This document shows, piece by piece, positions 1-64,000 of a stretch of DNA of 64,000 nucleotides; positions within the stretch are counted from its first letter, which is position 1; each line of letters starts with the position of its first letter. The notes below the pieces were generated by a model. That model had not been told where the DNA came from. It was given only the letters and a program-made list of their open reading frames with translations, and did not search any database. The stretch spans positions 13,535 through 77,534 of the IMG/VR virus record IMGVR_UViG_3300042504_002519; one strand, given 5' to 3'. Source of the stretch: a virus. The position numbers and the translations under genes were made by a program.

Positions 1-644
1 ATCGTTACCATGCCTTCAGCCTTGGCCAGGTGCTTCCCCAGGGCCTCCAGGCCTTTGCTAGGCAATGTGACAGGGGTAAAGGCTTCAACGCCCTCCTGGG
101 CCACGGGAAACACGCTGAGGCGATGGCCATCGGTGGAAGCAACTTCCAGGCCATCGGCAGCGGGCTGCAGGTGAATGCCACAAAGGATCTGCTTACTCTC
201 GTCATCGCTAGCGGTGACTAGCGTGGACTCTAGGGCCCTGGCCAAGGTGCTAGCCTCCAGGGTAAGCTGCTGGCCTTCTGCCCGTTCAATGAGTGGGTAG
301 TCCTCCCCGGGCTGGCCGGATAGGCTGTAGCTGCCGCCTAGGGTGTTGATGGTGGCCTGGCTGGTTTCTGGATCCCAGTTAAGCGCTAGGTTTCCCTGCA
401 TCCGGCCCACCATATCGGTGAGTAGCTTGGCAGGTAGCAGGATCTCGCCCTGCACGGCAATGCTGGCGCTGGCCTTGGCGGTAATGGTCACCGCCCCCAG
501 ATCACTGCCCGTCACCGCCAGGGTGTCTCCCTCAGCTTTGAGTAGCAGGTTTGTCAGTACAGGGTTGCTGGGTCTGCTGGGTACCGCCCGGTTGGGCAGA
601 CCCAGGACAGCGGCTAGGTCTTTGGCGTCAATTGTCAGTTGCAT
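1..644 (-). CDS. dnaN: DNA polymerase III beta sliding clamp (runs off window start)
   Basis: Manual translation from ATG 644: MQLTIDAKDLAAVLGLPNRAVPSRPSNPVLTNLLL...TGSDL...LPAKLLTDMV...EDYP...ASDDESKQILCGIHL...VASTDGHRLS; DnaN motifs. Not in the ORF track because it has no stop in the window. Confidence 0.9.
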   Translation of the reverse strand, partial: MQLTIDAKDLAAVLGLPNRAVPSRPSNPVLTNLLLKAEGDTLAVTGSDLGAVTITAKASASIAVQGEILLPAKLLTDMVGRMQGNLALNWDPETSQATINTLGGSYSLSGQPGEDYPLIERAEGQQLTLEASTLARALESTLVTASDDESKQILCGIHLQPAADGLEVASTDGHRLSVFPVAQEGVEAFTPVTLPSKGLEALGKHLAKAEGMVT

Positions 645-1224
645 CTGTATTTCTCCAGTTAGTACAAAATTCGATATCTGTTCCCAAGTTGCCGCCGAAG
701 CGGTGCCAGATGAACCAGGCCGTTGTCACCGAGTCACTGCCGCTGGTGTCCGCCCGGAACCGTGGCCGGGGGTTAAAGACGATCAGCTTGGCCGGTGGGT
801 GTTCTGCCAGCCAGCGGGCCCGGTTGTCGCAGGGCTCCAGGTAACTGAGCCTCAGTAACATGGCCATGCCTACCCGGCAGTTGTCGTAGGCCAGGGGCAG
901 GATCGCCGGGGCCTGGCTGTAGGGTGGGTTGCTGATCACCCAGTCGTAGCGGGCCATGCGGGCCCAGGCGCCAGGATCGGCGGCATCCATGGTGAGTGCA
1001 GCGGGCTTGGTTTCGTCAATGTCGGCGGTATCCACCAGACGAAACAGGCCAGACTCCTTCAGTACATCGCTGATCGCCCCCTCGCCATTGCAGGGTTCCA
1101 GGACGGTGGCCTTGTTGCGCCAGGGGACAAAGCGATGGCTATTCAGCAGTGCCCAGGTGAGCAGGCTGGGGGTGGGGTAAAAGTCGAGGGGCTGGCGGGC
1201 AAGGTGCTCAGTTTGAGTGTTCAT
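628..1224 (-). CDS. Small DNA amino-methyltransferase (N6-adenine type)
   Basis: DFYPTP, VLEPCNGEGAI (SAM binding), ISNPPY (catalytic). Confidence 0.8.
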   Translation of the reverse strand: MNTQTEHLARQPLDFYPTPSLLTWALLNSHRFVPWRNKATVLEPCNGEGAISDVLKESGLFRLVDTADIDETKPAALTMDAADPGAWARMARYDWVISNPPYSQAPAILPLAYDNCRVGMAMLLRLSYLEPCDNRARWLAEHPPAKLIVFNPRPRFRADTSGSDSVTTAWFIWHRFGGNLGTDIEFCTNWRNTDATDN

Positions 1225-1277
1225 GGCTCTCTTTGTAAGTGGGTGGTGTTTTGTCAGTGGCTTAGAGTTGGGTTCTA

Positions 1278-2204
1278 TTAAGCCACGTCGAAGAGGCTTT
1301 GCTGCGCCACGTCCTCGCACTGAGCAAGGTTCTTGGTGGATGCCCGGTAATAGCTTTCTTTCAGCTCGATGCCCACATAACGCCGTCCCATCTTTAGTGC
1401 CACATGGCCGCTGCTGCCAATGCCGTTGAAGGGATCTAGGACGGTATCGCATGGGTTGGTCCATAGCTGGATGGCCCGCTCGATAACCTGCAGCTGCAGC
1501 GGGCAGATGTGCCGCTCATCGTTATTGTCTCGAGCGCTTTGGTACTGGAGTGTGTCAGATGGGTTGATGTCTGCCCACACAGGGCTAGCGTATTGCTGCC
1601 AGATGTTTACCGAGTCCCTATCTTTTTGGCCGGTACGGGCAGGAGGATTGTCGCCCACATAGTCTACCAGCGGCCCATCAACGGGCTCAGGGTTGTCGCC
1701 TGGCTTGCGCATCACCACAAGGTAATCAGGGATGCCCTGGCGGCTAAGGGCGCTGTCTTTCTTAAGTTGCTTGTGCAGCAGCCCGAGCGCCTTAGTCCGT
1801 TGCATTGCCATTACAGGGTCCTTCCAGATGACAACCTCAGAGTGGTAGATAAACCCCTCTGACTGGAAGGACCGGATGAGATCACCACGGAAGTCCCTGA
1901 TCCCGATGTAGCCATCCCTGGCTTTGCTGGTGGGTAGGTTCATGCAGTGGAACGCCACTAGTCGCCCTGGCATCAAGGTGCGGTATAGCTCTTTAATCAA
2001 GAACTGGAAATGCTCAGCGAAGTCTTGATCATCTTTGCAGTTGCCCATATCCCGATCTGAGTTGGAGTAGGTATACAAACTGGCGAATGGCGGGCTAAAC
2101 ACTGAGAAATGGATCGAGTTGTCGGGGATGCCTTTGGCGACTTCAACGCAGTCACCGTGGTAAAGCATGTAGTTGGTGCCTTGTTGCTGGTTTAGAATTT
2201 TCAT
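1278..2204 (-). CDS. Site-specific DNA methyltransferase, N4/N6 beta class
   Basis: GDCVE, FSPPF, HICPLQ, VLDPFNGIGS, GIEL. Confidence 0.9.
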   Translation of the reverse strand: MKILNQQQGTNYMLYHGDCVEVAKGIPDNSIHFSVFSPPFASLYTYSNSDRDMGNCKDDQDFAEHFQFLIKELYRTLMPGRLVAFHCMNLPTSKARDGYIGIRDFRGDLIRSFQSEGFIYHSEVVIWKDPVMAMQRTKALGLLHKQLKKDSALSRQGIPDYLVVMRKPGDNPEPVDGPLVDYVGDNPPARTGQKDRDSVNIWQQYASPVWADINPSDTLQYQSARDNNDERHICPLQLQVIERAIQLWTNPCDTVLDPFNGIGSSGHVALKMGRRYVGIELKESYYRASTKNLAQCEDVAQQSLFDVA

Positions 2205-2212
2205 GGGTTCTC

Positions 2213-3610
2213 CTAGGCGCATTGTGGGTACTTCAGCCAGTCTGGAATGAACATATCTACGGATGGCTGATAGCCCGTAGATGTTCGAGTAGTCCTGCCC
2301 AATAGCCGCATTGATTCATCCCTCATCAGTGCGGCCATGGCGTCTGCCATTTGTCGTGCTGCGTCATCCTTACGCCGAATGTTAGCGATGACGGCCCCTT
2401 CCCTTTGCTCGTAAACAATGTGAACATTGACCGAGTTATTCTGGCCAAATCGCCAGCATCGCCTAACGGCTTGGTAGTAGGCCTCATAGCTGTGGGACAT
2501 GCCCACAAAAATAATATTGCTGCAATTCTGCCAGTTCATCCCAAAGCCAGCAATTGACGGCTTGGTGACCAGGGATTTGATGGTGCCAGACTGGAACCCG
2601 ATCATCGAGATGGTCTTATGGTCGTCGCTGTCGGATCCCTTGATTTCTACAGCCCCAGGGATCATCTTGCTGAGCATTTCAGATTCATCGTTCAGGTCGC
2701 ACCATATCAACCACTGATCGTCTGGTGCTTGCTGGACTATCTCTAGGGCCTTGGCGCATCTATCCTCTAGCGACTCGCGCCGGATGTGCCGCTGGTCGCT
2801 CAGCGTATCTGCTGAATGCCAAAACAACAGCCCTTCGGGGGGCTGAATGTTAGACTCGACAGGATGATCGTGGATCACCAAGTCAGGCAGGTTAAAGCCA
2901 TCATCGGCAAAGTCAAGATCCGATGGCTTGCGAATCATCACAGCCCAACTGCAGACCCACCGCCAAAAGTCATCAACGGCATGGCCCTTGATCCGCCAGT
3001 CCGATGTTCTACCGCCGTCATGGGTGAAGAACATGGCTAGCATTTCTTCTCGTGTCATGGCCCCTACAAACTCAGCATGGTTGCCAAGCTCCATGTAGTC
3101 ATTGGGGGCAGGAGTCGCCGAACAGGCCAGCTTAAACGGAGTGCTGGCAAATGACTCAATGATCTGAGTTCGGTATTTGCCGGTGTAGCTCTTGAGGATT
3201 GAGCTTTCATCCAGCACGATGCCAGAAAACGAGTCAGCATCGAACCGATCAAGCTTTTGATAGTTGGTGATGTTGATGCCATTGGTGACATCATCCTGGG
3301 ACTGACACTGAGTCACTTCTATGTCAAATTTTGCACCTTCTCTAACTGTCTGCGTAGAGACAGCCAGCGGGGCCAGGACCAGGACAGGTGCCCCAGTGTG
3401 CTTGTGAACCTGATCGGCCCAGGCCAACTGCTGCAGGGTTTTGCCTAGGCCACAGTCAGCCCAGATGCAAAACCGGCCCTGGATAAGGGCTCGATGGACA
3501 ATTGCTCGCTGATACGGAAAGAGATGGCGGTTTAGCCCGCCAGGGTCACAGTCGATGCCGTTGGCATCGATCCATTTCCGCTTGTTGTTGATAAAGTCGT
3601 GGTAGCTCAT
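2213..3610 (-). CDS. SF2 (SNF2/DEAD-like) helicase
   Basis: DCGLGKT, LDESS, SATP, GMNWQ, QAVRRCWRFGQ. Confidence 0.9.
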   Translation of the reverse strand: MSYHDFINNKRKWIDANGIDCDPGGLNRHLFPYQRAIVHRALIQGRFCIWADCGLGKTLQQLAWADQVHKHTGAPVLVLAPLAVSTQTVREGAKFDIEVTQCQSQDDVTNGINITNYQKLDRFDADSFSGIVLDESSILKSYTGKYRTQIIESFASTPFKLACSATPAPNDYMELGNHAEFVGAMTREEMLAMFFTHDGGRTSDWRIKGHAVDDFWRWVCSWAVMIRKPSDLDFADDGFNLPDLVIHDHPVESNIQPPEGLLFWHSADTLSDQRHIRRESLEDRCAKALEIVQQAPDDQWLIWCDLNDESEMLSKMIPGAVEIKGSDSDDHKTISMIGFQSGTIKSLVTKPSIAGFGMNWQNCSNIIFVGMSHSYEAYYQAVRRCWRFGQNNSVNVHIVYEQREGAVIANIRRKDDAARQMADAMAALMRDESMRLLGRTTRTSTGYQPSVDMFIPDWLKYPQCA

Positions 3611-3747
3611 GGCTCTTTGTAAGTGGTTGGCGGCTTATGGTTGGGTTCCAATAGACAGCTTATCCCCAGAGTGACACCCTGTCAATATACTGGGAGTAGA
3701 TCGGGCAGGGATGCTACGCTATGATCAATTGGCTTAGAGTTGGGTTC

Positions 3748-4446
3748 CTATTCAAAAACCCGTTTTACTTTCCTGGCTGCGTCGCCGCAGGCTTCTTGGC
3801 ATTGGTCATTACCCCATCGATTTTCTTCGTTGATCGACTTCCTGGCTACCGCTTCAGCTAGGCTGATGGCCGCTAGCTCCACATCATCGAGCCCGTCCCT
3901 GGTATGCACCACGCCCTGGGCTTGCCGGATCTGCTTGGCCGGGGCACCCAGGATCGGCACGTTGATAGCGTCAGTACATTTGGCATAGCCAATGCCTTCA
4001 ACACCGTGTTCCTTGAGGGTATCGGTGAAGTGTCGGCGGTTCAGCTTGCCGTCTAGCCTAGCCTTGATCCAGTTGTCGGATCGGCCCTGGCGCTTGTACT
4101 TGCTGACGGCATGGGTCAGGGCCTTGTCGGGATCGGCAAGAATGCCAGCGGCCCAGGCCCGGAACTCCGCACCACGCTGGCCAGGGCATAGCATCAGGAT
4201 CTGGTAGATGCCCTCTTCAGTGGCTACCGGGGTGTCTCGCTGCCCTCGGCCTGGGAATTTGAAGTTAACGCAGAAACCGTTAACCTCAGAGTGCTTGTCC
4301 TGTATGCGTTTTAGGGTTTCTCGTGTGTGGCTTTTATCAGCCACCCCGAACGCCACCAGTACATCGTAAACACTGAACCGTCGATCTTCAGTACTGCGGA
4401 TGGTGGATCCGCTGCAATCGAACTCAAAGACTGTTAAGTTGTTCAT
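3748..4446 (-). CDS. Bro-N-like/antirepressor DNA-binding protein
   Basis: N-terminal IRSTEDRRFSVYDVL...FPGRGQRDTPVA domain shared with the next gene. Confidence 0.55.
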   Translation of the reverse strand: MNNLTVFEFDCSGSTIRSTEDRRFSVYDVLVAFGVADKSHTRETLKRIQDKHSEVNGFCVNFKFPGRGQRDTPVATEEGIYQILMLCPGQRGAEFRAWAAGILADPDKALTHAVSKYKRQGRSDNWIKARLDGKLNRRHFTDTLKEHGVEGIGYAKCTDAINVPILGAPAKQIRQAQGVVHTRDGLDDVELAAISLAEAVARKSINEENRWGNDQCQEACGDAARKVKRVFE

Positions 4447-4513
4447 GGCTTTCCTTGTAAGCAAATGGTTTCTCGCTTAGAGCTGGGTTCTTAGTCTTGC
4501 AGGACCAGTCCTA

Positions 4514-5110
4514 CTAGATCAGGTCGCGGATCTGCCGTATCACGGATCCAATGTTGAAGTCTGCTTGGTACGGATCGAACCGAACAAAGGAGCAAGCTAA
4601 CGCCGACTTGATAGCCTTTTGCCTTTGATGCTCTTTGCGGCTGTCGTAAGCTGTATGCCCGTTTTCGTCGCATTCGACAGCGATCCTGGCTTCAGCAAGA
4701 TAGAGATCGATACGGTAGCCAGCGCAGTAGAACTGGCGAATTGGGTTTTGGTCGGAGAAAGCTTCCGCAATGACTTTGATGGTTTGGACTTCAGCCCGGG
4801 GGTAAAATTTATCGCTTGTGATTTCTGCCTGCCAAGGAGCCGCTTTGCACATTTCAAGGATTCTGCGAATTGTGGCCTCATCTGCTACCGGAGTAGGCCG
4901 TTGCCCGCGCCCAGGAAATTGGTGACGTAAAACTGTGGCGGCGAGTTCGGGATGCTTGTCAATCAGGCGTTTATAGATGTTGCAGGCGTTAGCTGATTTA
5001 TCGACCACCCCGAACGTTACCAGTACGTCGTAAACGCTGAACCGTCGATCCTTGGTGCTGCGAATGGTTGATTTGTTGTAGTCATCCCCAAAAATTGTTA
5101 GGTCGTCCAT
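4514..5110 (-). CDS. Bro-N-like domain fused to a DUF559/Vsr-like PD-(D/E)xK nuclease
   Basis: Same N-terminal domain; C-terminal YRIDLY...IAVECDENGH...RF. Confidence 0.6.
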   Translation of the reverse strand: MDDLTIFGDDYNKSTIRSTKDRRFSVYDVLVTFGVVDKSANACNIYKRLIDKHPELAATVLRHQFPGRGQRPTPVADEATIRRILEMCKAAPWQAEITSDKFYPRAEVQTIKVIAEAFSDQNPIRQFYCAGYRIDLYLAEARIAVECDENGHTAYDSRKEHQRQKAIKSALACSFVRFDPYQADFNIGSVIRQIRDLI

Positions 5111-5210
5111 GGCTCTCTTTGTAAGTGGTTGGCGTGTGGTTGATAGCCAGCGGCTTTTAGTTGGGTTTTAAGGCAAAAACACAAACTTTTAGCCCTGGCC
5201 AGTGGAAGGC

Positions 5211-5450
5211 TTAGCGGGAATTGCGCCAGGCCCGCTCGACTTTGGTCAGCGTGGCCAAGTCTGTTTTGAGCACTGTGACTAACTTTGCCATATCTGCTGG
5301 TGTCATTCTGGGAACAGACAGTCCTTGCTCCCATTTTTGGACAGTGGACACGCTAACACCTAATTGTTGTGCTAGCTCCTCCTGGGTTAGTCCGGAGGCG
5401 ACTCGTAATGTTTTCATGTTTATCTCCGGTAGAGTCATCCCTATTATCAC
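5211..5450 (-). CDS. XRE-family HTH regulator (Cro/CI-like)
   Basis: LRVASGLTQEELAQQLGVSVSTVQKWEQG. Confidence 0.9.
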   Translation of the reverse strand: MIIGMTLPEINMKTLRVASGLTQEELAQQLGVSVSTVQKWEQGLSVPRMTPADMAKLVTVLKTDLATLTKVERAWRNSR

Positions 5451-5538
5451 CTAGATCCTAGGAATAGACTAACACGATCCCTTATAGGGAACGGCGAAAC
5501 TCATAAGGGAAACCTATCAAGAGGATACTAGGAACTAC

Positions 5539-5568
5539 TTGACAGATACCAAGCCCAGGCCCTACTAT
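5539..5568 (+). promoter_or_regulatory. Sigma70-type promoter for the rightward early operon
   Basis: TTGACA-N18-TACTAT, divergent from the XRE gene. Confidence 0.6.
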
Positions 5569-5692
5569 TGAAATATCGACAGCAACCCACAGCCGCTAGC
5601 TAATAGCCGGGTTCTGTCAGTCCAGAGAAAAGGGGTCCGTCGCGCCAACGACTCGCCCCTTCGTTAAATCCACTTACAAAGGATCTTCCCTA

Positions 5693-6022
5693 ATGATACG
5701 CCAAATTTCCGTAACCGTCCTGGCCGCTTCCCTTTCCTTGCTTGCCCTGCCCACCATGCCCTCCGCGACTGCTGTGGCCCTGCGTGGCGACGGCTATTGC
5801 CCACCCGAGCAATACAGCTCGGACCCCGACTGTGTCCCTCGCGGATGGCGGGGCACTGGCCGGATCGGTGACGCTGACGAAGCCTCCAGCCGGGACCGGT
5901 TCCCCGAATGCATGAACGGCGTGTGCCGCAACCGTCAGGCCAGCCTGGTAGCCACGTCCGAGGCTGACAAGCGCAACCAGTTCCCTGGCGGTCGTCCACG
6001 TCAGCCTGAGCACCTAGGCTAG
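5693..6022 (+). CDS. Secreted small protein with RGTGR motif (PatX-like)
   Basis: N-terminal signal-peptide-like stretch, RGTGR at 5849-5863, two Cys pairs. Confidence 0.5.
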   Translation: MIRQISVTVLAASLSLLALPTMPSATAVALRGDGYCPPEQYSSDPDCVPRGWRGTGRIGDADEASSRDRFPECMNGVCRNRQASLVATSEADKRNQFPGGRPRQPEHLG

Positions 6023-6091
6023 ATCCCTGGGGGCTGGCCCTTGCTGGCCCCAACCTGTTCCGCCAACCATCCACACCACTTACAGAGAACC

Positions 6092-6385
6092 ATGGAATAC
6101 ACCAGCACTATCGAACGCTACGAGCCTACAGCACTGGATCTAGTCCAGGAGTCGCCGGTGAGCGACGATCCCCAAGTCAAGCTGTACTCTGCCCAAGTTG
6201 TTTATCCCTCTGGGGAATGGCTAAACCTAGACAATATCCGGGTTATTGCTGGCCCTGGGGAGGCCTTCCTGGCTGCTGAGCTGGCTGGGATTTTTGCCGA
6301 CCAGATCCAGGGTGCCAAGGTCAACACCGTCTGGTGCCCCGCCGACGTCCGGGACCAGGTGTTTGCTGACGACGACGAGTTTTAG
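6092..6385 (+). CDS. Hypothetical acidic protein
   Basis: ORF preceded by the CCACTTACAGAGA leader. Confidence 0.6.
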   Translation: MEYTSTIERYEPTALDLVQESPVSDDPQVKLYSAQVVYPSGEWLNLDNIRVIAGPGEAFLAAELAGIFADQIQGAKVNTVWCPADVRDQVFADDDEF

Positions 6386-6433
6386 TCCACCACGATGGGG
6401 TCTTCGGGCCCCTTAGTCTTTAGGAGAACCACC

Positions 6434-6910
6434 ATGGCCGCAACCCTGTTAACCGCCACCGTCGAGACCATTGGCAAGCCTAAGACCAGCAAGTACGAAG
6501 GCAAGCCCGACTACAGGCCCGTAGCCTTCAAGCTGCCGGATGGCAGTGAGGTATGGCGCAACTACAACGTTGGATCGCCTGAACTAGCTTGGCTGCAACG
6601 TGGCCAGGCTTACCAAGTAGTCGTTGACGGCGATACTGTGACTCCGGTACAGCCGGAGCAAGCCACTAGCCAGCCACAGGCCCAGCCTAGTCAGCCTGCT
6701 ACTAGCTACCAGCCATCGCCCAGGCTAGACCAGATGGCCAAGGAAGAGAAGGCTGAAATTATCAGCTACATCACCTCCCTGGCTGGCCTCTACGCCTACG
6801 CCTACCAACAGGCCCAGGCTACGTTGACGCCCCATGGTGCACCCCTGGAGGCGATCCAGGCGGCTGCATCCACCACATTCATCCAGGCCGCAAAGCGCTT
6901 TCAACTGTGA
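6434..6910 (+). CDS. Hypothetical protein, possibly SSB-like
   Basis: AGGAG RBS; beta-rich N-terminus, Q/P linker, helical C-terminus. Confidence 0.45.
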   Translation: MAATLLTATVETIGKPKTSKYEGKPDYRPVAFKLPDGSEVWRNYNVGSPELAWLQRGQAYQVVVDGDTVTPVQPEQATSQPQAQPSQPATSYQPSPRLDQMAKEEKAEIISYITSLAGLYAYAYQQAQATLTPHGAPLEAIQAAASTTFIQAAKRFQL

Positions 6911-7092
6911 GCGCCACCATCGCCCGGCTGCGCCCCTGCCTGGCCGGGCGGCTATCCATTTTTCTGCATACACGGGCCCAGTACTTACGCCAGATCATTG
7001 CTAGGCACCCTGAGGATGGGGCTGCACAGCACGAACTGGAGCTAGTGCTAGCCCAGATCCGATACCTACCCTTTATTGAGGAACGACCATGA
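6907..7092 (+). CDS. Hypothetical protein
   Basis: Overlapping stop/start coupling on both sides. Confidence 0.5.
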   Translation: MSATIARLRPCLAGRLSIFLHTRAQYLRQIIARHPEDGAAQHELELVLAQIRYLPFIEERP

Positions 7093-7469
7093 ACTTACCC
7101 GCTGACCCTACCCGCACCGAGATCTTGGCCTACCTGCTGGCCTACTCAGCCTACTGGCGGGGTGAACTAGAGAGCGCTATGGATGCGGCCAATGTGCCGT
7201 CGAGCAGCATTAACGCCATCCAGGGCGACTTATCTGCCGCCCTGTTTGCTGAAACGACCATGAACTTACCCGCTGACCCTACCCGCTCCGAGGTGCTGGC
7301 CTACCTGCTGGCCTACTCAGCCTACTGGCGGGGTGAACTAGAGAGCGCTATGGATGCGGCCAATGTGCCGTCGAGCAGCATTAACGCCATCCAGGGCGAC
7401 TTATCTGCCGCCCTGTTTGCTGAAATGGCCAGAGTAAACCAAGCCCGTATGGAGGATGACGGCCTATGA
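7089..7469 (+). CDS. Hypothetical protein made of a 171-bp tandem duplication
   Basis: MNLPADPTR... occurs twice, ATGs at 7089 and 7260. Confidence 0.55.
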   Translation: MNLPADPTRTEILAYLLAYSAYWRGELESAMDAANVPSSSINAIQGDLSAALFAETTMNLPADPTRSEVLAYLLAYSAYWRGELESAMDAANVPSSSINAIQGDLSAALFAEMARVNQARMEDDGL

Positions 7470-7626
7470 AACGACGTAAACCCCTGGCCGACAACGTAGC
7501 TGCTGAGCTACGCCGAGAACTACGGCAGCAGCAGGCACAGCAAGGCCAGCAAGGCCAGGAACCCCAGCAAAGCCAGCAACAGGGCTGGCAGGAACAGATA
7601 CAGCAACAACTAGACGAGGTGTACTA

Positions 7627-7815
7627 ATGGCAACTTATGTTTTTACCTGGGAGAAGGCCTATGCTAGCGGAGTGCTAGAGGGCAGCTCGACTGTCCAGAT
7701 CACCAGTGGGGATATTCGCATGGGCATCACCGCTGCTCAATTGCAGATAGCCCAGCTTCACTCAGTCTCACCTAATGAAGTCCACATCCGCGATATCCAA
7801 CGGGTTAGGCTCTAG
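7627..7815 (+). CDS. Hypothetical protein
   Basis: GAGG RBS; last gene before the terminator. Confidence 0.55.
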   Translation: MATYVFTWEKAYASGVLEGSSTVQITSGDIRMGITAAQLQIAQLHSVSPNEVHIRDIQRVRL

Positions 7816-7841
7816 CTAGCGAAGCTTTTTTGCTGCCATCT

Positions 7842-7868
7842 AAACCCCGGCTATAAGCTGGGGTTTTT
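7842..7868 (+). terminator. Intrinsic terminator
   Basis: AAACCCCGGC-TATAA-GCTGGGGTTTTT. Confidence 0.75.
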
Positions 7869-7907
7869 GCTTTGGGCACTATTTAAGTAAGTGCTGGTTG
7901 TAACAAA

Positions 7908-8768
7908 ATGTTGACCACGCGACGGCTATCAGATGAAGTCCTCGAAATCCGGATCCGCTACACCGGGGAGGAAACCTATCACTTTTTGTTGGCCAGCGAC
8001 ATTCACCTGGATAACCCAAAGTGTGATCGCAAGTTATTCTTTTCTCACCTCGACAAAATGAAGGCTCTCGGTGGTAGGGCCTTATTTTTTGGTGATGTGC
8101 TATGCCTGATGCAGGGCAAGCGCGACAAGCGGGGCAGCAAGGCCAGCATTCGCCCCGAGCACCAGGGCGCCAACTACTTTGACTTGGTATTCAAGGAGTC
8201 CGCTGACATTCTGGCACCCTACGGCCAGGAGATCCTAATGATGGGCAACGGCAACCATGAGACAGCCATCATCAACCACCAGGAGATAGATCCCCTGGCT
8301 AATGTGGTACAGCAGCTGCGGGGCCGCCACGGGGCCATCACCGAGCACATGGGCTATCAGGGCTGGATCCGGTTTGTGTTTTACAAAGAACGGGGCCGAG
8401 GCGTCGAGGCTGTTCGGCGGTGCAACCTGTTCTTTCACCACGGGGCCTGGGGTGGTATTGTCACCAAGGGCACCATGGGCGGTGGCCGGTATGCCAGCAT
8501 TGCACCGGACGCGGATATTATCGTCAATGGCCACAATCACGAGCGCAGCATCGTTTCTCACCCTTGCTACCGGTTGATCGAAACCGGCAAGGTGCGGGTG
8601 ACGCCCCGATACCACGTGCAGTCTGGCACCTACAAGGAGGAGTTCGCTGGTAGCAACGGCTGGGCGGTGGAGCGGATCGTCATGCCGAAATCTCTAGGCG
8701 GCGTCTGGCTGAGGCTGACTCCCACTAAGTCCGCTGGCGTTGTGGTTTCACTGGAACCGGCTAGCTGA
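7908..8768 (+). CDS. Calcineurin-like metallophosphoesterase
   Basis: SDIH, GD, GNHE, HHG and GHNH motifs. Confidence 0.85.
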   Translation: MLTTRRLSDEVLEIRIRYTGEETYHFLLASDIHLDNPKCDRKLFFSHLDKMKALGGRALFFGDVLCLMQGKRDKRGSKASIRPEHQGANYFDLVFKESADILAPYGQEILMMGNGNHETAIINHQEIDPLANVVQQLRGRHGAITEHMGYQGWIRFVFYKERGRGVEAVRRCNLFFHHGAWGGIVTKGTMGGGRYASIAPDADIIVNGHNHERSIVSHPCYRLIETGKVRVTPRYHVQSGTYKEEFAGSNGWAVERIVMPKSLGGVWLRLTPTKSAGVVVSLEPAS

Positions 8769-8780
8769 AATCGGTTAACT

Positions 8781-8824
8781 GTGCTATAGTAAAGGACAGG
8801 AACCTTGAAAATTTGGTGGTAAGT
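8781..8824 (+). promoter_or_regulatory. Leader of array A: extended -10 plus boxA
   Basis: TGCTATAGT followed by GAACCTTGAAAA; 36/44 identical to the array B leader. Confidence 0.75.
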
Positions 8825-8826
8825 CG

Positions 8827-9330
8827 ACCCACTTTGGTGGGAGTTTTTCAAGGTCTATCGTCAGTCACCCCTGCTACCGGCTATACTGGCCTGGATCCCA
8901 CTTCGGTGGGGGTTTTTCGCACTCAGTCGGTAGCCACTCGCGGCCAGCGCCAAAGCCTACCCCACCCCAGTGGGGGTTTATCTGGGAGTTTTTCGCCACC
9001 CCTGCTACCGGATGATCGAAACCACGCTGGCCTGGATCCCACCCTGGTGGGCGTTTTTCGCTCGATAAGGGATCCCCATTTTGGTGGGGGTGTATCCGAA
9101 GACTGGCAACGATATGGCCCCACTTCGGTGGGAGTGGTTCTTTCCCCGTGGTTAGCCCCGCGCTGGTGGGGGTGGCTCTCGCTTTGTGCCCGCCCCACCC
9201 TGGTGGGAGTTCGTCCCAACTCTGGTTGTACCCCATCCTGGTGGGGGTTTATCTTGACTATGGCGACTCCCCACTGCTGTGGGAGTGTGTCAATCTGCAG
9301 TTCGCCCCCCACTCTGGTGGGAGTAAAACC
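8827..9330 (+). CRISPR. Degenerate type I-E-like array A (11 repeats plus 1 partial)
   Basis: Hairpins at 8827, 8896, 8960, 9037, 9074, 9118, 9156, 9193, 9231, 9269, 9307; periods 69/64/77, then 37-44 nt. Confidence 0.75.
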
Positions 9331-9380
9331 CAATTGTAAGCAAATTGCGGTAGACTGGATTTGTTAGATGCACCACTCCG

Positions 9381-9405
9381 ACCCCGGCCACGGCTGGGGT
9401 TTTTT
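9381..9405 (+). terminator. Intrinsic terminator closing the array A transcript
   Basis: ACCCCGGCC-AC-GGCTGGGGTTTTTT. Confidence 0.75.
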
Positions 9406-9427
9406 GTTGCCTGGGCATTCTGGATCC

Positions 9428-10051
9428 ATGGCAACCAAGAAACCCACACCAAAGCTACGATCCAAGCATGCGCCCAAGCCAGCACCTGGTGCTAGGCGGG
9501 GCAACCGGCAGGTGGTAAAAACGTCCGGCCAGCCTGCTACGCCAGCCTGCAAGGAGCGGGCTTTTGAGCTGTACTGCGAGCTGGGGCCTCAATGGGCTGA
9601 AATATCCAGGCGACTGAAGGGCGAAGGCTTTAACCGCTGTGGCAATACCACGATCAGCGGCTGGGCCAAAGCAGGCGACTGGCACGCCAGAAAGCTGGCT
9701 TTGTCGGAGTCACCAGGCGAAGCGGCAAAGGTGCCCCACAAGGCCAAAGTAGCACCGCCCCCACCGCCTGCTACGGACATAGGCAGCTACCGCACCAAAA
9801 AGACCAACCTGGAGCACGTCAGGACGGCGATTGAGCAGGTGGTGCAGTCGATCTGCGACGCACGGGCCACCAGCGACCTGCGGGCCATTGGCAGCTTGGC
9901 TACGGCGTTGGTAAAGCTGATTGAGTTGGAAGGCAAATTGAGCCCCGCCACGGCATCCGAGCTAGCAGCCAGGGCCGTAGATCTGGGCCTGGATCCAGAG
10001 CAATTTATGGCCGCATTGGCGGAGCAATGGCGGATCGCCAAGGCTGGCTAG
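9428..10051 (+). CDS. HTH protein, probable terminase small subunit (DUF1804-like)
   Basis: RAFELY...AEISRRL...TTISGWAKAGDW pattern with a helical C-terminus; preceded by the late motif. Confidence 0.5.
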   Translation: MATKKPTPKLRSKHAPKPAPGARRGNRQVVKTSGQPATPACKERAFELYCELGPQWAEISRRLKGEGFNRCGNTTISGWAKAGDWHARKLALSESPGEAAKVPHKAKVAPPPPPATDIGSYRTKKTNLEHVRTAIEQVVQSICDARATSDLRAIGSLATALVKLIELEGKLSPATASELAARAVDLGLDPEQFMAALAEQWRIAKAG

Positions 10052-10681
10052 AACCCCCACCGTGGTGGGGATAGCCTAGCAAGTGAACAACGCCCACAGG
10101 GGTGGGGATGGTTTGACGAGGGAGAGACGCCCACGGAGGTGGGGCTGCGTCTTGCAGGCAGGATCAACGCCCACCAAAGTGGGGCTGGCTGCAAGGACGA
10201 GAGACCCCCACGGTGGTGGGATGTGATGCAGTTCTAGGAAGTACTCCCACCGAAGTGGGGAGGTGTTTGCGAGGGAGCTATCCACCGCCGCTAGGGTTTC
10301 CTTAGCGAGAAACCCCCACCGAAGTGGGGAGGTGTTTGCGAGTTGCCTAGCAGCTCCCCCAGGTTGGCCTGCTCGAGGAACCCCCACCGAAGTGGGGTGT
10401 GCTTGCGAGATGGCTAGGGTGATGGCACCCGACCTAGTAAGGCCAGAGAAACCCCCACCGGAGTGGGGTGTGCTTTGCGAGGGCCCAGCTGGATACCGTG
10501 GCATCGGAGCTATCCACCGAGAAACCCCCACCGGAGTGGGGTGTGCTTTGCGAGGACCGCCAAGCAACTTTAAGCAGGTGAAACAAAATGAGGAGAAACC
10601 CCCACCGAAGTGGGGAGGTGGTTGCGAGACACGGCGCTGGCCGATAGCCAAAACCACGAAAAACCCCCACCGGAGTAGGAT
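10047..10681 (-). CRISPR. Degenerate type I-E-like array B (12 repeats)
   Basis: Long repeat CTCGCAAACACCTCCCCACTTCGGTGGGGGTTTCTC with 29-38-nt spacers (periods 65-74), then five 37-40-nt units. Confidence 0.8.
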
Positions 10682-10689
10682 CCACCGTC

Positions 10690-10733
10690 ACTTACCACCA
10701 AGTTGTCAAGGTTCCTACCTACCACTATAGCAC
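10690..10733 (-). promoter_or_regulatory. Leader of array B: extended -10 plus boxA
   Basis: Reverse complement GTGCTATAGT-N7-AGGAACCTTGACAACTTGGTGGTAAGT. Confidence 0.75.
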
Positions 10734-10782
10734 GGATCCACCAGCCTGGGCACCCTATAAAAAATTCTCTGAGGGATCCACC

Positions 10783-10935
10783 ATGAGCGAGGACATCAAA
10801 GCCCAGGTCCGGGCCATTGCCCATGAAATTGCCCGCCGCGAGGTCTTTGAACACGAGCTCCGCTTCACTTTGTCCGGTGCCCTGCTGGGCGCTGTCGCGA
10901 TGCTAGCCTGGCTGGTAGCCACGGGGCGGTTCTGA
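10783..10935 (+). CDS. Small membrane protein
   Basis: MSEDIKAQ...SGALLGAVAMLAWLVATGRF (manual translation). Confidence 0.5.
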   Translation: MSEDIKAQVRAIAHEIARREVFEHELRFTLSGALLGAVAMLAWLVATGRF

Positions 10936-11201
10936 TGGACCTCCAGGCCATGCTGGATGAGCTAGACCGGCTAGGGGCCATCCTGGACGAGCTGGCCGGG
11001 GACAAGCCACAGCCACCCGGCTGGCCGCTGGGGGCGGATGAGGTTGACTATGGCCATGACATTCTGATCCGCCTGGACCGGGAAGAACCCTGCCGGATAT
11101 GCCAGCAGTTGGCCAACTGGGGATCGCTGTTATTGGGTGAGTATGTCTGCGGCCAGGGCTGCTACGATACCTTGATCTCCCCGTCCTGGGATCCTGCATA
11201 G
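10935..11201 (+). CDS. Hypothetical protein with CxxC...CxxxC
   Basis: TGATG coupling; Cys pattern. Confidence 0.5.
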   Translation: MDLQAMLDELDRLGAILDELAGDKPQPPGWPLGADEVDYGHDILIRLDREEPCRICQQLANWGSLLLGEYVCGQGCYDTLISPSWDPA

Positions 11202-11596
11202 CCTTCCTTGGCCAGCAGGAACCGCCCATCATAGCCATCCCCCACAAAAGCCCGCACAGCTTCGTAACCGACTGGCTGGATATACCAGACATAGGCAAAG
11301 TTCTTGGCCTCAGCGGTGCCTAGCAGGGTAGCTAGCTGGGCCGCTGTCACCTGAAGCAGGCCAGCTTGGCTGCTAGCGGTATTGGTGCTGCGGGTGATGC
11401 CAGATCCTATCGACAGGCTAAGGGCTGGCGTGGTGCTGATCGGCTTGAATTTCTTATCCAACTCAAAGAATCGCACCGATATGCTGGCGTTGACATAGTT
11501 GGTGACGGTATCGGCACTGGGGCGGGTAAACTGCCAGCTAAGCCCGGCTAGGCCAGCTCCTGCCAGCACCGTCTTTCCATTGAGTGCATCAGTCAC
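11162..11596 (-). CDS. Hypothetical virion protein (end of fibre cluster)
   Basis: Beta-rich ORF overlapping the upstream stop; start uncertain. Confidence 0.5.
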   Translation of the reverse strand: MTDALNGKTVLAGAGLAGLSWQFTRPSADTVTNYVNASISVRFFELDKKFKPISTTPALSLSIGSGITRSTNTASSQAGLLQVTAAQLATLLGTAEAKNFAYVWYIQPVGYEAVRAFVGDGYDGRFLLAKEGYAGSQDGEIKVS

Positions 11597-11870
11597 AATC
11601 GCAGTCCTCCAAGGTAAGTGTGGGCGCAATGGATCCAATATTCAGCCCTGCCATGATCGCCGCTACCGCTAGGGCTGGGGCCAGGGTGGCTAGGTCCAGG
11701 CTAGGGGCTAGGCTGGCCAGCGATAGGCTAGGGTGCTGGGCCAGTAGATGCAGGGCAGGGGCGAGGCTATCCAGGTGGATGCAGGGGATGCACTGCACGA
11801 TCAGCAGGGCGATTCCAGGGTGCAGCCCGAGGGGATAGAGGGTGCCGGTTAAGCCGAGTGGGTAGAGCAT
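11589..11870 (-). CDS. Small repetitive protein
   Basis: LYPLGL twice, LAP(A/S)L three times; GGGAG RBS. Confidence 0.45.
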   Translation of the reverse strand: MLYPLGLTGTLYPLGLHPGIALLIVQCIPCIHLDSLAPALHLLAQHPSLSLASLAPSLDLATLAPALAVAAIMAGLNIGSIAPTLTLEDCDCD

Positions 11871-11933
11871 GGGGCTAGCTCCCTACCTTTTTGCTGGCGT
11901 CGGGAATATGGTTCATGGCTGAGGACAAGGGAT

Positions 11934-12734
11934 TTAGACATTAGGGGCAAAGTTTTTGTAAGGGTGATCGTTTGGAAGAGAGCCTGTTAAACCGTATTTA
12001 TGGGCGAAATAGCCTTCAACAAGCTGACGATTCGTCGTATCCCAAGCTTGACTGGATATAAGAACTTCGCCAATTTTTCCGTTGTAATTCAAGCTTGAAT
12101 CTGAATAGTTACCAAGAATCCAGTTAATCCCGCCAGTGGGTGTGGCAGCTAGGCTACCTGTAAAAGAGGTTATTAAGCTCCCCGATAAGTAAGCATCTCC
12201 AGTACTCTCAGAGGTTTTTATTAAAATAAAAAAAGTGGTTGTTCCAGCAACGGCGAAATTAGTATTCTCTGCATAGGTCCTAAAATTACCAGAGTTGTCA
12301 CCCCAATATAATCCTGCATTGGACGAAGATGAGTTAAGTTCAACCAGATGGCTCCAAGGCCCTGCTGGTTGATGAATTATTACGGGTGAATTGCTGACAA
12401 CATCTGGTTTGATCACAAATGCTTTGCTGTAGGTGTTATCAAACTGTAAAAGCGTAGTCGAGTTAGAAATAGTCAGACTATCGTTAGTTCCATCAAAATC
12501 AATAGCTGGGTTGCCATTGATTTCTGAGGCTAGATAACCCGGCCTGAGGCTTTCTGTAGATTGCGTAGCATGGCGATCATTGCCACTTTTGTCCCGCCAC
12601 TCAGATACAGAATCGCTCACCAAGGTCAGAGTGCTAGCATCATCTGCCTCTAGCCACAGCTCGTTATTGCTTAGCTGCGCTGGCGTCCATAGGTTAGTCG
12701 CCACATAGCTAGTTCGGCGTCGATGAATACTCAT
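11934..12734 (-). CDS. Putative receptor-binding protein (LamG/ConA-like)
   Basis: WLEADD...VSEWRDKSGN...FDGTND...GKIGEVLI...VEGYFAHKYGL; AT-richer core. Confidence 0.65.
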   Translation of the reverse strand: MSIHRRRTSYVATNLWTPAQLSNNELWLEADDASTLTLVSDSVSEWRDKSGNDRHATQSTESLRPGYLASEINGNPAIDFDGTNDSLTISNSTTLLQFDNTYSKAFVIKPDVVSNSPVIIHQPAGPWSHLVELNSSSSNAGLYWGDNSGNFRTYAENTNFAVAGTTTFFILIKTSESTGDAYLSGSLITSFTGSLAATPTGGINWILGNYSDSSLNYNGKIGEVLISSQAWDTTNRQLVEGYFAHKYGLTGSLPNDHPYKNFAPNV

Positions 12735-13168
12735 AGGCCAGTCGCCACCCATTCGTCGGTGTCTCGCTTACGGAGTGATGCTTCTTTGTGCTGAGCCAGG
12801 GTTGTAGATGCATTGCGCAAGGTGACGCCGCTGCCAGCAATAGTTACCGCCCCGGCACCTAGGTTGTAGACGTAGATTACAGATCCTACAGGAAAGGCGA
12901 TACTGGCATTGGTGGGAACGGTCAACGTTCTGGCTGAAGCGCTATTGAATGCCACAACCCGACCCAGATCAGCTAAGGCCAGGGTATAGTCAGCGGTCTG
13001 GGCGGTGCCCTCTCGCAACAAGATCGGAGCAAACTCCACCATTTCGGTGGTGCCCTTGACATAGAGCCGTCCGGCTGTCGGATCAAAGGCGGGTTCAGCC
13101 GCATCCCAATTAGCAGCAGTCGGCACCCCGCTGCCTTGGCGTAACAAGATTTTGTACTTGCGCGGCAT
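12731..13168 (-). CDS. Tail-fibre-associated protein
   Basis: YTLALADLG...LTVPTNASIAFPVG...GAVTI fibre motif. Confidence 0.6.
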   Translation of the reverse strand: MPRKYKILLRQGSGVPTAANWDAAEPAFDPTAGRLYVKGTTEMVEFAPILLREGTAQTADYTLALADLGRVVAFNSASARTLTVPTNASIAFPVGSVIYVYNLGAGAVTIAGSGVTLRNASTTLAQHKEASLRKRDTDEWVATGL

Positions 13169-14346
13169 TAGAATGTCCCTCCATCAATGATTGTGGCCCA
13201 GGAGATTGTATCGGTAGCGGCATCATAGGCTAGGATGCCATCAACACTGCCACCGCCATCTAGAGCGCTGATCGTGTCTACCGTATTGGCAACCAGGACA
13301 GCACCCTTGGGGATAGTAGTCAAGCCAGTGCCGCCATAAATAGCAGGAATGACTGAGCCATTCCATATACCAGTGGTGATGGTGCCAACGCTGGTCAGGC
13401 TGGAAGCCGTGACGCCAGAGCCCAGGGCGCTAGAGCTAAGGACGGATGTACCATTGATGTAAAACGCTTTGCCAGTCAGTAGGTTTAGATGTTCACTACT
13501 GGTCCAGGCGTCGGTTGCATCCACCCAGTTGAAGGTTTTGTCAGTGGTGCCCTTAAGGGTGATCCCGCCGCCATCTGCACCGGCATCCGTGGGAGAGGCC
13601 ACATCACCCAGGACAAAGTTTTTATCGTCAATGGTGACGGTCGTGCTGTTGATCGTGGTGGTGGTGCCATTGACGGTTAGATCGCCTGTGACGGTGACAT
13701 TGCTGCCAAAGGTGACGGGCTGGGTCGCCTGGGCCATCTGGTCTAATCGACTGGTCCGCACCTGGGTGTCGAAGTCGCTGATCTTAGCCGCTGTCAATGC
13801 AGGAATATCCTCCGCTACCAATGCCCTAAATGTGGGTGCTGCATTGGCCCCGGTCGTAGGTCCAGCAAACACTTGGTTGGCGGCTTGAGTAGCTAGGGCC
13901 GCCGTTAGGGTGCCGCTGGCCGTAACAGGCGATCCGGTGACGGTGAACAAGTTGGGAAGTGATAGTCCTACACTGGTGACGCTACCACCCCCGGCAGCAG
14001 ACACCACCGATTTGACGTAGGCTGTAGTGGCCAGTCGGGTAGAGTCATCGCTCGACGCCTGGGTGACGCCTGTAGCACTGTTAGTGCCGGTGCCAGAGAA
14101 AACACAGGGTCCAGAAAAGGTTTTCGTGCCAGTGACGGTCTGAGTTGTTCCCAGGGTGGTGTAGGCACCAGGGCCAGCAATGGCGTCAATCTGGCTAGCG
14201 GTCCCGTTTTCGCCGCCAGTACCTTTACCATAGTACAGAGTATTGTCAGCCTCGTTATAGGCTAGCTCAGCGTTGGCTAAGACAAGACCCTGAACCCCAA
14301 GAGCACCCGTAGAGGCGCGTCGTTTAATTCGGATGATATTAGACAT
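13168..14346 (-). CDS. Tail fibre protein
   Basis: IRIKR...ELAYNE N-terminus, GDLTVNGTTTTINST, ADGGGI, C-terminal IDGGTF. Confidence 0.75.
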   Translation of the reverse strand: MSNIIRIKRRASTGALGVQGLVLANAELAYNEADNTLYYGKGTGGENGTASQIDAIAGPGAYTTLGTTQTVTGTKTFSGPCVFSGTGTNSATGVTQASSDDSTRLATTAYVKSVVSAAGGGSVTSVGLSLPNLFTVTGSPVTASGTLTAALATQAANQVFAGPTTGANAAPTFRALVAEDIPALTAAKISDFDTQVRTSRLDQMAQATQPVTFGSNVTVTGDLTVNGTTTTINSTTVTIDDKNFVLGDVASPTDAGADGGGITLKGTTDKTFNWVDATDAWTSSEHLNLLTGKAFYINGTSVLSSSALGSGVTASSLTSVGTITTGIWNGSVIPAIYGGTGLTTIPKGAVLVANTVDTISALDGGGSVDGILAYDAATDTISWATIIDGGTF

Positions 14347-14597
14347 TAAAAATTACCTCCATCGGTAAGAGTGGCTTTGGTCGTTTGGTCAGTGATAGTC
14401 AATTGTCCATTACCCCAAATCGGCACCGATCCATTGACAGGATTGGTGGTGGTGATGACTAGGTTGGGCGGCAGCCCCAGAGCCGTTTTAAGCTGCGCCA
14501 GGGTGGCATAACCTAGACTGCTGCCGATGCTGGTGCCATCGGTAACAAGGGCATGGGTGGGGATAGCGACCTGTTGGCGTAGGGGTTTGTTACTCAT
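14346..14597 (-). CDS. Small fibre-associated protein
   Basis: Ends in DGGNF; coupled to neighbours. Confidence 0.5.
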   Translation of the reverse strand: MSNKPLRQQVAIPTHALVTDGTSIGSSLGYATLAQLKTALGLPPNLVITTTNPVNGSVPIWGNGQLTITDQTTKATLTDGGNF

Positions 14598-14599
14598 GG

Positions 14600-14989
14600 C
14601 TAGCTCCAATAGACAAGGCCGCTGAGGCCAACGACAGGGATCGCTGGATTAGCTTCACCCACCGGCACCCGATCAACAGCCGTCTGGGCAGAAATAGCAG
14701 GGTCGCCATCAGCGTCAAGCAGGTTGAACTCTTGCAGTAAAGTGCCATCCCGGTTGTATTGATAGGCTTTGCTTTGGCCGTAGTTGATTTGAAATCGCCC
14801 TGTAGTGAAAGCTTGGATCAACGACAGGCTAGTGGCTAGGCTAGCCCCAGTACTGCCTGAGTCGAGATGATCGCTGATGAGCACATCCCAGACAGCACCC
14901 GCAATAGATGCGATACTCTCGGGAGTGAGGCCCCCTTCAGTTGGCCCGAAAAAGCCATCAGTGGCTAGTCGCAAGGGATCTAGGCTCAT
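14600..14989 (-). CDS. Hypothetical virion protein
   Basis: IAGAVWD motif; coupled ORF. Confidence 0.55.
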   Translation of the reverse strand: MSLDPLRLATDGFFGPTEGGLTPESIASIAGAVWDVLISDHLDSGSTGASLATSLSLIQAFTTGRFQINYGQSKAYQYNRDGTLLQEFNLLDADGDPAISAQTAVDRVPVGEANPAIPVVGLSGLVYWS

Positions 14990-15510
14990 GGCTGCCTCGT
15001 GCTAGTGACGGTATTGCCGTCGTTTGTTTCGGCATGGACAATTTGAATGCCACCCTGGCCCAAGGTTTCGGTTACAGCCCCGGTCGTTAGGTTGCGAGTT
15101 CTGGTAACAGGGTTGGTAGTATCAAGCTGTGCCTTCCGCCATAGCTCGTTGAGCCTGGTGTTTTGCTCAGTGGTGAGGCCTGAGGCTGTGGTTAAAGTCC
15201 GGGTGACATAGGCCCAAACAGCAGCGCTAATCTCTGCTTCTGTCGGCAGTAGCTGAATAGCTGCCAGAATGGCGGCATCATCCGGCTTACTGCTAACCAC
15301 ATCAATTCCCAACAACCTTGCTCCAGCATTGGCAAACCAGCGTACCTCGCCGCCTGTATCCGGCAGCTCCACTGCAGCCCGCCAAATGCCATCGCCCAAG
15401 TGGGTGCCATTGGTCAGGTTGCCTAGGGTAGTGCCATCAAATAGGCGATATTGAATGCCCGCTGTGTAACGGGAACCCAGGCTAGCGATGCTGGTGATAG
15501 TTTGGGGCAT
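14986..15510 (-). CDS. Hypothetical virion protein
   Basis: ISAAVWAY..RTLT; N-terminus paralogous to 16747-17181. Confidence 0.55.
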   Translation of the reverse strand: MPQTITSIASLGSRYTAGIQYRLFDGTTLGNLTNGTHLGDGIWRAAVELPDTGGEVRWFANAGARLLGIDVVSSKPDDAAILAAIQLLPTEAEISAAVWAYVTRTLTTASGLTTEQNTRLNELWRKAQLDTTNPVTRTRNLTTGAVTETLGQGGIQIVHAETNDGNTVTSTRQP

Positions 15511-15809
15511 TAGGCGACTCCTATGGCAGTAATAGCGCCATCGGTGCGGGTAATGGTCTTGGTACGCACTACCGCAGGGCTGCGGGTGTAGTCAGTTTCG
15601 GTGATGCTGGTAATAGCGCCATTGGTGCGGGTGATGGCTTTGCGGTACAGCTCCGCCCCGCCATTGCTGACGTAGATGCTAATTTGCGTGATAGCGCCAT
15701 TGGTGCGGGTGATGGTTTTGTAAAACGGTTCAGGCCGCAAGGAGACCAGCGGCAAAATGTTGGTGGTTTCCAGGTTGCCCGAACTGCCGAGCTGGACTGC
15801 CTTAGTCAT
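15510..15809 (-). CDS. Repeat protein (KxITRTxGAIT three times)
   Basis: Three internal repeats. Confidence 0.55.
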   Translation of the reverse strand: MTKAVQLGSSGNLETTNILPLVSLRPEPFYKTITRTNGAITQISIYVSNGGAELYRKAITRTNGAITSITETDYTRSPAVVRTKTITRTDGAITAIGVA

Positions 15810-15813
15810 GGCG

Positions 15814-16335
15814 TTATACCACTGTCAGCGTGATTGGTGGATCATTCTCAAAGACAATTGACGTAGGTGCGATTGCATTGCCAAGCCGCTGCAAGATAAC
15901 GTTCGCGCCAGGGGTAGCAGGGGCGGTAGACGAAAATCCACCCGCAGCAGTAGCACTCAAGAACACTGGGCCAACGGTGGCACCGGTGACAGCGGTATTG
16001 CGCCCAGATAGGTACACCGTGGCATTAGCAGGAGAAGTCACCCCCGTCAGTACATAGCCAATGGCAGGGCGATTGTTGCTTGCATCCGCCTTGCGGGCTT
16101 TGACAGTACCAGTGTCGTCAAAAACGTTTACAAAGTCGCCAGCGGTTAGATTTTCGCTGGTTGGCAGAAGCACTGTTTGAAGCTCAACACCAGGTGGCAG
16201 AAAGGTGGTATCTAGCAGACCCGAGCTATTGGTAGCGATCAGCTTGTTGGCATCGCCTGCCCCAGCACTGCTGCTAGGTGCCTCAGTCAAGGTAGGGGTG
16301 CCGCTTACAACGGTTAAAAACTTTTTCGTCGTCAT
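15814..16335 (-). CDS. DUF2190-like virion decoration/fibre protein
   Basis: ENLTAGDFVNV...RKADA...AIGYV. Confidence 0.55.
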   Translation of the reverse strand: MTTKKFLTVVSGTPTLTEAPSSSAGAGDANKLIATNSSGLLDTTFLPPGVELQTVLLPTSENLTAGDFVNVFDDTGTVKARKADASNNRPAIGYVLTGVTSPANATVYLSGRNTAVTGATVGPVFLSATAAGGFSSTAPATPGANVILQRLGNAIAPTSIVFENDPPITLTVV

Positions 16336-16339
16336 GGGG

Positions 16340-16738
16340 TTAGGCTCCTAAGAATATGGGAGAAGGTGGTTGAAGGTTAATCGTCGTAGCTGAGACTGGC
16401 TGGGCCAGCACTAGCAAAAAGCCCGTGGTGGGTGGCGACTGGGTAAGCTGGCCATTGGTGCCCAGGTAAATGGGGCTGCCACGGGTCCAGTTCCACACAG
16501 CATCGCTAATTTCCCCTAGCCGGTAGGCTACGCCTTCAGCCCCTTGGCTGATCGCATAGGGCAAGATGCCAGCAACTCGGTAGGCATGGCTGGAGGTGCT
16601 GCTGTCTGCATAGGCAAACTGGCCTGCATTGTCGAGGATTACCGCCCTGATGGCCGATAGGTTGATGCTGGCGGTGGCAGTGGTGACCGCATCGCCAAGA
16701 TCGGGGAGTAGTGAAACTGGCAGGTAGACAACGCCCAT
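16340..16738 (-). CDS. DUF2190-like virion protein
   Basis: WNWT.G.PIYLG.NGQLTQ.PP. Confidence 0.55.
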   Translation of the reverse strand: MGVVYLPVSLLPDLGDAVTTATASINLSAIRAVILDNAGQFAYADSSTSSHAYRVAGILPYAISQGAEGVAYRLGEISDAVWNWTRGSPIYLGTNGQLTQSPPTTGFLLVLAQPVSATTINLQPPSPIFLGA

Positions 16739-16746
16739 AGCTCCTC

Positions 16747-17181
16747 CTATAGCACCAATGCGGTAATGTCGTCAGCCTTGGCGTTGAGTGTATCCACACT
16801 CGCCTGGCTAGCCTTGGTGTCCACGCTGGCCTGAGTCGCTAGGCCCGATAGCTGCGTGTCCATATTGGCGCTAGCCAGCCCCAGGGCGGCGCGGATACCT
16901 GCGGCCTGGTCTGCTTGGTTGGGCGCGGGTTCAATCGCTACGGCACTCAGGAACGCCCCTGCCGCTCCTGCATTGTTCAAATACCATTCCAGCGTCCCGC
17001 CATCGTCAGGGGCGCTTATACCGCCATTCACCCGGTAATAGCCAGTAGCAGAAACCTCCGCTACCCCTGTGGTGGTAAAGGCTGTGGCAATGGTCGTGCC
17101 ATCGACCGCACGGATAAGATAACCAACGCTTTGGCTAGCTCGAGTGGGGGCGACAAGGGCGGCGGGGATGACTTGGGTCAT
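16747..17181 (-). CDS. Hypothetical virion protein
   Basis: ATQASVD repeats; coupled ORF. Confidence 0.55.
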   Translation of the reverse strand: MTQVIPAALVAPTRASQSVGYLIRAVDGTTIATAFTTTGVAEVSATGYYRVNGGISAPDDGGTLEWYLNNAGAAGAFLSAVAIEPAPNQADQAAGIRAALGLASANMDTQLSGLATQASVDTKASQASVDTLNAKADDITALVL

Positions 17182-17480
17182 GGCTCATTCTCTGGCCATT
17201 GGGGCATTGGGTGGTGAACTTTAATCGCTTCCAGCAAGGCACAAAAAGCCGTAAAGGGTTGTGTCTGAAATCGCTCGGCAAGTTCAGCAAAACCAGGAAA
17301 TGCCAGGGCAGCTTGATCGGCGGCGTCTAGAGAAGGATAGTTACGTTCAAATCCTTGCTGTAACGGGCCAACAATGGGCGGCTCACCCTCAAAGGTGGCT
17401 ACTCGACGCCAGTAGCTTTGCATAGAGATAGCGCCTGAGGGAATGGCAATGTCAGCCTGAAATCTCGAAAGTTGTTCCAT
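17178..17480 (-). CDS. Hypothetical protein (fibre chaperone-like position)
   Basis: Directly follows a fibre gene. Confidence 0.45.
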   Translation of the reverse strand: MEQLSRFQADIAIPSGAISMQSYWRRVATFEGEPPIVGPLQQGFERNYPSLDAADQAALAFPGFAELAERFQTQPFTAFCALLEAIKVHHPMPQWPENEP

Positions 17481-17482
17481 AG

Positions 17483-18310
17483 TTAAGTTTTCACTTTAAT
17501 AACGTTGCCGTCTCGCCATAGGTCACCGACGGCTATTGAGGCGTCTGAAGTAGGCAAATTAGCAAAATTTATCTTTGAGCCCCCCACGTTTAGGTTTTGA
17601 GCAATACCTACCCCACCGGCTACGGTCATAGCTCCTGTAGTTGTCGAAGTACTTGAAGTGGTAGCGTAGTTAATGAAAGTTGCCGCCGTCATCCTGTAAA
17701 CGAGAGATGTTGAATCCCTGCTAAGAGGGATTAAATACCAATCTGCTGCCATTGCTACACGGTTATTAGGATCCCCTGGAGCTGCTGTAGTCAAGGCAGT
17801 AAAGATCAAAGATGCTCCCCCTCCGCTCCACTCCTCAAATCCCCTAGGGCGTGCAGCAAAAACAAATATCCAATCATCAGCTAGCACCCCGGAAGGATTT
17901 GAGATGCTTCCTCTCGCCCTTCTCCCCTCAAATCCAGTATGCGAGAAATAAAAGTCGCTGTTGTATACCTCAGCCAGAAAACTGTTAAGGGGTCTATTAC
18001 TTTGAGAAAAAAACGGCAATTCAGAGTTTAGAACAGAAATTGCAGTTGTCTGGGGATTTGCAGGGGAAACAGCGACCGACCCCAATCCGCTTAAATTGCC
18101 CCCAGTAATGGCTACCGCATTAGCATTTTGAGCCGACATAGTCCCCAGGGTAGGCGCACCGCTCAGACTGGAATAGGGAAGTAGGGATATTACCCACTTC
18201 CCTAGAGAGCTATTCCAGATTAACGGGTAGCCATTCTGGCCAACCTCAGGGTTCACCGATACGTCGGTCAGTTCCTTGAGTTGCGAGGGGGACAGATACG
18301 CTGTAGGCAC
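17483..18310 (-). CDS. Tail fibre protein
   Basis: LGTMSAQNANAVAITGG, STSTTTGAMTVAGGVGI, NLPTS...GDLWRDG; AT-richer. Confidence 0.7.
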   Translation of the reverse strand: MPTAYLSPSQLKELTDVSVNPEVGQNGYPLIWNSSLGKWVISLLPYSSLSGAPTLGTMSAQNANAVAITGGNLSGLGSVAVSPANPQTTAISVLNSELPFFSQSNRPLNSFLAEVYNSDFYFSHTGFEGRRARGSISNPSGVLADDWIFVFAARPRGFEEWSGGGASLIFTALTTAAPGDPNNRVAMAADWYLIPLSRDSTSLVYRMTAATFINYATTSSTSTTTGAMTVAGGVGIAQNLNVGGSKINFANLPTSDASIAVGDLWRDGNVIKVKT

Positions 18311-18481
18311 TACTCCAGCCCTCCATTTAGTCCAAATTTAGTCCATCCGTAACTACCCAAACTCACAACCCCCACTACACAGGGGTTCTGTGGCGTTGAA
18401 TAGTTGCGGGGAGAGCAGCTAGTACCCATGTTCGTATCTATGGCCCTACTTTTCCTGTTCACTCCTCCATAGTGTGCCCAA

Positions 18482-18778
18482 TGTGCCAGTTGCGATGTGC
18501 CAGTTAGGTTATCGCAAGAATGGATCCACTTTGCCGTAACTTGTGCCAGTTGACTGTGCCAACCAACCTATGTGCCAGTTGAGCAAGCCAAGCTAAGCCG
18601 GTTTTCGTTCTCACCATTCCCAATGTGAGACACTGTAACGAGGTTTCAAGGGTTTCAGCCTGTCTCACGCTGTCTTACGGGCTCAAAGCCACTACCAGCG
18701 GCTAGGATGGCGTAAATTCGTTATTTTTACCTTATAAAATACAAATTAGTTAAGGTAGAATGGTTTTGAACTGGCACA
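18482..18778. repeat. TGTGCCAGTT repeats plus an 11-6-11 dif-like site
   Basis: Direct copies near 18482, 18496, 18542, 18571, inverted copy at 18769; ACCTTATAAAA-TACAAA-TTAGTTAAGGT at 18729-18756. Confidence 0.65.
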
Positions 18779-18798
18779 CTTACAAAGGACGATCACCC

Positions 18799-19341
18799 AT
18801 GGCGGGACAAGCCAAAGTATTAACCCAAGATGAGATAGACACACTCCTATACCATTGCTCCAGTCCTCGGGACCGGGCCTTGATCGGGTGCATGTTATTT
18901 TGTGGCCTGCGAGTAGCCGAAGCGGTGGCCCTCAGTCCGAGTGATATAAAAGGAGGGATGCTTGTACTACCCAAAGCGAAGACCAAGGGCAAGCTAGCCA
19001 GCCGGTCCATTCCGGTGCATCCTAGCCTAATGCTGTTGCTGCAACAATACGGTCCACCCCAGGGCGAGTACCTATTCCCTGGCCGTCATGGCCGGGGCCA
19101 CCTGCACCCCGCCAGCGCCAGCCAGGTGATCCAAGACTGCCTTACCCTAGCAGGCCTCTGCGGGCTGGGCATCACCACCCATAGCTTCAGGCGCACCGCC
19201 CTGACCAAGTTGAGCAATGCCGGCGTCCCCCTGCGGGTGATCCAACAGATCAGCGGCCACAAGAGCCTAGCCAGCCTGCAGTTGTACCTGCAAGTCACAC
19301 CAGACCAGGTGGAATCGGCGGTGCTGGCAGCGTTTAGTTGA
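18799..19341 (+). CDS. Tyrosine recombinase, catalytic domain only (resolvase-like)
   Basis: GLRVAEA, HSFRRT, SGHKSL...Y catalytic residues; 180 aa. Confidence 0.9.
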   Translation: MAGQAKVLTQDEIDTLLYHCSSPRDRALIGCMLFCGLRVAEAVALSPSDIKGGMLVLPKAKTKGKLASRSIPVHPSLMLLLQQYGPPQGEYLFPGRHGRGHLHPASASQVIQDCLTLAGLCGLGITTHSFRRTALTKLSNAGVPLRVIQQISGHKSLASLQLYLQVTPDQVESAVLAAFS

Positions 19342-19397
19342 CTCCCACCATTGTGGGGCCTGCATCCCCTGGCCGAACCACTCCCACGCATGTGGGC
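19335..19397 (-). CRISPR. Two-repeat mini unit of the same hairpin family (39-nt period)
   Basis: Reverse complement GCCCACATGCGTGGGAGTGGTTCG-N15-CCCCACAATGGTGGGAGTCAAC. Confidence 0.55.
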
Positions 19398-19427
19398 ACT
19401 CTGAGGCTAGAACTTGGGGGCTGCATT

Positions 19428-19595
19428 ATGCGGATCGAACTTACCTGGCTGCTGTATGCCGCCATATTCCTGCAGGGTGCCTTATTTGCCTGGCTGTGGC
19501 AGCGCACCCGCATCATTATCCTAGAGCGGCGCTATAACCGAGTATACCGCACCTGCCTAAGACAGCGATGGGAACTACTCGACAAGCATCGCTGA
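19428..19595 (+). CDS. Small membrane protein
   Basis: One hydrophobic helix and a basic tail. Confidence 0.4.
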   Translation: MRIELTWLLYAAIFLQGALFAWLWQRTRIIILERRYNRVYRTCLRQRWELLDKHR

Positions 19596-19883
19596 TCCGT
19601 CGCCAGCTAGCTGAGGCGGTGTCCCTGCTAGAACAGCACTGGCCAGCCCTGACGGCACAGCAGGCCCAGGCGCTACAGCGCATTTTGGCGAAGCTGGGGC
19701 CACTACCGTGAGCAGGCGTAGCCCGATCTGTTGCACCACCTCGGAGCGGCTCAGGCCGAGTTCCTTGGCAACCTGATCCAGGCCTTCCCAGGCCTCGTCA
19801 GTCATGCCTAGGCTTCTTTCTTTTTTACGGTGGCCCCAGAAGGCCTTGCGGGGGCGTAGGTTGGGGTAGATGATGTCTGGCAT
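19575..19883 (-). CDS. RHH/CopG-like DNA-binding protein
   Basis: RSLGMTDEAWEGLDQVAKELGLSRSEVV. Confidence 0.7.
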   Translation of the reverse strand: MPDIIYPNLRPRKAFWGHRKKERSLGMTDEAWEGLDQVAKELGLSRSEVVQQIGLRLLTVVAPASPKCAVAPGPAVPSGLASAVLAGTPPQLAGDGSAMLVE

Positions 19884-19942
19884 AGGGGTTCTCCAATTTA
19901 CCCCTACTATACAGCATGGCCAGCGGAAAGGCTAGGGGTATA

Positions 19943-19971
19943 TTGACAAGCCGATATGGTGGGGGTATAGT
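19943..19971 (+). promoter_or_regulatory. Sigma70 promoter
   Basis: TTGACA-N17-TATAGT. Confidence 0.75.
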
Positions 19972-20006
19972 GGAATTGTTGAACCACTTACAGAGAGGAC
20001 AAAGCT

Positions 20007-20159
20007 ATGAAAATCACTAGCACTCAGAACCGGGAACTCCATATTGCTGGAACCCTCAGGGGTCTTAAGCCCCTACCCTCAAATTTTGAGGGTACTGCCG
20101 TCGTCCGTGGGGAATTGGGTTCCCTTGATTGCGAAATATTTGACAATAAAAAACGTTAG
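20007..20159 (+). CDS. 50-aa moron-like protein
   Basis: Own promoter, CCACTTAC leader, GAGG RBS and a downstream terminator. Confidence 0.5.
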   Translation: MKITSTQNRELHIAGTLRGLKPLPSNFEGTAVVRGELGSLDCEIFDNKKR

Positions 20160-20273
20160 TTGGTCACGGTACCAACTGGTGTGACGGAAAAGGGTGGTAC
20201 GTCTGGGCAATATAACTTCCCTCCACCCACCACCCCCGCAGACCCCGGCCCCATGGCTGGGGTTTTTGTTTGC

Positions 20274-20846
20274 CTATAGCTTCCACACCCACAGCAGCAA
20301 GGCCGCTAGCCCGCCACTGGTGACCAGCATGATCCATTGCACAAATAGGCCTTGCTTTGTCCACCAGGCCCAGACGGCCTCCACCCATTCCGCCCACCAT
20401 GGCCGGGCACCCCGGGGCGCATCGCCGGTTATTTCAGTGTGGTGGTCATGGCCATGGTCCTGCTTGACTGGCTCAGTCATTAGCTTTGTCCCGCTAGTGT
20501 CGTCATCATCGTGGGATACCCGGTAGATCAGCCCGCCTAGCCAGAGCACATCATGCTCCATCAGGTCTAGCCATAGGCCAGGCTTTAGGGCCCTGCTATT
20601 GATATAGGTGCCATTGGTGCTAAATCCATCCTTCAGCTCCCACAGCCACACCCGTTCCCCCGCCTGGGTAACATCGGTGGCCCGTAGTTCGGCGTGTCGC
20701 TTCGAGAGTCGTGAGTCTATAATGTGAATATCGCATTGTGGATCCCGGCCAATACTCCACAGTCCAGCGGGGGGCGGCCAGGAACCATCCAGCACCCAGT
20801 AGGGGTGTTGGCCATCGACTGGGTGTAGGCAAAGTTTGCGGGTCAT
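20274..20846 (-). CDS. FHA-domain protein with C-terminal membrane anchor
   Basis: IGRDPQCDI...LSKRHA...STNGTYIN (FHA signature); terminal transmembrane helix. Confidence 0.85.
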   Translation of the reverse strand: MTRKLCLHPVDGQHPYWVLDGSWPPPAGLWSIGRDPQCDIHIIDSRLSKRHAELRATDVTQAGERVWLWELKDGFSTNGTYINSRALKPGLWLDLMEHDVLWLGGLIYRVSHDDDDTSGTKLMTEPVKQDHGHDHHTEITGDAPRGARPWWAEWVEAVWAWWTKQGLFVQWIMLVTSGGLAALLLWVWKL

Positions 20847-20931
20847 GGCTATAGAATGCCCAGCCCACCCAGCCTGGGGAATGCTGAGAATGTTGTCAGT
20901 CCCTACCCGGCCTAGGCCGGGTTTCCTGCCA

Positions 20932-22260
20932 ATGGCCACCCTCGGCGCACTAGAGCTAAGAGCAGAATGGAAGAAATGGTTAGTCGCTAGCTATGCTGCG
21001 GTGCCGACCGACTCGGTGGACCTCGACAAGCTAGCCAGGAACCTGCTGCCCTGGGCCCAGCCATTGCTAGAGCCACGCCGGTATAAATGCCTATGGGGTG
21101 GCCGTGGCTCGGGTAAGTCCACCGCTGCGGCTGATGCGTTGCTGATCGAAGGGGCCCGGCGTAAGTGTCGGGTGCTATGCGCTAGGGAATTTCAGAATAG
21201 CTTGGCTGAGTCGGTGCATCAGCTATTGTGTGATCGCATCGAGGCGCTTGGCTTGCAGGACTGTTACCGCATCCTAGATAGCGAGATCCGGGGCCCCCGG
21301 GGTACTCAATTTTTCTTTAAGGGCCTACGCCATAATGTGCGATCCCTCAAGTCCATTGCAGGTATTACCCATGTCTGGGTGGAGGAGGCCCAGACCATCA
21401 GCCAGGAGTCTTGGGACATCCTAACGCCAACGGTACGGGCTTCGGGCTCTGAGATCTGGGTAACCTTCAACCCAGAGCAGGAGTCAGATACTATCTACCA
21501 ACGCTTTGTCGTCAATGCTGAGGCCAGCGACTATGTTTGTCGGGTGAACTGGGACCAGAACCCTTACTTCACCCCAGAGCTAGAGGATGAGCGCCAGCGG
21601 ATGCTGCGCACCGACCCAGACCGTTATGACAACATATGGGAAGGCAACCCGATCCGGTTCAGCAAGGCCCAGGTATTCCATGGCAAGTGGGTGGTGGATG
21701 AATTTGAGCCTGGCGATGACTGGCAGGGGCCACACTTTGGCGCTGACTGGGGGTTTGGGCCAGATCCAACAGCGGCGATCAAGTGTTGGATCCATGAACG
21801 CCAGCTTTATATTGAACGCGAAAGCTATGCCTATGACCTGGCGCTGGATGAAATTGCTACCATCTGGAAGGTTGACGTTCCAGGCATTGCTACCTATCCA
21901 GTGCGGGCTGACAACTCCAGACCGGAGACCATCAAGCATGTCCGGGGCAAGGGCATCGCTGGCCTGATAGCGGCTGACAAATGGCCCAATAGCATCAAAG
22001 ACGGCATCGAATACCTACGCAGCTTCGACAAGATCATCATTCACCCACGCTGCAAAAACCTTAAATTTGAGGCGATGAACTATAAGCGCAAGGTGGACCC
22101 CCATACCCAGGATGTACTACCCATCATCATTGACAAGCACCAGCACCTATGGGACTCATTGCGCTATGCTTTGGATCCATTAATCCAGAACCGATCCACG
22201 CCGTTTGAGTACCGCACCGCCAAGTCGAAGCGGGTGGCCAGCCCCAAGCTAGGGTACTAG
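20932..22260 (+). CDS. terL: Terminase large subunit, PBSX family
   Basis: GGRGSGKS, WVEEAQ, TFNP, GADWGF, HLWDSLRYA. Confidence 0.95.
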   Translation: MATLGALELRAEWKKWLVASYAAVPTDSVDLDKLARNLLPWAQPLLEPRRYKCLWGGRGSGKSTAAADALLIEGARRKCRVLCAREFQNSLAESVHQLLCDRIEALGLQDCYRILDSEIRGPRGTQFFFKGLRHNVRSLKSIAGITHVWVEEAQTISQESWDILTPTVRASGSEIWVTFNPEQESDTIYQRFVVNAEASDYVCRVNWDQNPYFTPELEDERQRMLRTDPDRYDNIWEGNPIRFSKAQVFHGKWVVDEFEPGDDWQGPHFGADWGFGPDPTAAIKCWIHERQLYIERESYAYDLALDEIATIWKVDVPGIATYPVRADNSRPETIKHVRGKGIAGLIAADKWPNSIKDGIEYLRSFDKIIIHPRCKNLKFEAMNYKRKVDPHTQDVLPIIIDKHQHLWDSLRYALDPLIQNRSTPFEYRTAKSKRVASPKLGY

Positions 22261-22291
22261 GGCACCCTAGGGATAGCACTATGGAACCACC

Positions 22292-23998
22292 ATGGCCCTT
22301 CGCAAAAACTATCTAACCTCCAACCTGGTCCGGTTCGTTGATGATCCGTACCTATTCGCCTATGGCCGGTCCAATATTCTGGATCCAGGTGAGTTTGACG
22401 ATGTTATCAGAGATGAGTCGAGCCGGGCCTACCAGGCGGCCAATCGGTTCTACTACGAGCTTAAGATCTACGAAGAACTAGAGCGCGATGCCCATGTATT
22501 TGCTGTCCTTGAGTCCAGAAAGCTGGATGTGGTGCAACGGGAATGGATGATCGAACCTGCTAGCCAGAGCGCCAAGGACAAGCGCAATGCCCAGATGGTA
22601 GAGGCCATGCTGCGCAACCTGGCCACCACCACGCCAGATGCAGAGAAGGACCAGGCGATCATCAGCACTGGCACTGGCTTTGACCAGGCCTGCCATGGCT
22701 TGCTCGATAGCCTGATGTATGGCGTCTCAATGGCTGAAATTATGTGGGATGGGGGCAAGGAGATCTACCCCCAAGACCTGCGCACCCGGCACCCGCGACG
22801 CTTTGGCTTCACCCTGACCGAAGACGGCTGGGTGCCACGCCTACGCACCCGCACCAATATGGCCATTGGTGAACCGATCCCGCCTCGTAAGTTTATCTTT
22901 CACCACCACCAGCTGCACTATGGCCCCTATGGTAGGGGGCTAGGCCATCGCCTATTCTGGCCAGTATTTTTTAAGCGCCAGGACATCAAATTCTGGCTAG
23001 TCTTTGTCGAAAAGTTTGCCTCGCCCACCACCATCGCTAAGTTCCCGGTTGGGGCCAGTGATGCTGAAAAAGATGCGGTGATGACTGCCATCCAGAGCAT
23101 TGCCTCAGAGACCGGCGTTGGCTTGCCCGAAGGCTATGAGCTGGACCTGCTAGAGGCCTCTCGCAGTAGTTCCGCCGATAGCTATGAAAAGCTTGCCAAT
23201 TGGTGTGATGCGCAGATTAGCAAGGCCGTACTAGGCCAGACAGGCACCACCGACCAATCGACGGGGGGCGGCAGCCGGGCCAGGGATGAGGTGGCCGCTA
23301 GCGTTAGCCTGAAGCGCACCAAGGCCGATGCCGACCTACTGGCCGGGGCGATCACCAATAGCTTGATCAAGTGGATTATTCGCCTTAATGCCGGGCCTGA
23401 TGCAGCGGTGCCCCGGCTATGGTGGAAGTTCCCCGAGCTGGAGGTACAGGAAGACCTCAATGCCAGGGTGCAGCGGGATAGGACGCTCTACGATATGGGT
23501 TTTGTGGTCACCCGCGACTATGTGATCAAGACCTATGGCGTCGAACTGCAGGACGAAAAGCCAGAAGGCCCTACCGCTGAATCCCAGCTAGATGCCTTGT
23601 TCGGTGGTGGTGAGGCGCCAGCCCCGACTGAGCCTACGCCAGCCCCAGAGGCAGAAGCACCCCCAACGCCAGAGCAGGCCCAGCAGGTGGAAGAGGCCAG
23701 CCAGGAGGCGACTGACGAAGAGGCGCCAGAGGACTTAGCTGAACCCGACGATAGGCGCGACTCATCCGATGACTATGCCGATCAAGCCATCGTCGAAATG
23801 CAGCCCATCCTAGCCGACTGGAGTCGGTTGATCAATGAAGCGGTGGATCAGTCCAATAGCTTCGAGGAGTTAGAGCAACGCTTACTACAACTGCAGGCGG
23901 ATACTAGCCAGTTTGCCGAGATCCTGGGGGCTAGCATGGCCGCTGCTGAGGCCGCTGGCCGGTACGAGGTGATCGAAGAGGGTGAGCGGGATGTCTAA
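22292..23998 (+). CDS. Portal protein (Mu gp29/DUF935)
   Basis: PYGRGL..LFWPVFFK...W..FVEKF..P, ISKAVLGQT. Confidence 0.9.
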   Translation: MALRKNYLTSNLVRFVDDPYLFAYGRSNILDPGEFDDVIRDESSRAYQAANRFYYELKIYEELERDAHVFAVLESRKLDVVQREWMIEPASQSAKDKRNAQMVEAMLRNLATTTPDAEKDQAIISTGTGFDQACHGLLDSLMYGVSMAEIMWDGGKEIYPQDLRTRHPRRFGFTLTEDGWVPRLRTRTNMAIGEPIPPRKFIFHHHQLHYGPYGRGLGHRLFWPVFFKRQDIKFWLVFVEKFASPTTIAKFPVGASDAEKDAVMTAIQSIASETGVGLPEGYELDLLEASRSSSADSYEKLANWCDAQISKAVLGQTGTTDQSTGGGSRARDEVAASVSLKRTKADADLLAGAITNSLIKWIIRLNAGPDAAVPRLWWKFPELEVQEDLNARVQRDRTLYDMGFVVTRDYVIKTYGVELQDEKPEGPTAESQLDALFGGGEAPAPTEPTPAPEAEAPPTPEQAQQVEEASQEATDEEAPEDLAEPDDRRDSSDDYADQAIVEMQPILADWSRLINEAVDQSNSFEELEQRLLQLQADTSQFAEILGASMAAAEAAGRYEVIEEGERDV

Positions 23999-24770
23999 AC
24001 CGACCTATCGACGGCTACCCTTTCGCAAGGCCCTGGACTGGCTGAAAGCCAAGCTACCGATCCCGACAGAGCGATGGGATACGCTGGTCGATGGTGCCCA
24101 GGACTGGGCTTTTACCATCGCCGGGGTGACCCATGGTCAGCTATTGCAGGAAGCACTGGACCTGGTAACCAAGGCGGTAGACGATGGGCAGCTATACCGC
24201 GACTTTAAGCAACAATTTGCAGAAACCTTTGTCAAGCGTGGCTTTAGCCCACTCAATGACTGGCGGATGCGCCTGATCTTGCTGCAAAATATGCGCAATG
24301 CCTATGGGGCGGGGCGCTACCAGCAGCAGCATGACCCCGAAACGGTCCTACGCCGTCCTTACCTGGTCTACCGCCATGATGACCCTATCACCCCCAGGCC
24401 GCACCATGTCGCGCTAGATGGCTTTGTAGCCAGAGCAGATGATCCGATCTGGAATACGTTGCACCCGCCCAATGGGTTCGGCTGTCGGTGCCGCACCTTT
24501 AGCCTAAATGAACGTCAGCTACGCCAGGAAGGGATAAGCCTATCGGATCCATTGCCGACCATGACTGTCAAGGACAAGCGTACTGGCCAGCAGTTCACCG
24601 CCCCAGTCGTCAAGGTAGGCGATAGGACGGTGCCAGTGATTGAGCCTGGGTTTAACTTTGCCCCAGGTAGCACCCAGGACCGGGCCAGGGCCATCCAAGA
24701 CACCGTCAGCCGGATGCACCCAGGGCTAAGGGAACGAGTGATGGGGATGATCAGGCGGAGGGATGGTTAG
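23991..24770 (+). CDS. Minor head protein (Mu gpF/SPP1 gp7)
   Basis: AFTIAG, RPHH, HPPNGFGCRC. Confidence 0.9.
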   Translation: MSKPTYRRLPFRKALDWLKAKLPIPTERWDTLVDGAQDWAFTIAGVTHGQLLQEALDLVTKAVDDGQLYRDFKQQFAETFVKRGFSPLNDWRMRLILLQNMRNAYGAGRYQQQHDPETVLRRPYLVYRHDDPITPRPHHVALDGFVARADDPIWNTLHPPNGFGCRCRTFSLNERQLRQEGISLSDPLPTMTVKDKRTGQQFTAPVVKVGDRTVPVIEPGFNFAPGSTQDRARAIQDTVSRMHPGLRERVMGMIRRRDG

Positions 24771-26023
24771 TAGCTATCTCTGAGGCTATCGAAGTTAGGC
24801 TCTCGCCCTTGCTGAATAGACTTGAGGTTGTCATCGAAGGTCCGCAGTTGAGCGATCTTGCGGATCCGTTCTTGGTTGCGGCTATCAGCAGAGCGACGCT
24901 CCCCTTCGACCATATTCTTTCTCATGTAGGAGATGGTCTCACGGGCAGACTTGACGGAGGGATACTCAAACCCGTCAGAATCGGTAAATGTATCGTCGTC
25001 TTTCTTACCCTTCATGCGATTCAGATCCGCATCATAGTCTCTGATCATCTTCTTGGCTTCACTGTTTATGCCTCGCTCAGGCCCAAGCTCTTTCAGCCCC
25101 CTTTGGATCCGATCCCGCTCTTGCCGTAGCTGGCTTACAGTTACATTGCGCCCTTCATAGATGAACTTAGCTGGACCTCGCTGTAATGACGCGATTTCAG
25201 CCTCTTTCCGCTTGATTTCAGCTTGATCGTCTTTATAGAGCTGCTTCGCGTCTCGATCCATCCTCTTTTGCAAGGATTGATAGTGAGCAATGGCTTCCTT
25301 GGGTGAGTCCCATTTCTCCTGCGGGCTAATCAGGTCTGATACGGGCCGATCCGCTGGACCGCCCTTGATCCGAGCGATGTAATCGTCCATCCTGGCCTTT
25401 TCCTGGGCATACTCCTTAGCAGAGGTATCTGTCCTCGACAGGATGCCGTCGATCTCGCTAGTGAGCTGGCTAACCCGTTTCTTAGCGATTTCACCCGCTC
25501 CAGCTTTAAGCTTCTTCAGGTCAGCGGGATCTGCCTTGCTCAGTGCATCGGCAGCTTTTTTCTGGCTAGGGTTGAGCTTGCCACCGCCTACTATGCAATT
25601 CCGCCCCTTAGCGATGCAGCTACCGCCACAAAGCTTTCCTTTGGTGCAATTCTTGGTCTTTCCACTACCCTTGGATCCACCTTTGCCCCTAGCAAAGTCC
25701 ACCGCATACCATACCCGCTCAGACATTGACGCCGCTTGTCTGTTGGGGTCTTCGTTGTAGCTAATTTCGCCATTGCGGTAGGTGGCAATATAGGCCTCGG
25801 GTGGCTGCGCACCAGTGACACCAGTAAAGCGAATGGTCCACCCATTGGCCGGGGTGCCAATGTCGATGTCATCGATGCTGGTCATCCGTTGCTCGCCTTC
25901 ATCGAAGAAGCTACGCACCAATAACATAGCCGCTTGTACCGTCTTCCTCGCCCCATCAGGCTTACGTTCCGCAAAGTCTGCAACAAAGTGCGGATAACCT
26001 TGCATGTCGTAGATGATAGGCAT
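24767..26023 (-). CDS. Cys4-motif protein with charged helical C-terminus
   Basis: DFA...CTKGKLCGGSCIAKGRNC. Confidence 0.65.
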   Translation of the reverse strand: MPIIYDMQGYPHFVADFAERKPDGARKTVQAAMLLVRSFFDEGEQRMTSIDDIDIGTPANGWTIRFTGVTGAQPPEAYIATYRNGEISYNEDPNRQAASMSERVWYAVDFARGKGGSKGSGKTKNCTKGKLCGGSCIAKGRNCIVGGGKLNPSQKKAADALSKADPADLKKLKAGAGEIAKKRVSQLTSEIDGILSRTDTSAKEYAQEKARMDDYIARIKGGPADRPVSDLISPQEKWDSPKEAIAHYQSLQKRMDRDAKQLYKDDQAEIKRKEAEIASLQRGPAKFIYEGRNVTVSQLRQERDRIQRGLKELGPERGINSEAKKMIRDYDADLNRMKGKKDDDTFTDSDGFEYPSVKSARETISYMRKNMVEGERRSADSRNQERIRKIAQLRTFDDNLKSIQQGREPNFDSLRDSY

Positions 26024-26049
26024 GGCAGCGAATAGAATGGCGTCGCTTT

Positions 26050-26250
26050 TAGTGTGCCCAGCCATGGATCCATCACCCTGGGCAACCTAGATCCAGCGCT
26101 ATGGATCCATGATGAGTCAGTTTCAGGTCAGTGCCGATGATAGCCAGGTCCAGGCGATGCTGGCCCGGGCGGCGCGTCGGCTAAACAAAACGACGCTCCC
26201 CTTCGACCATGTTCTTTCTCATGTAGGAGATGGTCTCACGGGCAGACTTG
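26050..26250 (+). pseudogene. Chimeric duplication: promoter and 5' end of the gpG-like gene joined to a 60-bp copy of 24894-24953
   Basis: 26050-26188 resembles 27096-27234; 26191-26250 matches 24894-24953 with one mismatch. Confidence 0.75.
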
Positions 26251-26254
26251 CAGG

Positions 26255-27073
26255 CTATAGGTTGAAGAACACTTTAGTCCTGTGTACCGATCCATCTGGT
26301 GAAACCCGAATCGCGGTAGCGTAGAGCCCTCTATCCCCCCTTTTGGTCTTAGCGCTGTTTCTGGCCAAGTCCATTATCTTGGCTCTGTCCTGACTTGACG
26401 CTACTCTGTAGATAGATGTCATCAGGTCAGGATTCTCAAATATAAAGTGATCATTGCCATCCTTCTTTGCATACTGGTGGGCCGCTTTTAGCGCAAGACC
26501 CTGGAAGTATGGATCTTTTTTGTATGCGGCAATATCGCCAGGTTTAGATGTGGCGGTGATCGACAGCTTTTCTTCATCCTCTGTGTCAGTCGGCTTTAGC
26601 CCCCGACTAGACTGAGGTTTAGAGCTTTTCCCTTTTGCAGGTGCACCCCCCGAGCTAACCCCCTCTTGCTTGGCCACCCATTCTGAAGCTGTTTTGAACT
26701 GCCCCTGCAATGGGTTGCGACAGTTGCGGTTCTGACTGATGCAGGTATAGCCACAGGCATAGCCTTTCTTGCAAGCCTTCACCTGTTTGGTATTGCCAGC
26801 CAGCTTTAGCCTAGCAAAGTCCAAGGCATCCTCCATGAAGTCTGCCCCATCTTCATCAGGCAGGTCACCAGGGTTGACTGGCGCATAGTCGATCAACCCT
26901 GGCTTAATGGTGTATCTGAATGGTACACCATTACCCAGGAAAGTACCTCGGGCCTCTCCACCGGTAACGGTGACACTCTCCACAGATAGACTACCTCGAG
27001 TGAAGGTTGATCGGATGATCAGCTGAACAATAGCCTTAATCTGCTCTGGTGTCGGGTTCTTGGGTAGCTTCAT
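26255..27073 (-). CDS. Cys4-motif protein
   Basis: DFA...CKKGYACGYTCISQNRNC; N-domain paralogous to 37944-38183. Confidence 0.65.
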   Translation of the reverse strand: MKLPKNPTPEQIKAIVQLIIRSTFTRGSLSVESVTVTGGEARGTFLGNGVPFRYTIKPGLIDYAPVNPGDLPDEDGADFMEDALDFARLKLAGNTKQVKACKKGYACGYTCISQNRNCRNPLQGQFKTASEWVAKQEGVSSGGAPAKGKSSKPQSSRGLKPTDTEDEEKLSITATSKPGDIAAYKKDPYFQGLALKAAHQYAKKDGNDHFIFENPDLMTSIYRVASSQDRAKIMDLARNSAKTKRGDRGLYATAIRVSPDGSVHRTKVFFNL

Positions 27074-27157
27074 GGGGGTTCTTTAGCGCTATCCCTAGTG
27101 TGCCCACCCATGGATCCATCACCCTGGGCACCCTGGATCCAGCATGACGGATCCACC

Positions 27158-27664
27158 ATGAGTCAGTTTCAGGTTAGTGCCGATGACAGCCAGGTGCAGG
27201 CGATGCTGGCCCGAGCGGCGCGTCGGCTAAACAACATGAGGCCCTTGTATGACGACATTGGGGCCTACATGGAGCGGGATACAGACCAACGCTTCCAGCG
27301 ACAACAGGCCCCGGATGGTACGCCATGGCGTGACCTATCGCCTAATACCTGGGCGGCCAAGCGTAACCGCAAAATATTGAACGAGACTGGCCAGATGCGT
27401 GACTCGCTGGCCTATGAAGCGACTGGCACTGAGGTGATCATCGGCTTTGCTGACAAGAAAGCCCGCTGGCATCAGTTCGGCACCCGGCCCTATACCATTG
27501 TTCCTAAAAATGCCAGGATGCTGGCCTTCATGACCGCTGGCGGCCCTGCCTTCGCTAGGCAGGTAAACCATCCAGGCATTCCAGCTAGGCCAATGCTAGG
27601 CATCAGCCGGGCCAATGTGGAGGAAATTGGCAGCATCGTCGGCGATCACATTGGCAAGCCATAG
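27158..27664 (+). CDS. Virion morphogenesis protein (Mu gpG-like)
   Basis: RF..Q.APDG.PW, IL.ETGQMRDSL, HQFG, IPARPMLG. Confidence 0.85.
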   Translation: MSQFQVSADDSQVQAMLARAARRLNNMRPLYDDIGAYMERDTDQRFQRQQAPDGTPWRDLSPNTWAAKRNRKILNETGQMRDSLAYEATGTEVIIGFADKKARWHQFGTRPYTIVPKNARMLAFMTAGGPAFARQVNHPGIPARPMLGISRANVEEIGSIVGDHIGKP

Positions 27665-27712
27665 CTGGATCCATGGCTGGGCACACTTAAGACAGTTACC
27701 CAACCCTCAGCC

Positions 27713-29095
27713 ATGGTAGAAATTGAAATCCTTCGCAAGGGCCAGGCGGTCAGCTCCAACGGCACCGAAGTAGACCTGAACGATGAACTATTGGATCAGG
27801 TGGTCGAGTCCTACAACCCGACCAACTTCAAGGCACCCCTGATCGTCTCCCACAATACTGGCGGCCAGGACGATGCTAGCCTGGCCGAGTCGGAGCTAGC
27901 CTATGGCTTTCCGGTGGCCCTAAAGCGAGTTGGGGACCGGGTACGAGCTGTCTTTGATAAGGTATCGCCTCAATTTGTGCAATGGAACCGGGATGGACGG
28001 CTGCTAGGCATTTCCCCCAGCCTGTACCCACCCACCGCCCCAGCTAACCCTACCCCTGGCCGCTGGAGCCTACGCCACATTGCTGGCCTAGGTGCTTCAC
28101 CGCCTGCCATCAAGGGCCTATCGCCGCTGGCCCTGTCTGAACTGACCGATGACCTCGACAATTGGGTACTCGACTTGAACGAATTTAGCCAGCCCGCTGA
28201 TGATGCCGTCTCGGTCGCCTTCGACCTAGGCGAAAACAGCCTAGAAAGTGCAGCCACCACCATCATGGAGCTGGCCAGCCAGATGCAGTCGGACCCAGAG
28301 GAAGGCTACATCCCTGATAGCCCTGAAGGTGAGGCGGTGCAGCTGATCCTCAGCGTTGCCCAGCAGATGAAGGGCAGCGTCCCTGATGTCGCCGAAGACT
28401 ATGACACCATCGTAGCGGCGGCTAGGACTGTCCTCGACGTAGCAGCCAAGGTGGCAGGCTATGGCGAAGTAGAAGAGCCTGAGGACGAGGACGACTACGA
28501 GTCCGAAGACTATGAATATGGCGGTCGGTGCAAAAAGTATCCAGGCTGTGGCTGCGTCGATGGCTGCGCGATGAAGAAAAATATGCAGTTCATGATGGCC
28601 AAGGTGCATGGATCCAAGATGAATTTTGGGGCTGGGCACAATAAGAACAAAGCCTATTACAACTACGAAGAACCCCTACCGATCTCTGAAGGTGACACCA
28701 TGTCTGATGCTGAACGCGACGAATTAGAGCTGCTTCGGGCCGAGCGAGAAGCCCTACAGCAAGAAGTTAGGGCCGCCCGGATCGAGTCTCTGGTCTCGTT
28801 CTGTGAAGCCTACCGGGACCGGTTCACTCCGGCCATGACTAGCCCCGTCTCGGTGGACTTCGGCGAAGAGTCCCACGAAATGGACGCGGTGGACTTCATG
28901 GCCAGCCTGAATGGCGCCCAACTGGCCTGGTTCAAAGAAATGGTTAAGTCCATGCCGCCCCAGGTGGACTTCGAGGAAATTGCCACTGATGACAAAGATC
29001 CGGGCTATGGCGATGATCTGTCCTTCGAGGAACAGTTACAGTCCGCCCGCCAAGCTCTGCAAAAATCGTTTAACACTGCCGGGGGGCTCGAATAA
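27713..29095 (+). CDS. Prohead protease/scaffold (Mu gpI-like)
   Basis: APLIVSH, SPSLY, LRHIAGLGASPPAIKGL; acidic C-terminus. Confidence 0.8.
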   Translation: MVEIEILRKGQAVSSNGTEVDLNDELLDQVVESYNPTNFKAPLIVSHNTGGQDDASLAESELAYGFPVALKRVGDRVRAVFDKVSPQFVQWNRDGRLLGISPSLYPPTAPANPTPGRWSLRHIAGLGASPPAIKGLSPLALSELTDDLDNWVLDLNEFSQPADDAVSVAFDLGENSLESAATTIMELASQMQSDPEEGYIPDSPEGEAVQLILSVAQQMKGSVPDVAEDYDTIVAAARTVLDVAAKVAGYGEVEEPEDEDDYESEDYEYGGRCKKYPGCGCVDGCAMKKNMQFMMAKVHGSKMNFGAGHNKNKAYYNYEEPLPISEGDTMSDAERDELELLRAEREALQQEVRAARIESLVSFCEAYRDRFTPAMTSPVSVDFGEESHEMDAVDFMASLNGAQLAWFKEMVKSMPPQVDFEEIATDDKDPGYGDDLSFEEQLQSARQALQKSFNTAGGLE

Positions 29096-29640
29096 TGCCG
29101 ATTCTCAACTATGCCAACATCACTGATGGCGATCTAATCTACGAAGGGCAGATCGTCTATACCGAGGATACGATCATCCGTACCGGCTACAACGCCGAAG
29201 CAAGTGCCATCATTCCCTTTGGCCGAGCTGTTGCCAAGGGTGCAGCTACCACCGGGGCCAGCAGCGACCGGATCGACCTGGTCAACCTGGTCGATGGCAA
29301 CTCTATCATCGTCGGCATCGCCGTTTCGACTGACGCCATTCAAAAGGTAACCGGCACCCCCGGCACCGATGAGGCGGTCTCTGTCGTCTCTGGCGTGATG
29401 GGCTGGCCCGTTGACTATCCTGTGTCCTACCTGGTGCGGGGTGTCATCGGCGTCAGGGTAAGTGATACCGATACCGTCAAGCCTGGCGACGCTGTCTATG
29501 CCGTCCATACCGCCTCCAGCGGTGTGCTGGTGGGCACCTTCCGCAGTGACAGCACCAACGCCATCCAAATTACCAACGCTCGTTGGCTAGGCTATGGCGG
29601 TCAGAATGACATCGTTCCTCTCTCTATTAACTTGGCCTAG
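29095..29640 (+). CDS. Head decoration protein
   Basis: IPFGRAV...GIAV; lies just before the major capsid gene. Confidence 0.7.
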   Translation: MPILNYANITDGDLIYEGQIVYTEDTIIRTGYNAEASAIIPFGRAVAKGAATTGASSDRIDLVNLVDGNSIIVGIAVSTDAIQKVTGTPGTDEAVSVVSGVMGWPVDYPVSYLVRGVIGVRVSDTDTVKPGDAVYAVHTASSGVLVGTFRSDSTNAIQITNARWLGYGGQNDIVPLSINLA

Positions 29641-29651
29641 GAGGTTTTTCA

Positions 29652-30596
29652 ATGGCAACTGGCGGAACTCAGCTATATCGCTATCTTCAACAACGCTTGC
29701 CTGACATGATCACCAAGCGTTATGAGGATCTTCCTTATGATGCGGGGCTGCGGGTTGCCTCTGATGTAAACCTGCAAGCTGGTGCGCAAGAGATCGTAGC
29801 CGAAGTGCTCGACAAGGTGGGCGATGCCCAGGTTGTTGGCGATGGCACCTTCGACTTTCCTATCGTTGACCTCAACCTAAGCGAAGATCGCTATAAGGTG
29901 CTGATGGTCGGATCTGCTATGTCCTGGACGTTCCAACAAGAACGGGCCATGACCTTTGCAGGCAACCTGACCCAGATGAATGCCCAGCGGGAGTCAACCG
30001 TTACCCGTTCTATTGCAGAGCGTCGTAACAAGATTGCCGCCTATGGCGAATCTCGGCTAGGCATTACTGGCTTTTTGAATAATGCGTCGGTCACCCTGGT
30101 TAATAGCACCTTCGACTTCCACAACGCCAATACCACCCCTGACGATATGTACCAGTTCTTCCTAACCCAGGTGGAACTGTTTGATACCGGCAGCAACAAC
30201 GTCATGACGCCCACCCATGCCACCGTTAGTACTAAGCTGTACTACCGGCTATCAAAACGGCTTGGTGACACCCAGGTGACGGTCAAGGACTTCATCGAGC
30301 AGATGCTATCCAGCGAAGGAACCCCCTTCAAGATCCATAAGGACAAATGGAGCAATAGCAGCCTGCTGGAGGTCAATGGCGTTCAGGCCGGTGGTGTCAA
30401 TAAGGATCGGATCACGCTGTTCACCATCAGCCGGGATATGGCTAGCCGTATGGTTGAGCCAACCGCGATGATGCCCATGGACTATGTGAGCGTCAAGAAT
30501 GGGCGGAAAGTATTTCCGTTCTACTCCTGCGTGACACCAGTGATGTTCCATCAGATCCCTGGCTTCCGCTATATCGACGTTCCTAAGGCTGTTTAG
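29652..30596 (+). CDS. Major capsid protein (DUF2184-like)
   Basis: 314 aa; NKIAAYGE..GITGFLN; position. Confidence 0.8.
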   Translation: MATGGTQLYRYLQQRLPDMITKRYEDLPYDAGLRVASDVNLQAGAQEIVAEVLDKVGDAQVVGDGTFDFPIVDLNLSEDRYKVLMVGSAMSWTFQQERAMTFAGNLTQMNAQRESTVTRSIAERRNKIAAYGESRLGITGFLNNASVTLVNSTFDFHNANTTPDDMYQFFLTQVELFDTGSNNVMTPTHATVSTKLYYRLSKRLGDTQVTVKDFIEQMLSSEGTPFKIHKDKWSNSSLLEVNGVQAGGVNKDRITLFTISRDMASRMVEPTAMMPMDYVSVKNGRKVFPFYSCVTPVMFHQIPGFRYIDVPKAV

Positions 30597-30606
30597 ATAA
30601 TTCCTG

Positions 30607-31011
30607 GTGACTGACATGACAACCTGCGTTGTTTACAAACCAACGGCTTGTTTTCCGCCCAAGGGTGTAGCGAGTGAAGTATTCTTTGACTCGCTATGCC
30701 TAAAGGCTGGGGCCAAAAACTACCTAACTGACGATGAACTAGAACGGCTGATCAGCCATGACGACTACCCTCGCTATGAAGCATGGGGAGCCATCGAGGT
30801 GATCCAGCCAGAGCAGGAAGCGCCAGAGCTAGCCCCGGCCCCAGGCAAGCCTACCTACCCGGCTAACTTGTCTGGCATCTCGGTAGAAAAGGCAGAAGAC
30901 ATTGTCAATGGCTGTGATGATGTGGTTGTCCTGCGGGCCTGGTTTGACGCCGAAACCCGCAAAACGTTGCGTGAAATCCTGACCCGTCGAATCGAGGAGA
31001 TTCTTGAATAA
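30607..31011 (+). CDS. Hypothetical head-associated protein
   Basis: Follows the capsid gene; ETRKTL...RRIEE tail. Confidence 0.55.
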   Translation: MTDMTTCVVYKPTACFPPKGVASEVFFDSLCLKAGAKNYLTDDELERLISHDDYPRYEAWGAIEVIQPEQEAPELAPAPGKPTYPANLSGISVEKAEDIVNGCDDVVVLRAWFDAETRKTLREILTRRIEEILE

Positions 31012-31427
31012 TGGCCCAACAGCGTATCGTCGCCAGCCTAGAGCAGGCGTACTTTGAAGTAGACCTATCGCTTGCCACCAATGCCCTCTGCGTTGATCAA
31101 GCATTCTTTATTGCCCAGCTACCTTGTAAGGTAGTGGGAATCAGCTATATCCATGCCACGGCTGGCACCGATGAAGGTGCAGTCAATGTGCAGGTAACCA
31201 AAGATACGGGCACTGATGCCCCTGGTGCTGGCACCAACCTACTGACCAATAACACCAATGCTGGGTTTAACTGCAAAGGCACTATCAATGTGCTGCAGAC
31301 CGGCGCTTTAGTCACCGCCGAAGCAACCCGCACCCTGGCCGCTGGTGAGCGGCTATCGGTAGACTTTGCTGGCACCCTGACGGCCCTGGCTGGCGTCACC
31401 CTGTCGGTACGGCTGCAGTACGTCTGA
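31011..31427 (+). CDS. Hypothetical virion protein
   Basis: Beta-rich coupled ORF. Confidence 0.55.
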   Translation: MAQQRIVASLEQAYFEVDLSLATNALCVDQAFFIAQLPCKVVGISYIHATAGTDEGAVNVQVTKDTGTDAPGAGTNLLTNNTNAGFNCKGTINVLQTGALVTAEATRTLAAGERLSVDFAGTLTALAGVTLSVRLQYV

Positions 31428-31454
31428 TAAGTTTCTCCTCTGTGGTTCTCCCTC

Positions 31455-31480
31455 GCCCCCGGCATTGCTGGGGGTTTTTT
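31455..31480 (+). terminator. Intrinsic terminator
   Basis: GCCCCCGGCA-T-TGCTGGGGGTTTTTT. Confidence 0.75.
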
Positions 31481-31481
31481 C

Positions 31482-32789
31482 TTACCGGTTAAAGCGCACT
31501 TCTACCACCTCATTGCCTTGAATGATCACCCGATCTACCAGCTCAGCATAGAGCTGTCGGCGCTCGGGCGCTTCCAAGGCGCTCCAGTCCATCGTGGCTG
31601 CATCAATGGCCTGTTGCTGTAGCCGCTGGCTGCTGGCTAGCACCTGACCCTGGCTGCTACGCCTGGCCAAGATCTCTGCCTCGATAGCGGCCATCTCTTC
31701 AGCAATGGCGGAGCGGTGCGCTAGGGGCCTCAGGGCGGCTAATTCTTGCTCTAGGGCAGCAATGGTAGGGTCAAAGGCTGTGTCGGACTCCAGGCCATAG
31801 GCGATGGCCTCAGCATGGTCGATCAATGCCTCCTGGATAGCGGCTTCGATCATGTCCTGGCGACAAGCGCGGGTATGGGGGCAATCGCGCTCAGGAAAGT
31901 CGGTCCTAACAGCACAGGTGAAATACCGATGGCTGCGCCCAACAAAGGTACGGCAACGGGTGCCACAGACACAGGAAACAATCGGCGGCACCGGGTACAC
32001 CCGCCCCTGGTTGTTGCCACGTAGCTGACGGTTTAAGCCAATCAGGTAGTCGATGCGCTGATACTCTTCCTCGCTGATCAATGCTTGGTGGGTGTTATAG
32101 CGCCATTCGCCTGTCCTAGCGTAGTGCAAGTGGCCACGCAGCGCAGCGCTACGCAGCCAGGCCCGCCATCCGCCTCGGGTCTTATAAAGCCCATGGCGTT
32201 CTCCCATGTGGTTCAGTAGCTTGGTCAAATTGCCATGCTCTAGGTAGAACTCTATCGCTTCTCTGGCCTTCGCCCAGTCTGGCCCGGGCTCATAGCGGCT
32301 ACCGTCTGGGGATCGTTGGTAGCCAAAGGGCGCCGGGCCACCCATCGGCCTACCCTGGCGCCGCATTTGCACCGTAGCCCGCTGTAGGCGCTCTGATAGC
32401 TCTACTGAGTAGTAGTGGGCCATCAACGACTTTACGCCGGTCGTAAGCAGTCCTGACGCGGTCTGGAGCGTAATCTCCTGGCCGGTGGTTAGTTCCTTGA
32501 CGATGGCGCCAGCGGCCTCTAGCTGGGCAAGGCTTTCCATCGCCCAGACGGTATCTCTTGCCCAACGGGTCCATTCCACCACCCAGACGGTTACCTGGTG
32601 CCGTTGCTGGCGTAGTTCTAAGGCCCTGTCCACCATGCGTAGGAACTCGGGCCGGTCCCGACGGCGCCCTGACACATTCTCAGTAAATAGCTCGTCAAAC
32701 TCGAGCTGCTGCTGGAATTGTTGGATCTGCAGTGTCAGGCTTTGCTCTTCTGTCGATACCCGCCCGTAGCACAGTTGATAATGCGCCAT
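31482..32789 (-). CDS. Large serine recombinase/integrase (XisF-like)
   Basis: YGRVSTEEQ, SGRRRDRPEF, TRWAR, PFGY, Zn-ribbon cysteines, coiled coil. Confidence 0.9.
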   Translation of the reverse strand: MAHYQLCYGRVSTEEQSLTLQIQQFQQQLEFDELFTENVSGRRRDRPEFLRMVDRALELRQQRHQVTVWVVEWTRWARDTVWAMESLAQLEAAGAIVKELTTGQEITLQTASGLLTTGVKSLMAHYYSVELSERLQRATVQMRRQGRPMGGPAPFGYQRSPDGSRYEPGPDWAKAREAIEFYLEHGNLTKLLNHMGERHGLYKTRGGWRAWLRSAALRGHLHYARTGEWRYNTHQALISEEEYQRIDYLIGLNRQLRGNNQGRVYPVPPIVSCVCGTRCRTFVGRSHRYFTCAVRTDFPERDCPHTRACRQDMIEAAIQEALIDHAEAIAYGLESDTAFDPTIAALEQELAALRPLAHRSAIAEEMAAIEAEILARRSSQGQVLASSQRLQQQAIDAATMDWSALEAPERRQLYAELVDRVIIQGNEVVEVRFNR

Positions 32790-32914
32790 AGCAACAACCC
32801 TCCTAGCCCTAGCGTACTACGCTGGCCTCGAGCGACTGTGCCATAGCAAGAGCCTTGAGGAAGTCTTACCATGGCGCTACCGGGCATCCTAAGGCCAGTG
32901 ATGGAGCTAGGCAG

Positions 32915-33187
32915 ATGGTTGAATGGCATGGCGAACGGTTCGATGACTACAACACGCCAAAACGTACACCCAACCATCCTACCCATAGCCATGCTGTACT
33001 GGTCCGCCATGATGGCGTGATCCGGCTAGTGCGCTTTGGGGCCCAGGGCGCTAAGGGTTCACCCAAGAAAAAGGGCGAGTCAGCGGCATGGAAGGCCCGT
33101 CGCCTAGCCTGGTATGCCAGGCATCGCCAGAACATTGCCAGAGGCCCGCTGTCGCCTGCCTGGTGGGCCGCTAAGGTGAAATGGTAG
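32915..33187 (+). CDS. Small basic phage protein
   Basis: KRTPNHPT.SH.V...RFG.QG...SPAWWA.KVKW. Confidence 0.6.
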   Translation: MVEWHGERFDDYNTPKRTPNHPTHSHAVLVRHDGVIRLVRFGAQGAKGSPKKKGESAAWKARRLAWYARHRQNIARGPLSPAWWAAKVKW

Positions 33188-33680
33188 CCGCTATGGTGCC
33201 ATCTTCGCTAACCACCAGGGGGATGTCATTATCAATGGCTAGCTGGTTCAGGTCGTCGATCTGCTCTTCGCTCAAGCTATAGGCCTGGTGGTTCCATAGC
33301 GCTATCAAGGGCTCAGGATCACCCATGGCGCCACCATTGCGCAAAGTTTGCAGTCGGCCTACCAGGGCGGGGAATAGTGGGTTAGTGGCCAGGATAGCTA
33401 GGATGTCGATGTCAGCCACCAGGCTATCGGCCATAGCGCCCCAGTTGGGCATCACCGGCGGGGGTGGGGGCGGGGGTGGCTCCTGCCAGGTGTTGGTAGC
33501 GCTGTCCCAGTAGGCCGTATCGCTGGGGCGTTCCGGCTTTAGCTGGACGGCAGTGCCGTCGTAGTAAAGATCATCGCGGTTAGCGTCGGGTCCTTCGACT
33601 AAGGTGCAGCCAGTTGGGGGTGTGACAGACGCATCATTGCTAGTGCCAGCGATCTCATTGCCAGCGATCCAATAGTACAT
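33171..33680 (-). CDS. Tail fibre assembly-like protein
   Basis: RPS...WD...W motif; follows the fibre gene. Confidence 0.55.
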   Translation of the reverse strand: MYYWIAGNEIAGTSNDASVTPPTGCTLVEGPDANRDDLYYDGTAVQLKPERPSDTAYWDSATNTWQEPPPPPPPPVMPNWGAMADSLVADIDILAILATNPLFPALVGRLQTLRNGGAMGDPEPLIALWNHQAYSLSEEQIDDLNQLAIDNDIPLVVSEDGTIAATISP

Positions 33681-33682
33681 AG

Positions 33683-35059
33683 TTAAGCCACCGGTTTGAT
33701 AGTACGGGTCACGATCTGGCCACTCTCCGCTGCATCGAATGGCGTCCTAGCGTTGCCACCCCGGCCAGCAAAAGACGCGCCGCTGGAGCCTGGGTACGGA
33801 TCAGCGCCGCCTACAGTCGCCCCATTGGATCCTGCGCTTCCATTGACGGTGCCTGGCGTGATAGTTGGCGCAATGAAAACGGCCCATCCGCCGCCCCCGG
33901 CCCTGCCCCCTAGTACACCCGCCGTCACGCTAGCACCACGCTGGCCAGCCGCCCCATCCCCGCCCCTGACATTGATGACGCCTGCATTGGAGATAGAAAT
34001 TAATGAGGATAGGTGGACGATGCCGCCACTGCCGCCAGCGCCAGGCCCGATGCGAAGCCAGGCATTGTTAATGGTTCCTATTGCCGCATTGCCCCCATTG
34101 GCATTGATAATGCCAGCAGCGCCGATGGCGATGGGTCCAGACGCCTCGATAAACAACCCAGCCCCGCCAGCCCCGCCAGCCCCGCCGGTAATAGTAACGC
34201 TTTGTGAAGTGCCTTGAAGGTTGAAGTTAGGCCCACCGCCAGAGCTGCCATAGGGCTGAGCCTCCCACGAATAAACCTGGCCTCGATTGGCGCCGATTCC
34301 TAGCCCTGTCAAGTCATCTCGGTAACCATCGCCGCTGCCAAGAAAGCCTCCTTCGCCATTATTAGGGCCACCCCTGAGAAATACAGATCCGGTGAGCGTT
34401 CCATTGATAGTCACCGCACCTGAGCAATAGATGCGGGTTAGGCCACTACTTAGGGTAACAGTGTGGCCACTATTGACGGTGAAGCTACTAAAGTAGTACA
34501 CCTCTCGATCTAAGGTAATATTGGTCAACCCGCTTGGGTTAGTGCCAGACACCACACCAGTGGCAAAGCTACCATCGCCACCATTGCCGCCGATTAGTTT
34601 AATCGACTCCTGAATAGGCTTTACCTCGAATCGTGGCCTCCGGTCGATTACGGCACTAACGACCGTCGATGTGGTCACCACGCTGGCCAGGACGACACCT
34701 ATCAATGGCACACTGGTACTAGCCGCAACAGCGCCACTATCATTGACAAATACCCAGTTGGTTGTACTAGCTGTGAGGCCAACGCTGCCCGCCGCAATGG
34801 CTTGCCGTGCGCCAGTCGCTAGCGTAACGACGCCAGCGGCATAGTCGGCATTGAGGCCAGTGCCAGCCGTCACCTTCAACTCATCCCTAAAAGCCTGCCA
34901 CTCTGGCAATATCTGGCCAGCGGTGGTACTGAGGTCGGCATTGGTGATCTTAGCGATCTCGCCATCATCGTCAGGCGTATCGACAAAAACCGGGTTGTTG
35001 ATGGCATTTAGGAAGGCAGAGGTAACAACCGTCCCATTTGCAAAAGTAGTCTTAGCCAT
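33683..35059 (-). CDS. Glycine-rich tail fibre
   Basis: KTTF.NGT.VT..FLN N-terminus; GAGGAGG and GGSGG repeats. Confidence 0.75.
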   Translation of the reverse strand: MAKTTFANGTVVTSAFLNAINNPVFVDTPDDDGEIAKITNADLSTTAGQILPEWQAFRDELKVTAGTGLNADYAAGVVTLATGARQAIAAGSVGLTASTTNWVFVNDSGAVAASTSVPLIGVVLASVVTTSTVVSAVIDRRPRFEVKPIQESIKLIGGNGGDGSFATGVVSGTNPSGLTNITLDREVYYFSSFTVNSGHTVTLSSGLTRIYCSGAVTINGTLTGSVFLRGGPNNGEGGFLGSGDGYRDDLTGLGIGANRGQVYSWEAQPYGSSGGGPNFNLQGTSQSVTITGGAGGAGGAGLFIEASGPIAIGAAGIINANGGNAAIGTINNAWLRIGPGAGGSGGIVHLSSLISISNAGVINVRGGDGAAGQRGASVTAGVLGGRAGGGGWAVFIAPTITPGTVNGSAGSNGATVGGADPYPGSSGASFAGRGGNARTPFDAAESGQIVTRTIKPVA

Positions 35060-35067
35060 AGTTCTCC

Positions 35068-35751
35068 TTAGGCGATACGTTGCCAGAATGTTGCATCAGT
35101 CGGCAGGTTGCCTGCGCTCGGGTTAGCGTTGATATAGACATAGCTGCGACTATCGACGGTATAAAAGACCGCGTCATTGTATTGATAGGTGGTGCCAGCC
35201 GCCCAGTTACCTTGCCAGACTGGCCCGCCCCGCAATGCAGCGGCATAGGTGCTATCACTGGCCAGCAAGGCCGCCACCCTGCGTACTGCTGTATCTAGTA
35301 CATCGGTTGTTAGGCCAGTCGGCACCAATTCACTCCAGTTGACGGTATTGACATTGGGCACGATGGCCCGAAAGTCGCTGATCGTCTCCTCGGTGATCGT
35401 CGAATTGCGGGTTAGCTCCTCCGAGTCGCTGCTATGCAACTCGCCGGTGTAATATTTGTTGTCGGTGTGCAGATGAACCGGCCCATCATAGGGTTCGCCG
35501 TTCAAGAAGAAATAGTTGAATGTCGTTGTCTCAGTAAATAGCTCAAAGCGATAGGTAGTATTACTGGTGGCTGACTCTGGAATGGTGATGCTAAGCGCCC
35601 CGCTGGTGATGGTGAAGGTTTTGGGCTGCTCAGTATAGGTGGTATGGGGGTTGGTGCTAGTCACGTTGATCGGGCTATCGAGGGTCACCCGTAGCTTAGC
35701 GGTGAGGGTATCACCGCCAGAATTGCGCAAAGTAGCCTGGATGATCGTCAT
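35068..35751 (-). CDS. Tail/baseplate-associated protein
   Basis: C-terminal W.G.W..GTTY...D.V carbohydrate-binding-like motif. Confidence 0.55.
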   Translation of the reverse strand: MTIIQATLRNSGGDTLTAKLRVTLDSPINVTSTNPHTTYTEQPKTFTITSGALSITIPESATSNTTYRFELFTETTTFNYFFLNGEPYDGPVHLHTDNKYYTGELHSSDSEELTRNSTITEETISDFRAIVPNVNTVNWSELVPTGLTTDVLDTAVRRVAALLASDSTYAAALRGGPVWQGNWAAGTTYQYNDAVFYTVDSRSYVYINANPSAGNLPTDATFWQRIA

Positions 35752-35765
35752 GCCTATAGGGTGCC

Positions 35766-36371
35766 CTAGCTAAAAATTGGCGTGTCAAAGACCGGATCCC
35801 CGGCAACCGAAAAGCCTGCGTAGAATTGTTGGTAGCAAACCTGGCTGGTGACATAGACCGGGCTATAAAGCTGGTTCAGCCGTTCTAATAATGCCCACTG
35901 GGATCCATTGCGGGCATAGATTAGCTTCACCCTTAGGAAATATTCAAACCCGCTATCACTGCCTAGGGTATCGCCAGCGGCGCTATAGCCAGCCAGGAAG
36001 TCGCCTAGAACATAAACCCGCATCTCTAGCCCAAATAGGGCGATGATCCACTCTAGCAAGGCCCTGGAGCCCTTCTCCGGCCACACTCGGCTAAAGGCTT
36101 CAGTGATCAACGTGCGCTTCACCGATACTGGCCACTCCGTATCCCAGTAGGCGCCGGTATAGCCCGATAGCTGGGCTAGCCAGTCCAGGTTAGCCGCATT
36201 AGCCGTGGCTGGGTTCAGGTGGGTGGCGTAAAAGTTCTGTGCCAGCCCTCGGCTATTGGCTAGCAGTTCATCCCAGGGCAACGTCAGCCAGTCGGCAGCA
36301 TCATTGCCTTGGTACTGCTGCGACTCCTCTGGCAGTCGTCCATAGATCGGTCGGTTAGTCGCCCAGCCCAT
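35766..36371 (-). CDS. Baseplate wedge/tail protein I
   Basis: LNP.TA...LDWLAQ..G...KGS. Confidence 0.75.
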   Translation of the reverse strand: MGWATNRPIYGRLPEESQQYQGNDAADWLTLPWDELLANSRGLAQNFYATHLNPATANAANLDWLAQLSGYTGAYWDTEWPVSVKRTLITEAFSRVWPEKGSRALLEWIIALFGLEMRVYVLGDFLAGYSAAGDTLGSDSGFEYFLRVKLIYARNGSQWALLERLNQLYSPVYVTSQVCYQQFYAGFSVAGDPVFDTPIFS

Positions 36372-37546
36372 TAGTCCGGATCCCCCTGGCCGTAGCTATA
36401 GCTGAACAGGTTAGCGCCATCGACTAGCTCCACCACCAGGTCAATTAGGCTGCCAGCTGAATACCGATAGGGTAAAGCTAGGTTAGTGGCTAGCTGGCTT
36501 TGGCCCACAATGCCCATAATCACTGACTGCACCGATTCCACGCCAGACAACCGCACCAGGTATTCAAGTTCCTTCACCAGGATGGTTTCTCCTAGCTCCA
36601 GGTTGCCAGGCGTTAGGTAGGCATCAAGCCTGGCATGAATGTCATCCGCTAGCGTCTCTGGGTTTTGGCCGCTGGGCAGCTTCGCTACCACCCGTACCGT
36701 CACATCCTGCACATCCACATTCGACGCATAGACCGCAATGGTGACATGGCTCTTGGCGGCTAGTGCGGCTTGGACGTCGGCCAGCTGGGCGGTACTGAGC
36801 AGTTCACCGCCAGGGTTCAAGCAAAATACATGAACACTTCCAGCCCTGGTGGTTACTTTGTCAGCGGCCAGGTTGCCGATGGCCTTGGCGACCGATCCAT
36901 TACCCAGTAGGGCCCGGGTTTCTTCCTGGTAGTCGTCCGCACTGACCAGGCCACGCCGACGAATTGCGGCAAAGGCCCGAGCCTTGGTTTGGTCCACCGT
37001 CTCGCCATCGGTGCCACCGGTTGCCGCTTCAGTATTGGTGACAGAACCAAGGAATGATAGGGGCTGGCTAAGCCGGGTGATCGTATAGGCGCCCACATTG
37101 TAAGTACTACCCACCGCTGTCGCTGTTGCCGCCACGGTGCCTGCGATGTTGCCAGGGCTGATCACCAAGCTGGCGTTGGTGGTAAAGGAAAGGCCTCCGG
37201 TAGTCGATACTTCATAGCCCGCTGGCACCGTATAGCTGGTGCTAAGGACAGCGGTCAGGGTAAAGGTAAGGGTAACCGAGGCGCTGGTGCCTAGGATCTG
37301 CTGGATGCCTGCAATTTGTAGGTAGGCAATAGCCATCGCCTCTGGCAATTGGTTCAGGTAGTACAATAGCTCAGCGCCAGCAAAGGCCTGCCCTTCGATC
37401 AAGGCCCGGGCTGGCGAACTAGGCGCAAAGCTATTGATCGCCCCACCACTAGCCACAAATACTCGATCCAAGGCATACTCGACTAGCGTCGCCTCCGTCC
37501 TTGGATCCAGGCTAGGGATGACCAGGGGTGTTATCTGTGTTGCCAT
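36371..37546 (-). CDS. Baseplate J protein
   Basis: LDPR, VTNTEAATGGTDGET, VSADDY. Confidence 0.9.
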   Translation of the reverse strand: MATQITPLVIPSLDPRTEATLVEYALDRVFVASGGAINSFAPSSPARALIEGQAFAGAELLYYLNQLPEAMAIAYLQIAGIQQILGTSASVTLTFTLTAVLSTSYTVPAGYEVSTTGGLSFTTNASLVISPGNIAGTVAATATAVGSTYNVGAYTITRLSQPLSFLGSVTNTEAATGGTDGETVDQTKARAFAAIRRRGLVSADDYQEETRALLGNGSVAKAIGNLAADKVTTRAGSVHVFCLNPGGELLSTAQLADVQAALAAKSHVTIAVYASNVDVQDVTVRVVAKLPSGQNPETLADDIHARLDAYLTPGNLELGETILVKELEYLVRLSGVESVQSVIMGIVGQSQLATNLALPYRYSAGSLIDLVVELVDGANLFSYSYGQGDPD

Positions 37547-37896
37547 TAGATCACCAGTCGATATTGGATAGCAGGCTGGGGCAGGCTAGCTAGCTGCCAG
37601 TTGATCGTCAGCAGGTAGCTGCCATCTTCATTAACCTGGCCCAGCACCTCGAAGGTAGCGTCTGTGATCTGTAGCTCCAGCGCTTGCCGGATCCGCTCCG
37701 CCACTACGCTAGGGTTAGGATGGGCCTCAAAGGCAAGGTTGCTGGTGCCATACTGGGGGCGCATGATACGCTCAAATGGCCTGGTTTCCAACACAGACAA
37801 GATGCTGTCTCGCACCAGATCAGCATCAGTCGCCGTCGCTAGGCCACCATCAACGATCCGTAACGGGTAGGCAAGGTCTCTGAGGATTGCAGTCAT
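37546..37896 (-). CDS. Baseplate wedge gp25/GPW
   Basis: LETRPFERIMRPQYG. Confidence 0.85.
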   Translation of the reverse strand: MTAILRDLAYPLRIVDGGLATATDADLVRDSILSVLETRPFERIMRPQYGTSNLAFEAHPNPSVVAERIRQALELQITDATFEVLGQVNEDGSYLLTINWQLASLPQPAIQYRLVI

Positions 37897-37943
37897 GGTT
37901 ATAGTGTGCCCTGGGCATCCTGGATCCAGCATTATGGTGACCC

Positions 37944-38183
37944 ATGCTTATCCCCATCGGCCAGCCCATCGACTTTCGCGCCAAACTACCCGCCAATCCG
38001 ACCCGGGCCCAGCTGCGCAGCGTCGCCCAGATGATCATTGCCGCCAACTTTCCTGGCCCTGTGCAGGTGGAGGGTGTTCAGGTGTCTGGCGGCAAGGCTT
38101 CTGGTGAATTTATGGGCGATGGAGAGCGCTACAGCTACGAAATTACCGATGGAGCCCTCACCTACGACCCTATTGACCGCTAG
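37944..38183 (+). CDS. Stand-alone copy of the N-domain of 26255-27073
   Basis: KLPANPT...V.GG.A.G.F.G.G...Y.I..G...Y.P shared. Confidence 0.65.
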   Translation: MLIPIGQPIDFRAKLPANPTRAQLRSVAQMIIAANFPGPVQVEGVQVSGGKASGEFMGDGERYSYEITDGALTYDPIDR

Positions 38184-38817
38184 AGACCAGCGGATGGCCA
38201 GCGCTATCGACTGCGCCGACGACAGCTACCTCTTTGCTGCCGATCTTTACCTTACCGGTGCAGGTGAGGGTGATATTGCCGCTAGCGTCGATGACGATCT
38301 TGCCGCCATCCCCTTCAATGGTTAGCACCTGGGCGCTGACGATGGTGATGTCATCCCCGGCCTCCACCTCGATAGCCTCGCCAGCTGTCACCGTCCACCC
38401 GGCTCCCACATTCCAGACGATGCCCTTGTCTACCTCCAGGGTGCTATCACCAGGGATGCGCCGCCAGTCATCATTCAATGGATCCGCCTTGGCGTAGGGT
38501 GGGTTCACCGAATTAACCATGACGCCGTCATAGACTGGATCATGGGGGTTGCCATCAAAGTTTTGCAGCGTCAAGGCCATGCCTACCCTGGGGACGGGTG
38601 GATCCCAGTATGGACAGGGTAGAGAGCGCATGGCATAGTCATGGCTGGTGAGGGCCGCCTTATCGGCGGTGGTGGTCCGCACCCGACGCAAGGCCAGCGG
38701 GTCATCAACGTCAGTCGTCGTCGCAAACAGGGCGGAGTCTTTGCGGCCCTCCAGGTCACCGGCTAACGAGTGCAGCTTATCCAGCCCGGCCAGGGCGGCT
38801 AATAATGGGCTATCCAT
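38170..38817 (-). CDS. Baseplate spike (gpV-like)
   Basis: DP..L.RVR, P.VG, DG.PH.P, beta-helix repeats. Confidence 0.75.
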   Translation of the reverse strand: MDSPLLAALAGLDKLHSLAGDLEGRKDSALFATTTDVDDPLALRRVRTTTADKAALTSHDYAMRSLPCPYWDPPVPRVGMALTLQNFDGNPHDPVYDGVMVNSVNPPYAKADPLNDDWRRIPGDSTLEVDKGIVWNVGAGWTVTAGEAIEVEAGDDITIVSAQVLTIEGDGGKIVIDASGNITLTCTGKVKIGSKEVAVVGAVDSAGHPLVSSGQ

Positions 38818-41165
38818 CAGTATTTCATCCCAGAACGCTTACTACCACCAATGCCCGTATAAACTACCCCTAGCTCAGAGGGTGGCACGACCTTGCCGCC
38901 AGGGGGGATGCCGCCACTTCTAAATTCAAAGTGCAGGTGAGCCCCAAACGAACGCCCCGTATTGCCAACGGTGCCGGTTGTCGAGCCTTGCTTAACGGTC
39001 TGTCCTTCTCTGACGTAGGTGAGGGTCAGGTGGGCCACCAGGGAATAAATGCCGCCCCCATGGCGGATGACGATGTAGTTTCCCCACCCACCACCACAAC
39101 TTTGATTGCCAACCCGGCATCCACGGACCACCCGGACAACAACACCATCAGCAGGGGCGATGACCGGGGTATTGGTTGGCGCAGCGATGTCGATGCCATT
39201 ATGGTTGCGGCCAGCCCAGGCCCGGTAACCAATGCCTTCGCCAAAGGTACCACTGCGGATCGGGCAGATGAACCCACCCGGCTTTAGGTCCGCCTGACTG
39301 GCGGTGCCATCCTCCATCAGGGCAGTGCCATCCATGCCACCCCCGATGCCACCAGCGCCGCCTGCTGTCGCCTGGGGTGGGCGTTGCCGTTGGGGGCTAT
39401 ACAGTTCAACGTCTGTCGTAAATGGGCTGCCTACCTGCCAGCTATGGCTGACCGATCCGACTCGCCATTCCCTCGCAAAGACAGTCGGCACGATCTCGCT
39501 GTCAATGGACACGATAGAACCTGGGGCTAGGATCAACGACTCCGGGCTAGTGAATAGGCTGGCCCGCGACTCATAGCCCTTCACCCGTCTGCTTTCGTCC
39601 TTGATCACCTCCGCCTCCGCCCGGCCGTCCGCCAGGTCGATAGCGCCTACCTTCTGGGTGGGTAGGCCCGTCTCGGTGCCATCCAGGACGGTGCCAGTCA
39701 CCGGGGGCTTAGCCGCACCGGTCACCGCTGACTCAGGGGGCTTACTGGCGGTACTGGTGGCCGTAGAGTCTTCCTTGGTGATCGCCTCCGGTTGGCCCGT
39801 ATCCCGGTTTAGGGTCGTCTTTTGCTCAGCGGCATTGACCGCTGGGGTGCTGGCTGGGGCATTGCTATTGACCGGCATATCTTTGGTGGCCCTATCGCCA
39901 AAGGCTAGCCCGCCTGGCTTCAGATAGTCCTTGGTGATCACAAAGCCAGTAAAGTTGGGCCGTAATGGGGTCAGCTTAAGGGTACTGCCACGGTCAGTCA
40001 CCCGATAGCCAATGGCCTGGGCTTCCCTTAGCAATAGTTCATAGTCGGTGATGCCGGTCTGGTCCAGGTGCTGGTAGGTGGGCCCGTTGCCTTCCATCTC
40101 CAAGGTTAGGCCATAGCGCTGACATACCTTAGTGGCCAGATCCCTTAGTGTCAGGTTGCTATAGGCTGTATTCAGCTTGCGTCGGGTCATCAGCCAGCGG
40201 ATCGACTGGCCTTCAAATACTGTCTGATCAACACCACGCCCGGTCGTACTGGTGCCAGTGTGGATGAAGTGATACTCCACCGTCTGGGATGGGCTGAAGC
40301 CCAGGCTAACGATGATCTCCTGGCCTTTCTGGCTAACCTCGGCGGCAGCCTCCTGGGCCTTATCCTGTACTGGCGTTGTACTGGTCGCCGTTGCGGCGCT
40401 GCTGGCCGCCGGGGCCTGGGTGGGAGCGGCTGAGCCACCGCCTCGATACTTGGCTAGGGCCTTCTCCCATACCTCTCGCATTTTGGACAAGCTTTTCTCC
40501 GGCTGGTCATAGCCTGCCCCTGGAAAGCTAGCCCATTCCTGCCTGCACTTGGTGACCGCTGCATCAAAGCGCCCGGCCCGTACATCCTGAAGGGCCCCCC
40601 GACCACGGATCAGCTTAATAGCACCCCGGTCCTGGCTGGCTGGAGTAAAGTCCGGCATATTCAGGCCATCCCAGGTCTTTTTTAGAAACTGATACCGGCC
40701 AGCAGCGTCAGAGCATAGGGTGCGGCTAGCGTTGCAATTGATCTGGGCTGGGTGGCGCTCGAAGCCATCAAATAGCTTGCCGGTGAACATGGTGCGGTAG
40801 CCATTGGGGCCACTGGTGCCCTCCGCCCAGGCGATTACATCCAAAAATGCTTTTTCTTCTGCCGTCAGCTCCCCCGCCGTCACCGATGACTCACCCCCAC
40901 TGGCCACGGTGCCCCCAGGGGTAGCAGGCGTCTGTTGTGGGTCTTCGAGTAGGTCGCTAGGTACTTCGATGCCACCAGCGGTAAAGCTCATCTCAAAGAA
41001 GGCAGCGGCTATCTTGAGGCCTGGATCGCTTACCTCGAAGCGACAATTGCTAGCCCGCTTGTCTTCGCCCAGGCTAATGGCTACATAGCGCAGCTTGCCA
41101 TCACCTGTCTGGAATAGGCGATCACCGATCTTTACTTTGGCAAAGGGGGCAAGCAGTCGAACCAT
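38817..41165 (-). CDS. Baseplate hub (gpD-like) with lambda-type lysozyme and M23 peptidase domains
   Basis: AEGT...AAGRYQF...TW...EWASFPG; QTGITDYELL; HNGIDIA...HLHFE. Confidence 0.85.
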   Translation of the reverse strand: MVRLLAPFAKVKIGDRLFQTGDGKLRYVAISLGEDKRASNCRFEVSDPGLKIAAAFFEMSFTAGGIEVPSDLLEDPQQTPATPGGTVASGGESSVTAGELTAEEKAFLDVIAWAEGTSGPNGYRTMFTGKLFDGFERHPAQINCNASRTLCSDAAGRYQFLKKTWDGLNMPDFTPASQDRGAIKLIRGRGALQDVRAGRFDAAVTKCRQEWASFPGAGYDQPEKSLSKMREVWEKALAKYRGGGSAAPTQAPAASSAATATSTTPVQDKAQEAAAEVSQKGQEIIVSLGFSPSQTVEYHFIHTGTSTTGRGVDQTVFEGQSIRWLMTRRKLNTAYSNLTLRDLATKVCQRYGLTLEMEGNGPTYQHLDQTGITDYELLLREAQAIGYRVTDRGSTLKLTPLRPNFTGFVITKDYLKPGGLAFGDRATKDMPVNSNAPASTPAVNAAEQKTTLNRDTGQPEAITKEDSTATSTASKPPESAVTGAAKPPVTGTVLDGTETGLPTQKVGAIDLADGRAEAEVIKDESRRVKGYESRASLFTSPESLILAPGSIVSIDSEIVPTVFAREWRVGSVSHSWQVGSPFTTDVELYSPQRQRPPQATAGGAGGIGGGMDGTALMEDGTASQADLKPGGFICPIRSGTFGEGIGYRAWAGRNHNGIDIAAPTNTPVIAPADGVVVRVVRGCRVGNQSCGGGWGNYIVIRHGGGIYSLVAHLTLTYVREGQTVKQGSTTGTVGNTGRSFGAHLHFEFRSGGIPPGGKVVPPSELGVVYTGIGGSKRSGMKY

Positions 41166-41195
41166 GGCAGGCTAGCGTTTCCTTTAGGTTGCCCA

Positions 41196-41642
41196 TCACA
41201 CCTTCCTGGCCTCCTGCAGGCTATCAGTCCCCTGGGTGGGGCTTTTATCCAGCAGCCAGTCTACCAGCTGGGCCCGGCCCGACTCGATGGCCTGGACGCC
41301 TTGATCTAGTAGCTGGTTCAGGGGCCCTTCGATGTCGCCCACGATGCCATTAATGTCTGCCGCCTGGCGGATCACTTCAGGGATGTAGCTTTGCAGCTGG
41401 GCGGTAGCGCTGGCGATGGTGGCACTGACGCCAGTGCGGATCGACTGTAGGGCCGGTTCCAGCGTAGTGGCTAGCTCCTCCTGGCTGGGCACTAGCAAGG
41501 CCAACTGGGGCGATAGGGTCGCCAATGGGTTGAGGCCACCATTCTGATCGGCAATGTCCCTAAACCGAGACGGATCCCCTAGCACCCGACTGGCAAAGCT
41601 AGCCAAGTCCTCGCCTGGCAATGGCTCGATCAATGCTGGCAT
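41196..41642 (-). CDS. Tail protein X/LysM-like
   Basis: GEDL...A...LGDP..F..IA..N. Confidence 0.6.
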   Translation of the reverse strand: MPALIEPLPGEDLASFASRVLGDPSRFRDIADQNGGLNPLATLSPQLALLVPSQEELATTLEPALQSIRTGVSATIASATAQLQSYIPEVIRQAADINGIVGDIEGPLNQLLDQGVQAIESGRAQLVDWLLDKSPTQGTDSLQEARKV

Positions 41643-41812
41643 GACTTGCCCCGCCTGCGCTCTGGATCCCAGATGATCGTACAGTCCTTGAGTGCGTAGT
41701 TATACCACGCGCCATCCGGGCCATGGATGATCAGCCGCTGTCCCTGGATCTGGGCAAGGCCCCGTACAGCCGTGCCATCGGTCTTGGTGACAATTGCCTG
41801 TCTTGGTACCAT

Positions 41813-42565
41813 TTAGTTCACCCCTGGATAGGTCCATCGAGCCCGGTAGCCCCGGCCATCAATATGCACAAACCCCTGGCCCCGGGCTAGCCCGCCTCGA
41901 CTAGCCCACCATGGATCCAAACGATTATACACATTCACCAACGATACACCAGGGATGTGAAAGTCCACGGCATCGCCAACCATATGCCGACTCTGGCTGG
42001 CACCGCCTATCCTGCGGTTAGTCACCGGATCCCGATACCAGGAGTTAACCACGACTGGTGCGCCGCCGAATAGGCCACGAACATTCTGCATCACCTCAGC
42101 GATCTTGATAATTTTGTAGACCACATCCGGGTTAGCAGGTTGCCGGTAGCTGCCAGCGCTATCGACATGGAGCGCTTCACCCCAGGTAAAGCTCTGGCTT
42201 TTTAGGCCAATTGAGTCGGTGCTGTAGTAGTTGCCATTGAACCCTGGCAGGACGATGCCATAGCCTTTGGCGGTATCGCTGGGGGTATCCTTGGGGTCAT
42301 TATCCACGCCATGGCCCTGGGGATCCATGCAATGCTGGGCGTAGACCCACCAGGTATTTTTGCGGGATGGGTGCAGGGTGGCCAGGTTGAAGCCTGTGGC
42401 ATCGACGGTGAAGCAAATGTGGCCATGCTCATGGCGATAGGCAAGGATCGGTAGCACCGTACCCCGGATTACCTTGGCTACATCCTCAATGGGAAAGCTG
42501 GCCGCTGGCTCATGGCTAGGCTTCAGGTAGGTATCGACGGTAATGGTGATGGTGGGGCGTTCCAT
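41813..42565 (-). CDS. Endolysin, peptidase M15A
   Basis: SWYR...N..IGGA..SRH..GDAVD...FVHID. Confidence 0.85.
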   Translation of the reverse strand: MERPTITITVDTYLKPSHEPAASFPIEDVAKVIRGTVLPILAYRHEHGHICFTVDATGFNLATLHPSRKNTWWVYAQHCMDPQGHGVDNDPKDTPSDTAKGYGIVLPGFNGNYYSTDSIGLKSQSFTWGEALHVDSAGSYRQPANPDVVYKIIKIAEVMQNVRGLFGGAPVVVNSWYRDPVTNRRIGGASQSRHMVGDAVDFHIPGVSLVNVYNRLDPWWASRGGLARGQGFVHIDGRGYRARWTYPGVN

Positions 42566-42854
42566 AGCATCTCCTGGGTGATATAGCCTCGTCGGCCACT
42601 ACCAGAACGCCTGCGGCCTGCATCCTGGATCCAAACGGCAGCAATGACGATAGTTAGTAGCAGGGCGATAGTACGCATGGCTGGACCGGGCTAGCTAGCT
42701 ATAGGGTGCCCAGCCGGTTGACAGCCACTAGCCTACGGTTTATAGTTGGGTTGTGCCCTGCACACGAACTCCTAACTCTCTGCCCTCAGCACCTTGGGAA
42801 AATGCTGGGGGTTTTTTATTGACTGGGCACCCTAGGGTTAGCGCTAGGCAGCCT

Positions 42855-43913
42855 ATGCTAATCAAAATTGACAACCCTATCCTTGGCTTCATAGACTTTA
42901 AGTCGGCCAAAGGTGGCAGCAAAAAGTGCGTTAAGGGCAAAGTGTGTGGCCTCACCTGCATCGCTAAAAGCCGGGTGTGTCGGATCGAGCTGAAAGGGGC
43001 CAATAAGGCAGCCAGCAAATGGCTGGTCAGCCAAAATACTTCGACAGATGACGGCCCACCAACAATGAAAGGCCGCATCGAACGAGGCATCGAGCTATAT
43101 CGGGAAGAGTTGAAGGCGATTGATCTGGCCATGGCTGAACAACAATCAGCCCGGGCCAACGCATGGGTTCTATACGATCAGGCAGTAGCAGAAATTAAAG
43201 CCTTTCGGGCGCAGAACCCGGATCTGCCGATCCCGCGACCACTCCTCAGCAGCCTAGCCAATGCGTCGAAAGAACAACAACGGCTTGATCGTATTGCCAA
43301 CAACTCTGAAGTGGACAAAGCCTTCGGTGCATTGCGAGGCAAGATGCTCGCCAACGGTGATATTGCCGCGGCGACAGATAAGGTTGGCCGCATATCAATA
43401 GATGCTGACCTTCCCGCCGTCAAGATCAGCAACCAAAGCGTGGAGGATGAGCTCAAGGATCTGCATAGAATTAGCAGCAACCGTGTCGAGCGACTAAACA
43501 AAGTATGGCAGGATCCAGACCGCGAACGGGCCTACGCCGACGATGAAGGCATTATCAATGTAGGCAAGGTAGACGATCTAGTTAATCCTCGAGCACTATG
43601 GCATGAGTTCGGCCATCACATAGAGTTTGAGGATGACAACGTCAAGGCGGCGGCTAACGACTTCATTCAGCAACGCCGAGATGGGTCTCCGCCGCAGAGG
43701 CTAAACGAGCTAGCTCCAGGATCGAACTACAACGACGACGAAATGGCCTATCCTGGCCGATTCATCGATCCTTATATGGGCAAGGTGTATGATGATGGAG
43801 GCACCGAGGTGATTTCCATGGGGCTCGAAGGATTCCGATCCGTTGAAGCCATGCGGAAGCTATACAGAGACGATCCAGAACTCTTTACCTTCATGCTGGG
43901 AGTGTTGTCATGA
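42855..43913 (+). CDS. Cys4-motif protein with C-terminal HExxH zincin-like domain
   Basis: DFK...CVKGKVCGLTCIAKSRVC; WHEFGHHIE; Y.GKVY...TEVISMG. Confidence 0.7.
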   Translation: MLIKIDNPILGFIDFKSAKGGSKKCVKGKVCGLTCIAKSRVCRIELKGANKAASKWLVSQNTSTDDGPPTMKGRIERGIELYREELKAIDLAMAEQQSARANAWVLYDQAVAEIKAFRAQNPDLPIPRPLLSSLANASKEQQRLDRIANNSEVDKAFGALRGKMLANGDIAAATDKVGRISIDADLPAVKISNQSVEDELKDLHRISSNRVERLNKVWQDPDRERAYADDEGIINVGKVDDLVNPRALWHEFGHHIEFEDDNVKAAANDFIQQRRDGSPPQRLNELAPGSNYNDDEMAYPGRFIDPYMGKVYDDGGTEVISMGLEGFRSVEAMRKLYRDDPELFTFMLGVLS

Positions 43914-44197
43914 ACTGGCGCTATCGACTCGACATTTACGATGTAGTAGTTTCGCTGGAAGCTGTTAGCCCCAACACGCCTGCTCTAGTCGCCTACGAGG
44001 GGGACGCGGATGGCATCGATGTCGTCAAATGGAACCTGAGCAATGCCTATGGGGCCTTTGGCCATAGCTTTGACCCCGAGTCAACCACCGCCACCGACCT
44101 CGACTATGCCCTATTCAGCACATTTCCCGGCGATGTCACCCGACTGACGGCTGCACCATCCTATGATCCAGGCATCCCCCAGGGTGCCGTCACCTAG
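43910..44197 (+). CDS. Small acidic partner (immunity-like)
   Basis: ATGA overlap with the zincin gene; YGAFGH motif. Confidence 0.5.
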   Translation: MNWRYRLDIYDVVVSLEAVSPNTPALVAYEGDADGIDVVKWNLSNAYGAFGHSFDPESTTATDLDYALFSTFPGDVTRLTAAPSYDPGIPQGAVT

Positions 44198-45009
44198 CGC
44201 TTCGGAATATTCGTTATACCTGGCGTCCTGAAGGCTTGCCCATCCCAGCGGCCAACGATACCCACCAGGTTGCGGGTCCCATCGTACATCCGCACATCAC
44301 CTGAGTCTGGATCCGTCGATAGGAAGTACTGGCCAGACTGGATCAAGGCCGTCACCCTCGGGATATAGAGCCCCGACTGGGCCTGGAGGTGTGCCTTACC
44401 CCTGGCACTACCCTCAGCCCGTTGTCGCTCCGTCAGGGGCAGCCTAGGCCGTCCATCGGTGTTAGGGGTAGGCGTAGCTGTCGTTGCCTGCTGACCCCGG
44501 TCTATGGCGCTGCTAGGCACCTCTAGCAGCTCGATGTCAACCTGCACCCTAGCCGACTGGCCACCCGCCAGCCAGCCCACCTCGGTCACCGATAGGCTAG
44601 TCAGCACACAGGGCGCTAGGACCACCCGCTGAGCCATCACCAGCGACAAGACAGGTGGGTTATAGGTTTGCTCGCTCAGCTTCGCCTCAGTCAGCGCAGA
44701 GAGGCCATCCACCAGGGGCTGGACTGTCTTACCCAGCCACCATGCATCGAGCAACACCCCAGGCAGGCGTAGGCTACGGCCAGAGGTGTACTGGTACTGC
44801 TGGATCGGGGTCTTGGTGGCATAGGTAGCCCCTTCGGCATAGGTGGCCCGGCGCTCCCAGGTGATCTGGGTTGGGTTATAAAGAAAGTTCCATAGCCTAG
44901 CGGTCTGGGCATTGGCGGCGCTGGCATATTCGAGTAGGAAGCATTCCACCTGAGTGCCATGGGTATGTTCGCCCCCTGGCAGCCCGTCCATTACATTTTG
45001 GTTCCACAT
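44194..45009 (-). CDS. Tail tube initiator/CIS tube-like protein
   Basis: FLYNP..I...R.A.Y, PPVL...PCVLTSL. Confidence 0.7.
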   Translation of the reverse strand: MWNQNVMDGLPGGEHTHGTQVECFLLEYASAANAQTARLWNFLYNPTQITWERRATYAEGATYATKTPIQQYQYTSGRSLRLPGVLLDAWWLGKTVQPLVDGLSALTEAKLSEQTYNPPVLSLVMAQRVVLAPCVLTSLSVTEVGWLAGGQSARVQVDIELLEVPSSAIDRGQQATTATPTPNTDGRPRLPLTERQRAEGSARGKAHLQAQSGLYIPRVTALIQSGQYFLSTDPDSGDVRMYDGTRNLVGIVGRWDGQAFRTPGITNIPKR

Positions 45010-45017
45010 AGCGCCCC

Positions 45018-47258
45018 CTAGGCCAGGCTAGCCTGCTGATGTTCACTTAGCCAGATCTCGAAATATCGCAGCACGTCCATGGCATGGGCTTCGGCAGTGC
45101 CAGCACCCAGGTTAATGGTGGGGTTAAAGTTGTAGTTGGTCTGGCCGCCACCGCCCATCGCTGCGCCTGCAGCAAATACCCTGGCCTGGTCTGGGCGCAG
45201 GATAAATTCACTGCTATTGGCGATAACTGGCTTAGCGCCTGGCGGAGCGCTGGCCTGCTCCTGGCCGATAGCACCCAGCAAGCCACCAAAGGCAACCGGC
45301 AACTGCCCCCCGGCCCGGCTAATAGAGGCAAAAGCTTCCGCCCCTGGAAGGTTACTAGCCGTAGAACCCACCGTTGAGGTGGCGGGCTGGGCATCGCCAC
45401 CCATGCCAGGGATCATATTCAGGACTTTATTTTTGATGGCAGTAAACAACTTGCTAATCGCGTCAGTGACGGTTGTGTGAGCGTTAACCAAGAAGTTTTC
45501 AACCCGGGTAATAACACCCATCAGCCCGTTGGCTAGGCCATCACGAATCTTTTGGAACCATTCGATAGCCGTAGCAGAGACCGTATCCCAGTTCTTGGCG
45601 ATCAAGAAAGCCAGAGCCGCAATGCCAGCGGCAACCGCCAGGATAACCAACAATGGCAAACCGATCAAGGCACCCAGGACCGCCGAGATCAGTCCGGCAA
45701 AGGCCATCGTCAATGCGCTGATCAATGCACCGACTAGGACAGTGCTGGCCCAGACGGTAAAGATGGCTAGCCCTATGAGCAAGACAGCTTTCCAGTCCAG
45801 GTTAGATAGGGCTGCACCAATGCCAGACAAAATGACCATGGCCATACGGCCCACCGCCACCAGCAAAGCACCCAGATCAACTTTTTCTAGGAACCGCCCA
45901 ATCTGATTGATAAGTGCTGCCAAGATACGCCCCACCTGGCCACCTAGACCGCTCATGTCCAGCCCGGCCAGGGCGGTGGTGAGGCCATTGAAAATGCTGG
46001 CCAGTAGTTCACCGATAGGGGCCTGTTCCAGGAAATTAGCCGCGCCAGACAATAGCCGACCCAGGCCACCGGTAGCATCGGCCAAAATGTTCCCTAGAAA
46101 TCCAGCCACATTCTCGCGGATAGTCCCCAAGTTGCTGAGTACCACATCCCGTAGGTTAGCCCCATTCTCGATCAAGGCTGCAAAGTTAAATACAAAGTCA
46201 CTAACCGCCTGGATGCCGGTATTGATGCGGTTAAAGGCACCCTGCAAGGCCTTCATCGGGTCCATGGTGTTGAGCCCCAGCACCGTCCCGAGGGCAGCAA
46301 TAGGCCCCTTGGTGCCAAATAGGCCCTCCTCCCCGATCAATGACTTGATTACCTCGTTGTAGGCACTGAAGGCGCTCTGGGTGCCCTTCATCTGGTCGTC
46401 CAGGTCACGCATTACCCCAAAGATGCCGCCACTAGGGTCAAACAACACTGACTTAAAGCCCTGGATCAAGCCATCAACCGACTCGCCAGCCTGTTTCTTG
46501 AAGTCTTCGGTGATAAATTTCTTGCCAACTTCCTCGATCAGCTTCACCCGGGCTTTGACATCCAGATCTCGCAGCGTGGCAACACCTAATTCCTGCAGGC
46601 GCTTTTCAATTTCGTTGAGAATAACCGGGTTCTGCTCGAAGAATGCGATAGTGCGCAGCTCCCCCGTTCCAGCCCCGCTCAGCGCCTTGGTCAGCCCCAG
46701 CGATGTATTGCCGATCATTTTGGTGCTAGCTGCTGTTAATGCACCATACGATTCGGAAATACTTGCCACCGTATTTTCAAAGCCTTGTAGGTCCACTTCG
46801 CCATCAACGCCCTTGAAGGCCTCCAGCACATTGTCCTGGATGGTCGTTGCCAGGTTCTTATACTCCTGGGTGGCTCCAGGCAGAGTGGCGGCTGACTTAG
46901 CCAGGCGATTGTTAAGGTTTTCGATGACCGATACAGCCTCTTCATAGCTTTTGCCGGTCAGGCTGGCAAAGGTGGTGGCAGCATTGATCTGCTCTAGCTG
47001 TAGCTGATTGGCCTGGTTGATCGCCCCGGTGATGCTCTGGGCCGCCTCCTGGGCCTTGCCAATGGCAAAGTTAAAGCCCTGGGTCAGCAAGTTAGCCTTA
47101 AAGACTGCCCCAGTCAATGACTCGCTGACGCCCCTATTAACCTGCTGGCTGACGCCATCGAAGGTGCCACGGATCTGCTGACCAAGGCGCTTGATCGGCC
47201 CACTGGCAAAGTCCTGGGCGCTGATCTTGATAAACAGGTTGGATATCAGCCCTTGCAT
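45018..47258 (-). CDS. Tape measure protein
   Basis: Long Ala/Gly/Leu-rich helical protein with hydrophobic segments, after the chaperone gene. Confidence 0.8.
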   Translation of the reverse strand: MQGLISNLFIKISAQDFASGPIKRLGQQIRGTFDGVSQQVNRGVSESLTGAVFKANLLTQGFNFAIGKAQEAAQSITGAINQANQLQLEQINAATTFASLTGKSYEEAVSVIENLNNRLAKSAATLPGATQEYKNLATTIQDNVLEAFKGVDGEVDLQGFENTVASISESYGALTAASTKMIGNTSLGLTKALSGAGTGELRTIAFFEQNPVILNEIEKRLQELGVATLRDLDVKARVKLIEEVGKKFITEDFKKQAGESVDGLIQGFKSVLFDPSGGIFGVMRDLDDQMKGTQSAFSAYNEVIKSLIGEEGLFGTKGPIAALGTVLGLNTMDPMKALQGAFNRINTGIQAVSDFVFNFAALIENGANLRDVVLSNLGTIRENVAGFLGNILADATGGLGRLLSGAANFLEQAPIGELLASIFNGLTTALAGLDMSGLGGQVGRILAALINQIGRFLEKVDLGALLVAVGRMAMVILSGIGAALSNLDWKAVLLIGLAIFTVWASTVLVGALISALTMAFAGLISAVLGALIGLPLLVILAVAAGIAALAFLIAKNWDTVSATAIEWFQKIRDGLANGLMGVITRVENFLVNAHTTVTDAISKLFTAIKNKVLNMIPGMGGDAQPATSTVGSTASNLPGAEAFASISRAGGQLPVAFGGLLGAIGQEQASAPPGAKPVIANSSEFILRPDQARVFAAGAAMGGGGQTNYNFNPTINLGAGTAEAHAMDVLRYFEIWLSEHQQASLA

Positions 47259-47718
47259 CACCTACGCCTCATGGATCGGTTCTCCGCCTCAACTGCTGCA
47301 TTGTGGATGGCGATAGCCCGATACAGCCGCAGGATAGGCATTTCCTCATACATTGGCAGGCTGGCAAAGCTACGGCCACTCAGGTGGTAGACCGTCTCTA
47401 GGAATCGGTCGTCGTCGTAGTCGAGGACGCTTGCAAAAAAGGGGCCATCGCCTCTGATATCAAGGCAAAGTCGCCAATGCTTAGCTCTTCTAGCTGCACC
47501 AGGTTGATGTCACTTTGCTCGCCATAGCGAATGCAACAGCGGGCGGCCAGGCGTAGGGCTAGCTCCACCTCATCGTCGAGGGGTATGTTCTCCTGCCGCA
47601 TGGTGCGCCGGATGCCACGGATGTCGCCCACCGTTGGCCCACGGAACCCGATCACCTTGCCATTAGATAGCGTTACCTGTCCGGCCCCGTCGTCGTCAGT
47701 CAGTCGTTGTAGTTTCAT
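47258..47718 (-). CDS. Tail assembly chaperone G (47398-47718) and -1 frameshift product GT (to 47258)
   Basis: Slippery C CCT TTT TTG at 47434-47443; the -1 frame stays open to a TGA overlapping the tape measure ATG. Confidence 0.75.
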
Positions 47719-48167
47719 CAGCCACGGCTCCAGTCATTGGCCCGACCAGCCAGGGTAAGCATGGATACGTCCTGGCTTTTCTTATCCGACTCGATCAAGG
47801 TGAACCGGGTCGGCATGAAGCCATAGACAATAAAGGGAGCGCCAATGCTAACTGGATCTGGGGCGTACTCAACCGGCTGGATGGTCAGCGTATAGCCACG
47901 GGCATTAACGTCGTTGCCGCGCCGTAGCCTAAAATTTTTCCACAGGGTAATGATTTCGTCATCCGTCTCGGGCTCATAGGCCTTGGTCAGCCCGATCTCG
48001 GCAATAGAGCGGGGCCCTAGGAGCGGGTAGATGCGATTGCTGAAACCATCGGAATATTCCGAAGTCTGGGTACTGTCATCAATACCCGAAAATGTCTCAA
48101 AATAACAGGTCAAGTCCTGCATTGTTACCAAGAACTGGTTCTTGGCAATAGGATTAATTCGTGGCAT
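47718..48167 (-). CDS. Tail tube protein
   Basis: 149 aa after the sheath gene; F..FSG...I.LTK. Confidence 0.75.
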   Translation of the reverse strand: MPRINPIAKNQFLVTMQDLTCYFETFSGIDDSTQTSEYSDGFSNRIYPLLGPRSIAEIGLTKAYEPETDDEIITLWKNFRLRRGNDVNARGYTLTIQPVEYAPDPVSIGAPFIVYGFMPTRFTLIESDKKSQDVSMLTLAGRANDWSRG

Positions 48168-48206
48168 GGCAGTACGTCAGGGTTACTGCTCTTAGTGTGC
48201 CCAGGC

Positions 48207-49700
48207 CTAGCTAGTCCGTTCTACGACCTGATCAATCGCCACCCGAATGACGCCAACGAAGATGCGCTCAGCGGTCGGGCTAGGGGCCACATAGCTATCA
48301 ATGCGGATGATGCCATCCTCCAGGTCCAGGGCTGGGTTATTGGTCCGGTCGCAAATGTTTAGAAAGGCATCAGCAGGCGTTGCGCCAAAGAAAGCACCGC
48401 CACTCCAGAACCGATAGGCCACCAGGTCAGCGGTCTCTTTGATGCGGTTGAACAATACGCCCTGGCCGTCGATCACCGAGAATAGGATCTTGCCATTGGT
48501 CAGCGCTGTGTATAGCGTCCGGGCATAGACATTGAGGATGACCCGGGTATTGATAAACCGATAGTAGGGGCTAACGCTACGGGTTCTAGCCCCATAGACA
48601 ACGATGCCAAGGCCCTTCAGGTTTTTCACCACATTGATCTGGTTGGCATTGAGGTCAGCGTGTTCGCTACGGCTTAGTTTGACCAGCACATCCGCCACCC
48701 CCCGCAGGGGGAACTGGGGGCCTGCTGGAGGTTGGTTGAAGCCTTGGCTAGCATAACGGCGCAGGGCAACGGTAGCAGCAGCCAGGGCAGGGCTGATGTC
48801 GTCATTGTCGGTATCCTTTAGCCAAGGGCAATAGTAGGCTAGATGGCCCCGGTCGCTGGCATAGAGCATCCCTTCGGTCTTAAATTCAGCCTTGGTATCA
48901 TTGCTGCTGGGCGGGCCACTATCAGCAAGGGCCATCCAGTCATAGTTTTCGCTGGCCGCTTTGGCCTCTAAGGTATTGGCGATCTGGGTGCGCTCAAACT
49001 GTCGGGTGAGGCTATAGAATGCCTCCGGGCATACCAGGAAGCCTTGCTCATCATCTTCGTCAAAGCTATTTTCGATGGCGTAGATGTAGTCCCAATAGTT
49101 AGCTGTCGCCGGTGCCGCCACAGCCGCCACCGTCAGGTTAGCGGTTGTTGCTACAGCGGTAAAGGCCGTAGCGGTGGGGTTCTTTTGACGAATGTAGAAC
49201 TGGCTATTGGCAAAGACGCTGGCCCCGGCATCGTTGATCTCGTATTCAGCCTCGACGGCGGTATTGATAGCGGTGGTGCCATTGATGGCGGTCACCAGGC
49301 CGGTGATGATGGTGGTCGCGGTCGGGGCGGGGCTAGCGGGGGCGGTGTAGGTAACCGCAGTGCCATTGATGGTGACGGTGAACGCCCCAGCGGTAGTATT
49401 GGTGATGGTGACGGTAGTGACAGGGGCGATGGCCGCCTTGACGTAGTAGAACTGCCCATTGGGCACATTGCGAAAGAAAAAGGCAAGGTTATTTAGGTTG
49501 ACGGCACTCGAGCTGGTAAAGACATTCTCGAAGTCGTCAACACTGATCACCTGGGTGGGAGTATTGGCGGTGCCACCGGTGGCGGTGCCAACATAGTAGA
49601 CCCGGTTGAAGGGGGCGATAGTCGCTGGAATAGGCCCCTCAGCGTTTTCGTAGACGTAGACGCCTGGAGCGGTTTGGGTAGCAGCGTTGAGGGCAACCAT
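48207..49700 (-). CDS. Tail sheath protein
   Basis: APGVYV, YCPWL, PPAG, IN, YGART, P.PTAERI. Confidence 0.9.
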   Translation of the reverse strand: MVALNAATQTAPGVYVYENAEGPIPATIAPFNRVYYVGTATGGTANTPTQVISVDDFENVFTSSSAVNLNNLAFFFRNVPNGQFYYVKAAIAPVTTVTITNTTAGAFTVTINGTAVTYTAPASPAPTATTIITGLVTAINGTTAINTAVEAEYEINDAGASVFANSQFYIRQKNPTATAFTAVATTANLTVAAVAAPATANYWDYIYAIENSFDEDDEQGFLVCPEAFYSLTRQFERTQIANTLEAKAASENYDWMALADSGPPSSNDTKAEFKTEGMLYASDRGHLAYYCPWLKDTDNDDISPALAAATVALRRYASQGFNQPPAGPQFPLRGVADVLVKLSRSEHADLNANQINVVKNLKGLGIVVYGARTRSVSPYYRFINTRVILNVYARTLYTALTNGKILFSVIDGQGVLFNRIKETADLVAYRFWSGGAFFGATPADAFLNICDRTNNPALDLEDGIIRIDSYVAPSPTAERIFVGVIRVAIDQVVERTS

Positions 49701-49748
49701 AGCAGCTTGGGATAGACTGCTTTTAGTGTGCCCAGCCATGGATCCAGG

Positions 49749-50381
49749 CTAGGGAACCGGATAGTCTAGCTCCTGGTCAAGGACGTTATCATCCAGGTCG
49801 CCTGCCTTGGCCCGACGCAGGCCCACCTTGATTTCTTCCAGCGGGAATGGCTGGCCGGGGACCGGTATCGATGGATCCACCAGGCCAACATCGGCCAGGT
49901 GCTGCACGATGTCGGAGTAGACCAGCACTGACAGACTCCAGGTTTGGTTGTAGGTGTAGATACCCTCAGATAGGCCGGTGAAGGACTCTGATACCAGCGC
50001 CATGGGTTCAAAGTTGACGATGCGGTTAAGCCCCTCCAGCTCGCCAGTATAGGCCGGGCTATAGCCACTCAGGGCCAGCCAGCAACGGTCTAGCACCAAG
50101 TAGACGCCGCTATGGGTGGATAGGTTAATAAATTCTGCCTGCAGGCCCCATTCGATGGTCATCCGCTGGCTGAAGTCGCGGCGGATGGAGTCAATGATCT
50201 CGGGTGGGTCAAAGCGCCGTCGTTGCATCGAAAAAAATATCTGGCTGCGATAGGGCGCCAGCTCAAATTCGACCGGGGAGGCCGGAAATGCTTGCACATC
50301 GACGCCAATAGGTTCCATCGCCAGCCGTAGCCGGTGGATGATGCCTGACTCCAGGGTATGCAGCAACGAGGTAAGGGGCAT
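49749..50381 (-). CDS. Tail terminator (Mu gp37-like)
   Basis: Lies between gp36 and sheath; L.GY.P motif. Confidence 0.6.
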   Translation of the reverse strand: MPLTSLLHTLESGIIHRLRLAMEPIGVDVQAFPASPVEFELAPYRSQIFFSMQRRRFDPPEIIDSIRRDFSQRMTIEWGLQAEFINLSTHSGVYLVLDRCWLALSGYSPAYTGELEGLNRIVNFEPMALVSESFTGLSEGIYTYNQTWSLSVLVYSDIVQHLADVGLVDPSIPVPGQPFPLEEIKVGLRRAKAGDLDDNVLDQELDYPVP

Positions 50382-50830
50382 TAGAAGCTTTTCATCCCGT
50401 CATAGGTAAAGACCCGACCGGTGCCGTTGACCACAAAGGGTCGGTTGCCACGGCCCTCGGTCATTGTCACCTCGTCAGTCACCGTCAGGCCCAGGCTAAC
50501 TTTGCCCGCAGCAGCCTCCCTTAGCCACTTGAGTGCATCTTCATAGCGCAGCCGATAGTCTTCAGGGGGGCGGTTCTTGGTGAGGGTATAACGGGCAATG
50601 TCGAGGCAGATGCGCTTTAGCCGCCTAGGTGGATCGTCCCGCAGGCCAGCGACGTTGTAGCGTTCCTGCAGGTAGCTATCGATCTCATCCGACGCATCCT
50701 CCAGCGCTTCGGTCATCCGGTCATTGTCTGGGTTATTGACGGTGGGCGCGTCAATGTTGGCGGTACGCCGGGCCTCGACGGTGCCAAAAGCCTCGATAAA
50801 GTCATCGACAGTGGCATAGGGATCAGCCAT
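50381..50830 (-). CDS. Head-tail adaptor (Mu gp36/DUF1320)
   Basis: YAT..D...DAS.EIDSYL..RY...DIARY.L...RYEDA..WL. Confidence 0.9.
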   Translation of the reverse strand: MADPYATVDDFIEAFGTVEARRTANIDAPTVNNPDNDRMTEALEDASDEIDSYLQERYNVAGLRDDPPRRLKRICLDIARYTLTKNRPPEDYRLRYEDALKWLREAAAGKVSLGLTVTDEVTMTEGRGNRPFVVNGTGRVFTYDGMKSF

Positions 50831-51453
50831 CGCTAGGTTCCTCCGGCTGGCTAGGCTGCTCTGACTTGTCCAGGTGGATCGCTAGCTGCTTAGCTAGGCT
50901 ATCACTGAGGCTGATCGTATCCCCAGACTGGTATAGCTGGCCATCGTGCAGGATGGATCCATGGGTGACGGTATATTTTTTCATAGCAACTGGCCTAGTG
51001 GGTAGCTATCCTGAGTGTGCCCTAGTGATACAACTCCATCAGGCCACGGACAGCCACCACGACCCAGGCGGCGCTTATCACCGAGGCCCAGGCGGTGGAT
51101 ACCCACGAGCGATGCCGGCGGCGGATAGCGACTCGGGTGGCCCCGGCAAACAGGAGGCAGGCTGTCATGGCAGCCAGGCCCAGGACGATATAGACAATAG
51201 CCATAGCAGATCCCCAATGTTTTGTTTAGGGTGCCCAGGCAACAAAAAACCCCGGACTGGCCGGGGTGGGGGTGGGTGGAGTCGGGCTACTCCGCTTCGG
51301 CCAGTAGCTGGTCCCGCATCTGGGTCAGCCGTAAGATCATGGCATCCTGGTCAAAGTCCTGGCCACTTTTCAGCAAGGCTGACATGGCCTCCAGCTCGGC
51401 AATCATCTCCTCAGTCATGGGGTCCTCCGGGTAACTGGCCCTAGCCTAGCAGA

Positions 51454-51912
51454 TCAGACCCTGGCCGCCCAGTGCCTAGCTAGCAGGTCGTCTGCGGTCC
51501 TGGCTAGGCTGATCCGGGCACCGTCGTTGATGCACTCAGAGATAGCGCCAATGTGGTGGATCGCCATCTTCGAGTAGTACTTCAGCGCCCCAGTCAGACA
51601 GGACATCCACAGCGGTAGCTTCTCCCAAGTGGGATGCTGCGAGTGATAGAACTGACTAAACCCGCTGATCGGTTGCTGCAACGATTCCCGGCACTGGGCT
51701 AGGCTACTGCCTTGCTGGCTGGCCAGAACCACCAGGGCCTCCATGCAGGCCACATACCGGCTAGCCATGGTATCAACAGGCTCACCGCTGACTAGGCCAT
51801 CGTTCACCAGCTGGATGGCGCGTTGCAAGTCGCCCAGTGGATCAGCACTGGCTGGCCGGATAGCTAGGATGGCAGGCTCTAGGTCAGCAAGGCGGGCAAG
51901 GGTCTTAGTCAT
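51454..51912 (-). CDS. Hypothetical protein
   Basis: 152-aa ORF. Confidence 0.5.
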   Translation of the reverse strand: MTKTLARLADLEPAILAIRPASADPLGDLQRAIQLVNDGLVSGEPVDTMASRYVACMEALVVLASQQGSSLAQCRESLQQPISGFSQFYHSQHPTWEKLPLWMSCLTGALKYYSKMAIHHIGAISECINDGARISLARTADDLLARHWAARV

Positions 51913-51996
51913 GGGTGGATCCGGTAAACGTCCCCACTAGCCTAGCAGAAACCCGAACAAAAGCCTATGGCCGGAAGGAAAAAGCCTAAAGCAGGG

Positions 51997-52025
51997 TTGA
52001 CAGCTCGATATGCAGGGGGTATATT
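51997..52025 (+). promoter_or_regulatory. Sigma70 promoter
   Basis: TTGACA-N17-TATATT. Confidence 0.75.
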
Positions 52026-52058
52026 GAAGGTATCGAACCACTTACCGAGGACCGACCC

Positions 52059-52253
52059 ATGCCCAAGTTCATTTCCATCCAAGACGGCGCTTACCTGCTC
52101 AACCTGTCCCACATTGTTAGCATCGAGGTGAACATAGACGATAACGGTGTTATTACCGACTATGAAGTATTTACCAATGACGGCAATAACAGCTACAGCG
52201 TAGACGACCCCGGCGAGATGGCCAAGCTGATGGCCCTGATCGAGGTAGCCTAG
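52059..52253 (+). CDS. 64-aa acidic moron-like protein
   Basis: Own promoter, CCACTTAC leader, GAGG RBS, terminator near 52274-52298. Confidence 0.6.
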   Translation: MPKFISIQDGAYLLNLSHIVSIEVNIDDNGVITDYEVFTNDGNNSYSVDDPGEMAKLMALIEVA

Positions 52254-52498
52254 CCCACCCACCACCACCCGCAGACCCCCGGCCTAGCTGGGGGTTTTGC
52301 TTTGGGCCAGCCCTGGCCAGCCACGACAAAGCCCGCCAGGTGGCCAGCGGGCTGGGATGGGGGAGTGGTGCATAAAAAAGACGGCCTAACGACCGTCCGT
52401 TTTCTAAAAGCGAAATTACTACCAAAGCCCGGGCACCACCCCAGACCAAGAACCAACATGCTAACACCGGCTGCAGAATGTGTCAACAGGCTAGCGGC

Positions 52499-54130
52499 TT
52501 ATAGTTGGGTGTCAAGCGAAAGACCCGGCTGATAGGGCTGGGAGCGTTCTTCCATGTTTATCTGATGCTGCCATGCCCCATGGAAGTCCTTAAACATTTG
52601 CATTTCGTCAGCCGCAAACTTATCAGGCCCTTTGCTGTGCTTCCTTCGATGGGTCTCTTTGCTGAGAAGTGCGCAATTCCTGATTGTCCCGTCTGACCTA
52701 TCTTTAAGCTCTAAATTAAAATGGTCAAATTCACAATCCTTGGTTGAATGGCCAGTCCTAGGGTCTACTATCAAAACACCATTAAAAATATCCCTGCCAT
52801 CTGGGTGTATCTTAAGGAAGATACGCGCAGCTTCACGTTTGACTGAGTCCCGAAAAGGCTCACGTTCAGCATTTAGCTTGTTAAACACGGTATTCATTTG
52901 ATGCCCGACGGTAACAAGCGTTTCCCTGACCTCCCCGACACCCTCCTCTGTCCTAGCAGCAGATGGCAGGACAACCTTTAGCAACACGTTATGGTACTCC
53001 TCCTGTTTTTTAGCGTTTTCTCTCTGCATCTCACAAAGTTCTTCAAACTTTTCATCAACATATTCTCTATATGCAGCAAAGCTAATGTCGCTGTTTGTCA
53101 GGCCAGCGAATCGCTGATCACGGGCCATCCTGGCAGCGTCTTCAGCCACATGCTCTACTGCTGCGGGGGTGGCCTCCTTAGACATCATGTCTTCCTGATT
53201 AAGGGCCTTGGCCTCTGGAGTCTGCGACTGCCTAGCCAGCCATATCACGCCAGCGGGGCTAATTAAGATGAAATGTGGAGACCGCTCGGGTGCGGCTTTT
53301 TCGTTTATCCCCTCTAACCCCCCTTCACTACCGAACTCTGAGTTCGGTAGTGAAGGGGGGTTAAGATGGTTAGGAGGGTAGCATTGTTTGTAGGCGCTCA
53401 GCCTGTCTCCCGTCAGCTTCTCTGACAAAACCGACTGCTCAAGGGGAAATTGCTGTAAATGTTTTTGAATGTTCCTTTCTTCCATGCCCAGGAAAGCTGC
53501 CACCTGCCTGACAGTGAGCCACTGCCGATCTTCAAAGTCAACCCATTCAAATCGGCAATACATTTTGCCAGCAAGGCTTTCGCAATTTCGCTTAAATTCT
53601 CGCTGATCAGGATTTTTGAACCGCTCCAAAAACAAACGGTCCTGCCGGTTAAGTGCAGCTTCTCTGGTTAGATCAGATAAATCACCTGCTCTCGGCGCTA
53701 ACGCACCAGGACTCGGTTCGACTAGCTCAGCATCAATAACTTCAACAGGCACAATCAAGCTGCGTTTTGGCGGTGGATCTCCAGGATGCACAGCATAAAC
53801 ATAGGTAACAGGTCTGCCAATCTTTAGCTTTACAGACTCTTCCCTTATTTTTCCGTTGTCCAAAAGATATTGCCTACGCGACTTGTAGTAAGGTCGCAGA
53901 TATTTCGTATTGCGGACCTTATCTCGCAAGTCATTTAAGGCAATGCCATTAGCAGCTAAACTTAGGATCTTTTCGTCAACAACAGCGTAGACCTCTTCTA
54001 GCGTTCTTTCGACAGGCCCGCTTTTAACCGCTGGCGTCTCCACGGAAAACGACTGCCCTAGCTCAATCCTAGGTTTGAGCTCATCAAAATCAAACAATCT
54101 GATCTGACTGTCGTCGGGAGTACTACGCAT
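52499..54130 (-). CDS. ORF6N/antirepressor-like domain, coiled coil and C-terminal HNH-like nuclease
   Basis: LTVRQVAAFLG...I...GVIWLA; EFDH...NCALL...H..KH; AT-richer than flanks. Confidence 0.55.
   Translation of the reverse strand: MRSTPDDSQIRLFDFDELKPRIELGQSFSVETPAVKSGPVERTLEEVYAVVDEKILSLAANGIALNDLRDKVRNTKYLRPYYKSRRQYLLDNGKIREESVKLKIGRPVTYVYAVHPGDPPPKRSLIVPVEVIDAELVEPSPGALAPRAGDLSDLTREAALNRQDRLFLERFKNPDQREFKRNCESLAGKMYCRFEWVDFEDRQWLTVRQVAAFLGMEERNIQKHLQQFPLEQSVLSEKLTGDRLSAYKQCYPPNHLNPPSLPNSEFGSEGGLEGINEKAAPERSPHFILISPAGVIWLARQSQTPEAKALNQEDMMSKEATPAAVEHVAEDAARMARDQRFAGLTNSDISFAAYREYVDEKFEELCEMQRENAKKQEEYHNVLLKVVLPSAARTEEGVGEVRETLVTVGHQMNTVFNKLNAEREPFRDSVKREAARIFLKIHPDGRDIFNGVLIVDPRTGHSTKDCEFDHFNLELKDRSDGTIRNCALLSKETHRRKHSKGPDKFAADEMQMFKDFHGAWQHQINMEERSQPYQPGLSLDTQL
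53315..53363. repeat. Perfect 24-bp inverted repeat with 1-nt spacer inside a CDS
   Basis: TAACCCCCCTTCACTACCGAACTC-T-GAGTTCGGTAGTGAAGGGGGGTTA. Confidence 0.9.
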
Positions 54131-54205
54131 AACCGAGGGGTTTTGTCAACCAGCAAAATTACTCTAGCATATAATTCCCAAGCAATAAGCCATAGGTTTA
54201 CATTC

Positions 54206-54380
54206 GGGTTTTTCCCCCACCCCGTGGGGCCTGTCAAAAGCTACCGATCCACCCCCACCACAGCGGGGCCATCAACCCTGTAAGAGCCACCCCCACCTAG
54301 TGGGGCACAGGAGCTAAACCGATCAACTCCCACCGTAGTGGGCCAAAGAGTCGCATAGATCCACCCCCACACCCGTGGGG
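54206..54380 (-). CRISPR. Array C: 5 hairpin repeats, 37-38-nt period
   Basis: Hairpins at 54215, 54253, 54291, 54328, 54365; handles GTGGATCT, GTTGATCG, GTGGCTCT, GTGGATCG. Confidence 0.65.
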
Positions 54381-54386
54381 CCTGGC

Positions 54387-55734
54387 CTACGCCGCGTCCT
54401 GATGCTCTTCCTCCTCCATTACCACCACCACGGGATCAAGCACCTGCCGGGCCAGGGCCTGCATGGCTGGCGGGGCGTCCGGCTGGGCTAGCACCAGGGC
54501 GGCTAGCTCCTTGGCCGCAGCCTGGGCGGCTTTGGTGCGGGCAATGCCCTTGCGAAAAATGGCTTTCGACTGTGCAGTTAGTTGCATGGTTCCTCCTCAT
54601 CAGTGCATCGCATCAATTCCCAATCAGGGCATCTGGTGTTGGACGGTGGCCCATCGGGGTGAATCGGGCAAGGCCGGAAAGGGTTCTCATAGCCGCCGTA
54701 AAAATGGCAGCAAATGCAAATGACCGGCGGCGGCACCCGTTGCCCAATGGCCGGGATCTCCTCAATCATGGCTACTTCCCTCCCAAGCTAAAGGGCGAGG
54801 TCCGCCGATCTTCAGCCAGTATCCGCAGGCTCAAGGCCAACGATACCCCAGGCTCTGACCTGGGCATCAGCGCGGCCATGGCTTGCAGGTTCTCCGGGCT
54901 GGCTTGCTCTAGCAGGTTGCCATCGGCTACCTCCACCAGCTTGCTTGTTTCTTCGGGGTTGGCGGTGCAATAGGCCGCCAGTTGTCGGGCAAGGTTCATG
55001 GCCGTGGCTCCTGATCAGGGCAGTTGTCATTGGTCGGTGGGCCGTAGGGCCGTACTGCACAGGGCAGGTAAAACCGGCTGCGGACGTTGTGGTACTGGCA
55101 GCCCAGGCAAACGGTTGGCCCCAGGGGTAGGCCCGGCACCGTGGCAGGCATGGCCAGGGCCCTGGCCGACTGGCGGTGGCGTTGCAGGCGACGCAATAGG
55201 CCGATCAAGCGGTTAACTTCATTCATGGAAGCTTCCCCCATGCTGACTTGACCTGATCAGCCAAGAAAGCTCGCTGACCTACTTCGAGCCGTTTCAGGCC
55301 TTTGCAGATCTCCTGCAGCTCCCTGAAGTTGGCCTCAGTAAAAGCCAGGCCATCGACCACCCGTTCAAAGGTGTTGACCTCAAGCTGCTTCTCAAGCGAC
55401 AACGAATCCATCACACCGCCACCTCCTGCAGGACCTGGCTAGGCCAGTAGGCTGGCACATAACCAGCTTGGGACTCGAACACCAGCCGCCCGGTATAGGG
55501 CAGTTCGTAAAACACCGTGTACTCCTGCAGCGGCCAGGGCCAGGGCTTGCCGGGGGGCACCAGCATATCGCCCCACTTGCGCCACAGCCAGACAGCGGCA
55601 GCAGCAGCCGGATCAGGCTCTTCGCTGAAGTCGGGGATCGTGCATTCAAAGGTTTCAGACATTCCAGGCTGGGTGGCAACTTGCACCCGCACGGGTAGGT
55701 AGGGTAGTGGCATGGTTAATCTCCACAAAAACAA
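54387..55734 (-). other. Run of six small coupled ORFs, two of them paralogous Cys/His (DUF6464-like) proteins
   Basis: CxxC...PC.(I/V).P.GPP...CPD in 54578-54769 and 54996-55241. Confidence 0.55.
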
Positions 55735-56564
55735 GATTGTCGATTGTCGTCAAAAACGTCTAACACTGGCTGGCGCAGGATTTCGGCCAATGGACGGGTG
55801 CCAAAACTAGCCCCAACCCGCTCTTCCTGTGCTAGCCACCATTGCAAGTTTTCGGGTTCTAACACGGCTTGACGTTGGAGCTGTACCGCTGTGTGGTGGA
55901 AGCAAAAGCGACAGTTGCTAATTTCAGGGAACACCCAGCCTTTGCGGTTCCAAAATTGGCGGATAGTGTTGTGGCTGATCCTGTCGTCGTACAGAGGAAA
56001 CTGGGGCACTCGCCATTCGACGGTGGTATACTGCCAGCGCTTATCAGGCGTTAGCCCACAAGCCACTGGCGCTTTTACCTTGTCGTTGTCGCAGTTCCAG
56101 CCTTCTACCCGGCGGGGTTCATCCCACCTAAAGCCAATATTCATCAGCAGTGGATCGCCGTCCCACCAAAACCGCCATACATGCCAAAAGATCGGCATGA
56201 TCTTTTGCTGAATAGTGCAGAACCGCAACTGCTTATTAGGTAGCATCGGGCCACCTGAACGGTAGTTAGGTAGATCGGTTTGTTGCGAAACAAACCGATC
56301 TAGGCTGTATTCTGCCGCCACCCATTGGATCGGCTTGCCTAGCTCTTGCTCTAGCCTTAGGACATTGGCCAAAGTCTGGTCAGCTTCATGGGTAGCAATA
56401 AAGCCAGGAATCCTAGCCTGAGCCTCCCGCAGCAGGCCAGAATCCTTAGGTGCTGATGGCGCGTGATCAGTCAGGACTACTGCAAAAATGTAGTAGTCCG
56501 TTGGGTAGTGAAACGCCATATAAGCGCTTGTCTTGCCGCCGCTGACTGATGTAACGCTTTTCAT
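55716..56564 (-). CDS. PAPS-reductase/PP-loop family protein
   Basis: SVSGGKTS, RFCT..K, IGFR.DE.RR, NC.FCF, terminal SCFCGD. Confidence 0.75.
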   Translation of the reverse strand: MKSVTSVSGGKTSAYMAFHYPTDYYIFAVVLTDHAPSAPKDSGLLREAQARIPGFIATHEADQTLANVLRLEQELGKPIQWVAAEYSLDRFVSQQTDLPNYRSGGPMLPNKQLRFCTIQQKIMPIFWHVWRFWWDGDPLLMNIGFRWDEPRRVEGWNCDNDKVKAPVACGLTPDKRWQYTTVEWRVPQFPLYDDRISHNTIRQFWNRKGWVFPEISNCRFCFHHTAVQLQRQAVLEPENLQWWLAQEERVGASFGTRPLAEILRQPVLDVFDDNRQSCFCGD

Positions 56565-57922
56565 CAGTACTCCTCAAAGGTTGCATCGGAAAACCGCTGG
56601 TATTGCGGTTCGAAAAGAAGCTTCACGGTGCCGGTCGGGCCATTGCGGTTCTTGGTGACAATCACCTCGGCAATGCCCTTGTCTACGGACTCCGGGTCGT
56701 AGTACTCATCCCGGTACAGCATCATGATCAAGTCAGCGTCCTGCTCAATGGAGCCAGACTCGCGCAAATCGCTCATCAGGGGCCGCTTGTTGGTCCTGGA
56801 CTCGACGCCCCGGCTAAGCTGGCTAAGCACCAGCACCGGGCAGTCCAGCTCCCTGGCCAGCATCTTGAGGCTGCGGGTAAGGTGGCCTAGCTCCATGGCC
56901 CGGTTGCCACTGGCCTGGCCATCGGCCATCAACTGGAGGTAGTCGATCATGACTAGCCCCAGTGCACCATGGCGACGCTTTTGGCGGCGGCACTGACTGC
57001 GGATGTAGCTAAAGCTAGGCAAAGGGTTGTCGTCAATCCAAATCGGCCGATCCGCCAGGTTGGCAACGGTGCCAGCCAGGGTGGCCATTTGCTGAGCTGT
57101 AACCAATCCCTTTTTCATCAGGCCTGTTTCAATGCTTGCCTCTGCCGAGAATAACCTGTATCCAAGCTGCTGTCTACCCATCTCTAGCGAAAAGACGCAG
57201 GCTGTTAGTTGGGTTTTAACAGCCAAAAAATTAGCCAGGTTGAGGCTGAAGGCGGTCTTACCCATTGCAGGGCGGCCAGCGGCAATGATCAAGTCCCCGG
57301 GCATGAGCCCACCGTTTAGCATGACGTCCAACTGGGAGAAGCCGGTTTGATAGCCTGGCAGTTCCCGGCTCTCTAGCCTGGCCTCGACTTCGGTGTACAC
57401 CTCGGCAGCGACTTCGGCCATGGGCACCAGGCCACCGGTGGACTCCTGCAGCATCAGAGCCGATAGCTCAGCTTCTGCCCGCTCTAGCAAGGCATCCAGC
57501 GGCACTTTCTCGTGCTGTAGCTGCACCATCAGCTGGCCCAGCTTGCCTAGCCGACGCCGGGTCCAGGTTTCCATGACCTGCTGGCAGTGCAGATCGACTG
57601 CCGCACCACTGACGACGCTATCCAGGAAGCTGGCCAGGCCTGCCCGGCCACCGACCCTCTCCAACTGCTTGGCATCCAGCGCCATGGCCACCTGCAGCAT
57701 ATCGCAGGGGATGCCCCGGGCTAGCAGGCTAAGGCAGGTTTCGTACAACAGGCGGTGGGAGTCCAGGTAAAAGGCTTTAGGCGATAGCAGGTCCGAGACC
57801 TCTTCCAGCAGGTCCGGCTGGTAGAGCAAGGCACCCAGGATGGCGCGCTCTGCCTCGATGGCCTGGGGCGGCAATAGGCCATCCTCGCCCACAGGCACGG
57901 GTACTTTGACTTGAGCAATCAT
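56564..57922 (-). CDS. dnaB: Replicative DNA helicase
   Basis: GRPAMGKT, FSLEM, IDYLQL, LSQLSR, SDLRESGSIEQDAD, KNRNG. Confidence 0.97.
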   Translation of the reverse strand: MIAQVKVPVPVGEDGLLPPQAIEAERAILGALLYQPDLLEEVSDLLSPKAFYLDSHRLLYETCLSLLARGIPCDMLQVAMALDAKQLERVGGRAGLASFLDSVVSGAAVDLHCQQVMETWTRRRLGKLGQLMVQLQHEKVPLDALLERAEAELSALMLQESTGGLVPMAEVAAEVYTEVEARLESRELPGYQTGFSQLDVMLNGGLMPGDLIIAAGRPAMGKTAFSLNLANFLAVKTQLTACVFSLEMGRQQLGYRLFSAEASIETGLMKKGLVTAQQMATLAGTVANLADRPIWIDDNPLPSFSYIRSQCRRQKRRHGALGLVMIDYLQLMADGQASGNRAMELGHLTRSLKMLARELDCPVLVLSQLSRGVESRTNKRPLMSDLRESGSIEQDADLIMMLYRDEYYDPESVDKGIAEVIVTKNRNGPTGTVKLLFEPQYQRFSDATFEEY

Positions 57923-58839
57923 GCGTGTTCCCTCTGTTGGTGTTGGTTCATCTCCCGACGCACCCGCTCGTCATAGCTTTCCGTGGCCAGCTTAGCCTTT
58001 GGCCTGGCTGGCTGCAGGCTGGCTTGGTACTCAGCCCAGAGATATTCCAGTTTATCCCATTTGCCATCTCGCTCCAAGTTTGACACATGGTACATCGCCT
58101 TCGTCTTAGGGTTCATCTGCCCGTCAACAACAATGTGCTTGCCAGCAACCATGAACTCGCAGAACTTTGGCAAGATCTTGCCCCACCCATTCTCCCGCCA
58201 CGGCCTGGGCGCAAACTGGGCCGCGAATGGATCAGGCTTGGATGGATCCACTGCGGCCACCGGCGCGGCGGCGGGCGGCGCAACAGTTCTTTCCGGATCC
58301 AGCTTGCTGGTTTTCACTTTTTTTTCATTTTTGACAGGCGCAATAAAAAAAAGATCTTTGGATAGATCATCTGGATCTGTTCTTACTGGATAGATCGTCT
58401 GCAGATTCTGCACCCCCTCCCCTGCAGATTCTGCAGGCCCCCCCTGCATATTCTGCAGTACCCCCTGCATATTCTGCAGGCCCCCCCCTGCATATTCTGC
58501 AGTGGGGCGGGGTAATTTTGGGTCTGGTTCTGGATCCAGATCATTGGTTTGGATGGCACCAAAGTCGATGAATTGATCGCTTGAGGTTCGGCCGCCATCA
58601 GCCCTGAACCGATCAGTTAGCTGCAGGATGCCTTTAGCCTTGAGGCTATCCCGGGTTTGGTAGATCACTCGCTGACAAAGGCTAGTCATCCTGGCCTGGG
58701 TTTCCACTGACGGCCAGCACCGCCCGTCAGCGCCGATAAAGCTATTCAGGCAAAGTAGTAACAGCTTTTCGTTGCGGCTAAGGCTGGACTCCCAGATGAT
58801 TTGCTCGCGTTGATAAGCAGGGAGGAAAGTTGCGCCCAT
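57919..58839 (-). CDS. Replication initiator (N-terminal winged helix)
   Basis: CWPSVET.A....L..R.I......L...G.L; internal iterons; upstream of dnaB. Confidence 0.8.
   Translation of the reverse strand: MGATFLPAYQREQIIWESSLSRNEKLLLLCLNSFIGADGRCWPSVETQARMTSLCQRVIYQTRDSLKAKGILQLTDRFRADGGRTSSDQFIDFGAIQTNDLDPEPDPKLPRPTAEYAGGGLQNMQGVLQNMQGGPAESAGEGVQNLQTIYPVRTDPDDLSKDLFFIAPVKNEKKVKTSKLDPERTVAPPAAAPVAAVDPSKPDPFAAQFAPRPWRENGWGKILPKFCEFMVAGKHIVVDGQMNPKTKAMYHVSNLERDGKWDKLEYLWAEYQASLQPARPKAKLATESYDERVRREMNQHQQREHA
58399..58502. repeat. Origin iterons inside the initiator gene
   Basis: CTGCA(G/T)ATTCTGCA five times at about 22-bp spacing, next to A/T tracts. Confidence 0.8.
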
Positions 58840-58889
58840 AGGAACTCCTTGGGTTGAGGGTGGATAGGGGAAGGGAACACAAGACAGGG

Positions 58890-59324
58890 TTAGGCCAGGT
58901 AATAGGCTGAGTTTTTCCTGACAAACATGGGGCTGTGGATGGCAACCGCCCGGCCATAGAGGCCCAGCTGTAGCCCAATCTGATAGCGCACCACATAGCG
59001 CTTGCCTTTCATGAGCGCCACGATCTGCCGCTCGTAGTCGGCAAAGCATTCTGGCTCCATGGCCTGGGCTAGCCATTCGCTGGCCTGCATGGCTACCTGG
59101 CGCTTAATGGCCTTAACCTCTGGCGGGGTAGTATTCTCTGGATCATGGGCCACTGGATCCAGGCGTTCGCCAGCCACTAGCCGGGCATAGCGCAGGGCAC
59201 TAGCCGGGTCGTAGGTCAGCATGGACTCAAACACAAGTAGACGCCCCTTCAAGTTGAGGGCACGCCAGTGCTGTGGCTGCAACTGACGGACCACGGAGGG
59301 AGCGGTTAAGGTAGCGCTCCTCAT
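58890..59324 (-). CDS. Hypothetical protein
   Basis: Coupled ORF. Confidence 0.55.
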   Translation of the reverse strand: MRSATLTAPSVVRQLQPQHWRALNLKGRLLVFESMLTYDPASALRYARLVAGERLDPVAHDPENTTPPEVKAIKRQVAMQASEWLAQAMEPECFADYERQIVALMKGKRYVVRYQIGLQLGLYGRAVAIHSPMFVRKNSAYYLA

Positions 59325-60223
59325 TCACCCTCCTTAAGCGACTGGAGGGTATTGACCGCCTCCAAAGCAGCCTGTAGCCGCTGCCGGGCCTGGTCTACCT
59401 CTAGCTCAGCCAGTTCAGCCTGCTCCTGGGCAACTTCGACAGCCTTGGCGGCTGCTTCTGCCTTTAGGCTGCTGGCTTCTAGTTGGGTTTCTAGGACCGC
59501 TAGAATGCCCTCTAGGGTGCTTTGATCGTCCTGCTGGGGTGTTTGTACCTGTGCCGGTGCCGAGGCTGCTAGCTGGGCCTCTAGCGCCCTGATCCGATCC
59601 TGGTACTCCTCGATGGCGGTTTCCAGCTTAGCGACTTCCTCCACCAGGCTGAGATCTTCCTCGGTGGGCCCGTCGTCCAGGTGGTGGCCATTGCCATTGC
59701 CGTTGGTGGCGCTGGTGACTTCCTCGACGATGTCACTAAGCTCGCTGGCAACCTCTTCGATGCGCCTCTCCCGCTCACTCGCACCATCGGCAAAGGCTGC
59801 TTCGATGTGTTCGCGGAAGTGGGCCCCCCGGCCAGATGGGGCAAACCAAGCCTCGTGGATCTTTTCACCAGTTATCTCAGCCACCCGCCTGGACAAGGCC
59901 CGCCAGGCCACGTCAGGCTTGCCCTCCAGGCCCATGTCGAAGGCCACTTGTCGGGCTACCTGAATCCTGCGGCTTTCTAGGGTGTATCTGCGCTTCTGTT
60001 CAGGCGCCAGAATGCTGGTATCTAGCACCCAGCCCCTCTCAGTTTCGGCGATTCCCAGGTCCTCGGCCAGGCGCTGCAGCTCGGCCTGCACTTGGTTCAC
60101 ATCAGACTCGTTGAGCCCAAGGACTGCCCTGGTGATGCTCAGTGCTGTCTGGGGCCCGAATCTTTTGATCCGAGCTTGAATGGTCTCGCCCATGCGGACG
60201 AGGTCTGATATCTGCTTCTCCAT
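59321..60223 (-). CDS. Coiled-coil protein
   Basis: E/Q/A-rich heptads. Confidence 0.65.
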   Translation of the reverse strand: MEKQISDLVRMGETIQARIKRFGPQTALSITRAVLGLNESDVNQVQAELQRLAEDLGIAETERGWVLDTSILAPEQKRRYTLESRRIQVARQVAFDMGLEGKPDVAWRALSRRVAEITGEKIHEAWFAPSGRGAHFREHIEAAFADGASERERRIEEVASELSDIVEEVTSATNGNGNGHHLDDGPTEEDLSLVEEVAKLETAIEEYQDRIRALEAQLAASAPAQVQTPQQDDQSTLEGILAVLETQLEASSLKAEAAAKAVEVAQEQAELAELEVDQARQRLQAALEAVNTLQSLKEGE

Positions 60224-60258
60224 CGTTGTTCCTTGCTAAAAGTGGACAATAAAAAACC

Positions 60259-60420
60259 CTAGGCCGCTTGGACTGGGTTGCGCTCCATGTATTCGGACAA
60301 GGCCTGCTCGGCAACTTGCTTCAAAGAAGCCTCTTGACTAGAGGCATAAACCTTGAGCCGCTTGTGCAGATCACGGTCAATGACGACCTGCACCCACGTC
60401 CGATCTTGTTTCGTCGCCAT
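60259..60420 (-). CDS. RHH (ParG/Arc-like) protein, 53 aa
   Basis: Manual translation MATKQDRTWVQVVIDRDLHKRLKVYASSQEASLKQVAEQALSEYM. Confidence 0.65.
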   Translation of the reverse strand: MATKQDRTWVQVVIDRDLHKRLKVYASSQEASLKQVAEQALSEYMERNPVQAA

Positions 60421-60638
60421 GGTTCTAATTCTCTAGACGGCAACCCAATTATAAGTCAGCAGCTATAAACTGGCAACCGTTTTTTTAGGGTGCCCGCTTT
60501 GATATGCGCCTGTATCGGCTAGCGCATGGCGACAAACGCTGTGGCTTTTGCTACTAGAAGGGTTCTGGCTGTCTACGGTTGCCTGCTTTAAGTTGGGTGC
60601 TAAGCTAGGGGTGTGAACCCTAGAGAGGAAAAAACAAA

Positions 60639-60983
60639 ATGCCAGTTAGAATAAGTTGGGGAGAGGATGCAAGCCCGCATAATTTTGCGGATTGCTTGGT
60701 TGCTATTCGTAGCAACTATGGATGCACAAACTGGATCGAGTTTTGCCACAGGCTGGAAGAGGACACCGGTGTCATCATCGGCATTGGCACCCTGCAGCAC
60801 CTATCCCCTCGCTATGGCCGCTCCGGGGCCCCGGCGATGGAGGTGTTGTGGGCACTAGAAAGCGCTGGCGTGCTGCGGCTAGGCAATGGCCAGCCGGTGA
60901 CAGCAGCAGCGTTGTTCGACATCTACTTCGGTAAAGCCGATGCCAACGGCAACCCGATCAGGCTTAACAGCGGCAAAGGTTGA
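60639..60983 (+). CDS. Putative HTH repressor
   Basis: Divergent from the replication operon; degenerate XRE-like spacing. Confidence 0.4.
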   Translation: MPVRISWGEDASPHNFADCLVAIRSNYGCTNWIEFCHRLEEDTGVIIGIGTLQHLSPRYGRSGAPAMEVLWALESAGVLRLGNGQPVTAAALFDIYFGKADANGNPIRLNSGKG

Positions 60984-61236
60984 GGCTATCTGCCATGAGT
61001 GGCTGCAGGTCATTCACCTGAATGCCGCCTAGGCTCCACTCTTCTGAGCAGATAAGCCAGATCGAACGCAATGACTTGAACACAGCCTCATTGGCCTGAG
61101 TGCAAGTCAAAACCAGGATCCAAACGCCTGGACAATCAGGGTGCAGCTCCAATTTATAACCAGTAATACCGACTTCTCGATATAGCGCAATGCAACTGTC
61201 AAGCCGCTCCAACGCTTGATCCATCCGTGTGCTCAT
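60964..61236 (-). CDS. Hypothetical protein
   Basis: ORF with an upstream ACTTACA motif. Confidence 0.45.
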   Translation of the reverse strand: MSTRMDQALERLDSCIALYREVGITGYKLELHPDCPGVWILVLTCTQANEAVFKSLRSIWLICSEEWSLGGIQVNDLQPLMADSLNLCRC

Positions 61237-61349
61237 TTCCAGGACTGACTGTAAGTTTGTTAATAGTCCAAACTCCTATACCCAATATCCGCATTAGAAC
61301 GGCGGTACTGATTAAAACTTTATACCACGTACTATTTTTGACGTAAACC

Positions 61350-61538
61350 CTAGGGCTGGGCTTCACGTTTCCTGGCCCGCTGGAGTAGTTCGTGAAACTC
61401 TGCTGAGCGGTGGTGTTCTTCTAAAATGAACCGCATCAGGCTAGCTGGAGGAACGCCCAACCATTCGGCGACCTCTTCATATTCTCGACAGGCCCGCCAG
61501 CTTAGGGTGATGGTGGTCTGGTTTCTTGTGTCGGCCAT
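61350..61538 (-). CDS. RHH-like small regulator
   Basis: TTITLS...YEEVAEWLGVPPASLMRFIL. Confidence 0.5.
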   Translation of the reverse strand: MADTRNQTTITLSWRACREYEEVAEWLGVPPASLMRFILEEHHRSAEFHELLQRARKREAQP

Positions 61539-61643
61539 AGAAAGCTACAAATTATAACAACTGTCACAGCCTACCACCAGTCCCCGCAAAAGCGCCAAAT
61601 AAATGACACAAAAATGGCTAGGCTGTGCTATGGTGGATCCTAC

Positions 61644-61696
61644 GTCGAACATTGTCGAACGTCCTGTAATGTTCGACAATGTTCGACAATGTTCGA
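61644..61696. promoter_or_regulatory. Operator-like AATGTTCGAC repeats
   Basis: Two inverted and three direct tandem copies between divergent genes. Confidence 0.65.
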
Positions 61697-61727
61697 TGAG
61701 ACCGTCCCGAAAGGTTGATTTCTCGTT

Positions 61728-61985
61728 ATGGAGCATCCTGACAGCCAGATCGACGCCTTAATGTCGGAGCATCATTTCCGGTCATTAGTCAGTTCATTGG
61801 CTAGCCGCCAGGTTAGCCGTAGCCGACTGTATGAACTGCGTAAAGAATTGGCTTTGAAACATGAGGCTTTTACTCCGCAGTACGCCAGAGTACTGGCTTA
61901 CTATGCTCAGTTGCGAGGCTCCAGGCGAACAAAGGAATCAGCCCGCCAACTTACAATCCAATTTGCAAAGGACCACAACCTATGA
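61728..61985 (+). CDS. Hypothetical DNA-binding protein
   Basis: VSRSRLYELRKEL HTH-like stretch. Confidence 0.45.
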   Translation: MEHPDSQIDALMSEHHFRSLVSSLASRQVSRSRLYELRKELALKHEAFTPQYARVLAYYAQLRGSRRTKESARQLTIQFAKDHNL

Positions 61986-62407
61986 ACCTCTCCGATCAAC
62001 TCGAAAACGAACAGTCCCAGTCCACCGGCACCCCCGAGGGTGCTGCGCCGCTAGCCGCTGGCCATGAGCTGGCCATGGCTGTGGCTAACCAGATGCAGTC
62101 AGACGCCCTGGCCCTGGCCAGCCTGGCCGAGCAGTACAGCTCCACTAAGGAGCGCCTGGCTGATCAGCTTGCGCCTCTGCTTAAAGACGCCCTTAGCGGC
62201 CAAGGCTTGATGGGTGCTGTTATGGCCCGACTGGCCAATGTCCAGCCCATAACGATCAACACCACCATTGAACCTATCGACATCAGCAGCCTTTTGCCCA
62301 AGCGCACTGATCCTGGTTTAGTAGAAAAATTCCTGGCGTTTTCTGCCGGGATCCAGCCTCCTGCCCTACGCTTGCCCGCTGCCTACGGTGGCACTGACGA
62401 GGACTAG
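61982..62407 (+). CDS. Hypothetical protein
   Basis: Coupled ORF. Confidence 0.55.
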   Translation: MNLSDQLENEQSQSTGTPEGAAPLAAGHELAMAVANQMQSDALALASLAEQYSSTKERLADQLAPLLKDALSGQGLMGAVMARLANVQPITINTTIEPIDISSLLPKRTDPGLVEKFLAFSAGIQPPALRLPAAYGGTDED

Positions 62408-62414
62408 GGCCAAG

Positions 62415-62498
62415 CCCCACGCTAGTGGGGGTGGATCTGATGGCCTTTTTGCCGTTTTAGCCGCGTTCCCAAGACCCCACCATTGTGGGGGTGAGCGG
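62415..62498 (+). CRISPR. Repeat-spacer-repeat mini-array D (60-nt period)
   Basis: CCCCACGCTAGTGGGGGTGGATCT-spacer-CCCCACCATTGTGGGGGTGAGCGG. Confidence 0.65.
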
Positions 62499-62523
62499 TA
62501 CGACTCCGCTCCTTTTGCTAGCC

Positions 62524-62688
62524 ATGCACCATGACCACGCCGACGGCCTTCTCGCCATCTTAGCCACCGCCATTTTTGTGGTGGGGCTTTTTGTTGGCTT
62601 TAGCCTGGGTGCCGACCTGTGCCAGCAAAAAGCCAATGGCCCGCTGCTATGGCGGCAATTGTCCACCTTCATCCTTGGAGAACCTTGA
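62524..62688 (+). CDS. Small membrane protein
   Basis: MHHDHADGLLAILATAIFVVGLFVGFSLG. Confidence 0.5.
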   Translation: MHHDHADGLLAILATAIFVVGLFVGFSLGADLCQQKANGPLLWRQLSTFILGEP

Positions 62689-62690
62689 CA

Positions 62691-63098
62691 ATGGATCCAC
62701 TTACAAAGCCTAGATGCCAGGACATGGTATCGACTCCCGCCCCCCAGGACGCCAATTACCTGCTATGGGGCCCGCAAGAATACCCGCTGGAGGCTGGCCT
62801 CAGCCCCCGGGAATCCTGGTTTGAGTTAGATGCTGCGGGCGTCTGCGACATTCGTGGGTTGACCCAGCAGGGCCAGGCGATCCCCGTTGATCAGTCGCTG
62901 GTGACTACTGAACCTGTACCCGTGGCTGAGCCGGTTGCTGCGGTGGCCGAGCCCGCTGGCCCGCCCTGGCTGTTCCTGGCCGTGCTAGCTGTCCTGGTGG
63001 CCATGGTGGCTGGCAGTGTGACGATGGATCGCCGCCGCCGGGCCACCGATCCCACGCCCAAGCCCGAGAACCCTTACGCTGGAGGGCTGGATCAATGA
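62691..63098 (+). CDS. Membrane protein (start uncertain)
   Basis: C-terminal transmembrane helix followed by RRRR. Confidence 0.55.
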   Translation: MDPLTKPRCQDMVSTPAPQDANYLLWGPQEYPLEAGLSPRESWFELDAAGVCDIRGLTQQGQAIPVDQSLVTTEPVPVAEPVAAVAEPAGPPWLFLAVLAVLVAMVAGSVTMDRRRRATDPTPKPENPYAGGLDQ

Positions 63099-63586
63099 AT
63101 ATCGAAGAACTGATCCTACCCATTGGCGGCTTGGCTCTGGTGGGATTCACCCTGTTCTCGGGTGGCACCGAGCAGGGAGCTGCCATCCTTCAGGACGGTA
63201 AGGCCGTGAAGGAGCAACGCCGGGAAGCGGCCAAAGAACAGGTGCAAGCCCTGAGCACCCAAGACCACCTGAGCCAGATGGCTGACGTTGCCGCCCAGCG
63301 CTACCAGCAGGGCTGCACATTCCACTACGTCCTGGCTGACTTCCAGCGCCCCGAGACGTTGGCCACCGGGGCCAAGGACATCACCCCGCAGACTATTTCT
63401 GAGGGCATGATGCCGATCAACTGGCAGGGCCGTACCTACAGCCGTGGCCAGGTGGTATGCGATACCAGTGGCAACACTGGCGTGATCGACGGCGATGGCA
63501 GAGTTCAAGAGTACGCCTTTAACGGCAACCTGGACATCAGCCAGTACAACCAAGCATGGTTGGCCCGCCATGGAGGTGGCCGATGA
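63095..63586 (+). CDS. Membrane-anchored protein
   Basis: N-terminal transmembrane helix; RYQQGC...VVCD..GNTGVI. Confidence 0.6.
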   Translation: MNIEELILPIGGLALVGFTLFSGGTEQGAAILQDGKAVKEQRREAAKEQVQALSTQDHLSQMADVAAQRYQQGCTFHYVLADFQRPETLATGAKDITPQTISEGMMPINWQGRTYSRGQVVCDTSGNTGVIDGDGRVQEYAFNGNLDISQYNQAWLARHGGGR

Positions 63587-64000
63587 AGTACCTGTTTCTG
63601 GTGTTGGCTGGAGCGATCTTCGTTAACAGCCTCAAGGCCTATAACGCCGTTGGCCAGGCCACTTTTGGCGGTCGCCTGGGTGGCTTGATCGCCATCGTGG
63701 TATTCCTGCTTGTCCAGGGCTTCGAGCTGAAGCCCATTTTCCTCACCAACGGCGGCGCTGGCATTTTCCCGACGCTGAATAAGTTGGTGGGCGGCAAGGT
63801 GCCTAGCTTTGCCCTGGCGGATCCAGAGGAGCTGCTAGATGCCACCCTCTGGGCCACCCTCGGCTATGCGGTGGACTTTATCGCAGGCCTATTGGTGTGG
63901 CCGCCAGTATCCAGTTATAAGCTGGTGGCCATGGGTGGGGTGACATTTGCTGACATTCGCTGGGCTGCTGTTGGCAGCATCCTGGCCTGTGTCTTTGGGA
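63583..64000 (+). CDS. Polytopic membrane protein (runs off window end)
   Basis: ATGA overlap; MKYLFLVLAGAIFVNS...; several hydrophobic helices. Confidence 0.6.
   Translation, partial: MKYLFLVLAGAIFVNSLKAYNAVGQATFGGRLGGLIAIVVFLLVQGFELKPIFLTNGGAGIFPTLNKLVGGKVPSFALADPEELLDATLWATLGYAVDFIAGLLVWPPVSSYKLVAMGGVTFADIRWAAVGSILACVFG

Follow-up and report, generated by a model that had tools for sequence, protein, structure and literature searches.

In 2023 Camara-Wilpert et al. described Racr RNAs, which derive from solitary repeats, yield products without a 5′ handle and form subcomplexes of Cas6 and Cas7 in which neither Cas5 nor Cas8 is present (Camara-Wilpert et al., 2023; PMC10651486). Natural short spacers, known as psi-spacers, give rise to Cascade in which the number of Cas7 subunits is reduced (Liu et al., bioRxiv 10.1101/2024.10.29.618823). 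In Cracr the psi-spacers are about 17–27 nt long, stand in arrays of two or three and work with host Cas proteins; the units copy the host's CreR or CreA and aim at a known promoter. A mark of CreA, CreR and Cracr RNAs is that they match the promoter of a cas or toxin gene at no fewer than about 9–11 PAM-proximal positions (10.1101/2024.10.29.618823).

The effect of spacer length was worked out with the type I-E Cascade of E. coli, where spacers of 14, 20 and 26 nt (32 minus 6k) are processed and the complex loses one Cas7 for every 6 nt removed (Kuznedelov et al., 2016; PMC5159557). Primed adaptation still occurs with a spacer of 14 nt (PMC5159557). Viruses also carry CRISPR mini-arrays of one or two spacers, which use host Cas proteins and take part in conflicts between related viruses (PMC11656645).

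The locus described here was found in a stretch of 64,000 nt (the window; positions 13,535 to 77,534 of IMG/VR record IMGVR_UViG_3300042504_002519). The source is a lake-water phage, whose whole genome contig measures 77.5 kb; roughly 20 lake-water metagenomes contain it. On balance, arrays A and B of this locus are best regarded as belonging to a minimal type I-E-like system, encoded by the phage itself, that has four CRISPR arrays. All four are two-tiered, with long units followed by short units. A search of the literature found no published description of such a system, the phage record collection gave no match, and neither an Rfam family nor a tRNA was detected.

Array anatomy and the phage-encoded Cas proteins

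The motif CCCAC-N4-GTGGG-N-GT-NNN-TC, allowing up to one mismatch, occurs 28 times in the window, compared with 0.04 expected from shuffled sequences. Arrays A and B converge on a gene for a protein of 207 amino acids, and their leaders form a 44-nt inverted pair (Table 1). A common leader, GTGCTATA[G/C]T ... AGGAACCTTGACAACTTGGTGGTAAGT, stands upstream of all four arrays in the genome, and because it fixes the orientation of each array, the orientation of the handle is set independently of the handle itself. In arrays A and B the short blocks are preceded by long units of 64–77 nt; overall, short-tier units measure 35–50 nt and long-tier units 56–79 nt. The repeat of the array B long tier has 37 nt and reads CTCGCAAACACCT, then CCCCAC-N4-GTGGGG, then GTTTCTCG.

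Table 1. Positions of the arrays and associated genes (window coordinates unless stated otherwise)
Feature	Position	Strand	Description
cas6e, cas7e, cas5e	L001 4823-7277; 6-9 kb upstream of window		profile matches
Array A leader	8781..8826	+	extended -10-like box TGCTATAGT at 8782-8790
Array A long tier	8827..9052	+	4 hairpins, from 8828; hairpin-to-hairpin distances 69, 64, 77 nt
Array A short tier	9053..9322	+	7 predicted Cas6e products of 37, 44, 38, 37, 38, 38, 38 nt, equal to the hairpin distances; beginning at 9053, 9090, 9134, 9172, 9209, 9247, 9285
Array A terminal unit	9323..9405	+	degenerate handle GTAAAAC; motif CCAATTGTAAGC at 9330-9341
Terminator-like hairpin and T run, array A terminal unit	9380-9405	+	
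207-aa gene between arrays A and B	9428..10051	+	helix-rich N domain (39-92), disordered linker, helical C domain (predicted)
Array B short tier	10055..10244	-	5 predicted products of 39, 37, 40, 37, 37 nt, equal to the hairpin distances; 5′ ends at 10244, 10205, 10168, 10128, 10091
Array B long tier	10245..10680	-	7 hairpins, leftwards from the leader at 10679; distances 65, 74, 73, 71, 68, 69 nt (range 65-74)
Array B leader	10681..10733	-	extended -10-like box as in array A leader

A sequence-only reading of this DNA had noted the tight spacing of the leader-distal hairpins and the retention of a GT-NNN-TC handle amid differing loops and linkers. Its seven short-tier distances in array A and five in array B are correct to the base. 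GT-NNN-TC follows the hairpin in every non-terminal unit, corresponding to handle positions G1, U2, U6 and C7; the array-final units alone depart from it (GTAAAAC, GTTCTAG, GTCCAGT, GTTTTCG). Within an array, the loops and the linkers of 13–16 nt (one of 20 nt) vary from unit to unit. The assignment to Cas6e-type CRISPR hairpins with a 5′ handle also held, since ordinary type I-E arrays elsewhere, with units of 61 nt, have as their repeat this same hairpin with an 8-nt handle starting in GT. The notion that the short tiers are merely “spacerless 37-nt repeats” placed head to tail was rejected: comparison of the linkers with CTCGCAAACACCT gave a mean z of 0.13, with p < 0.05 in 4 of 64. The exceptions that resemble this 5′ part of the repeat are the 48-nt unit and perhaps two units of array B.

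Each short product predicted from array A consists of an 8-nt handle, a guide of 13–14 nt (20 nt in one case) and a hairpin. The expected 3′ hairpin is present in the lowest-energy fold of six of these seven units, the exception being the 44-nt unit at 9090; minimum-energy folds of whole tiers are uninformative because all the stems are interchangeable. Contigs from RNA libraries cover array A at 9133-9371 (no differences), 9127-9248 and 9038-9179, and array B at 10022-10143, again with no differences. Several short units are spanned by these contigs, some from DNase-treated libraries, although they are contigs only and could include DNA.

Genome-wide there are 52 oriented hairpin units of the form CCCCAC-N4-GTGGGG followed by GTNNNTCN, spread over more than ten loci including the cas operon. 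One to four short units lie directly 3′ of the cas6e and cas5e stop codons on the coding strand, and other gene ends are arranged likewise. A tyrosine recombinase gene adjoins another array of this genome.

The sequence-only reading had looked to the host for Cas6e, but the phage has its own: Cas6e (PF08798, 1e-26), Cas7e (PF09344 at 2e-66; TIGR01869 above cut-off) and a short Cas5e (TIGR01868 at 4e-31; also PF09704). Searches of the 77.5-kb contig gave no match to Cas1, Cse2 (Cas11), Cse1 (Cas8e) or the Cas3 core, and thus no recognizable Cas8e, although a small, diverged Cas8-like gene may be present. Three relatives, including one with direct terminal repeats, likewise yielded neither the Cas3 core nor Cas1. 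CheckV puts the completeness of the contig at 69%, so further cas genes of this genome may be missing from it.

The 207-aa protein is 95–97% identical in the IMG/VR relatives, where its gene is always found between the same two arrays; identity is 95–99% in metagenome loci and 54–82% in more distant homologues. It has no match in Pfam, in PHROG or by fold, and its structure model has a pLDDT of 70. Both short tiers abut the gene, and the last hairpin of array B begins 4 nt after its stop codon.

Selection on the RNA and the six-nucleotide pattern

Among 157 distinct hairpins, handle-strand variants of the inner stem pairs comprise 30 G·U and 2 A·C, indicating that selection acts on RNA. Inner stems differ at 0.013–0.048 per site, compared with about 0.2 at four-fold degenerate sites of the flanking genes, and handle positions 3–5 and the loops show about 0.33–0.38 differences per site between relatives. 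Linker divergence is 0.057, a value that depends in part on the choice of orthologues; an alignment-through estimate, which mixes non-orthologous units, is 0.31. The linker and handle that follow cas6e are identical in two relatives, despite differences of 0.43–0.46 at the four-fold sites of cas6e.

Fifteen related phage contigs and loci served for comparison, and this locus is two-tiered in all ten related loci examined. The two tiers behave differently between strains. The 72 long units represent 66 families of spacers, and the long spacers of array B are almost all strain-specific, whereas many short units are common to strains; two relatives have exactly the linkers and handles of the array B short units that begin at 10128 and 10091. 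The order of the units changes from strain to strain, showing that repeats recombine frequently. The earlier description of conserved spacing despite “sequence drift” is accurate insofar as linkers differ from unit to unit; it does not extend to the individual units, many of which are conserved between related phages.

Substitutions in the short-guide families are not evenly distributed. Counting guide positions from the 8-nt handle, positions 6, 12 and 18 carry 13 of the 34 substitution events on 31 of the 210 sites. The excess is seen in 11 of the 14 families, and the other five registers have 0.07–0.19 events per site; positions 6n + 3 are also mildly raised (7 events on 36 sites). The probability is 7e-4 by a binomial test and 4e-4 by permutation, for 34 events in 14 families and a hypothesis that itself arose from inspection of the data. 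The concentration of substitutions at positions 6, 12 and 18 is the “5+1” signature of Cas7. Target-pairing guides would be expected to be kept between strains with changes at these positions; inert linkers would not.

The lengths of the short guides are also quantized. Among 174 distinct units, 71 have guides of 12–16 nt, 1 of 17 nt and none of 18 nt; 17 have 19–21 nt, none 22–23 nt and 4 have 24–25 nt, and from 26 nt up to the long class there are none. The modes at 13, 19 and 25 nt equal 37 minus 6k and follow the 6-nt Cas7 step seen in E. coli Cascade with shortened spacers (PMC5159557). With the G·U asymmetry, this bears out the earlier suggestion of selection on the RNA and on unit length.

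The short units look like functioning mini-guides rather than decoys or decayed repeats. We incline to the view that they are hard-wired mini-crRNAs, carried in shortened Cascade-like complexes and having a regulatory role. The conserved leader would drive transcription of each array, its leader-proximal tier supplying long, fast-changing guides, some of which match alleles of related phages, and its leader-distal tier the inherited short units. From the hairpin and handle we infer that phage Cas6e cuts the short units at the base of the hairpin, releasing RNAs of about 37–39 nt (or about 43–45 or 48–50 nt). Each would comprise an 8-nt 5′ handle (G1 U2 NNN U6 C7 N), a guide of 12–16 nt (or 19–21, or 24–25) and a 3′ hairpin. 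The products would presumably be loaded into complexes in which Cas5e and Cas6e join two to four copies of Cas7e, and the guides would pair with conserved targets in 5-nt segments separated by a flipped-out sixth base. The brevity of the guides and the lack of Cas3 suggest binding without cutting. The role would likely be regulatory, as for CreA, CreR and Cracr, rather than the sequestration of Cas proteins.

A more specific and more tentative proposal, which we consider possible but would not yet favor, is that the system constitutes a natural multiplexed “mini-Cascade.” A Cas3-less complex of Cas6e, Cas7e and Cas5e, with fixed guides of 12–16 nt from the second tier of every array, would repress fixed sites in host or phage DNA, and the first tier would act against rival phages. 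The number of Cas7 subunits would be two for guides of 12–16 nt and three or four for those of 19–21 and 24–25 nt. A guide that pairs over 10–13 bases is poorly specific on the scale of a genome, which counts against the guide reading.

Searches for targets and for a host

For the long units, candidate targets were found nearby. The array A spacer at 8997-9023 matches the upstream phosphoesterase gene (8559-8585) at 25 of 27 positions in the phage's own allele and at 26 of 27 in the allele of its relatives, and spacer 1 of array A matches a relative's phosphoesterase allele at 18 of 18. The long units thus plausibly aim at rival phages, in agreement with the offensive role that the sequence-only reading had assigned to them.

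Targets of the short guides were sought in four phage genomes by anchored exact matching and with each sixth base masked, the latter both within each genome and across the four. Matches were about as frequent as in the controls; a slight surplus was due to common GC-rich words, and no shared PAM was seen. Two 19-nt guides searched against IMG/VR matched the relatives' own arrays and one or two stray sequences each, three in all, in AT-rich contigs and at chance level. The match of TTGACTATGGC, from the guide at 9246, to the window at 11044 was rejected, as it is absent in relatives and shows no co-variation.

No short-tier guide matched the cas promoter region. The only match there is that of the array A terminal unit, over the 12 nt of CCAATTGTAAGC; it is found in genomes G001 and G003 and in two metagenome loci, 8–9 nt from the handle. 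In G002 the terminal guide does not co-vary with the cas promoter. The shared sequence belongs to a longer motif of 20 nt, TTGACACCCAACTATAAGCC, which recurs elsewhere, and related motifs are present in the genome. It is more likely to reflect a shared promoter or operator motif.

When species-representative genomes were searched for a host by means of the exact repeat, most of the matches were single and terminator-like. Homologues of Cas7e were present in 3 of 401 sampled genomes of Cyanobacteriota, and the spacers of three candidate arrays did not match the phage. The sigma factor had one match in a protein atlas, which is uninformative on the host.

Alternative explanations and comparison with described systems

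The sequence-only reading had taken the short units for RNA anti-CRISPR decoys of the Racr kind. As framed here, guide-less repeat RNAs would soak up the Cas6, Cas7 or Cas5 of type I-E systems in the host or in rival phages. Phages are known to deploy Racr and crRNA-like RNAs that act as competitors (PMC10651486; 10.1101/2024.10.29.618823), a tandem series would supply more of the RNA, and the hairpin with its GT-start handle is the repeat of ordinary bacterial type I-E arrays. Many short-unit handles (GTGGATC, GTGAGTC, GTGTGTC) look nearer to the host-type GTGAACC than to GTTTCTC of the phage's own long units. A decoy, however, would also titrate the phage's own Cas6e, Cas7e and Cas5e, and the searches above did not lead to a host that has this repeat. 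Racr products are without the 5′ handle (PMC10651486), the signature of which is kept in every predicted short product here; and a decoy needs no particular linker, whereas these linkers persist from strain to strain and tolerate changes in a 6-nt pattern. We consider decoys unlikely. Those linkers also weigh against a different role for cleavage, in which the units would be Cas6e processing or stabilizing cassettes, serving to trim transcripts, to cap 3′ ends with bound Cas6e and to shield the enclosed gene from the two array transcripts that converge on it, the small RNAs being by-products. The placement of short units right after the stop codons of cas6e, cas5e and other genes, on the coding strand, is what such cassettes would look like, as are the short tiers adjoining the 207-aa gene and the array B hairpin just past its stop codon. 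Cleavage alone leaves unexplained the conservation of handle positions 6–7, the quantized lengths, the strain-conserved “5+1” linkers and the occurrence of five to seven sites in a row, and this explanation too is given a low probability.

Two further readings are already disfavored. The short tiers might be decaying array ends, old repeats with spacers truncated by slippage or recombination, functionless and persisting by descent. In ordinary arrays, too, the trailer end is the older part, held in common by strains and often degenerate; no Cas1-Cas2 that could renew the arrays was found in these phages, and unit order is reshuffled. Decay would not be expected to hold stems so far below the four-fold rate with changes almost all to G·U, to leave narrow length classes separated by empty gaps, or to preserve the linker and handle after cas6e while cas6e itself diverged; we find it quite improbable. 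Finally, the hairpins could be sites in DNA, either for recombination or for binding by the enclosed helix-rich protein, including the pac sites for a small terminase that the sequence-only reading had named as a finding that would overturn its view. The large inverted arrangement of two arrays around a gene with a helix-turn-helix-like N domain, and the recombinase gene beside another array, would suit such a function. Tolerance of G·U on one strand makes no sense for duplex DNA, though, and the motif is asymmetric, with a handle on one side only and an orientation that follows the leader. The units occur at more than ten loci, some inside the cas operon, TerL lies 11 kb away (window 20836-22260), and the enclosed protein has no terminase match in Pfam, in PHROG or by fold. 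A DNA-level function is very hard to credit.

If the short units are guides, they represent natural Cascade-type complexes with two or three Cas7 subunits, so far only made in the laboratory, and a fixed, inherited guide set beside a fast-changing one on a single transcript. Ten to 13 paired bases would then be enough for a biological function, and strings of phage repeats without normal spacers need not all be decoys. Should the mini-Cascade reading be true, this would be the shortest natural class of type I guides and an array with two functions. It would bear on the minimum size of an RNA-guided DNA binder and on the origin of type I effectors from simpler complexes, and would be relevant to compact gene-repression tools.

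With canonical type I-E arrays the locus shares the Cas6e hairpin, with its 6-bp C/G-rich stem and 4-nt loop, the 8-nt handle and cognate Cas6e, Cas7e and Cas5e. The canonical unit is 61 nt long (29-nt repeat, 32–33-nt spacer), whereas units here measure 35–50 or 56–79 nt, and the loops and handle positions 3–5 of the repeats are variable. Like viral mini-arrays, the long tier has spacers that match alleles of related phages; those arrays leave the short tier unexplained. The natural length classes step by 6 nt, as do the shortened spacers of E. coli Cascade, but the latter are laboratory constructs in a full system with Cas8e, Cas11 and Cas3, whereas the classes here are natural and inherited and neither Cas3 nor Cas11 was found. 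Like the short units here, Racr, whose active product is a Cas6-bound small RNA, comes from CRISPR repeat hairpins that phages carry with no spacers of the normal kind. Racr mimics the host repeat; the repeats here match the phage's own system. Unlike in Racr, the units are in tandem, their predicted products have a conserved handle, and the sequence between the repeats is conserved.

The units resemble CreA, CreR and Cracr in being flanked by repeats, in having spacers below normal length and, for Cracr, in forming small viral arrays. Those RNAs are processed by Cas6, loaded into Cascade with fewer Cas7 subunits and bind without cutting, steps which the short units would presumably share. Unlike in Cracr, the guides are mostly of 12–16 nt; arrays A and B hold five to seven of them in succession and another array up to about ten, and such guides make up the distal tier of every array of a phage that encodes Cas6e, Cas7e and Cas5e. 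The system is best read as a variant of the crRNA-like regulatory RNAs.

Two-tier arrays and phage-encoded Cas proteins

The window covers positions 13535-77534 of a single virus contig of 77,534 bp, and near-identical sequence is present in lake-water metagenomes. Two of the four CRISPR arrays of the phage, A and B, lie in mirror layout around a 207-aa gene. At the core of their repeat, a hairpin of CCCCAC-N4-GTGGGG runs into GT-NNN-TC, part of an 8-nt handle. The window contains 28 copies of this motif where 0.04 would be expected, and the whole genome holds 52 oriented units. The tight leader-distal spacings described in the sequence-only reading proved exact on remeasuring. All four arrays are preceded by the same leader, whose extended -10-like box, TGCTATA(G/C)T, faces the array along the handle strand. 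In three of them long units are succeeded by a run of several short ones; in the fourth, one 43-nt unit closes the array. Other short units form clusters of one to four behind stop codons, for example those of cas6e and cas5e.

Features of the locus and of other repeats (window coordinates; L001, coordinates of the whole contig)
Feature	Position	Strand	Detail
Divergent gene	L001 3291-4391		opposite cas operon; no family match
Motif CCAATTGTAAGC, 12 nt	L001 4143-4154		cas-operon promoter region
Nuclease-like gene	L001 4161-4823		first in cas6e-cas7e-cas5e operon; weak SfsA/PD-(D/E)xK match
Cas6e	within L001 4823-7277		PF08798, 1e-26
Cas7e	within L001 4823-7277		PF09344, 2e-66
Cas5e, short	within L001 4823-7277		TIGR01868, 4e-31
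Two short units	L001 5515-5565	coding	between cas6e and cas7e
Three to four short units	L001 7285-7420	coding	3' of cas5e; three to seven across relatives
171-bp unit	7069-7410		two tandem copies, 94-97% identical, within open frame 7089-7469
Phosphoesterase-like gene, copied part	8544-8585		upstream of array A
Mirror layout	8781-10733		leader, array A, 207-aa gene, array B, inverted leader
Leader, 44 nt			before array A, inverted copy ahead of array B
Array A		+	distances 69, 64, 77, then 37, 44, 38, 37, 38, 38, 38
Array A long spacers	8842-8886, 8997-9023		copies of phosphoesterase-like gene
Motif CCAATTGTAAGC, 12 nt	9330-9341		directly 3' of array A, 5' of 207-aa gene
Terminator-like hairpin and T run	9380-9405		between array A and 207-aa gene, ~25 nt 5' of ATG
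207-aa gene	9428-10051	+	between arrays A and B
Array B		-	distances from leader 65, 74, 73, 71, 68, 69, then 39, 37, 40, 37, 37
GGATCC	10775-10785, 27135-27161		also in many short-unit handles
Motif TTGACACCCAACTATAAGCC, third site	about 52490-52520	-	
23-nt unit CTGCATATTCTGCAGGCCCCCC	58399-58503		~4.7 copies, CTGCA..TGCAG palindrome in each; iteron-like

The contig encodes Cas6e, Cas7e and Cas5e. No Cas1, Cse2, Cse1 or Cas3 core was detected in it, and the contigs of three relatives, one of them carrying direct terminal repeats, likewise yielded neither a Cas3 core nor Cas1. Ordinary type I-E arrays of other organisms, with 61-nt units, use the same hairpin and a GT-start 8-nt handle as their repeat. 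Because the phage has its own cas6e, cas7e and cas5e together with a repeat of this type, the arrays belong to a minimal I-E-like system of its own, and the host Cas6e invoked in the sequence-only reading is unnecessary. The nuclease-like gene and the divergent gene might fill the roles of the absent large subunit and nuclease. With short units inside the cas operon, its transcript may itself be a substrate of Cas6e.

Read on the handle strand, the inner five stem pairs of 157 distinct hairpins from the phage and its relatives vary by G·U pairing in 30 cases, by A·C in 2, by other mismatches in 2 and by compensated pairs in 2. Since the opposite strand would turn the G·U pairs into A·C mismatches, selection acts on the handle-strand RNA. 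The expected 3' hairpin was present in the predicted product fold of 30 of the 32 short units of the phage genome. Metatranscriptome contigs from four libraries, two of them DNase-treated, cover short units at 9133-9371 and 10022-10143, both difference-free, and at 9127-9248 and 9038-9179; they show presence in RNA libraries, and that only.

Length classes and substitutions of the short guides

In E. coli the segment from handle to hairpin is 37 nt, composed of a 32-nt spacer and 5 nt of repeat. Across 174 distinct units this segment, here the guide or linker, measured 12-16 nt in 71, 17 nt in one, 19-21 nt in 17 and 24-25 nt in four; lengths of 18 nt, 22-23 nt and 26 nt up to the long class were absent. 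The modes, 13, 19 and 25, equal 37 minus 24, 18 and 12, and by analogy would imply Cas7 counts of two, three and four rather than six. E. coli Cascade forms on 14-, 20- and 26-nt spacers with a proportionally smaller number of Cas7 subunits, and adaptation is still primed by a 14-nt spacer (PMC5159557). Natural host and viral crRNA-like RNAs with short psi-spacers likewise give shorter complexes (bioRxiv 10.1101/2024.10.29.618823).

The 94 distinct short linkers were sorted into 14 families, each of a single length and with no more than three differences, and variant states were counted per column from the first base after the handle. Positions 6, 12 and 18 held 13 of the 34 substitution events (7 at 14 sites, 5 at 14 and 1 at 3, respectively), or 0.42 events per site compared to 0.07-0.19 in the other five registers. 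This excess, seen in 11 of the 14 families and not driven by any one, gave a binomial p of 7e-4 and a permutation p of 4e-4 in a test with few events that was prompted by inspection of the data, and in which positions 6n+3 were also mildly raised. Positions 13-15 are likewise loose. In type I complexes, as is well established from structures and repeated in PMC5159557, each Cas7 spans 6 nt, and every sixth base is flipped out and unpaired with the target. As the changes pile up at flipped-out positions, the pattern indicates that a Cas7 backbone probably grips the linkers in the canonical register and that positions 1-5 and 7-11 are constrained, most simply through pairing with a conserved target. 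A coding origin is unlikely because units of 37-38 nt change the reading frame from one to the next.

Variation among relatives and the cas-promoter motif

Relatives comprised three IMG/VR contigs, six metagenome loci and five further IMG/VR contigs. The two-tier layout surrounds the same 207-aa gene in all ten loci examined. One other relative, a 4,996-bp IMG/VR contig, carries 12 long units and then at least one short unit distally. The 72 long units represent 66 spacer families, and long spacers therefore turn over fast. Array A spacers match phosphoesterase alleles of relatives at 18/18 and 26/27 positions and the phage's own copy at 25/27, which suggests that long spacers may target close relatives.

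Short units are often common to several strains, in reshuffled order. Shared ones differ per site by 0.013 in the inner stem, 0.34 at handle positions 3-5, 0.33 in the loop and 0.057 in the linker, the last biased downward since orthologues were picked out by their linkers; four-fold degenerate sites of flanking genes differ by ~0.2. An alignment running through the arrays, with non-orthologous units mixed in, gave 0.31 for the linker. Units fixed by synteny are the cleaner comparison: the unit trailing cas6e keeps its handle and 13-nt linker unchanged in two relatives in which the four-fold sites of that gene differ by 0.43-0.46.

Anchored, masked, within-genome and across-genome searches of the phage and its relatives gave no excess of short-guide targets over controls, and two 19-nt guides matched IMG/VR at chance level only; searches for the host likewise identified none. 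The terminal unit of array A does share 12 nt with the cas promoter region. The match is probably not a guide-target pair: it forms part of a recurring DNA motif, and its distance from the handle varies in relatives, which carry CCAACTATAAGCC at both sites within the 20-nt motif TTGACACCCAACTATAAGCC. The element looks like a promoter or operator shared by the cas operon and the enclosed gene, possibly served by the phage's own SigF-like sigma factor, and the 207-aa gene may thus be co-regulated with the cas genes. The terminator-like hairpin before this gene is kept across all relatives with altered stem bases; it may act as an attenuator, or it may be a last repeat that has degenerated. GGATCC, a frequent sequence, forms the handle GTGGATCC in many solitary units, and GGATCCACCATG lies 5' of some start codons.

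Function of the short tier and comparison with known systems

We lean slightly towards short units that work as mini-guides. The sequence-only reading had proposed them as possible decoys of the RNA anti-CRISPR (Racr) type. Such RNAs carry nothing like a handle at the 5' end and do not depend on a particular linker (PMC10651486), and the proposal fails on both traits; decoys would also poison the phage's own Cas complex. Pure processing or insulation sites explain the data in part, accounting for the units behind stop codons, but leave handle positions 6-7, the length classes and the every-sixth-base pattern unaccounted for.

Neutral decay is contradicted by the conserved stems and by the excess of G·U over A·C variants. 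The same asymmetry speaks against hairpins acting as DNA sites, including the pac region once offered as an alternative. Further points against such sites are the spread of the hairpins over many loci, the 11-kb distance to a TerL gene, and an enclosed protein that had been considered for a small-terminase role and shows no terminase signal.

The literature search found no paper on such a system. Closest are crRNA-like regulatory RNAs (CreA, CreR and viral Cracr arrays), laboratory short-spacer Cascades, Racr RNAs and viral mini-arrays. By analogy, the short tier would work most like the crRNA-like regulatory RNAs, and it stands outside the Cracr class. Its guides, for which no promoter target was found, are shorter (12-16 nt) than those of Cracr arrays; its runs are longer, at five to seven units each in arrays A and B and about ten at most in another array, and, unlike Cracr carriers, this phage owns Cas proteins.

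Follow-up and report, generated by a model that had tools for sequence, protein, structure and literature searches.

Array B, one of four CRISPR arrays in a freshwater phage record, is a genuine array of CRISPR guides. To judge from type I-E systems, it probably supplies guides to a stripped-down type I-E-like effector that is encoded by the phage itself and aimed at rival relatives or other mobile elements. Above all, the analysis corrects the earlier note on this DNA: the array is real, and the resemblance of its spacers to virion genes of the phage is chance. The 64,000-nt window, the whole stretch of DNA that was analyzed, belongs to a 77.5-kb IMG/VR virus record of a phage of ∼75 kb, whose genes include those for a large terminase, portal, tail sheath, tape measure, integrase, and SigF-like sigma factor.

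Organization of Array B

Array B occupies positions 10048-10760 of the window on the minus strand and is composed of a leader, seven 36-nt repeats, six spacers, and five degenerate units (Table 1). It thereby has the general form of a CRISPR array, in which direct repeats are separated by unique spacers of similar length. Start-to-start spacings of the seven units (10238-10693) are 65, 74, 73, 71, 68, and 69 nt, which bears out the 65–74-nt units described in the earlier note; the six spacer positions given there agree exactly with the recomputed array. Across the phage family the unit periods range from 60 to 82 nt.

The leader contains an extended -10-like element (TGnTATAGT, 10724-10732), and a scan for two-hexamer promoters found none within it. 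We infer from the sequence that the leader acts as a promoter. The leader-fused form of the first repeat unit has an identical layout in all arrays of the phage family. At the opposite end of Array B, the last degenerate unit overlaps the stop codon of the neighboring gene, for which no Pfam or PHROG family was found. The degenerate trailer units recur in the relatives G003 and L039.

Table 1. Features of the Array B locus in window coordinates, from the leader to the neighboring gene
Feature	Position	Strand	Description
Leader	10694-10760	-	same ∼60-nt sequence precedes all four arrays and the relatives' homologous arrays
Repeat 1	10658-10693	-	leader-fused; hairpin (one G-U pair) and tail; leader sequence instead of CTCGCAA extension
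Spacer 1	10629-10657	-	29 nt; no match above shuffles or in any searched collection
Repeat 2	10593-10628	-	36 nt
Spacer 2	10555-10592	-	38 nt; target not found in searched collections
Repeat 3	10519-10554	-	36 nt
Spacer 3	10482-10518	-	37 nt; middle piece of tiled target
Repeat 4	10446-10481	-	36 nt
Spacer 4	10411-10445	-	35 nt; two CTAG
Repeat 5	10375-10410	-	variant; extension shifted 1 nt, tail GGTTCCTC
Spacer 5	10343-10374	-	32 nt; likened earlier to tape measure gene
Repeat 6	10307-10342	-	36 nt; folds as 7-pair hairpin with single-stranded tails
Spacer 6	10274-10306	-	33 nt; first piece of tiled target
Repeat 7	10238-10273	-	last unit with full extension; degenerate tail
Five degenerate units	10048-10234	-	37–40-nt periods, 0–4 nt between units; hairpin and GT..TC retained
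Neighboring gene	9428-10051	+	207 aa; family unknown; matched by relatives' Array B spacers at 9925-9951 and 9979-10005

An extended type I-E-like repeat

The 36-nt repeat of Array B consists of a 13-nt 5' extension of the CTCGCAA type, a 16-nt hairpin (CCCCAC-N4-GTGGGG), and a 7-nt tail (GTTTCTC). The earlier note had placed ∼13 nt before a type I-E-like hairpin, and both parts of this description hold: the repeat is 36 nt long, and its stem is the one found in cellular type I-E repeats. Folded alone, the repeat forms a hairpin of 6–7 pairs with single-stranded tails, the 7-nt tail lying 3' of the hairpin. The stem is strictly conserved across ∼120 units and the loop varies. A set of 65 long units from four phage records shows almost no variation in the hairpin and the GT..TC tail but only moderate conservation of the 13-nt extension. 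About 50 copies of the hairpin are present in the phage record, mostly within the four arrays, with some solitary copies elsewhere in the genome; the complement of the 13-nt extension is absent outside the arrays. Rfam CRISPR-DR models gave no match at the gathering score, and within 8500-11000 no match appeared even when E values up to 10 were admitted.

Cellular cyanobacterial type I-E repeats carry a CCCCAC/GTGGGG stem followed by GT, identical to that of the phage. In the cellular genome G105 the repeats are 29 nt long with a 61–62-nt period, 5 nt preceding the stem and 8 nt forming the tail, whereas the phage repeat is 36 nt long, with its 13-nt extension and a different 7-nt tail. Because the stem and the following GT are shared with the cellular repeats and 8 nt are added before the stem, the phage repeat is regarded as an extended type I-E-like repeat. 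The different tail suggests that the guides would be matched to the phage's own Cas5e and not to that of the host.

The phage encodes a reduced set of type I-E Cas proteins

Cognate cas genes are present in the same genome: Cas6e, Cas7e, and Cas5e are encoded between arrays A1 and A2, ∼16 kb upstream of Array B. Cas6e matches PF08798 (E 1e-26) and falls just under the cut-off for TIGR01907 (44.5 bits vs 45.2). Cas7e matches PF09344 (E 2e-66) and, above cut-off, TIGR01869; the matches of Cas5e to PF09704 (Pfam E 1e-29) and TIGR01868 (E 4e-31) are both above cut-offs. Divergent from the cas6e-cas7e-cas5e operon is a gene for a 272-aa Cse1-like protein. PF09481 (Cse1) matches seven of the 14 members of its family, and the family profile searched against the PDB matches the N-terminus of Thermus CasA (E 2.5e-4). 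The operon begins with a gene for a protein of 214 aa that contains a D...EVK motif and weakly matches a restriction-endonuclease-like Pfam family. A profile of this protein found no match in the PDB, the protein had no Cse2 match, and its AlphaFold model (pLDDT 37) is too poor to classify it.

Six-frame searches of this record and the records of three sister phages found no Cas1 (PF01867), Cas3 core (TIGR01587), full Cse1 (PF09481), or Cse2 (PF09485), and the type IV protein Csf2 had no match in the four records. The absence of Cas1, Cas3, full Cse1, and Cse2 is likely, not proven, because the four records are estimated to be 38–79% complete; one sister has terminal repeats. As neither Cas1 nor Cas3 was found, spacer turnover and target destruction are without a known agent.

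The locus thus agrees with type I-E in its Cas6e, Cas7e, and Cas5e and in a 3'-proximal hairpin followed by a short tail, a candidate 5' tag. It departs from type I-E in having no full Cse1 (∼500 aa), Cse2/Cas11, Cas3, or Cas1 of the adaptation module among its detected genes, and neither the ∼29-nt repeat, the ∼61-nt period, nor the 32–33-nt spacers of that type. The nearest named Cas7e homologues are cyanobacterial, with ∼33–36% identity, and a homologue was found in three of 401 sampled cyanobacterial genomes. The complete cas3-cse1-cse2-cas7-cas5-cas6e-cas1 locus of G105 (locus L048), which has 59 repeats, encodes homologues of the phage Cas6e, Cas7e, and Cas5e, its Cas7e being 42% identical; it also encodes Cas3, a 560-aa Cse1, Cse2, and Cas1, whereas the phage has only the 272-aa Cse1-like protein. 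Spacers in type I-E have a fixed length of 32–33 nt, whereas those of the phage family measure 24–46 nt, a range that speaks against a type I-E Cas1-Cas2 ruler as the means of capture.

Spacers turn over at the leader end and match genes of relatives

Three sister phages whose Cas7e is 83–95% identical were found in IMG/VR, and a metagenome scan with the gene adjoining Array B as query gave six further related contigs. An alignment scan of IMG/VR with Cas7e returned known relatives only. More distant Cas7e-bearing contigs measure 48, 92, and 47 kb.

The leader end of the homologous array is available in seven records, and of its 31 spacer slots in total, no more than two contain the same spacer. 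Among the relatives, DNA identity of the flanking gene is 90–94%, and the degenerate trailer units are common to them. Array B and its relatives therefore carry a CRISPR-type polarity signature: the leader is common to all arrays, the proximal spacers differ, and the trailer at the far end is shared. In three lake-water metagenomes, contigs link the same repeats through many other inserts, 28–38 nt long, one of which is close to a spacer of sister G001. Any array of the family could be the source of these contigs; they therefore show a diverse family repertoire and not the Array B locus specifically.

Spacers of the relatives match the neighboring gene of the phage. An array unit of L042 at the Array B locus matches the neighboring gene at 27 of 27 nt (9979-10005). 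The match is also perfect in five other family members, and L042's own allele has only a 16-nt run. The first spacer of G003 at the same locus matches 24 of 28 nt at 9925-9951. A similar relationship is seen in sister array A3 of the phage, where 26 of 27 nt match the relatives' upstream exonuclease gene and 25 of 27 nt match the phage's own copy. A mutated allele in the carrier is thus found both with relatives' arrays at the Array B locus and with array A3. Relatives' spacers do not match the phage perfectly at their 5' end, the expected place of a type I seed, and no motif recurs consistently where a PAM would be expected beside the protospacers. On the 3' side, GAT follows three protospacers.

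Array B spacers sample one real target repeatedly

The end of spacer 6 and the start of spacer 3 share 13 nt. This overlap, first pointed out in the earlier note, is real, as one of that length was reached in none of 300 shuffle sets. The last 15 nt of spacer 3 are in turn the start of a spacer in the array of relative L039 at the same locus, so that the three spacers, which come from two phages, form an 82-nt tile in a single orientation. The reverse frame of the tile is open and starts with Met. We conclude that one real target has been sampled repeatedly by these arrays.

Searches with the six spacers revealed no protospacer in the phage's own genome (nucleotide and peptide searches with shuffle controls), in three sister genomes and 14 related fragments, or in 401 cyanobacterial genomes, where weak matches of spacer 5 clustered in three unrelated genes. 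INPHARED (50,697 phage records) yielded only noise at E = 7. PLSDB (72,556 plasmids) yielded one match, to a cold-shock gene at E = 0.1, and no protospacer; two MAGs with related portal genes yielded no match. One wobble-tolerant pattern of spacer 3 had no match in IMG/VR, and the spacers of the A2 and L039 arrays had none in the phage collection. Spacers from three cyanobacterial type I-E arrays did not match the phage (best 23/32).

The spacers of Array B contain four copies of CTAG in 204 nt (P ∼0.03; genome rate, 5.6 per kb), confirming that several of them carry this motif. All 49 spacers together have 5.5 CTAG per kb, compared with 5.6 in the phage family and 2.2 in a small cyanobacterial sample, 2.5 times less than in the spacers. 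This composition fits an origin of the targets in the phage family and lends that origin weak support. The earlier suggestion that the targets are related phages stands in part. None of the six spacers has a protospacer among the sequences searched, and no host or unrelated match was found; the shared tile, the matches of relatives' spacers, and the CTAG composition all point to related phages, which appear to be the best reading on evidence other than likeness to virion genes.

Resemblance to virion genes does not exceed shuffled controls

The earlier note had proposed that the spacers resemble diverged homologues of the phage's virion genes. Its alignment of spacer 5 with the tape measure gene exists as described (20/32 nt; EQANLGELLG vs EQAPIGELLA, a 7/10 peptide match). 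However, shuffled versions of spacer 5 reach a mean best genome match of 20.2/32, equal to the observed value, and the BLOSUM62 score of the peptide match (33 by hand count) lies below the mean best score of the shuffles (35). The proposed likeness of the tiled target to the 11162 gene fails the same controls: ungapped and gapped local alignments of the tiled peptide with the phage genome, including the 11162 gene, gave nothing above shuffles, and no significant ungapped or gapped similarity was present in any frame of four sister genomes and related fragments. Extension of the tile to 82 nt did not improve the match. Comparison with shuffled controls was the test that the earlier note had itself set for the peptide similarities. 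Because these do not exceed the shuffles, the view of the spacers as diverged copies of the phage's virion genes is unsupported and, by that criterion, refuted. There are sister arrays whose targets are homologues of genes of this phage, but given the controls it is barely credible that the Array B spacers derive from diverged homologues of the phage's own tape measure and 11162 genes.

Three further alignments were judged to be chance: the best match of spacer 4 within the phage itself, to the sheath gene (25/35), which has no codon pattern, and spacer 3 in G001 (26/37) and a 23/32 match of spacer 5, which have no frame-consistent pattern. Spacer 5 also shares 15 exact nt with cas7e, which was judged marginal.

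Discussion

Relationship to known systems

Phage-borne CRISPR, interviral mini-arrays, and Cas3-less type I-E systems are already known (PMC7162821, PMC6858448, PMC12669027); the combination found here is new. The Saccharolobus portogloboviruses SPV1 and SPV2 carry mini-CRISPR arrays of 1–2 spacers, with host-like repeats and leaders and no viral cas genes, and their spacers match array-near genes of close relatives, the carrier's own allele being mutated (PMC6858448). Array B resembles these arrays in occupying the same position in relatives with differing spacers and in its leader, which bears a promoter in SPV1/SPV2 (PMC6858448) and is predicted to do so in the phage. The published pattern of array-near targets in close relatives with a mutated allele in the carrier is also seen for the relatives' arrays at the Array B locus and for array A3. 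Unlike the mini-arrays, Array B has six spacers and degenerate units, Cas6e, Cas7e, Cas5e, and a short Cse1 are encoded by the phage, the repeat is unlike sampled cellular type I-E repeats, and no reciprocal target was found for Array B itself.

CRISPR-Cas systems of huge phages are without Cas1, Cas2, and Cas4, often lack an interference nuclease, and have short arrays, some of whose spacers match competing phages; those without a nuclease have been proposed to repress their targets (PMC7162821). Whereas the huge phages exceed 200 kb (PMC7162821), the present phage is ∼75 kb and its system is a type I-E derivative, with four dispersed arrays under one leader sequence, extended repeats, and composite arrays of long and spacer-less units. 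Among type I-E variants, I-E2 has a Cas5-HNH and I-E3 a PD-(D/E)xK domain fused to Cas11 (PMC12669027, PMC10910872). They share with the phage a type I-E backbone without Cas3, and the phage operon starts with a nuclease-like gene; in the phage, by contrast, no HNH domain was seen, and the nuclease-like protein is separate and has no Cse2 match. Neither variant is described as phage-borne with multiple arrays (PMC12669027, PMC10910872).

Proposed function and alternatives

By analogy with type I-E, Array B would be transcribed leftwards on the minus strand from the conserved leader, and the phage Cas6e would cut after each hairpin. The resulting guide would consist of a 7-nt 5' tag, a 29–38-nt spacer, the constant 13-nt segment, and the hairpin. 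Such guides may load onto Cas7e, Cas5e, and the short Cse1-like subunit and would recognize DNA from rival relatives or from other mobile elements that share the host, so that a cell with the temperate phage would resist them. With no Cas3 encoded, the complex would either bind and silence its target or rely on a recruited nuclease to cut it; the neighboring PD-(D/E)xK-like gene is a candidate for such a nuclease. The same analogy underlies our inference that the array is transcribed and processed, that a complex assembles, and that targets are affected.

The main rival to this reading is that the guides act as programmable repressors of host genes or of the phage's own, the matches to the adjacent gene reflecting autoregulation. 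Repression would suit a system in which no nuclease-helicase was found, as has been proposed for nuclease-lacking huge-phage systems (PMC7162821), and Array B is antisense to the neighboring gene with no terminator before it. Yet the six spacers match nothing in the phage above shuffles, and the 401 cyanobacterial genomes gave only the weak matches in unrelated genes. Spacers of the family match the array-adjoining gene, of which the carrier's allele keeps a 16-nt run, a point in favor of autoregulation, but rivals' alleles are matched better than the carrier's own, and the spacers differ entirely between near-identical relatives, a pattern more in keeping with an arms race than with conserved regulation. 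A repressor role is thus considered unlikely. A lesser rival, bearing mostly on the spacer-less distal units, is that Array B is an RNA decoy whose hairpins soak up host Cas6e/Cas7e and so shield the phage from host CRISPR. Viral repeat mimics of this kind, termed Racrs, are sometimes spacer-less and lie behind promoters, and two type I-E examples are functional (PMC10651486). The five spacer-less units that end the array and the solitary hairpins elsewhere in the genome resemble Racrs, and cyanobacterial cells have type I-E repeats with an identical stem. Racrs, however, mimic host repeats with no functional spacer and no cognate cas genes, whereas the phage has its own Cas6e, Cas7e, and Cas5e, and the proximal units contain genuine spacers, which undergo turnover and tile an actual target. 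The 3' tail and 5' extension are also unlike those of cellular repeats, and few sampled cyanobacterial genomes (3/401) have a Cas7e homologue, which together make a decoy role for the array improbable, more so than a repressor role.

Alternatively, Array B could be the relic of a decaying array, or its hairpins could be structural elements, for example terminators or repeats that bind a protein. This view would account for the flagging of the hairpins by a terminator scan, the lack of an Rfam CRISPR repeat family match, the degenerate distal units, and the repeat variants within the array. It is very hard to reconcile with cas genes for this repeat type on the same genome, a conserved leader, polarized spacer turnover beside a conserved trailer, spacers that match relatives' genes, and a stem strictly conserved over ∼120 units, and we give it very little credence.

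Implications

A broader proposal may be put forward tentatively, with doubt outweighing confidence: a ∼75-kb temperate freshwater phage may carry a self-contained guide system without Cas3, Cas1, Cas2, and Cas11 and renew its guides quickly by spacer capture that does not use a Cas1-Cas2 ruler. Capture without the type I-E ruler is proposed because of the 24–46-nt spacers, the 36-nt repeats, and the overlapping captures on the 82-nt target. Spacers might, for example, be captured from co-infecting relatives by a process akin to recombination. The constant 13-nt segment may be part of a re-sized Cascade or may serve as a handle for capture. Rapid spacer turnover without adaptation genes in the phage raises the testable question of how spacers are acquired.

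A short Cse1 with a short Cas5e, Cas7e, and Cas6e and without Cas11 or Cas3 would constitute a natural minimal Cascade, which may serve as a small programmable DNA binder. If Array B does supply guides against competing relatives, temperate phages of ordinary size, and not just huge ones, carry complete guide-plus-effector kits against their closest relatives. The alleles adjoining the arrays would then be a battleground, driving local diversification and perhaps speciation of lake phages.

Host clues and a cyanobacterial type I-E locus

The portal protein of this phage is 98% identical to one encoded on a 6.7-kb contig in a Lake Mendota Caulobacterales MAG and 56% identical to one in a MAG of the cyanobacterium Trichocoleus (loci L029/L030). 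The host is likely a cyanobacterium, and the Caulobacterales binning of the 6.7-kb contig may be an artefact. The cyanobacterial genome G105 contains a complete type I-E locus of canonical form (L048; contig 17, 5462-17746), which has 59 repeats. The hairpin stem of these repeats is identical to that of the phage, the Cas7e of the locus is 42% identical to phage Cas7e, and no spacer in the locus has a match in the phage.

Hairpins, terminators and other repeats

Repeat hairpins also occur outside the arrays (see the table below). Some of these are located directly 3' of genes, including within the phage's own cas6e-cas7e-cas5e operon, and the extra-array copies might either provide mRNAs with Cas6e sites or act as decoys. 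The terminator-like hairpin following sister array A3 accounts for a weak, sub-threshold match to Rfam NsiR1 at 9362-9408; no comparable terminator is present at Array B ahead of its antisense run into the 9428-10051 gene. The 23-nt tandem units lie within a replication-initiator-like gene (57919-59076) and look like origin iterons. Over the whole record (G000) and its three sisters (G001-G003), all four phages have 1.5 times as many CTAG sites, and 3.5-4 times as many GGATCC sites, as mononucleotide composition predicts; the CTAG excess is unusual because this word is usually avoided.

Positions of additional features (window coordinates unless another record is named)
Feature	Position	Strand	Details
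Repeat hairpin outside arrays	19344-19396, 54329-54379, 62416-62489		lone or paired, leaderless
Repeat hairpin outside arrays	G000 1089, 5515-5565, 7285-7376, 12374		lone or paired, leaderless
Intrinsic-terminator-like hairpin	9380-9401	+	strong; 9 pairs plus T-run; directly after A3
Tandem repeat	58399-58503		4.7 copies of 23-nt unit with CTGCAG...CTGCAG palindromes
Tandem duplication	7082-7425		171 nt, 97% identical; spans ORF 7089-7469
SigF-like group 3 sigma factor gene	L009 11086-11676 (G000, before the window)		top match a cyanobacterial SigF model
Array of related contig L039	starts ~1891	-	

Protospacer flanks and targeting by relatives

Overlapping spacers 6 and 3 of Array B and one spacer from L039 were pieced together into an 82-nt target sequence (window 10274-10518 plus L039), from which the 3' neighbour of two spacers can be read; in both cases the target has GAT directly 3'. 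GAT is likewise found 3' of the protospacer of A3 spacer 1 in relatives, making three such protospacers in all, with GAT on the side opposite to that expected for a type I PAM. The 207-residue gene adjoining Array B is itself matched by spacers from relatives, at window 9979-10005 by one in the L042 array (27/27 nt) and at 9925-9951 by one of sister phage G003 (24/28 nt). Because of these matches, the phage appears to be a target of its own relatives.

Follow-up and report, generated by a model that had tools for sequence, protein, structure and literature searches.

A single-guide CRISPR-type unit in a lake-water tailed phage whose replaceable guide resembles the neighboring gene

A tailed phage found in lake-water metagenomes carries, just after a stop codon, a genuine single-guide CRISPR-type unit that belongs to the phage's own repeat family. 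Its guide opens with a diverged copy of the beginning of the next gene, from which it differs at five positions, and related phages carry other guides at the same place. The phage also encodes Cas6e, Cas7e, and Cas5e. With modest confidence, we read the unit as probably being a mini-array with a single guide and no leader, which Cas6e processes and which is directed at nearby alleles of related phages; a seed mismatch would spare the carrier's own allele. Unless noted otherwise, coordinates refer to the window, i.e., the whole stretch of 64,000 nucleotides that was analyzed, which makes up the last 64 kb of a 77,534-bp single IMG/VR virus record; the contig was recognized as that of a tailed phage by its tape measure and tail lysin.

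Anatomy of the unit and the repeat family of the phage

All elements of the locus lie on the plus strand. An upstream ORF of 141 codons without a known family (61982 to 62407) ends with a TAG stop codon at 62405 to 62407, 7 nt ahead of the first hairpin. Repeat 1 (62410 to 62438) consists of the 5' flank CCAAG, hairpin 1 (CCCCACGCTAGTGGGG at 62415 to 62430, i.e., CCCCAC-GCTA-GTGGGG), and the 8-nt handle GTGGATCT at 62431 to 62438. It is followed by the 28-nt guide (62439 to 62466), of which the first 24 nt are gene-like, and then by the terminal repeat 2 (62467 to 62498), which is composed of the 5' flank TCCCAAGA, hairpin 2 (CCCCACCATTGTGGGG at 62475 to 62490, i.e., CCCCAC-CATT-GTGGGG), and the degenerate handle GTGAGCGG. 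A first-pass annotation of the DNA had described a single-spacer mini-array with a unit of 60 nt, and this is indeed what is seen: the hairpins, at 62415 and 62475, are 60 nt apart from start to start, with CCAAG(A) directly 5' of each. The two repeats thus have their 5' flank and stem in common within a tailed-phage genome, as virus-borne mini-arrays do.

A terminator-like hairpin (GAGCGG-TACGACT-CCGCTC, 62493 to 62511) followed by CTTTTG closes the unit (62493 to 62517). The next gene (62524 to 62688, ATG at 62524) encodes a small membrane-type protein of 54 codons that is confined to this phage group; its N-terminal 16 codons vary and the remainder is conserved. The carrier's own copy of the guide-like segment corresponds to codons 7 to 14 (62542 to 62565) of this gene. 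Just past that segment, inside the gene, we observed a CCACC-N11-GGTGG element with a T-run (62564 to 62584), which has a terminator-like score and resembles hairpin 2. The gene cluster from 61982 on showed no known family. Rfam gave no match at gathering thresholds, and around the arrays and the focal site the matches were at chance level only.

The repeats belong to a family that is spread over the whole contig. Allowing one mismatch at most, the pattern CCCCAC-N4-GTGGGGG was counted 36 times in the window, where chance would give 0.22, and hairpin units number 47 on the contig, 36 in the IMG/VR relative G001, and 38 in the relative G002. In the true arrays of the contig, which have periods of 68 to 74 nt, the repeat is made up of a 13-nt 5' part, the hairpin, and GTTTCTC; the focal hairpin with its GT-NNN-TC handle equals the 3' part of these repeats. 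The handle GTGGATCT after hairpin 1 fits GT-NNN-TC, whereas GTGAGCGG after hairpin 2 departs from it. In the three records (G000, G001, and G002), a complete handle is found in 82 of the 83 units with another unit after them and in just 12 of the 38 that are terminal. A full handle on repeat 1 and a degenerate one on repeat 2 are therefore as expected if the handle matters only where a guide starts.

Searches against Pfam and NCBIfam identified Cas6e (PF08798, 1e-26), Cas7e (PF09344/TIGR01869, 2e-66), and Cas5e (TIGR01868, 4e-31) on the contig; Cas6e is also encoded by G001 and G002, the former with terminal repeats. Neither the Cas3 core (TIGR01587) nor Cas1 (PF01867) was found in G000, G001, or G002, records that are 69 to 79% complete according to CheckV, and the controls matched. 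No large-subunit family was detected; a divergent ORF of 366 amino acids had no Pfam or NCBIfam match. At the ends of the record, a multi-membrane-span ORF (63583 to 63999) runs off the contig and an FtsK/TraD-like ATPase ORF is open at its start (L001 1 to 1020), and the two may form one gene or operon across the record ends. Megablast of 20 kb against plasmids and phages returned no match.

Solitary repeat units could also act as RNA anti-CRISPR decoys, titrating the Cas proteins of the host. Repeat mimics have been described in phages, and the hairpins resemble the RNA anti-CRISPRs of Camara-Wilpert et al. (2023, PMC10651486) in being CRISPR repeat-like and scattered over the phage genome; many units here also have very short inserts. 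However, the focal unit differs from them in its full handle, phage-derived guide, and second repeat, and the cognate Cas6e, Cas7, and Cas5 are encoded by the phage itself. Besides, a host search by repeat pattern in GTDB representative genomes gave four scattered single matches and no array with the same repeat (and, for the hairpin-2 pattern, nothing), and decoys leave the phage-derived content of the cassette unexplained. We consider this explanation highly improbable.

Resemblance of the guide to the next gene

The first-pass annotation had aligned the spacer from 62439, which reads DGLFAVLA, with a segment of the next gene, and this alignment was confirmed: guide positions 62439 to 62462 match 62542 to 62565 at 19 of 24 positions, and the mismatches, at guide positions 3, 10, 12, 16, and 18, are all transitions. 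Scored by gapless scans, this is the best non-self match of the guide across the 77.5-kb contig, and it lies 103 nt off, an offset that puts guide and gene copy out of frame with each other. As a chance control, we took 24-mers from 59 other long guides of this phage and two relatives and scanned both strands of their own 73- to 78-kb genomes. Their best match was usually 16 to 18 of 24, and 19 of 24 was reached once; by itself the score is therefore in the upper tail and not decisive. Other alleles of the same cassette lengthen the homology, to 29 of 36 in the relative L006 and to codons 3 to 18 in P0023, the latter at the protein level. On these sequence comparisons, namely, the contig-wide top match, its distance of 103 nt, and the homology extended by other alleles, chance is excluded as the source of the resemblance. 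A diversity-generating retroelement was rejected as well: the mismatches are T/C and G/A, without an adenine bias.

The pattern recurs in the genome. In array C, guides 1 and 3 (8851 to 9023) both copy one segment (8544 to 8585) of the gene directly upstream; one of them matches its own genome at 25 of 27 positions and G002 at 26 of 27, and the other is a synonymously recoded copy with serine codon-family switches. Array A adjoins an integrase-like gene, and its penultimate guide (L001 8735, in contig coordinates upstream of the window) mirrors a site at L001 8913, 178 nt away and about 180 nt past the array end, with a counterpart in G001 (6445 versus 6624). That guide matches its own genome at 17 of 24 positions and G001 at 18 of 20 when every sixth position is excluded, and its mismatches fall at multiples of three. 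The focal locus had been put forward as a second, independent case of a guide sitting beside its target; the recurrence bears this out, but the independence is not complete, as all the cases come from the same phage and system.

Cassette alleles in relatives and lake populations

Relatives of the locus were collected as two IMG/VR loci through the neighboring protein and six metagenome contigs through a repeat-anchored pattern. Most of the nine related DNA loci were found through the repeat pattern, so the sample is biased towards array carriers. In all nine, both hairpins are retained: repeat 1 directly follows the stop codon, and some 33 nt separate repeat 2 from the small gene. Between the repeats sits an exchangeable cassette, of which we count at least eight alleles, four of them known as DNA and the others from read-through ORFs and from the lake run X2. 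As in virus mini-arrays, the position is thus the same and the spacers differ among related viruses (nine DNA loci).

Of the four DNA alleles, one is that of the window, another (L002) is an unrelated AT-rich palindrome, and the other two are 19 nt and 38 nt (L006) long. The 19-nt type is the commonest (L003 and L007 to L011) and occurs on several different flanking haplotypes; no target could be identified for it. The L006 cassette is another diverged copy of the same gene segment (GLLALLATAIFMA versus GLLAILATAIFVVG in the gene). In P0023, known at the protein level, the segment NDHADGLFAVLATAIFYGS stands between ...GGGGS and QDPTIVGV... and equals gene codons 3 to 18 with the DGLFAVLA of the window, about 55 nt. 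Further, unrelated cassettes are found in P0024/P0026 and in P0027. P0042, a protein from a 1,086-bp JGI contig, represents a variant of the small gene that is normal for 21 codons and then passes into the final part of the next gene, read in a different frame; this implies that most of two genes has been deleted there.

The exact allele of the window was present in two lake-metagenome runs at about one-tenth the depth of the flanking repeat, which indicates that many alleles coexist; the depth of repeat 2 in the lake runs was about equal to that of the flanks. In lake run X2, a different allele, rebuilt by script from difference tables, matches 61650 to 61685 of the window at 30 of 36 positions, the genome-wide top match in both G000 and G002. 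This site (plus strand) is an operator-like repeat region with inverted 17-nt arms and 2.9 copies of AATGTTCGAC, upstream of the first ORF of the operon. The repeats as a whole (61644 to 61696, the 17-nt inverted repeats being perfect) lie between a divergent 62-codon ORF and that first ORF, 790 nt upstream of the cassette. In RNA run X23, no contig spanned the cassette and one contig ended in hairpin 1, an end that does not count as evidence of processing.

Four alleles thus copy phage sequence within 800 nt, the next gene in three cases and the operator-like repeats in one, and these are top genome-wide matches. In all four, the homology starts at the first base after the handle, namely, at codon 7 (window), codon 8 (L006), codon 3 (P0023), and position 61650 (X2); in the alleles known as DNA, its other border is the TCCCAA(G)A flank of repeat 2. 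The distance between the hairpins is 27, 44, 48, or 53 nt in the DNA alleles and would be about 70 nt in P0023. Counting the 8-nt TCCCAA(G)A flank into repeat 2, two alleles have 32-nt guides; no 6-nt step in guide length was seen among the alleles.

These borders bear on the scenario that the first-pass annotation had named as refuting its own reading, namely, that a partial tandem duplication once copied the beginning of the next gene and the insert is its decaying remnant. The long P0023 allele, with the same DGLFAVLA as the window, and the similar 3' junctions of the window, L006, and P0023 alleles are in keeping with such an origin. The homology, however, starts at +1 every time at three different codons, one cassette allele derives from another site, 790 nt upstream, and further alleles are unrelated. 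Besides, the window and L006 cassettes are about 67% alike in their overlap (7 of 21 positions differ, by eye), whereas the flanks are invariant or nearly so. Since the cassette is swapped as a unit with precise borders and one allele comes from a different nearby site, a simple duplication remnant is not supported, and we regard decay of a duplication as very unlikely. An unequal crossover between hairpin 2 and the CCACC...GGTGG element inside the small gene was also considered and is contradicted by the observed 3' junctions.

With no leader at the unit and no Cas1 detected, new guides probably arrive by recombination and not via Cas1-Cas2. An allele of about 55 nt resembles a copied part of the gene more than a spacer and is too long for canonical spacer acquisition, which makes capture by recombination likely for P0023. 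A second indication comes from 54206 to 54426 (minus strand), where a string of hairpin units lies right after a stop codon, with counterparts at 62400 to 62720 in G001 and 37620 to 37900 in G002. Such strings comprise five to eight units with 3- to 4-nt loops and 13- to 19-nt inserts, and the number of units and the inserts vary among the three phages. One insert of the G001 string is a 16/19 paralogue of the 19-nt cassette at the focal locus, which, together with the P0023 allele, argues for recombination as the route of guide exchange.

Within the relatives, the stem and handle of repeat 1 are invariant and all four loop positions vary (GCTA, GCCA, and TACG). The 28 nt after hairpin 2, which lie outside all search patterns, have a pi of 0.038 against 0.12 to 0.14 in the flanking genes. 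The guide-like segment of the small gene has a pi of 0.14 against 0.069 in the rest of that gene; because 0.14 equals the local background of the flanking genes, there is no arms-race hotspot at the target segment.

Guides were compared with the gene alleles of their own and of other phages. The window guide matches its own allele at 19 of 24 positions with a seed mismatch at position 3, so that the longest run from +1 is 2 nt; this is also its highest raw identity among the known alleles. Against the L008 allele, it matches at 18 of 24 positions without a seed mismatch, and three mismatches remain when every sixth position is excluded. The L006 guide is worst against its own allele (24 of 36, seed mismatches at 3 and 7) and reaches 28 to 29 of 36 against alleles of other phages; at the protein level it equals LLALLA gene alleles in the protein collection.

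The partial match to the own copy could mean that a crRNA-like RNA, carried by the Cas3-less complex, tunes the phage's own operon by partial pairing, either with the operator or with the beginning of the next gene; it would then resemble CreA and similar crRNA-like regulators. Cas3 is indeed absent from the records, both kinds of mirrored site lie in the same operon and at positions where a block to transcription is most effective, and mini-arrays that regulate through partial matches have been described (bioRxiv 2023.03.03.530964; bioRxiv 2024.10.29.618823). The focal unit shares with these CreA and crlRNA mini-arrays the degenerate repeats and a guide that partly matches a site of the same locus. 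In contrast to them, with their contiguous PAM-proximal pairing and conserved promoter target, the focal guide has a broken seed against its own copy and varies between close relatives. Indeed, L002, a close relative with the same gene allele, has an unrelated cassette, which means that no regulatory pairing is conserved. Self-regulation therefore appears unlikely to us.

Searches for a perfect target gave no match. The spacer-type (DGLFAVLA) gene allele was absent from about 40 protein alleles, IMG/VR, and a representative library of 1.84 billion, and the exhaustive search of that library returned the same small protein family only. Neither the window guide nor a P0023-type cassette was matched in scans of IMG/VR, and the L002 guide was matched in its own record only; a protein search with the 48-amino-acid read-through ORF found nothing. 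The three bases before seven guide-like sites (GCC, GAC, GAA, CAC, GAG, TTC, and AAA; by eye) gave no PAM consensus. The first-pass annotation had suggested looking for array-less relatives that carry the spacer-type allele with a PAM; in our sample, which was mostly found by the repeat pattern and is biased accordingly, all relatives carry both repeats, and neither an empty site nor a DGLFAVLA allele nor a PAM came to light; these results speak against the homing hypothesis that the annotation had seen strengthened by this locus.

The missing perfect target would fit a more modest role, in which the hairpins serve only as Cas6e processing or stabilizing sites, where the operon mRNA is divided behind the stop codon, and the insert is passive filler from local recombination or duplication. 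Hairpin units stand right after a stop codon both here and at 54206 to 54426, no promoter-like site was found in 61600 to 62800, insert length is unconstrained (19 to about 55 nt, including a palindromic allele), and the target segment is not unusually diverse. Filler does not, however, account for the homology of four of the eight alleles to nearby phage sequence from +1 after the handle to the repeat-2 flank, for a handle conserved only where a guide follows, or for the exchange of whole cassettes between flanks that stay identical. We consider this explanation rather unlikely.

Possible mode of action and relation to known systems

In the reading that we favor, a mini-array aimed at related phages, the operon transcript would be cut by the phage Cas6e at the 3' base of every CCCCAC-N4-GTGGGG hairpin. 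The released crRNA of about 60 nt would comprise the 8-nt handle GUGGAUCU, the 28-nt guide, and hairpin 2, and would be loaded into the phage-encoded Cas7/Cas5 complex without Cas3. In related phages infecting the same cell, the guide would then recognize a rival version of the opening codons of the next gene, and these phages would be silenced, or cut by a host Cas3 or a phage nuclease. The carrier's own allele would escape through its five differences, the one at seed position 3 among them. Several results weigh against this reading: the missing perfect target and PAM consensus, the irregular hairpin distances, the 19-nt and palindromic alleles, the gene-like P0023 allele, the ordinary diversity of the target segment, the raw identity of the window guide, which is highest to its own allele, and the failure to detect a large subunit, Cas3, or Cas1. 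In a freely recombining phage population, such a guide (the poison) and the resistant allele (the antidote) would have to stay linked, and this linkage would be the best explanation of why guide and target lie so near each other; homing by recombinational repair is a further possibility. A more far-reaching proposal, which we put forward tentatively as possible rather than probable, is that the mini-array and the adjacent resistant allele work together as a poison-antidote or homing cassette guided by RNA and operated by a type I-E complex that the phage encodes and that lacks Cas3. Such a cassette would disable co-infecting relatives with the matching allele of a nearby site and would spread by recombination with its linked allele.

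Free-standing homing endonucleases of T-even phages, which act in intronless homing and localized marker exclusion, likewise pair a weapon with a resistant variant of its own target beside it, and the two are co-inherited. The likeness lies in the possible mode of action only, since the weapon here would be RNA guided and theirs is a protein nuclease.

The closest published systems are the mini-arrays of the viruses SPV1 and SPV2, which target neighboring genes of related viruses for a reason that was called unclear (Medvedeva et al. 2019, PMC6858448), and phage mini-arrays (Faure et al. 2019), which are leaderless according to the summaries in PMC6858448 and in PMC11656645, a review of the virus mini-array class. 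The focal unit agrees with both in having one or two spacers at an intergenic site and in a position that is constant in related viruses while the spacers differ. Their spacers are directed against related viruses, often against array-adjacent genes, with the carrier's own locus mutated, and the focal unit may be alike in this. It differs from them in several respects: the phage itself encodes Cas6e, Cas7e, and Cas5e, with no Cas3 or Cas1 detected; loop and handle set the two repeats apart; guides range loosely in length from 19 to about 55 nt; and no 100% target was found for the focal guide. Thus, the mini-array pattern as such has already been published (Medvedeva 2019; Faure 2019), and what is particular here is the phage-encoded Cas3-less effector, the non-identical repeats, the loose guide length, and the rich allele series.

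The locus is a compact natural test case: at one fixed site, lake populations carry eight or more guide alleles, half of which trace to sites less than 800 nt away, and the effector is encoded by the phage. It lends itself to asking whether linkage or true homing drives the pattern and how guides move without Cas1-Cas2. If the poison-antidote or homing reading is true, the coexisting guide alleles of one lake population would represent a live arms race, and the published closeness of viral mini-arrays to their targets would be explained.
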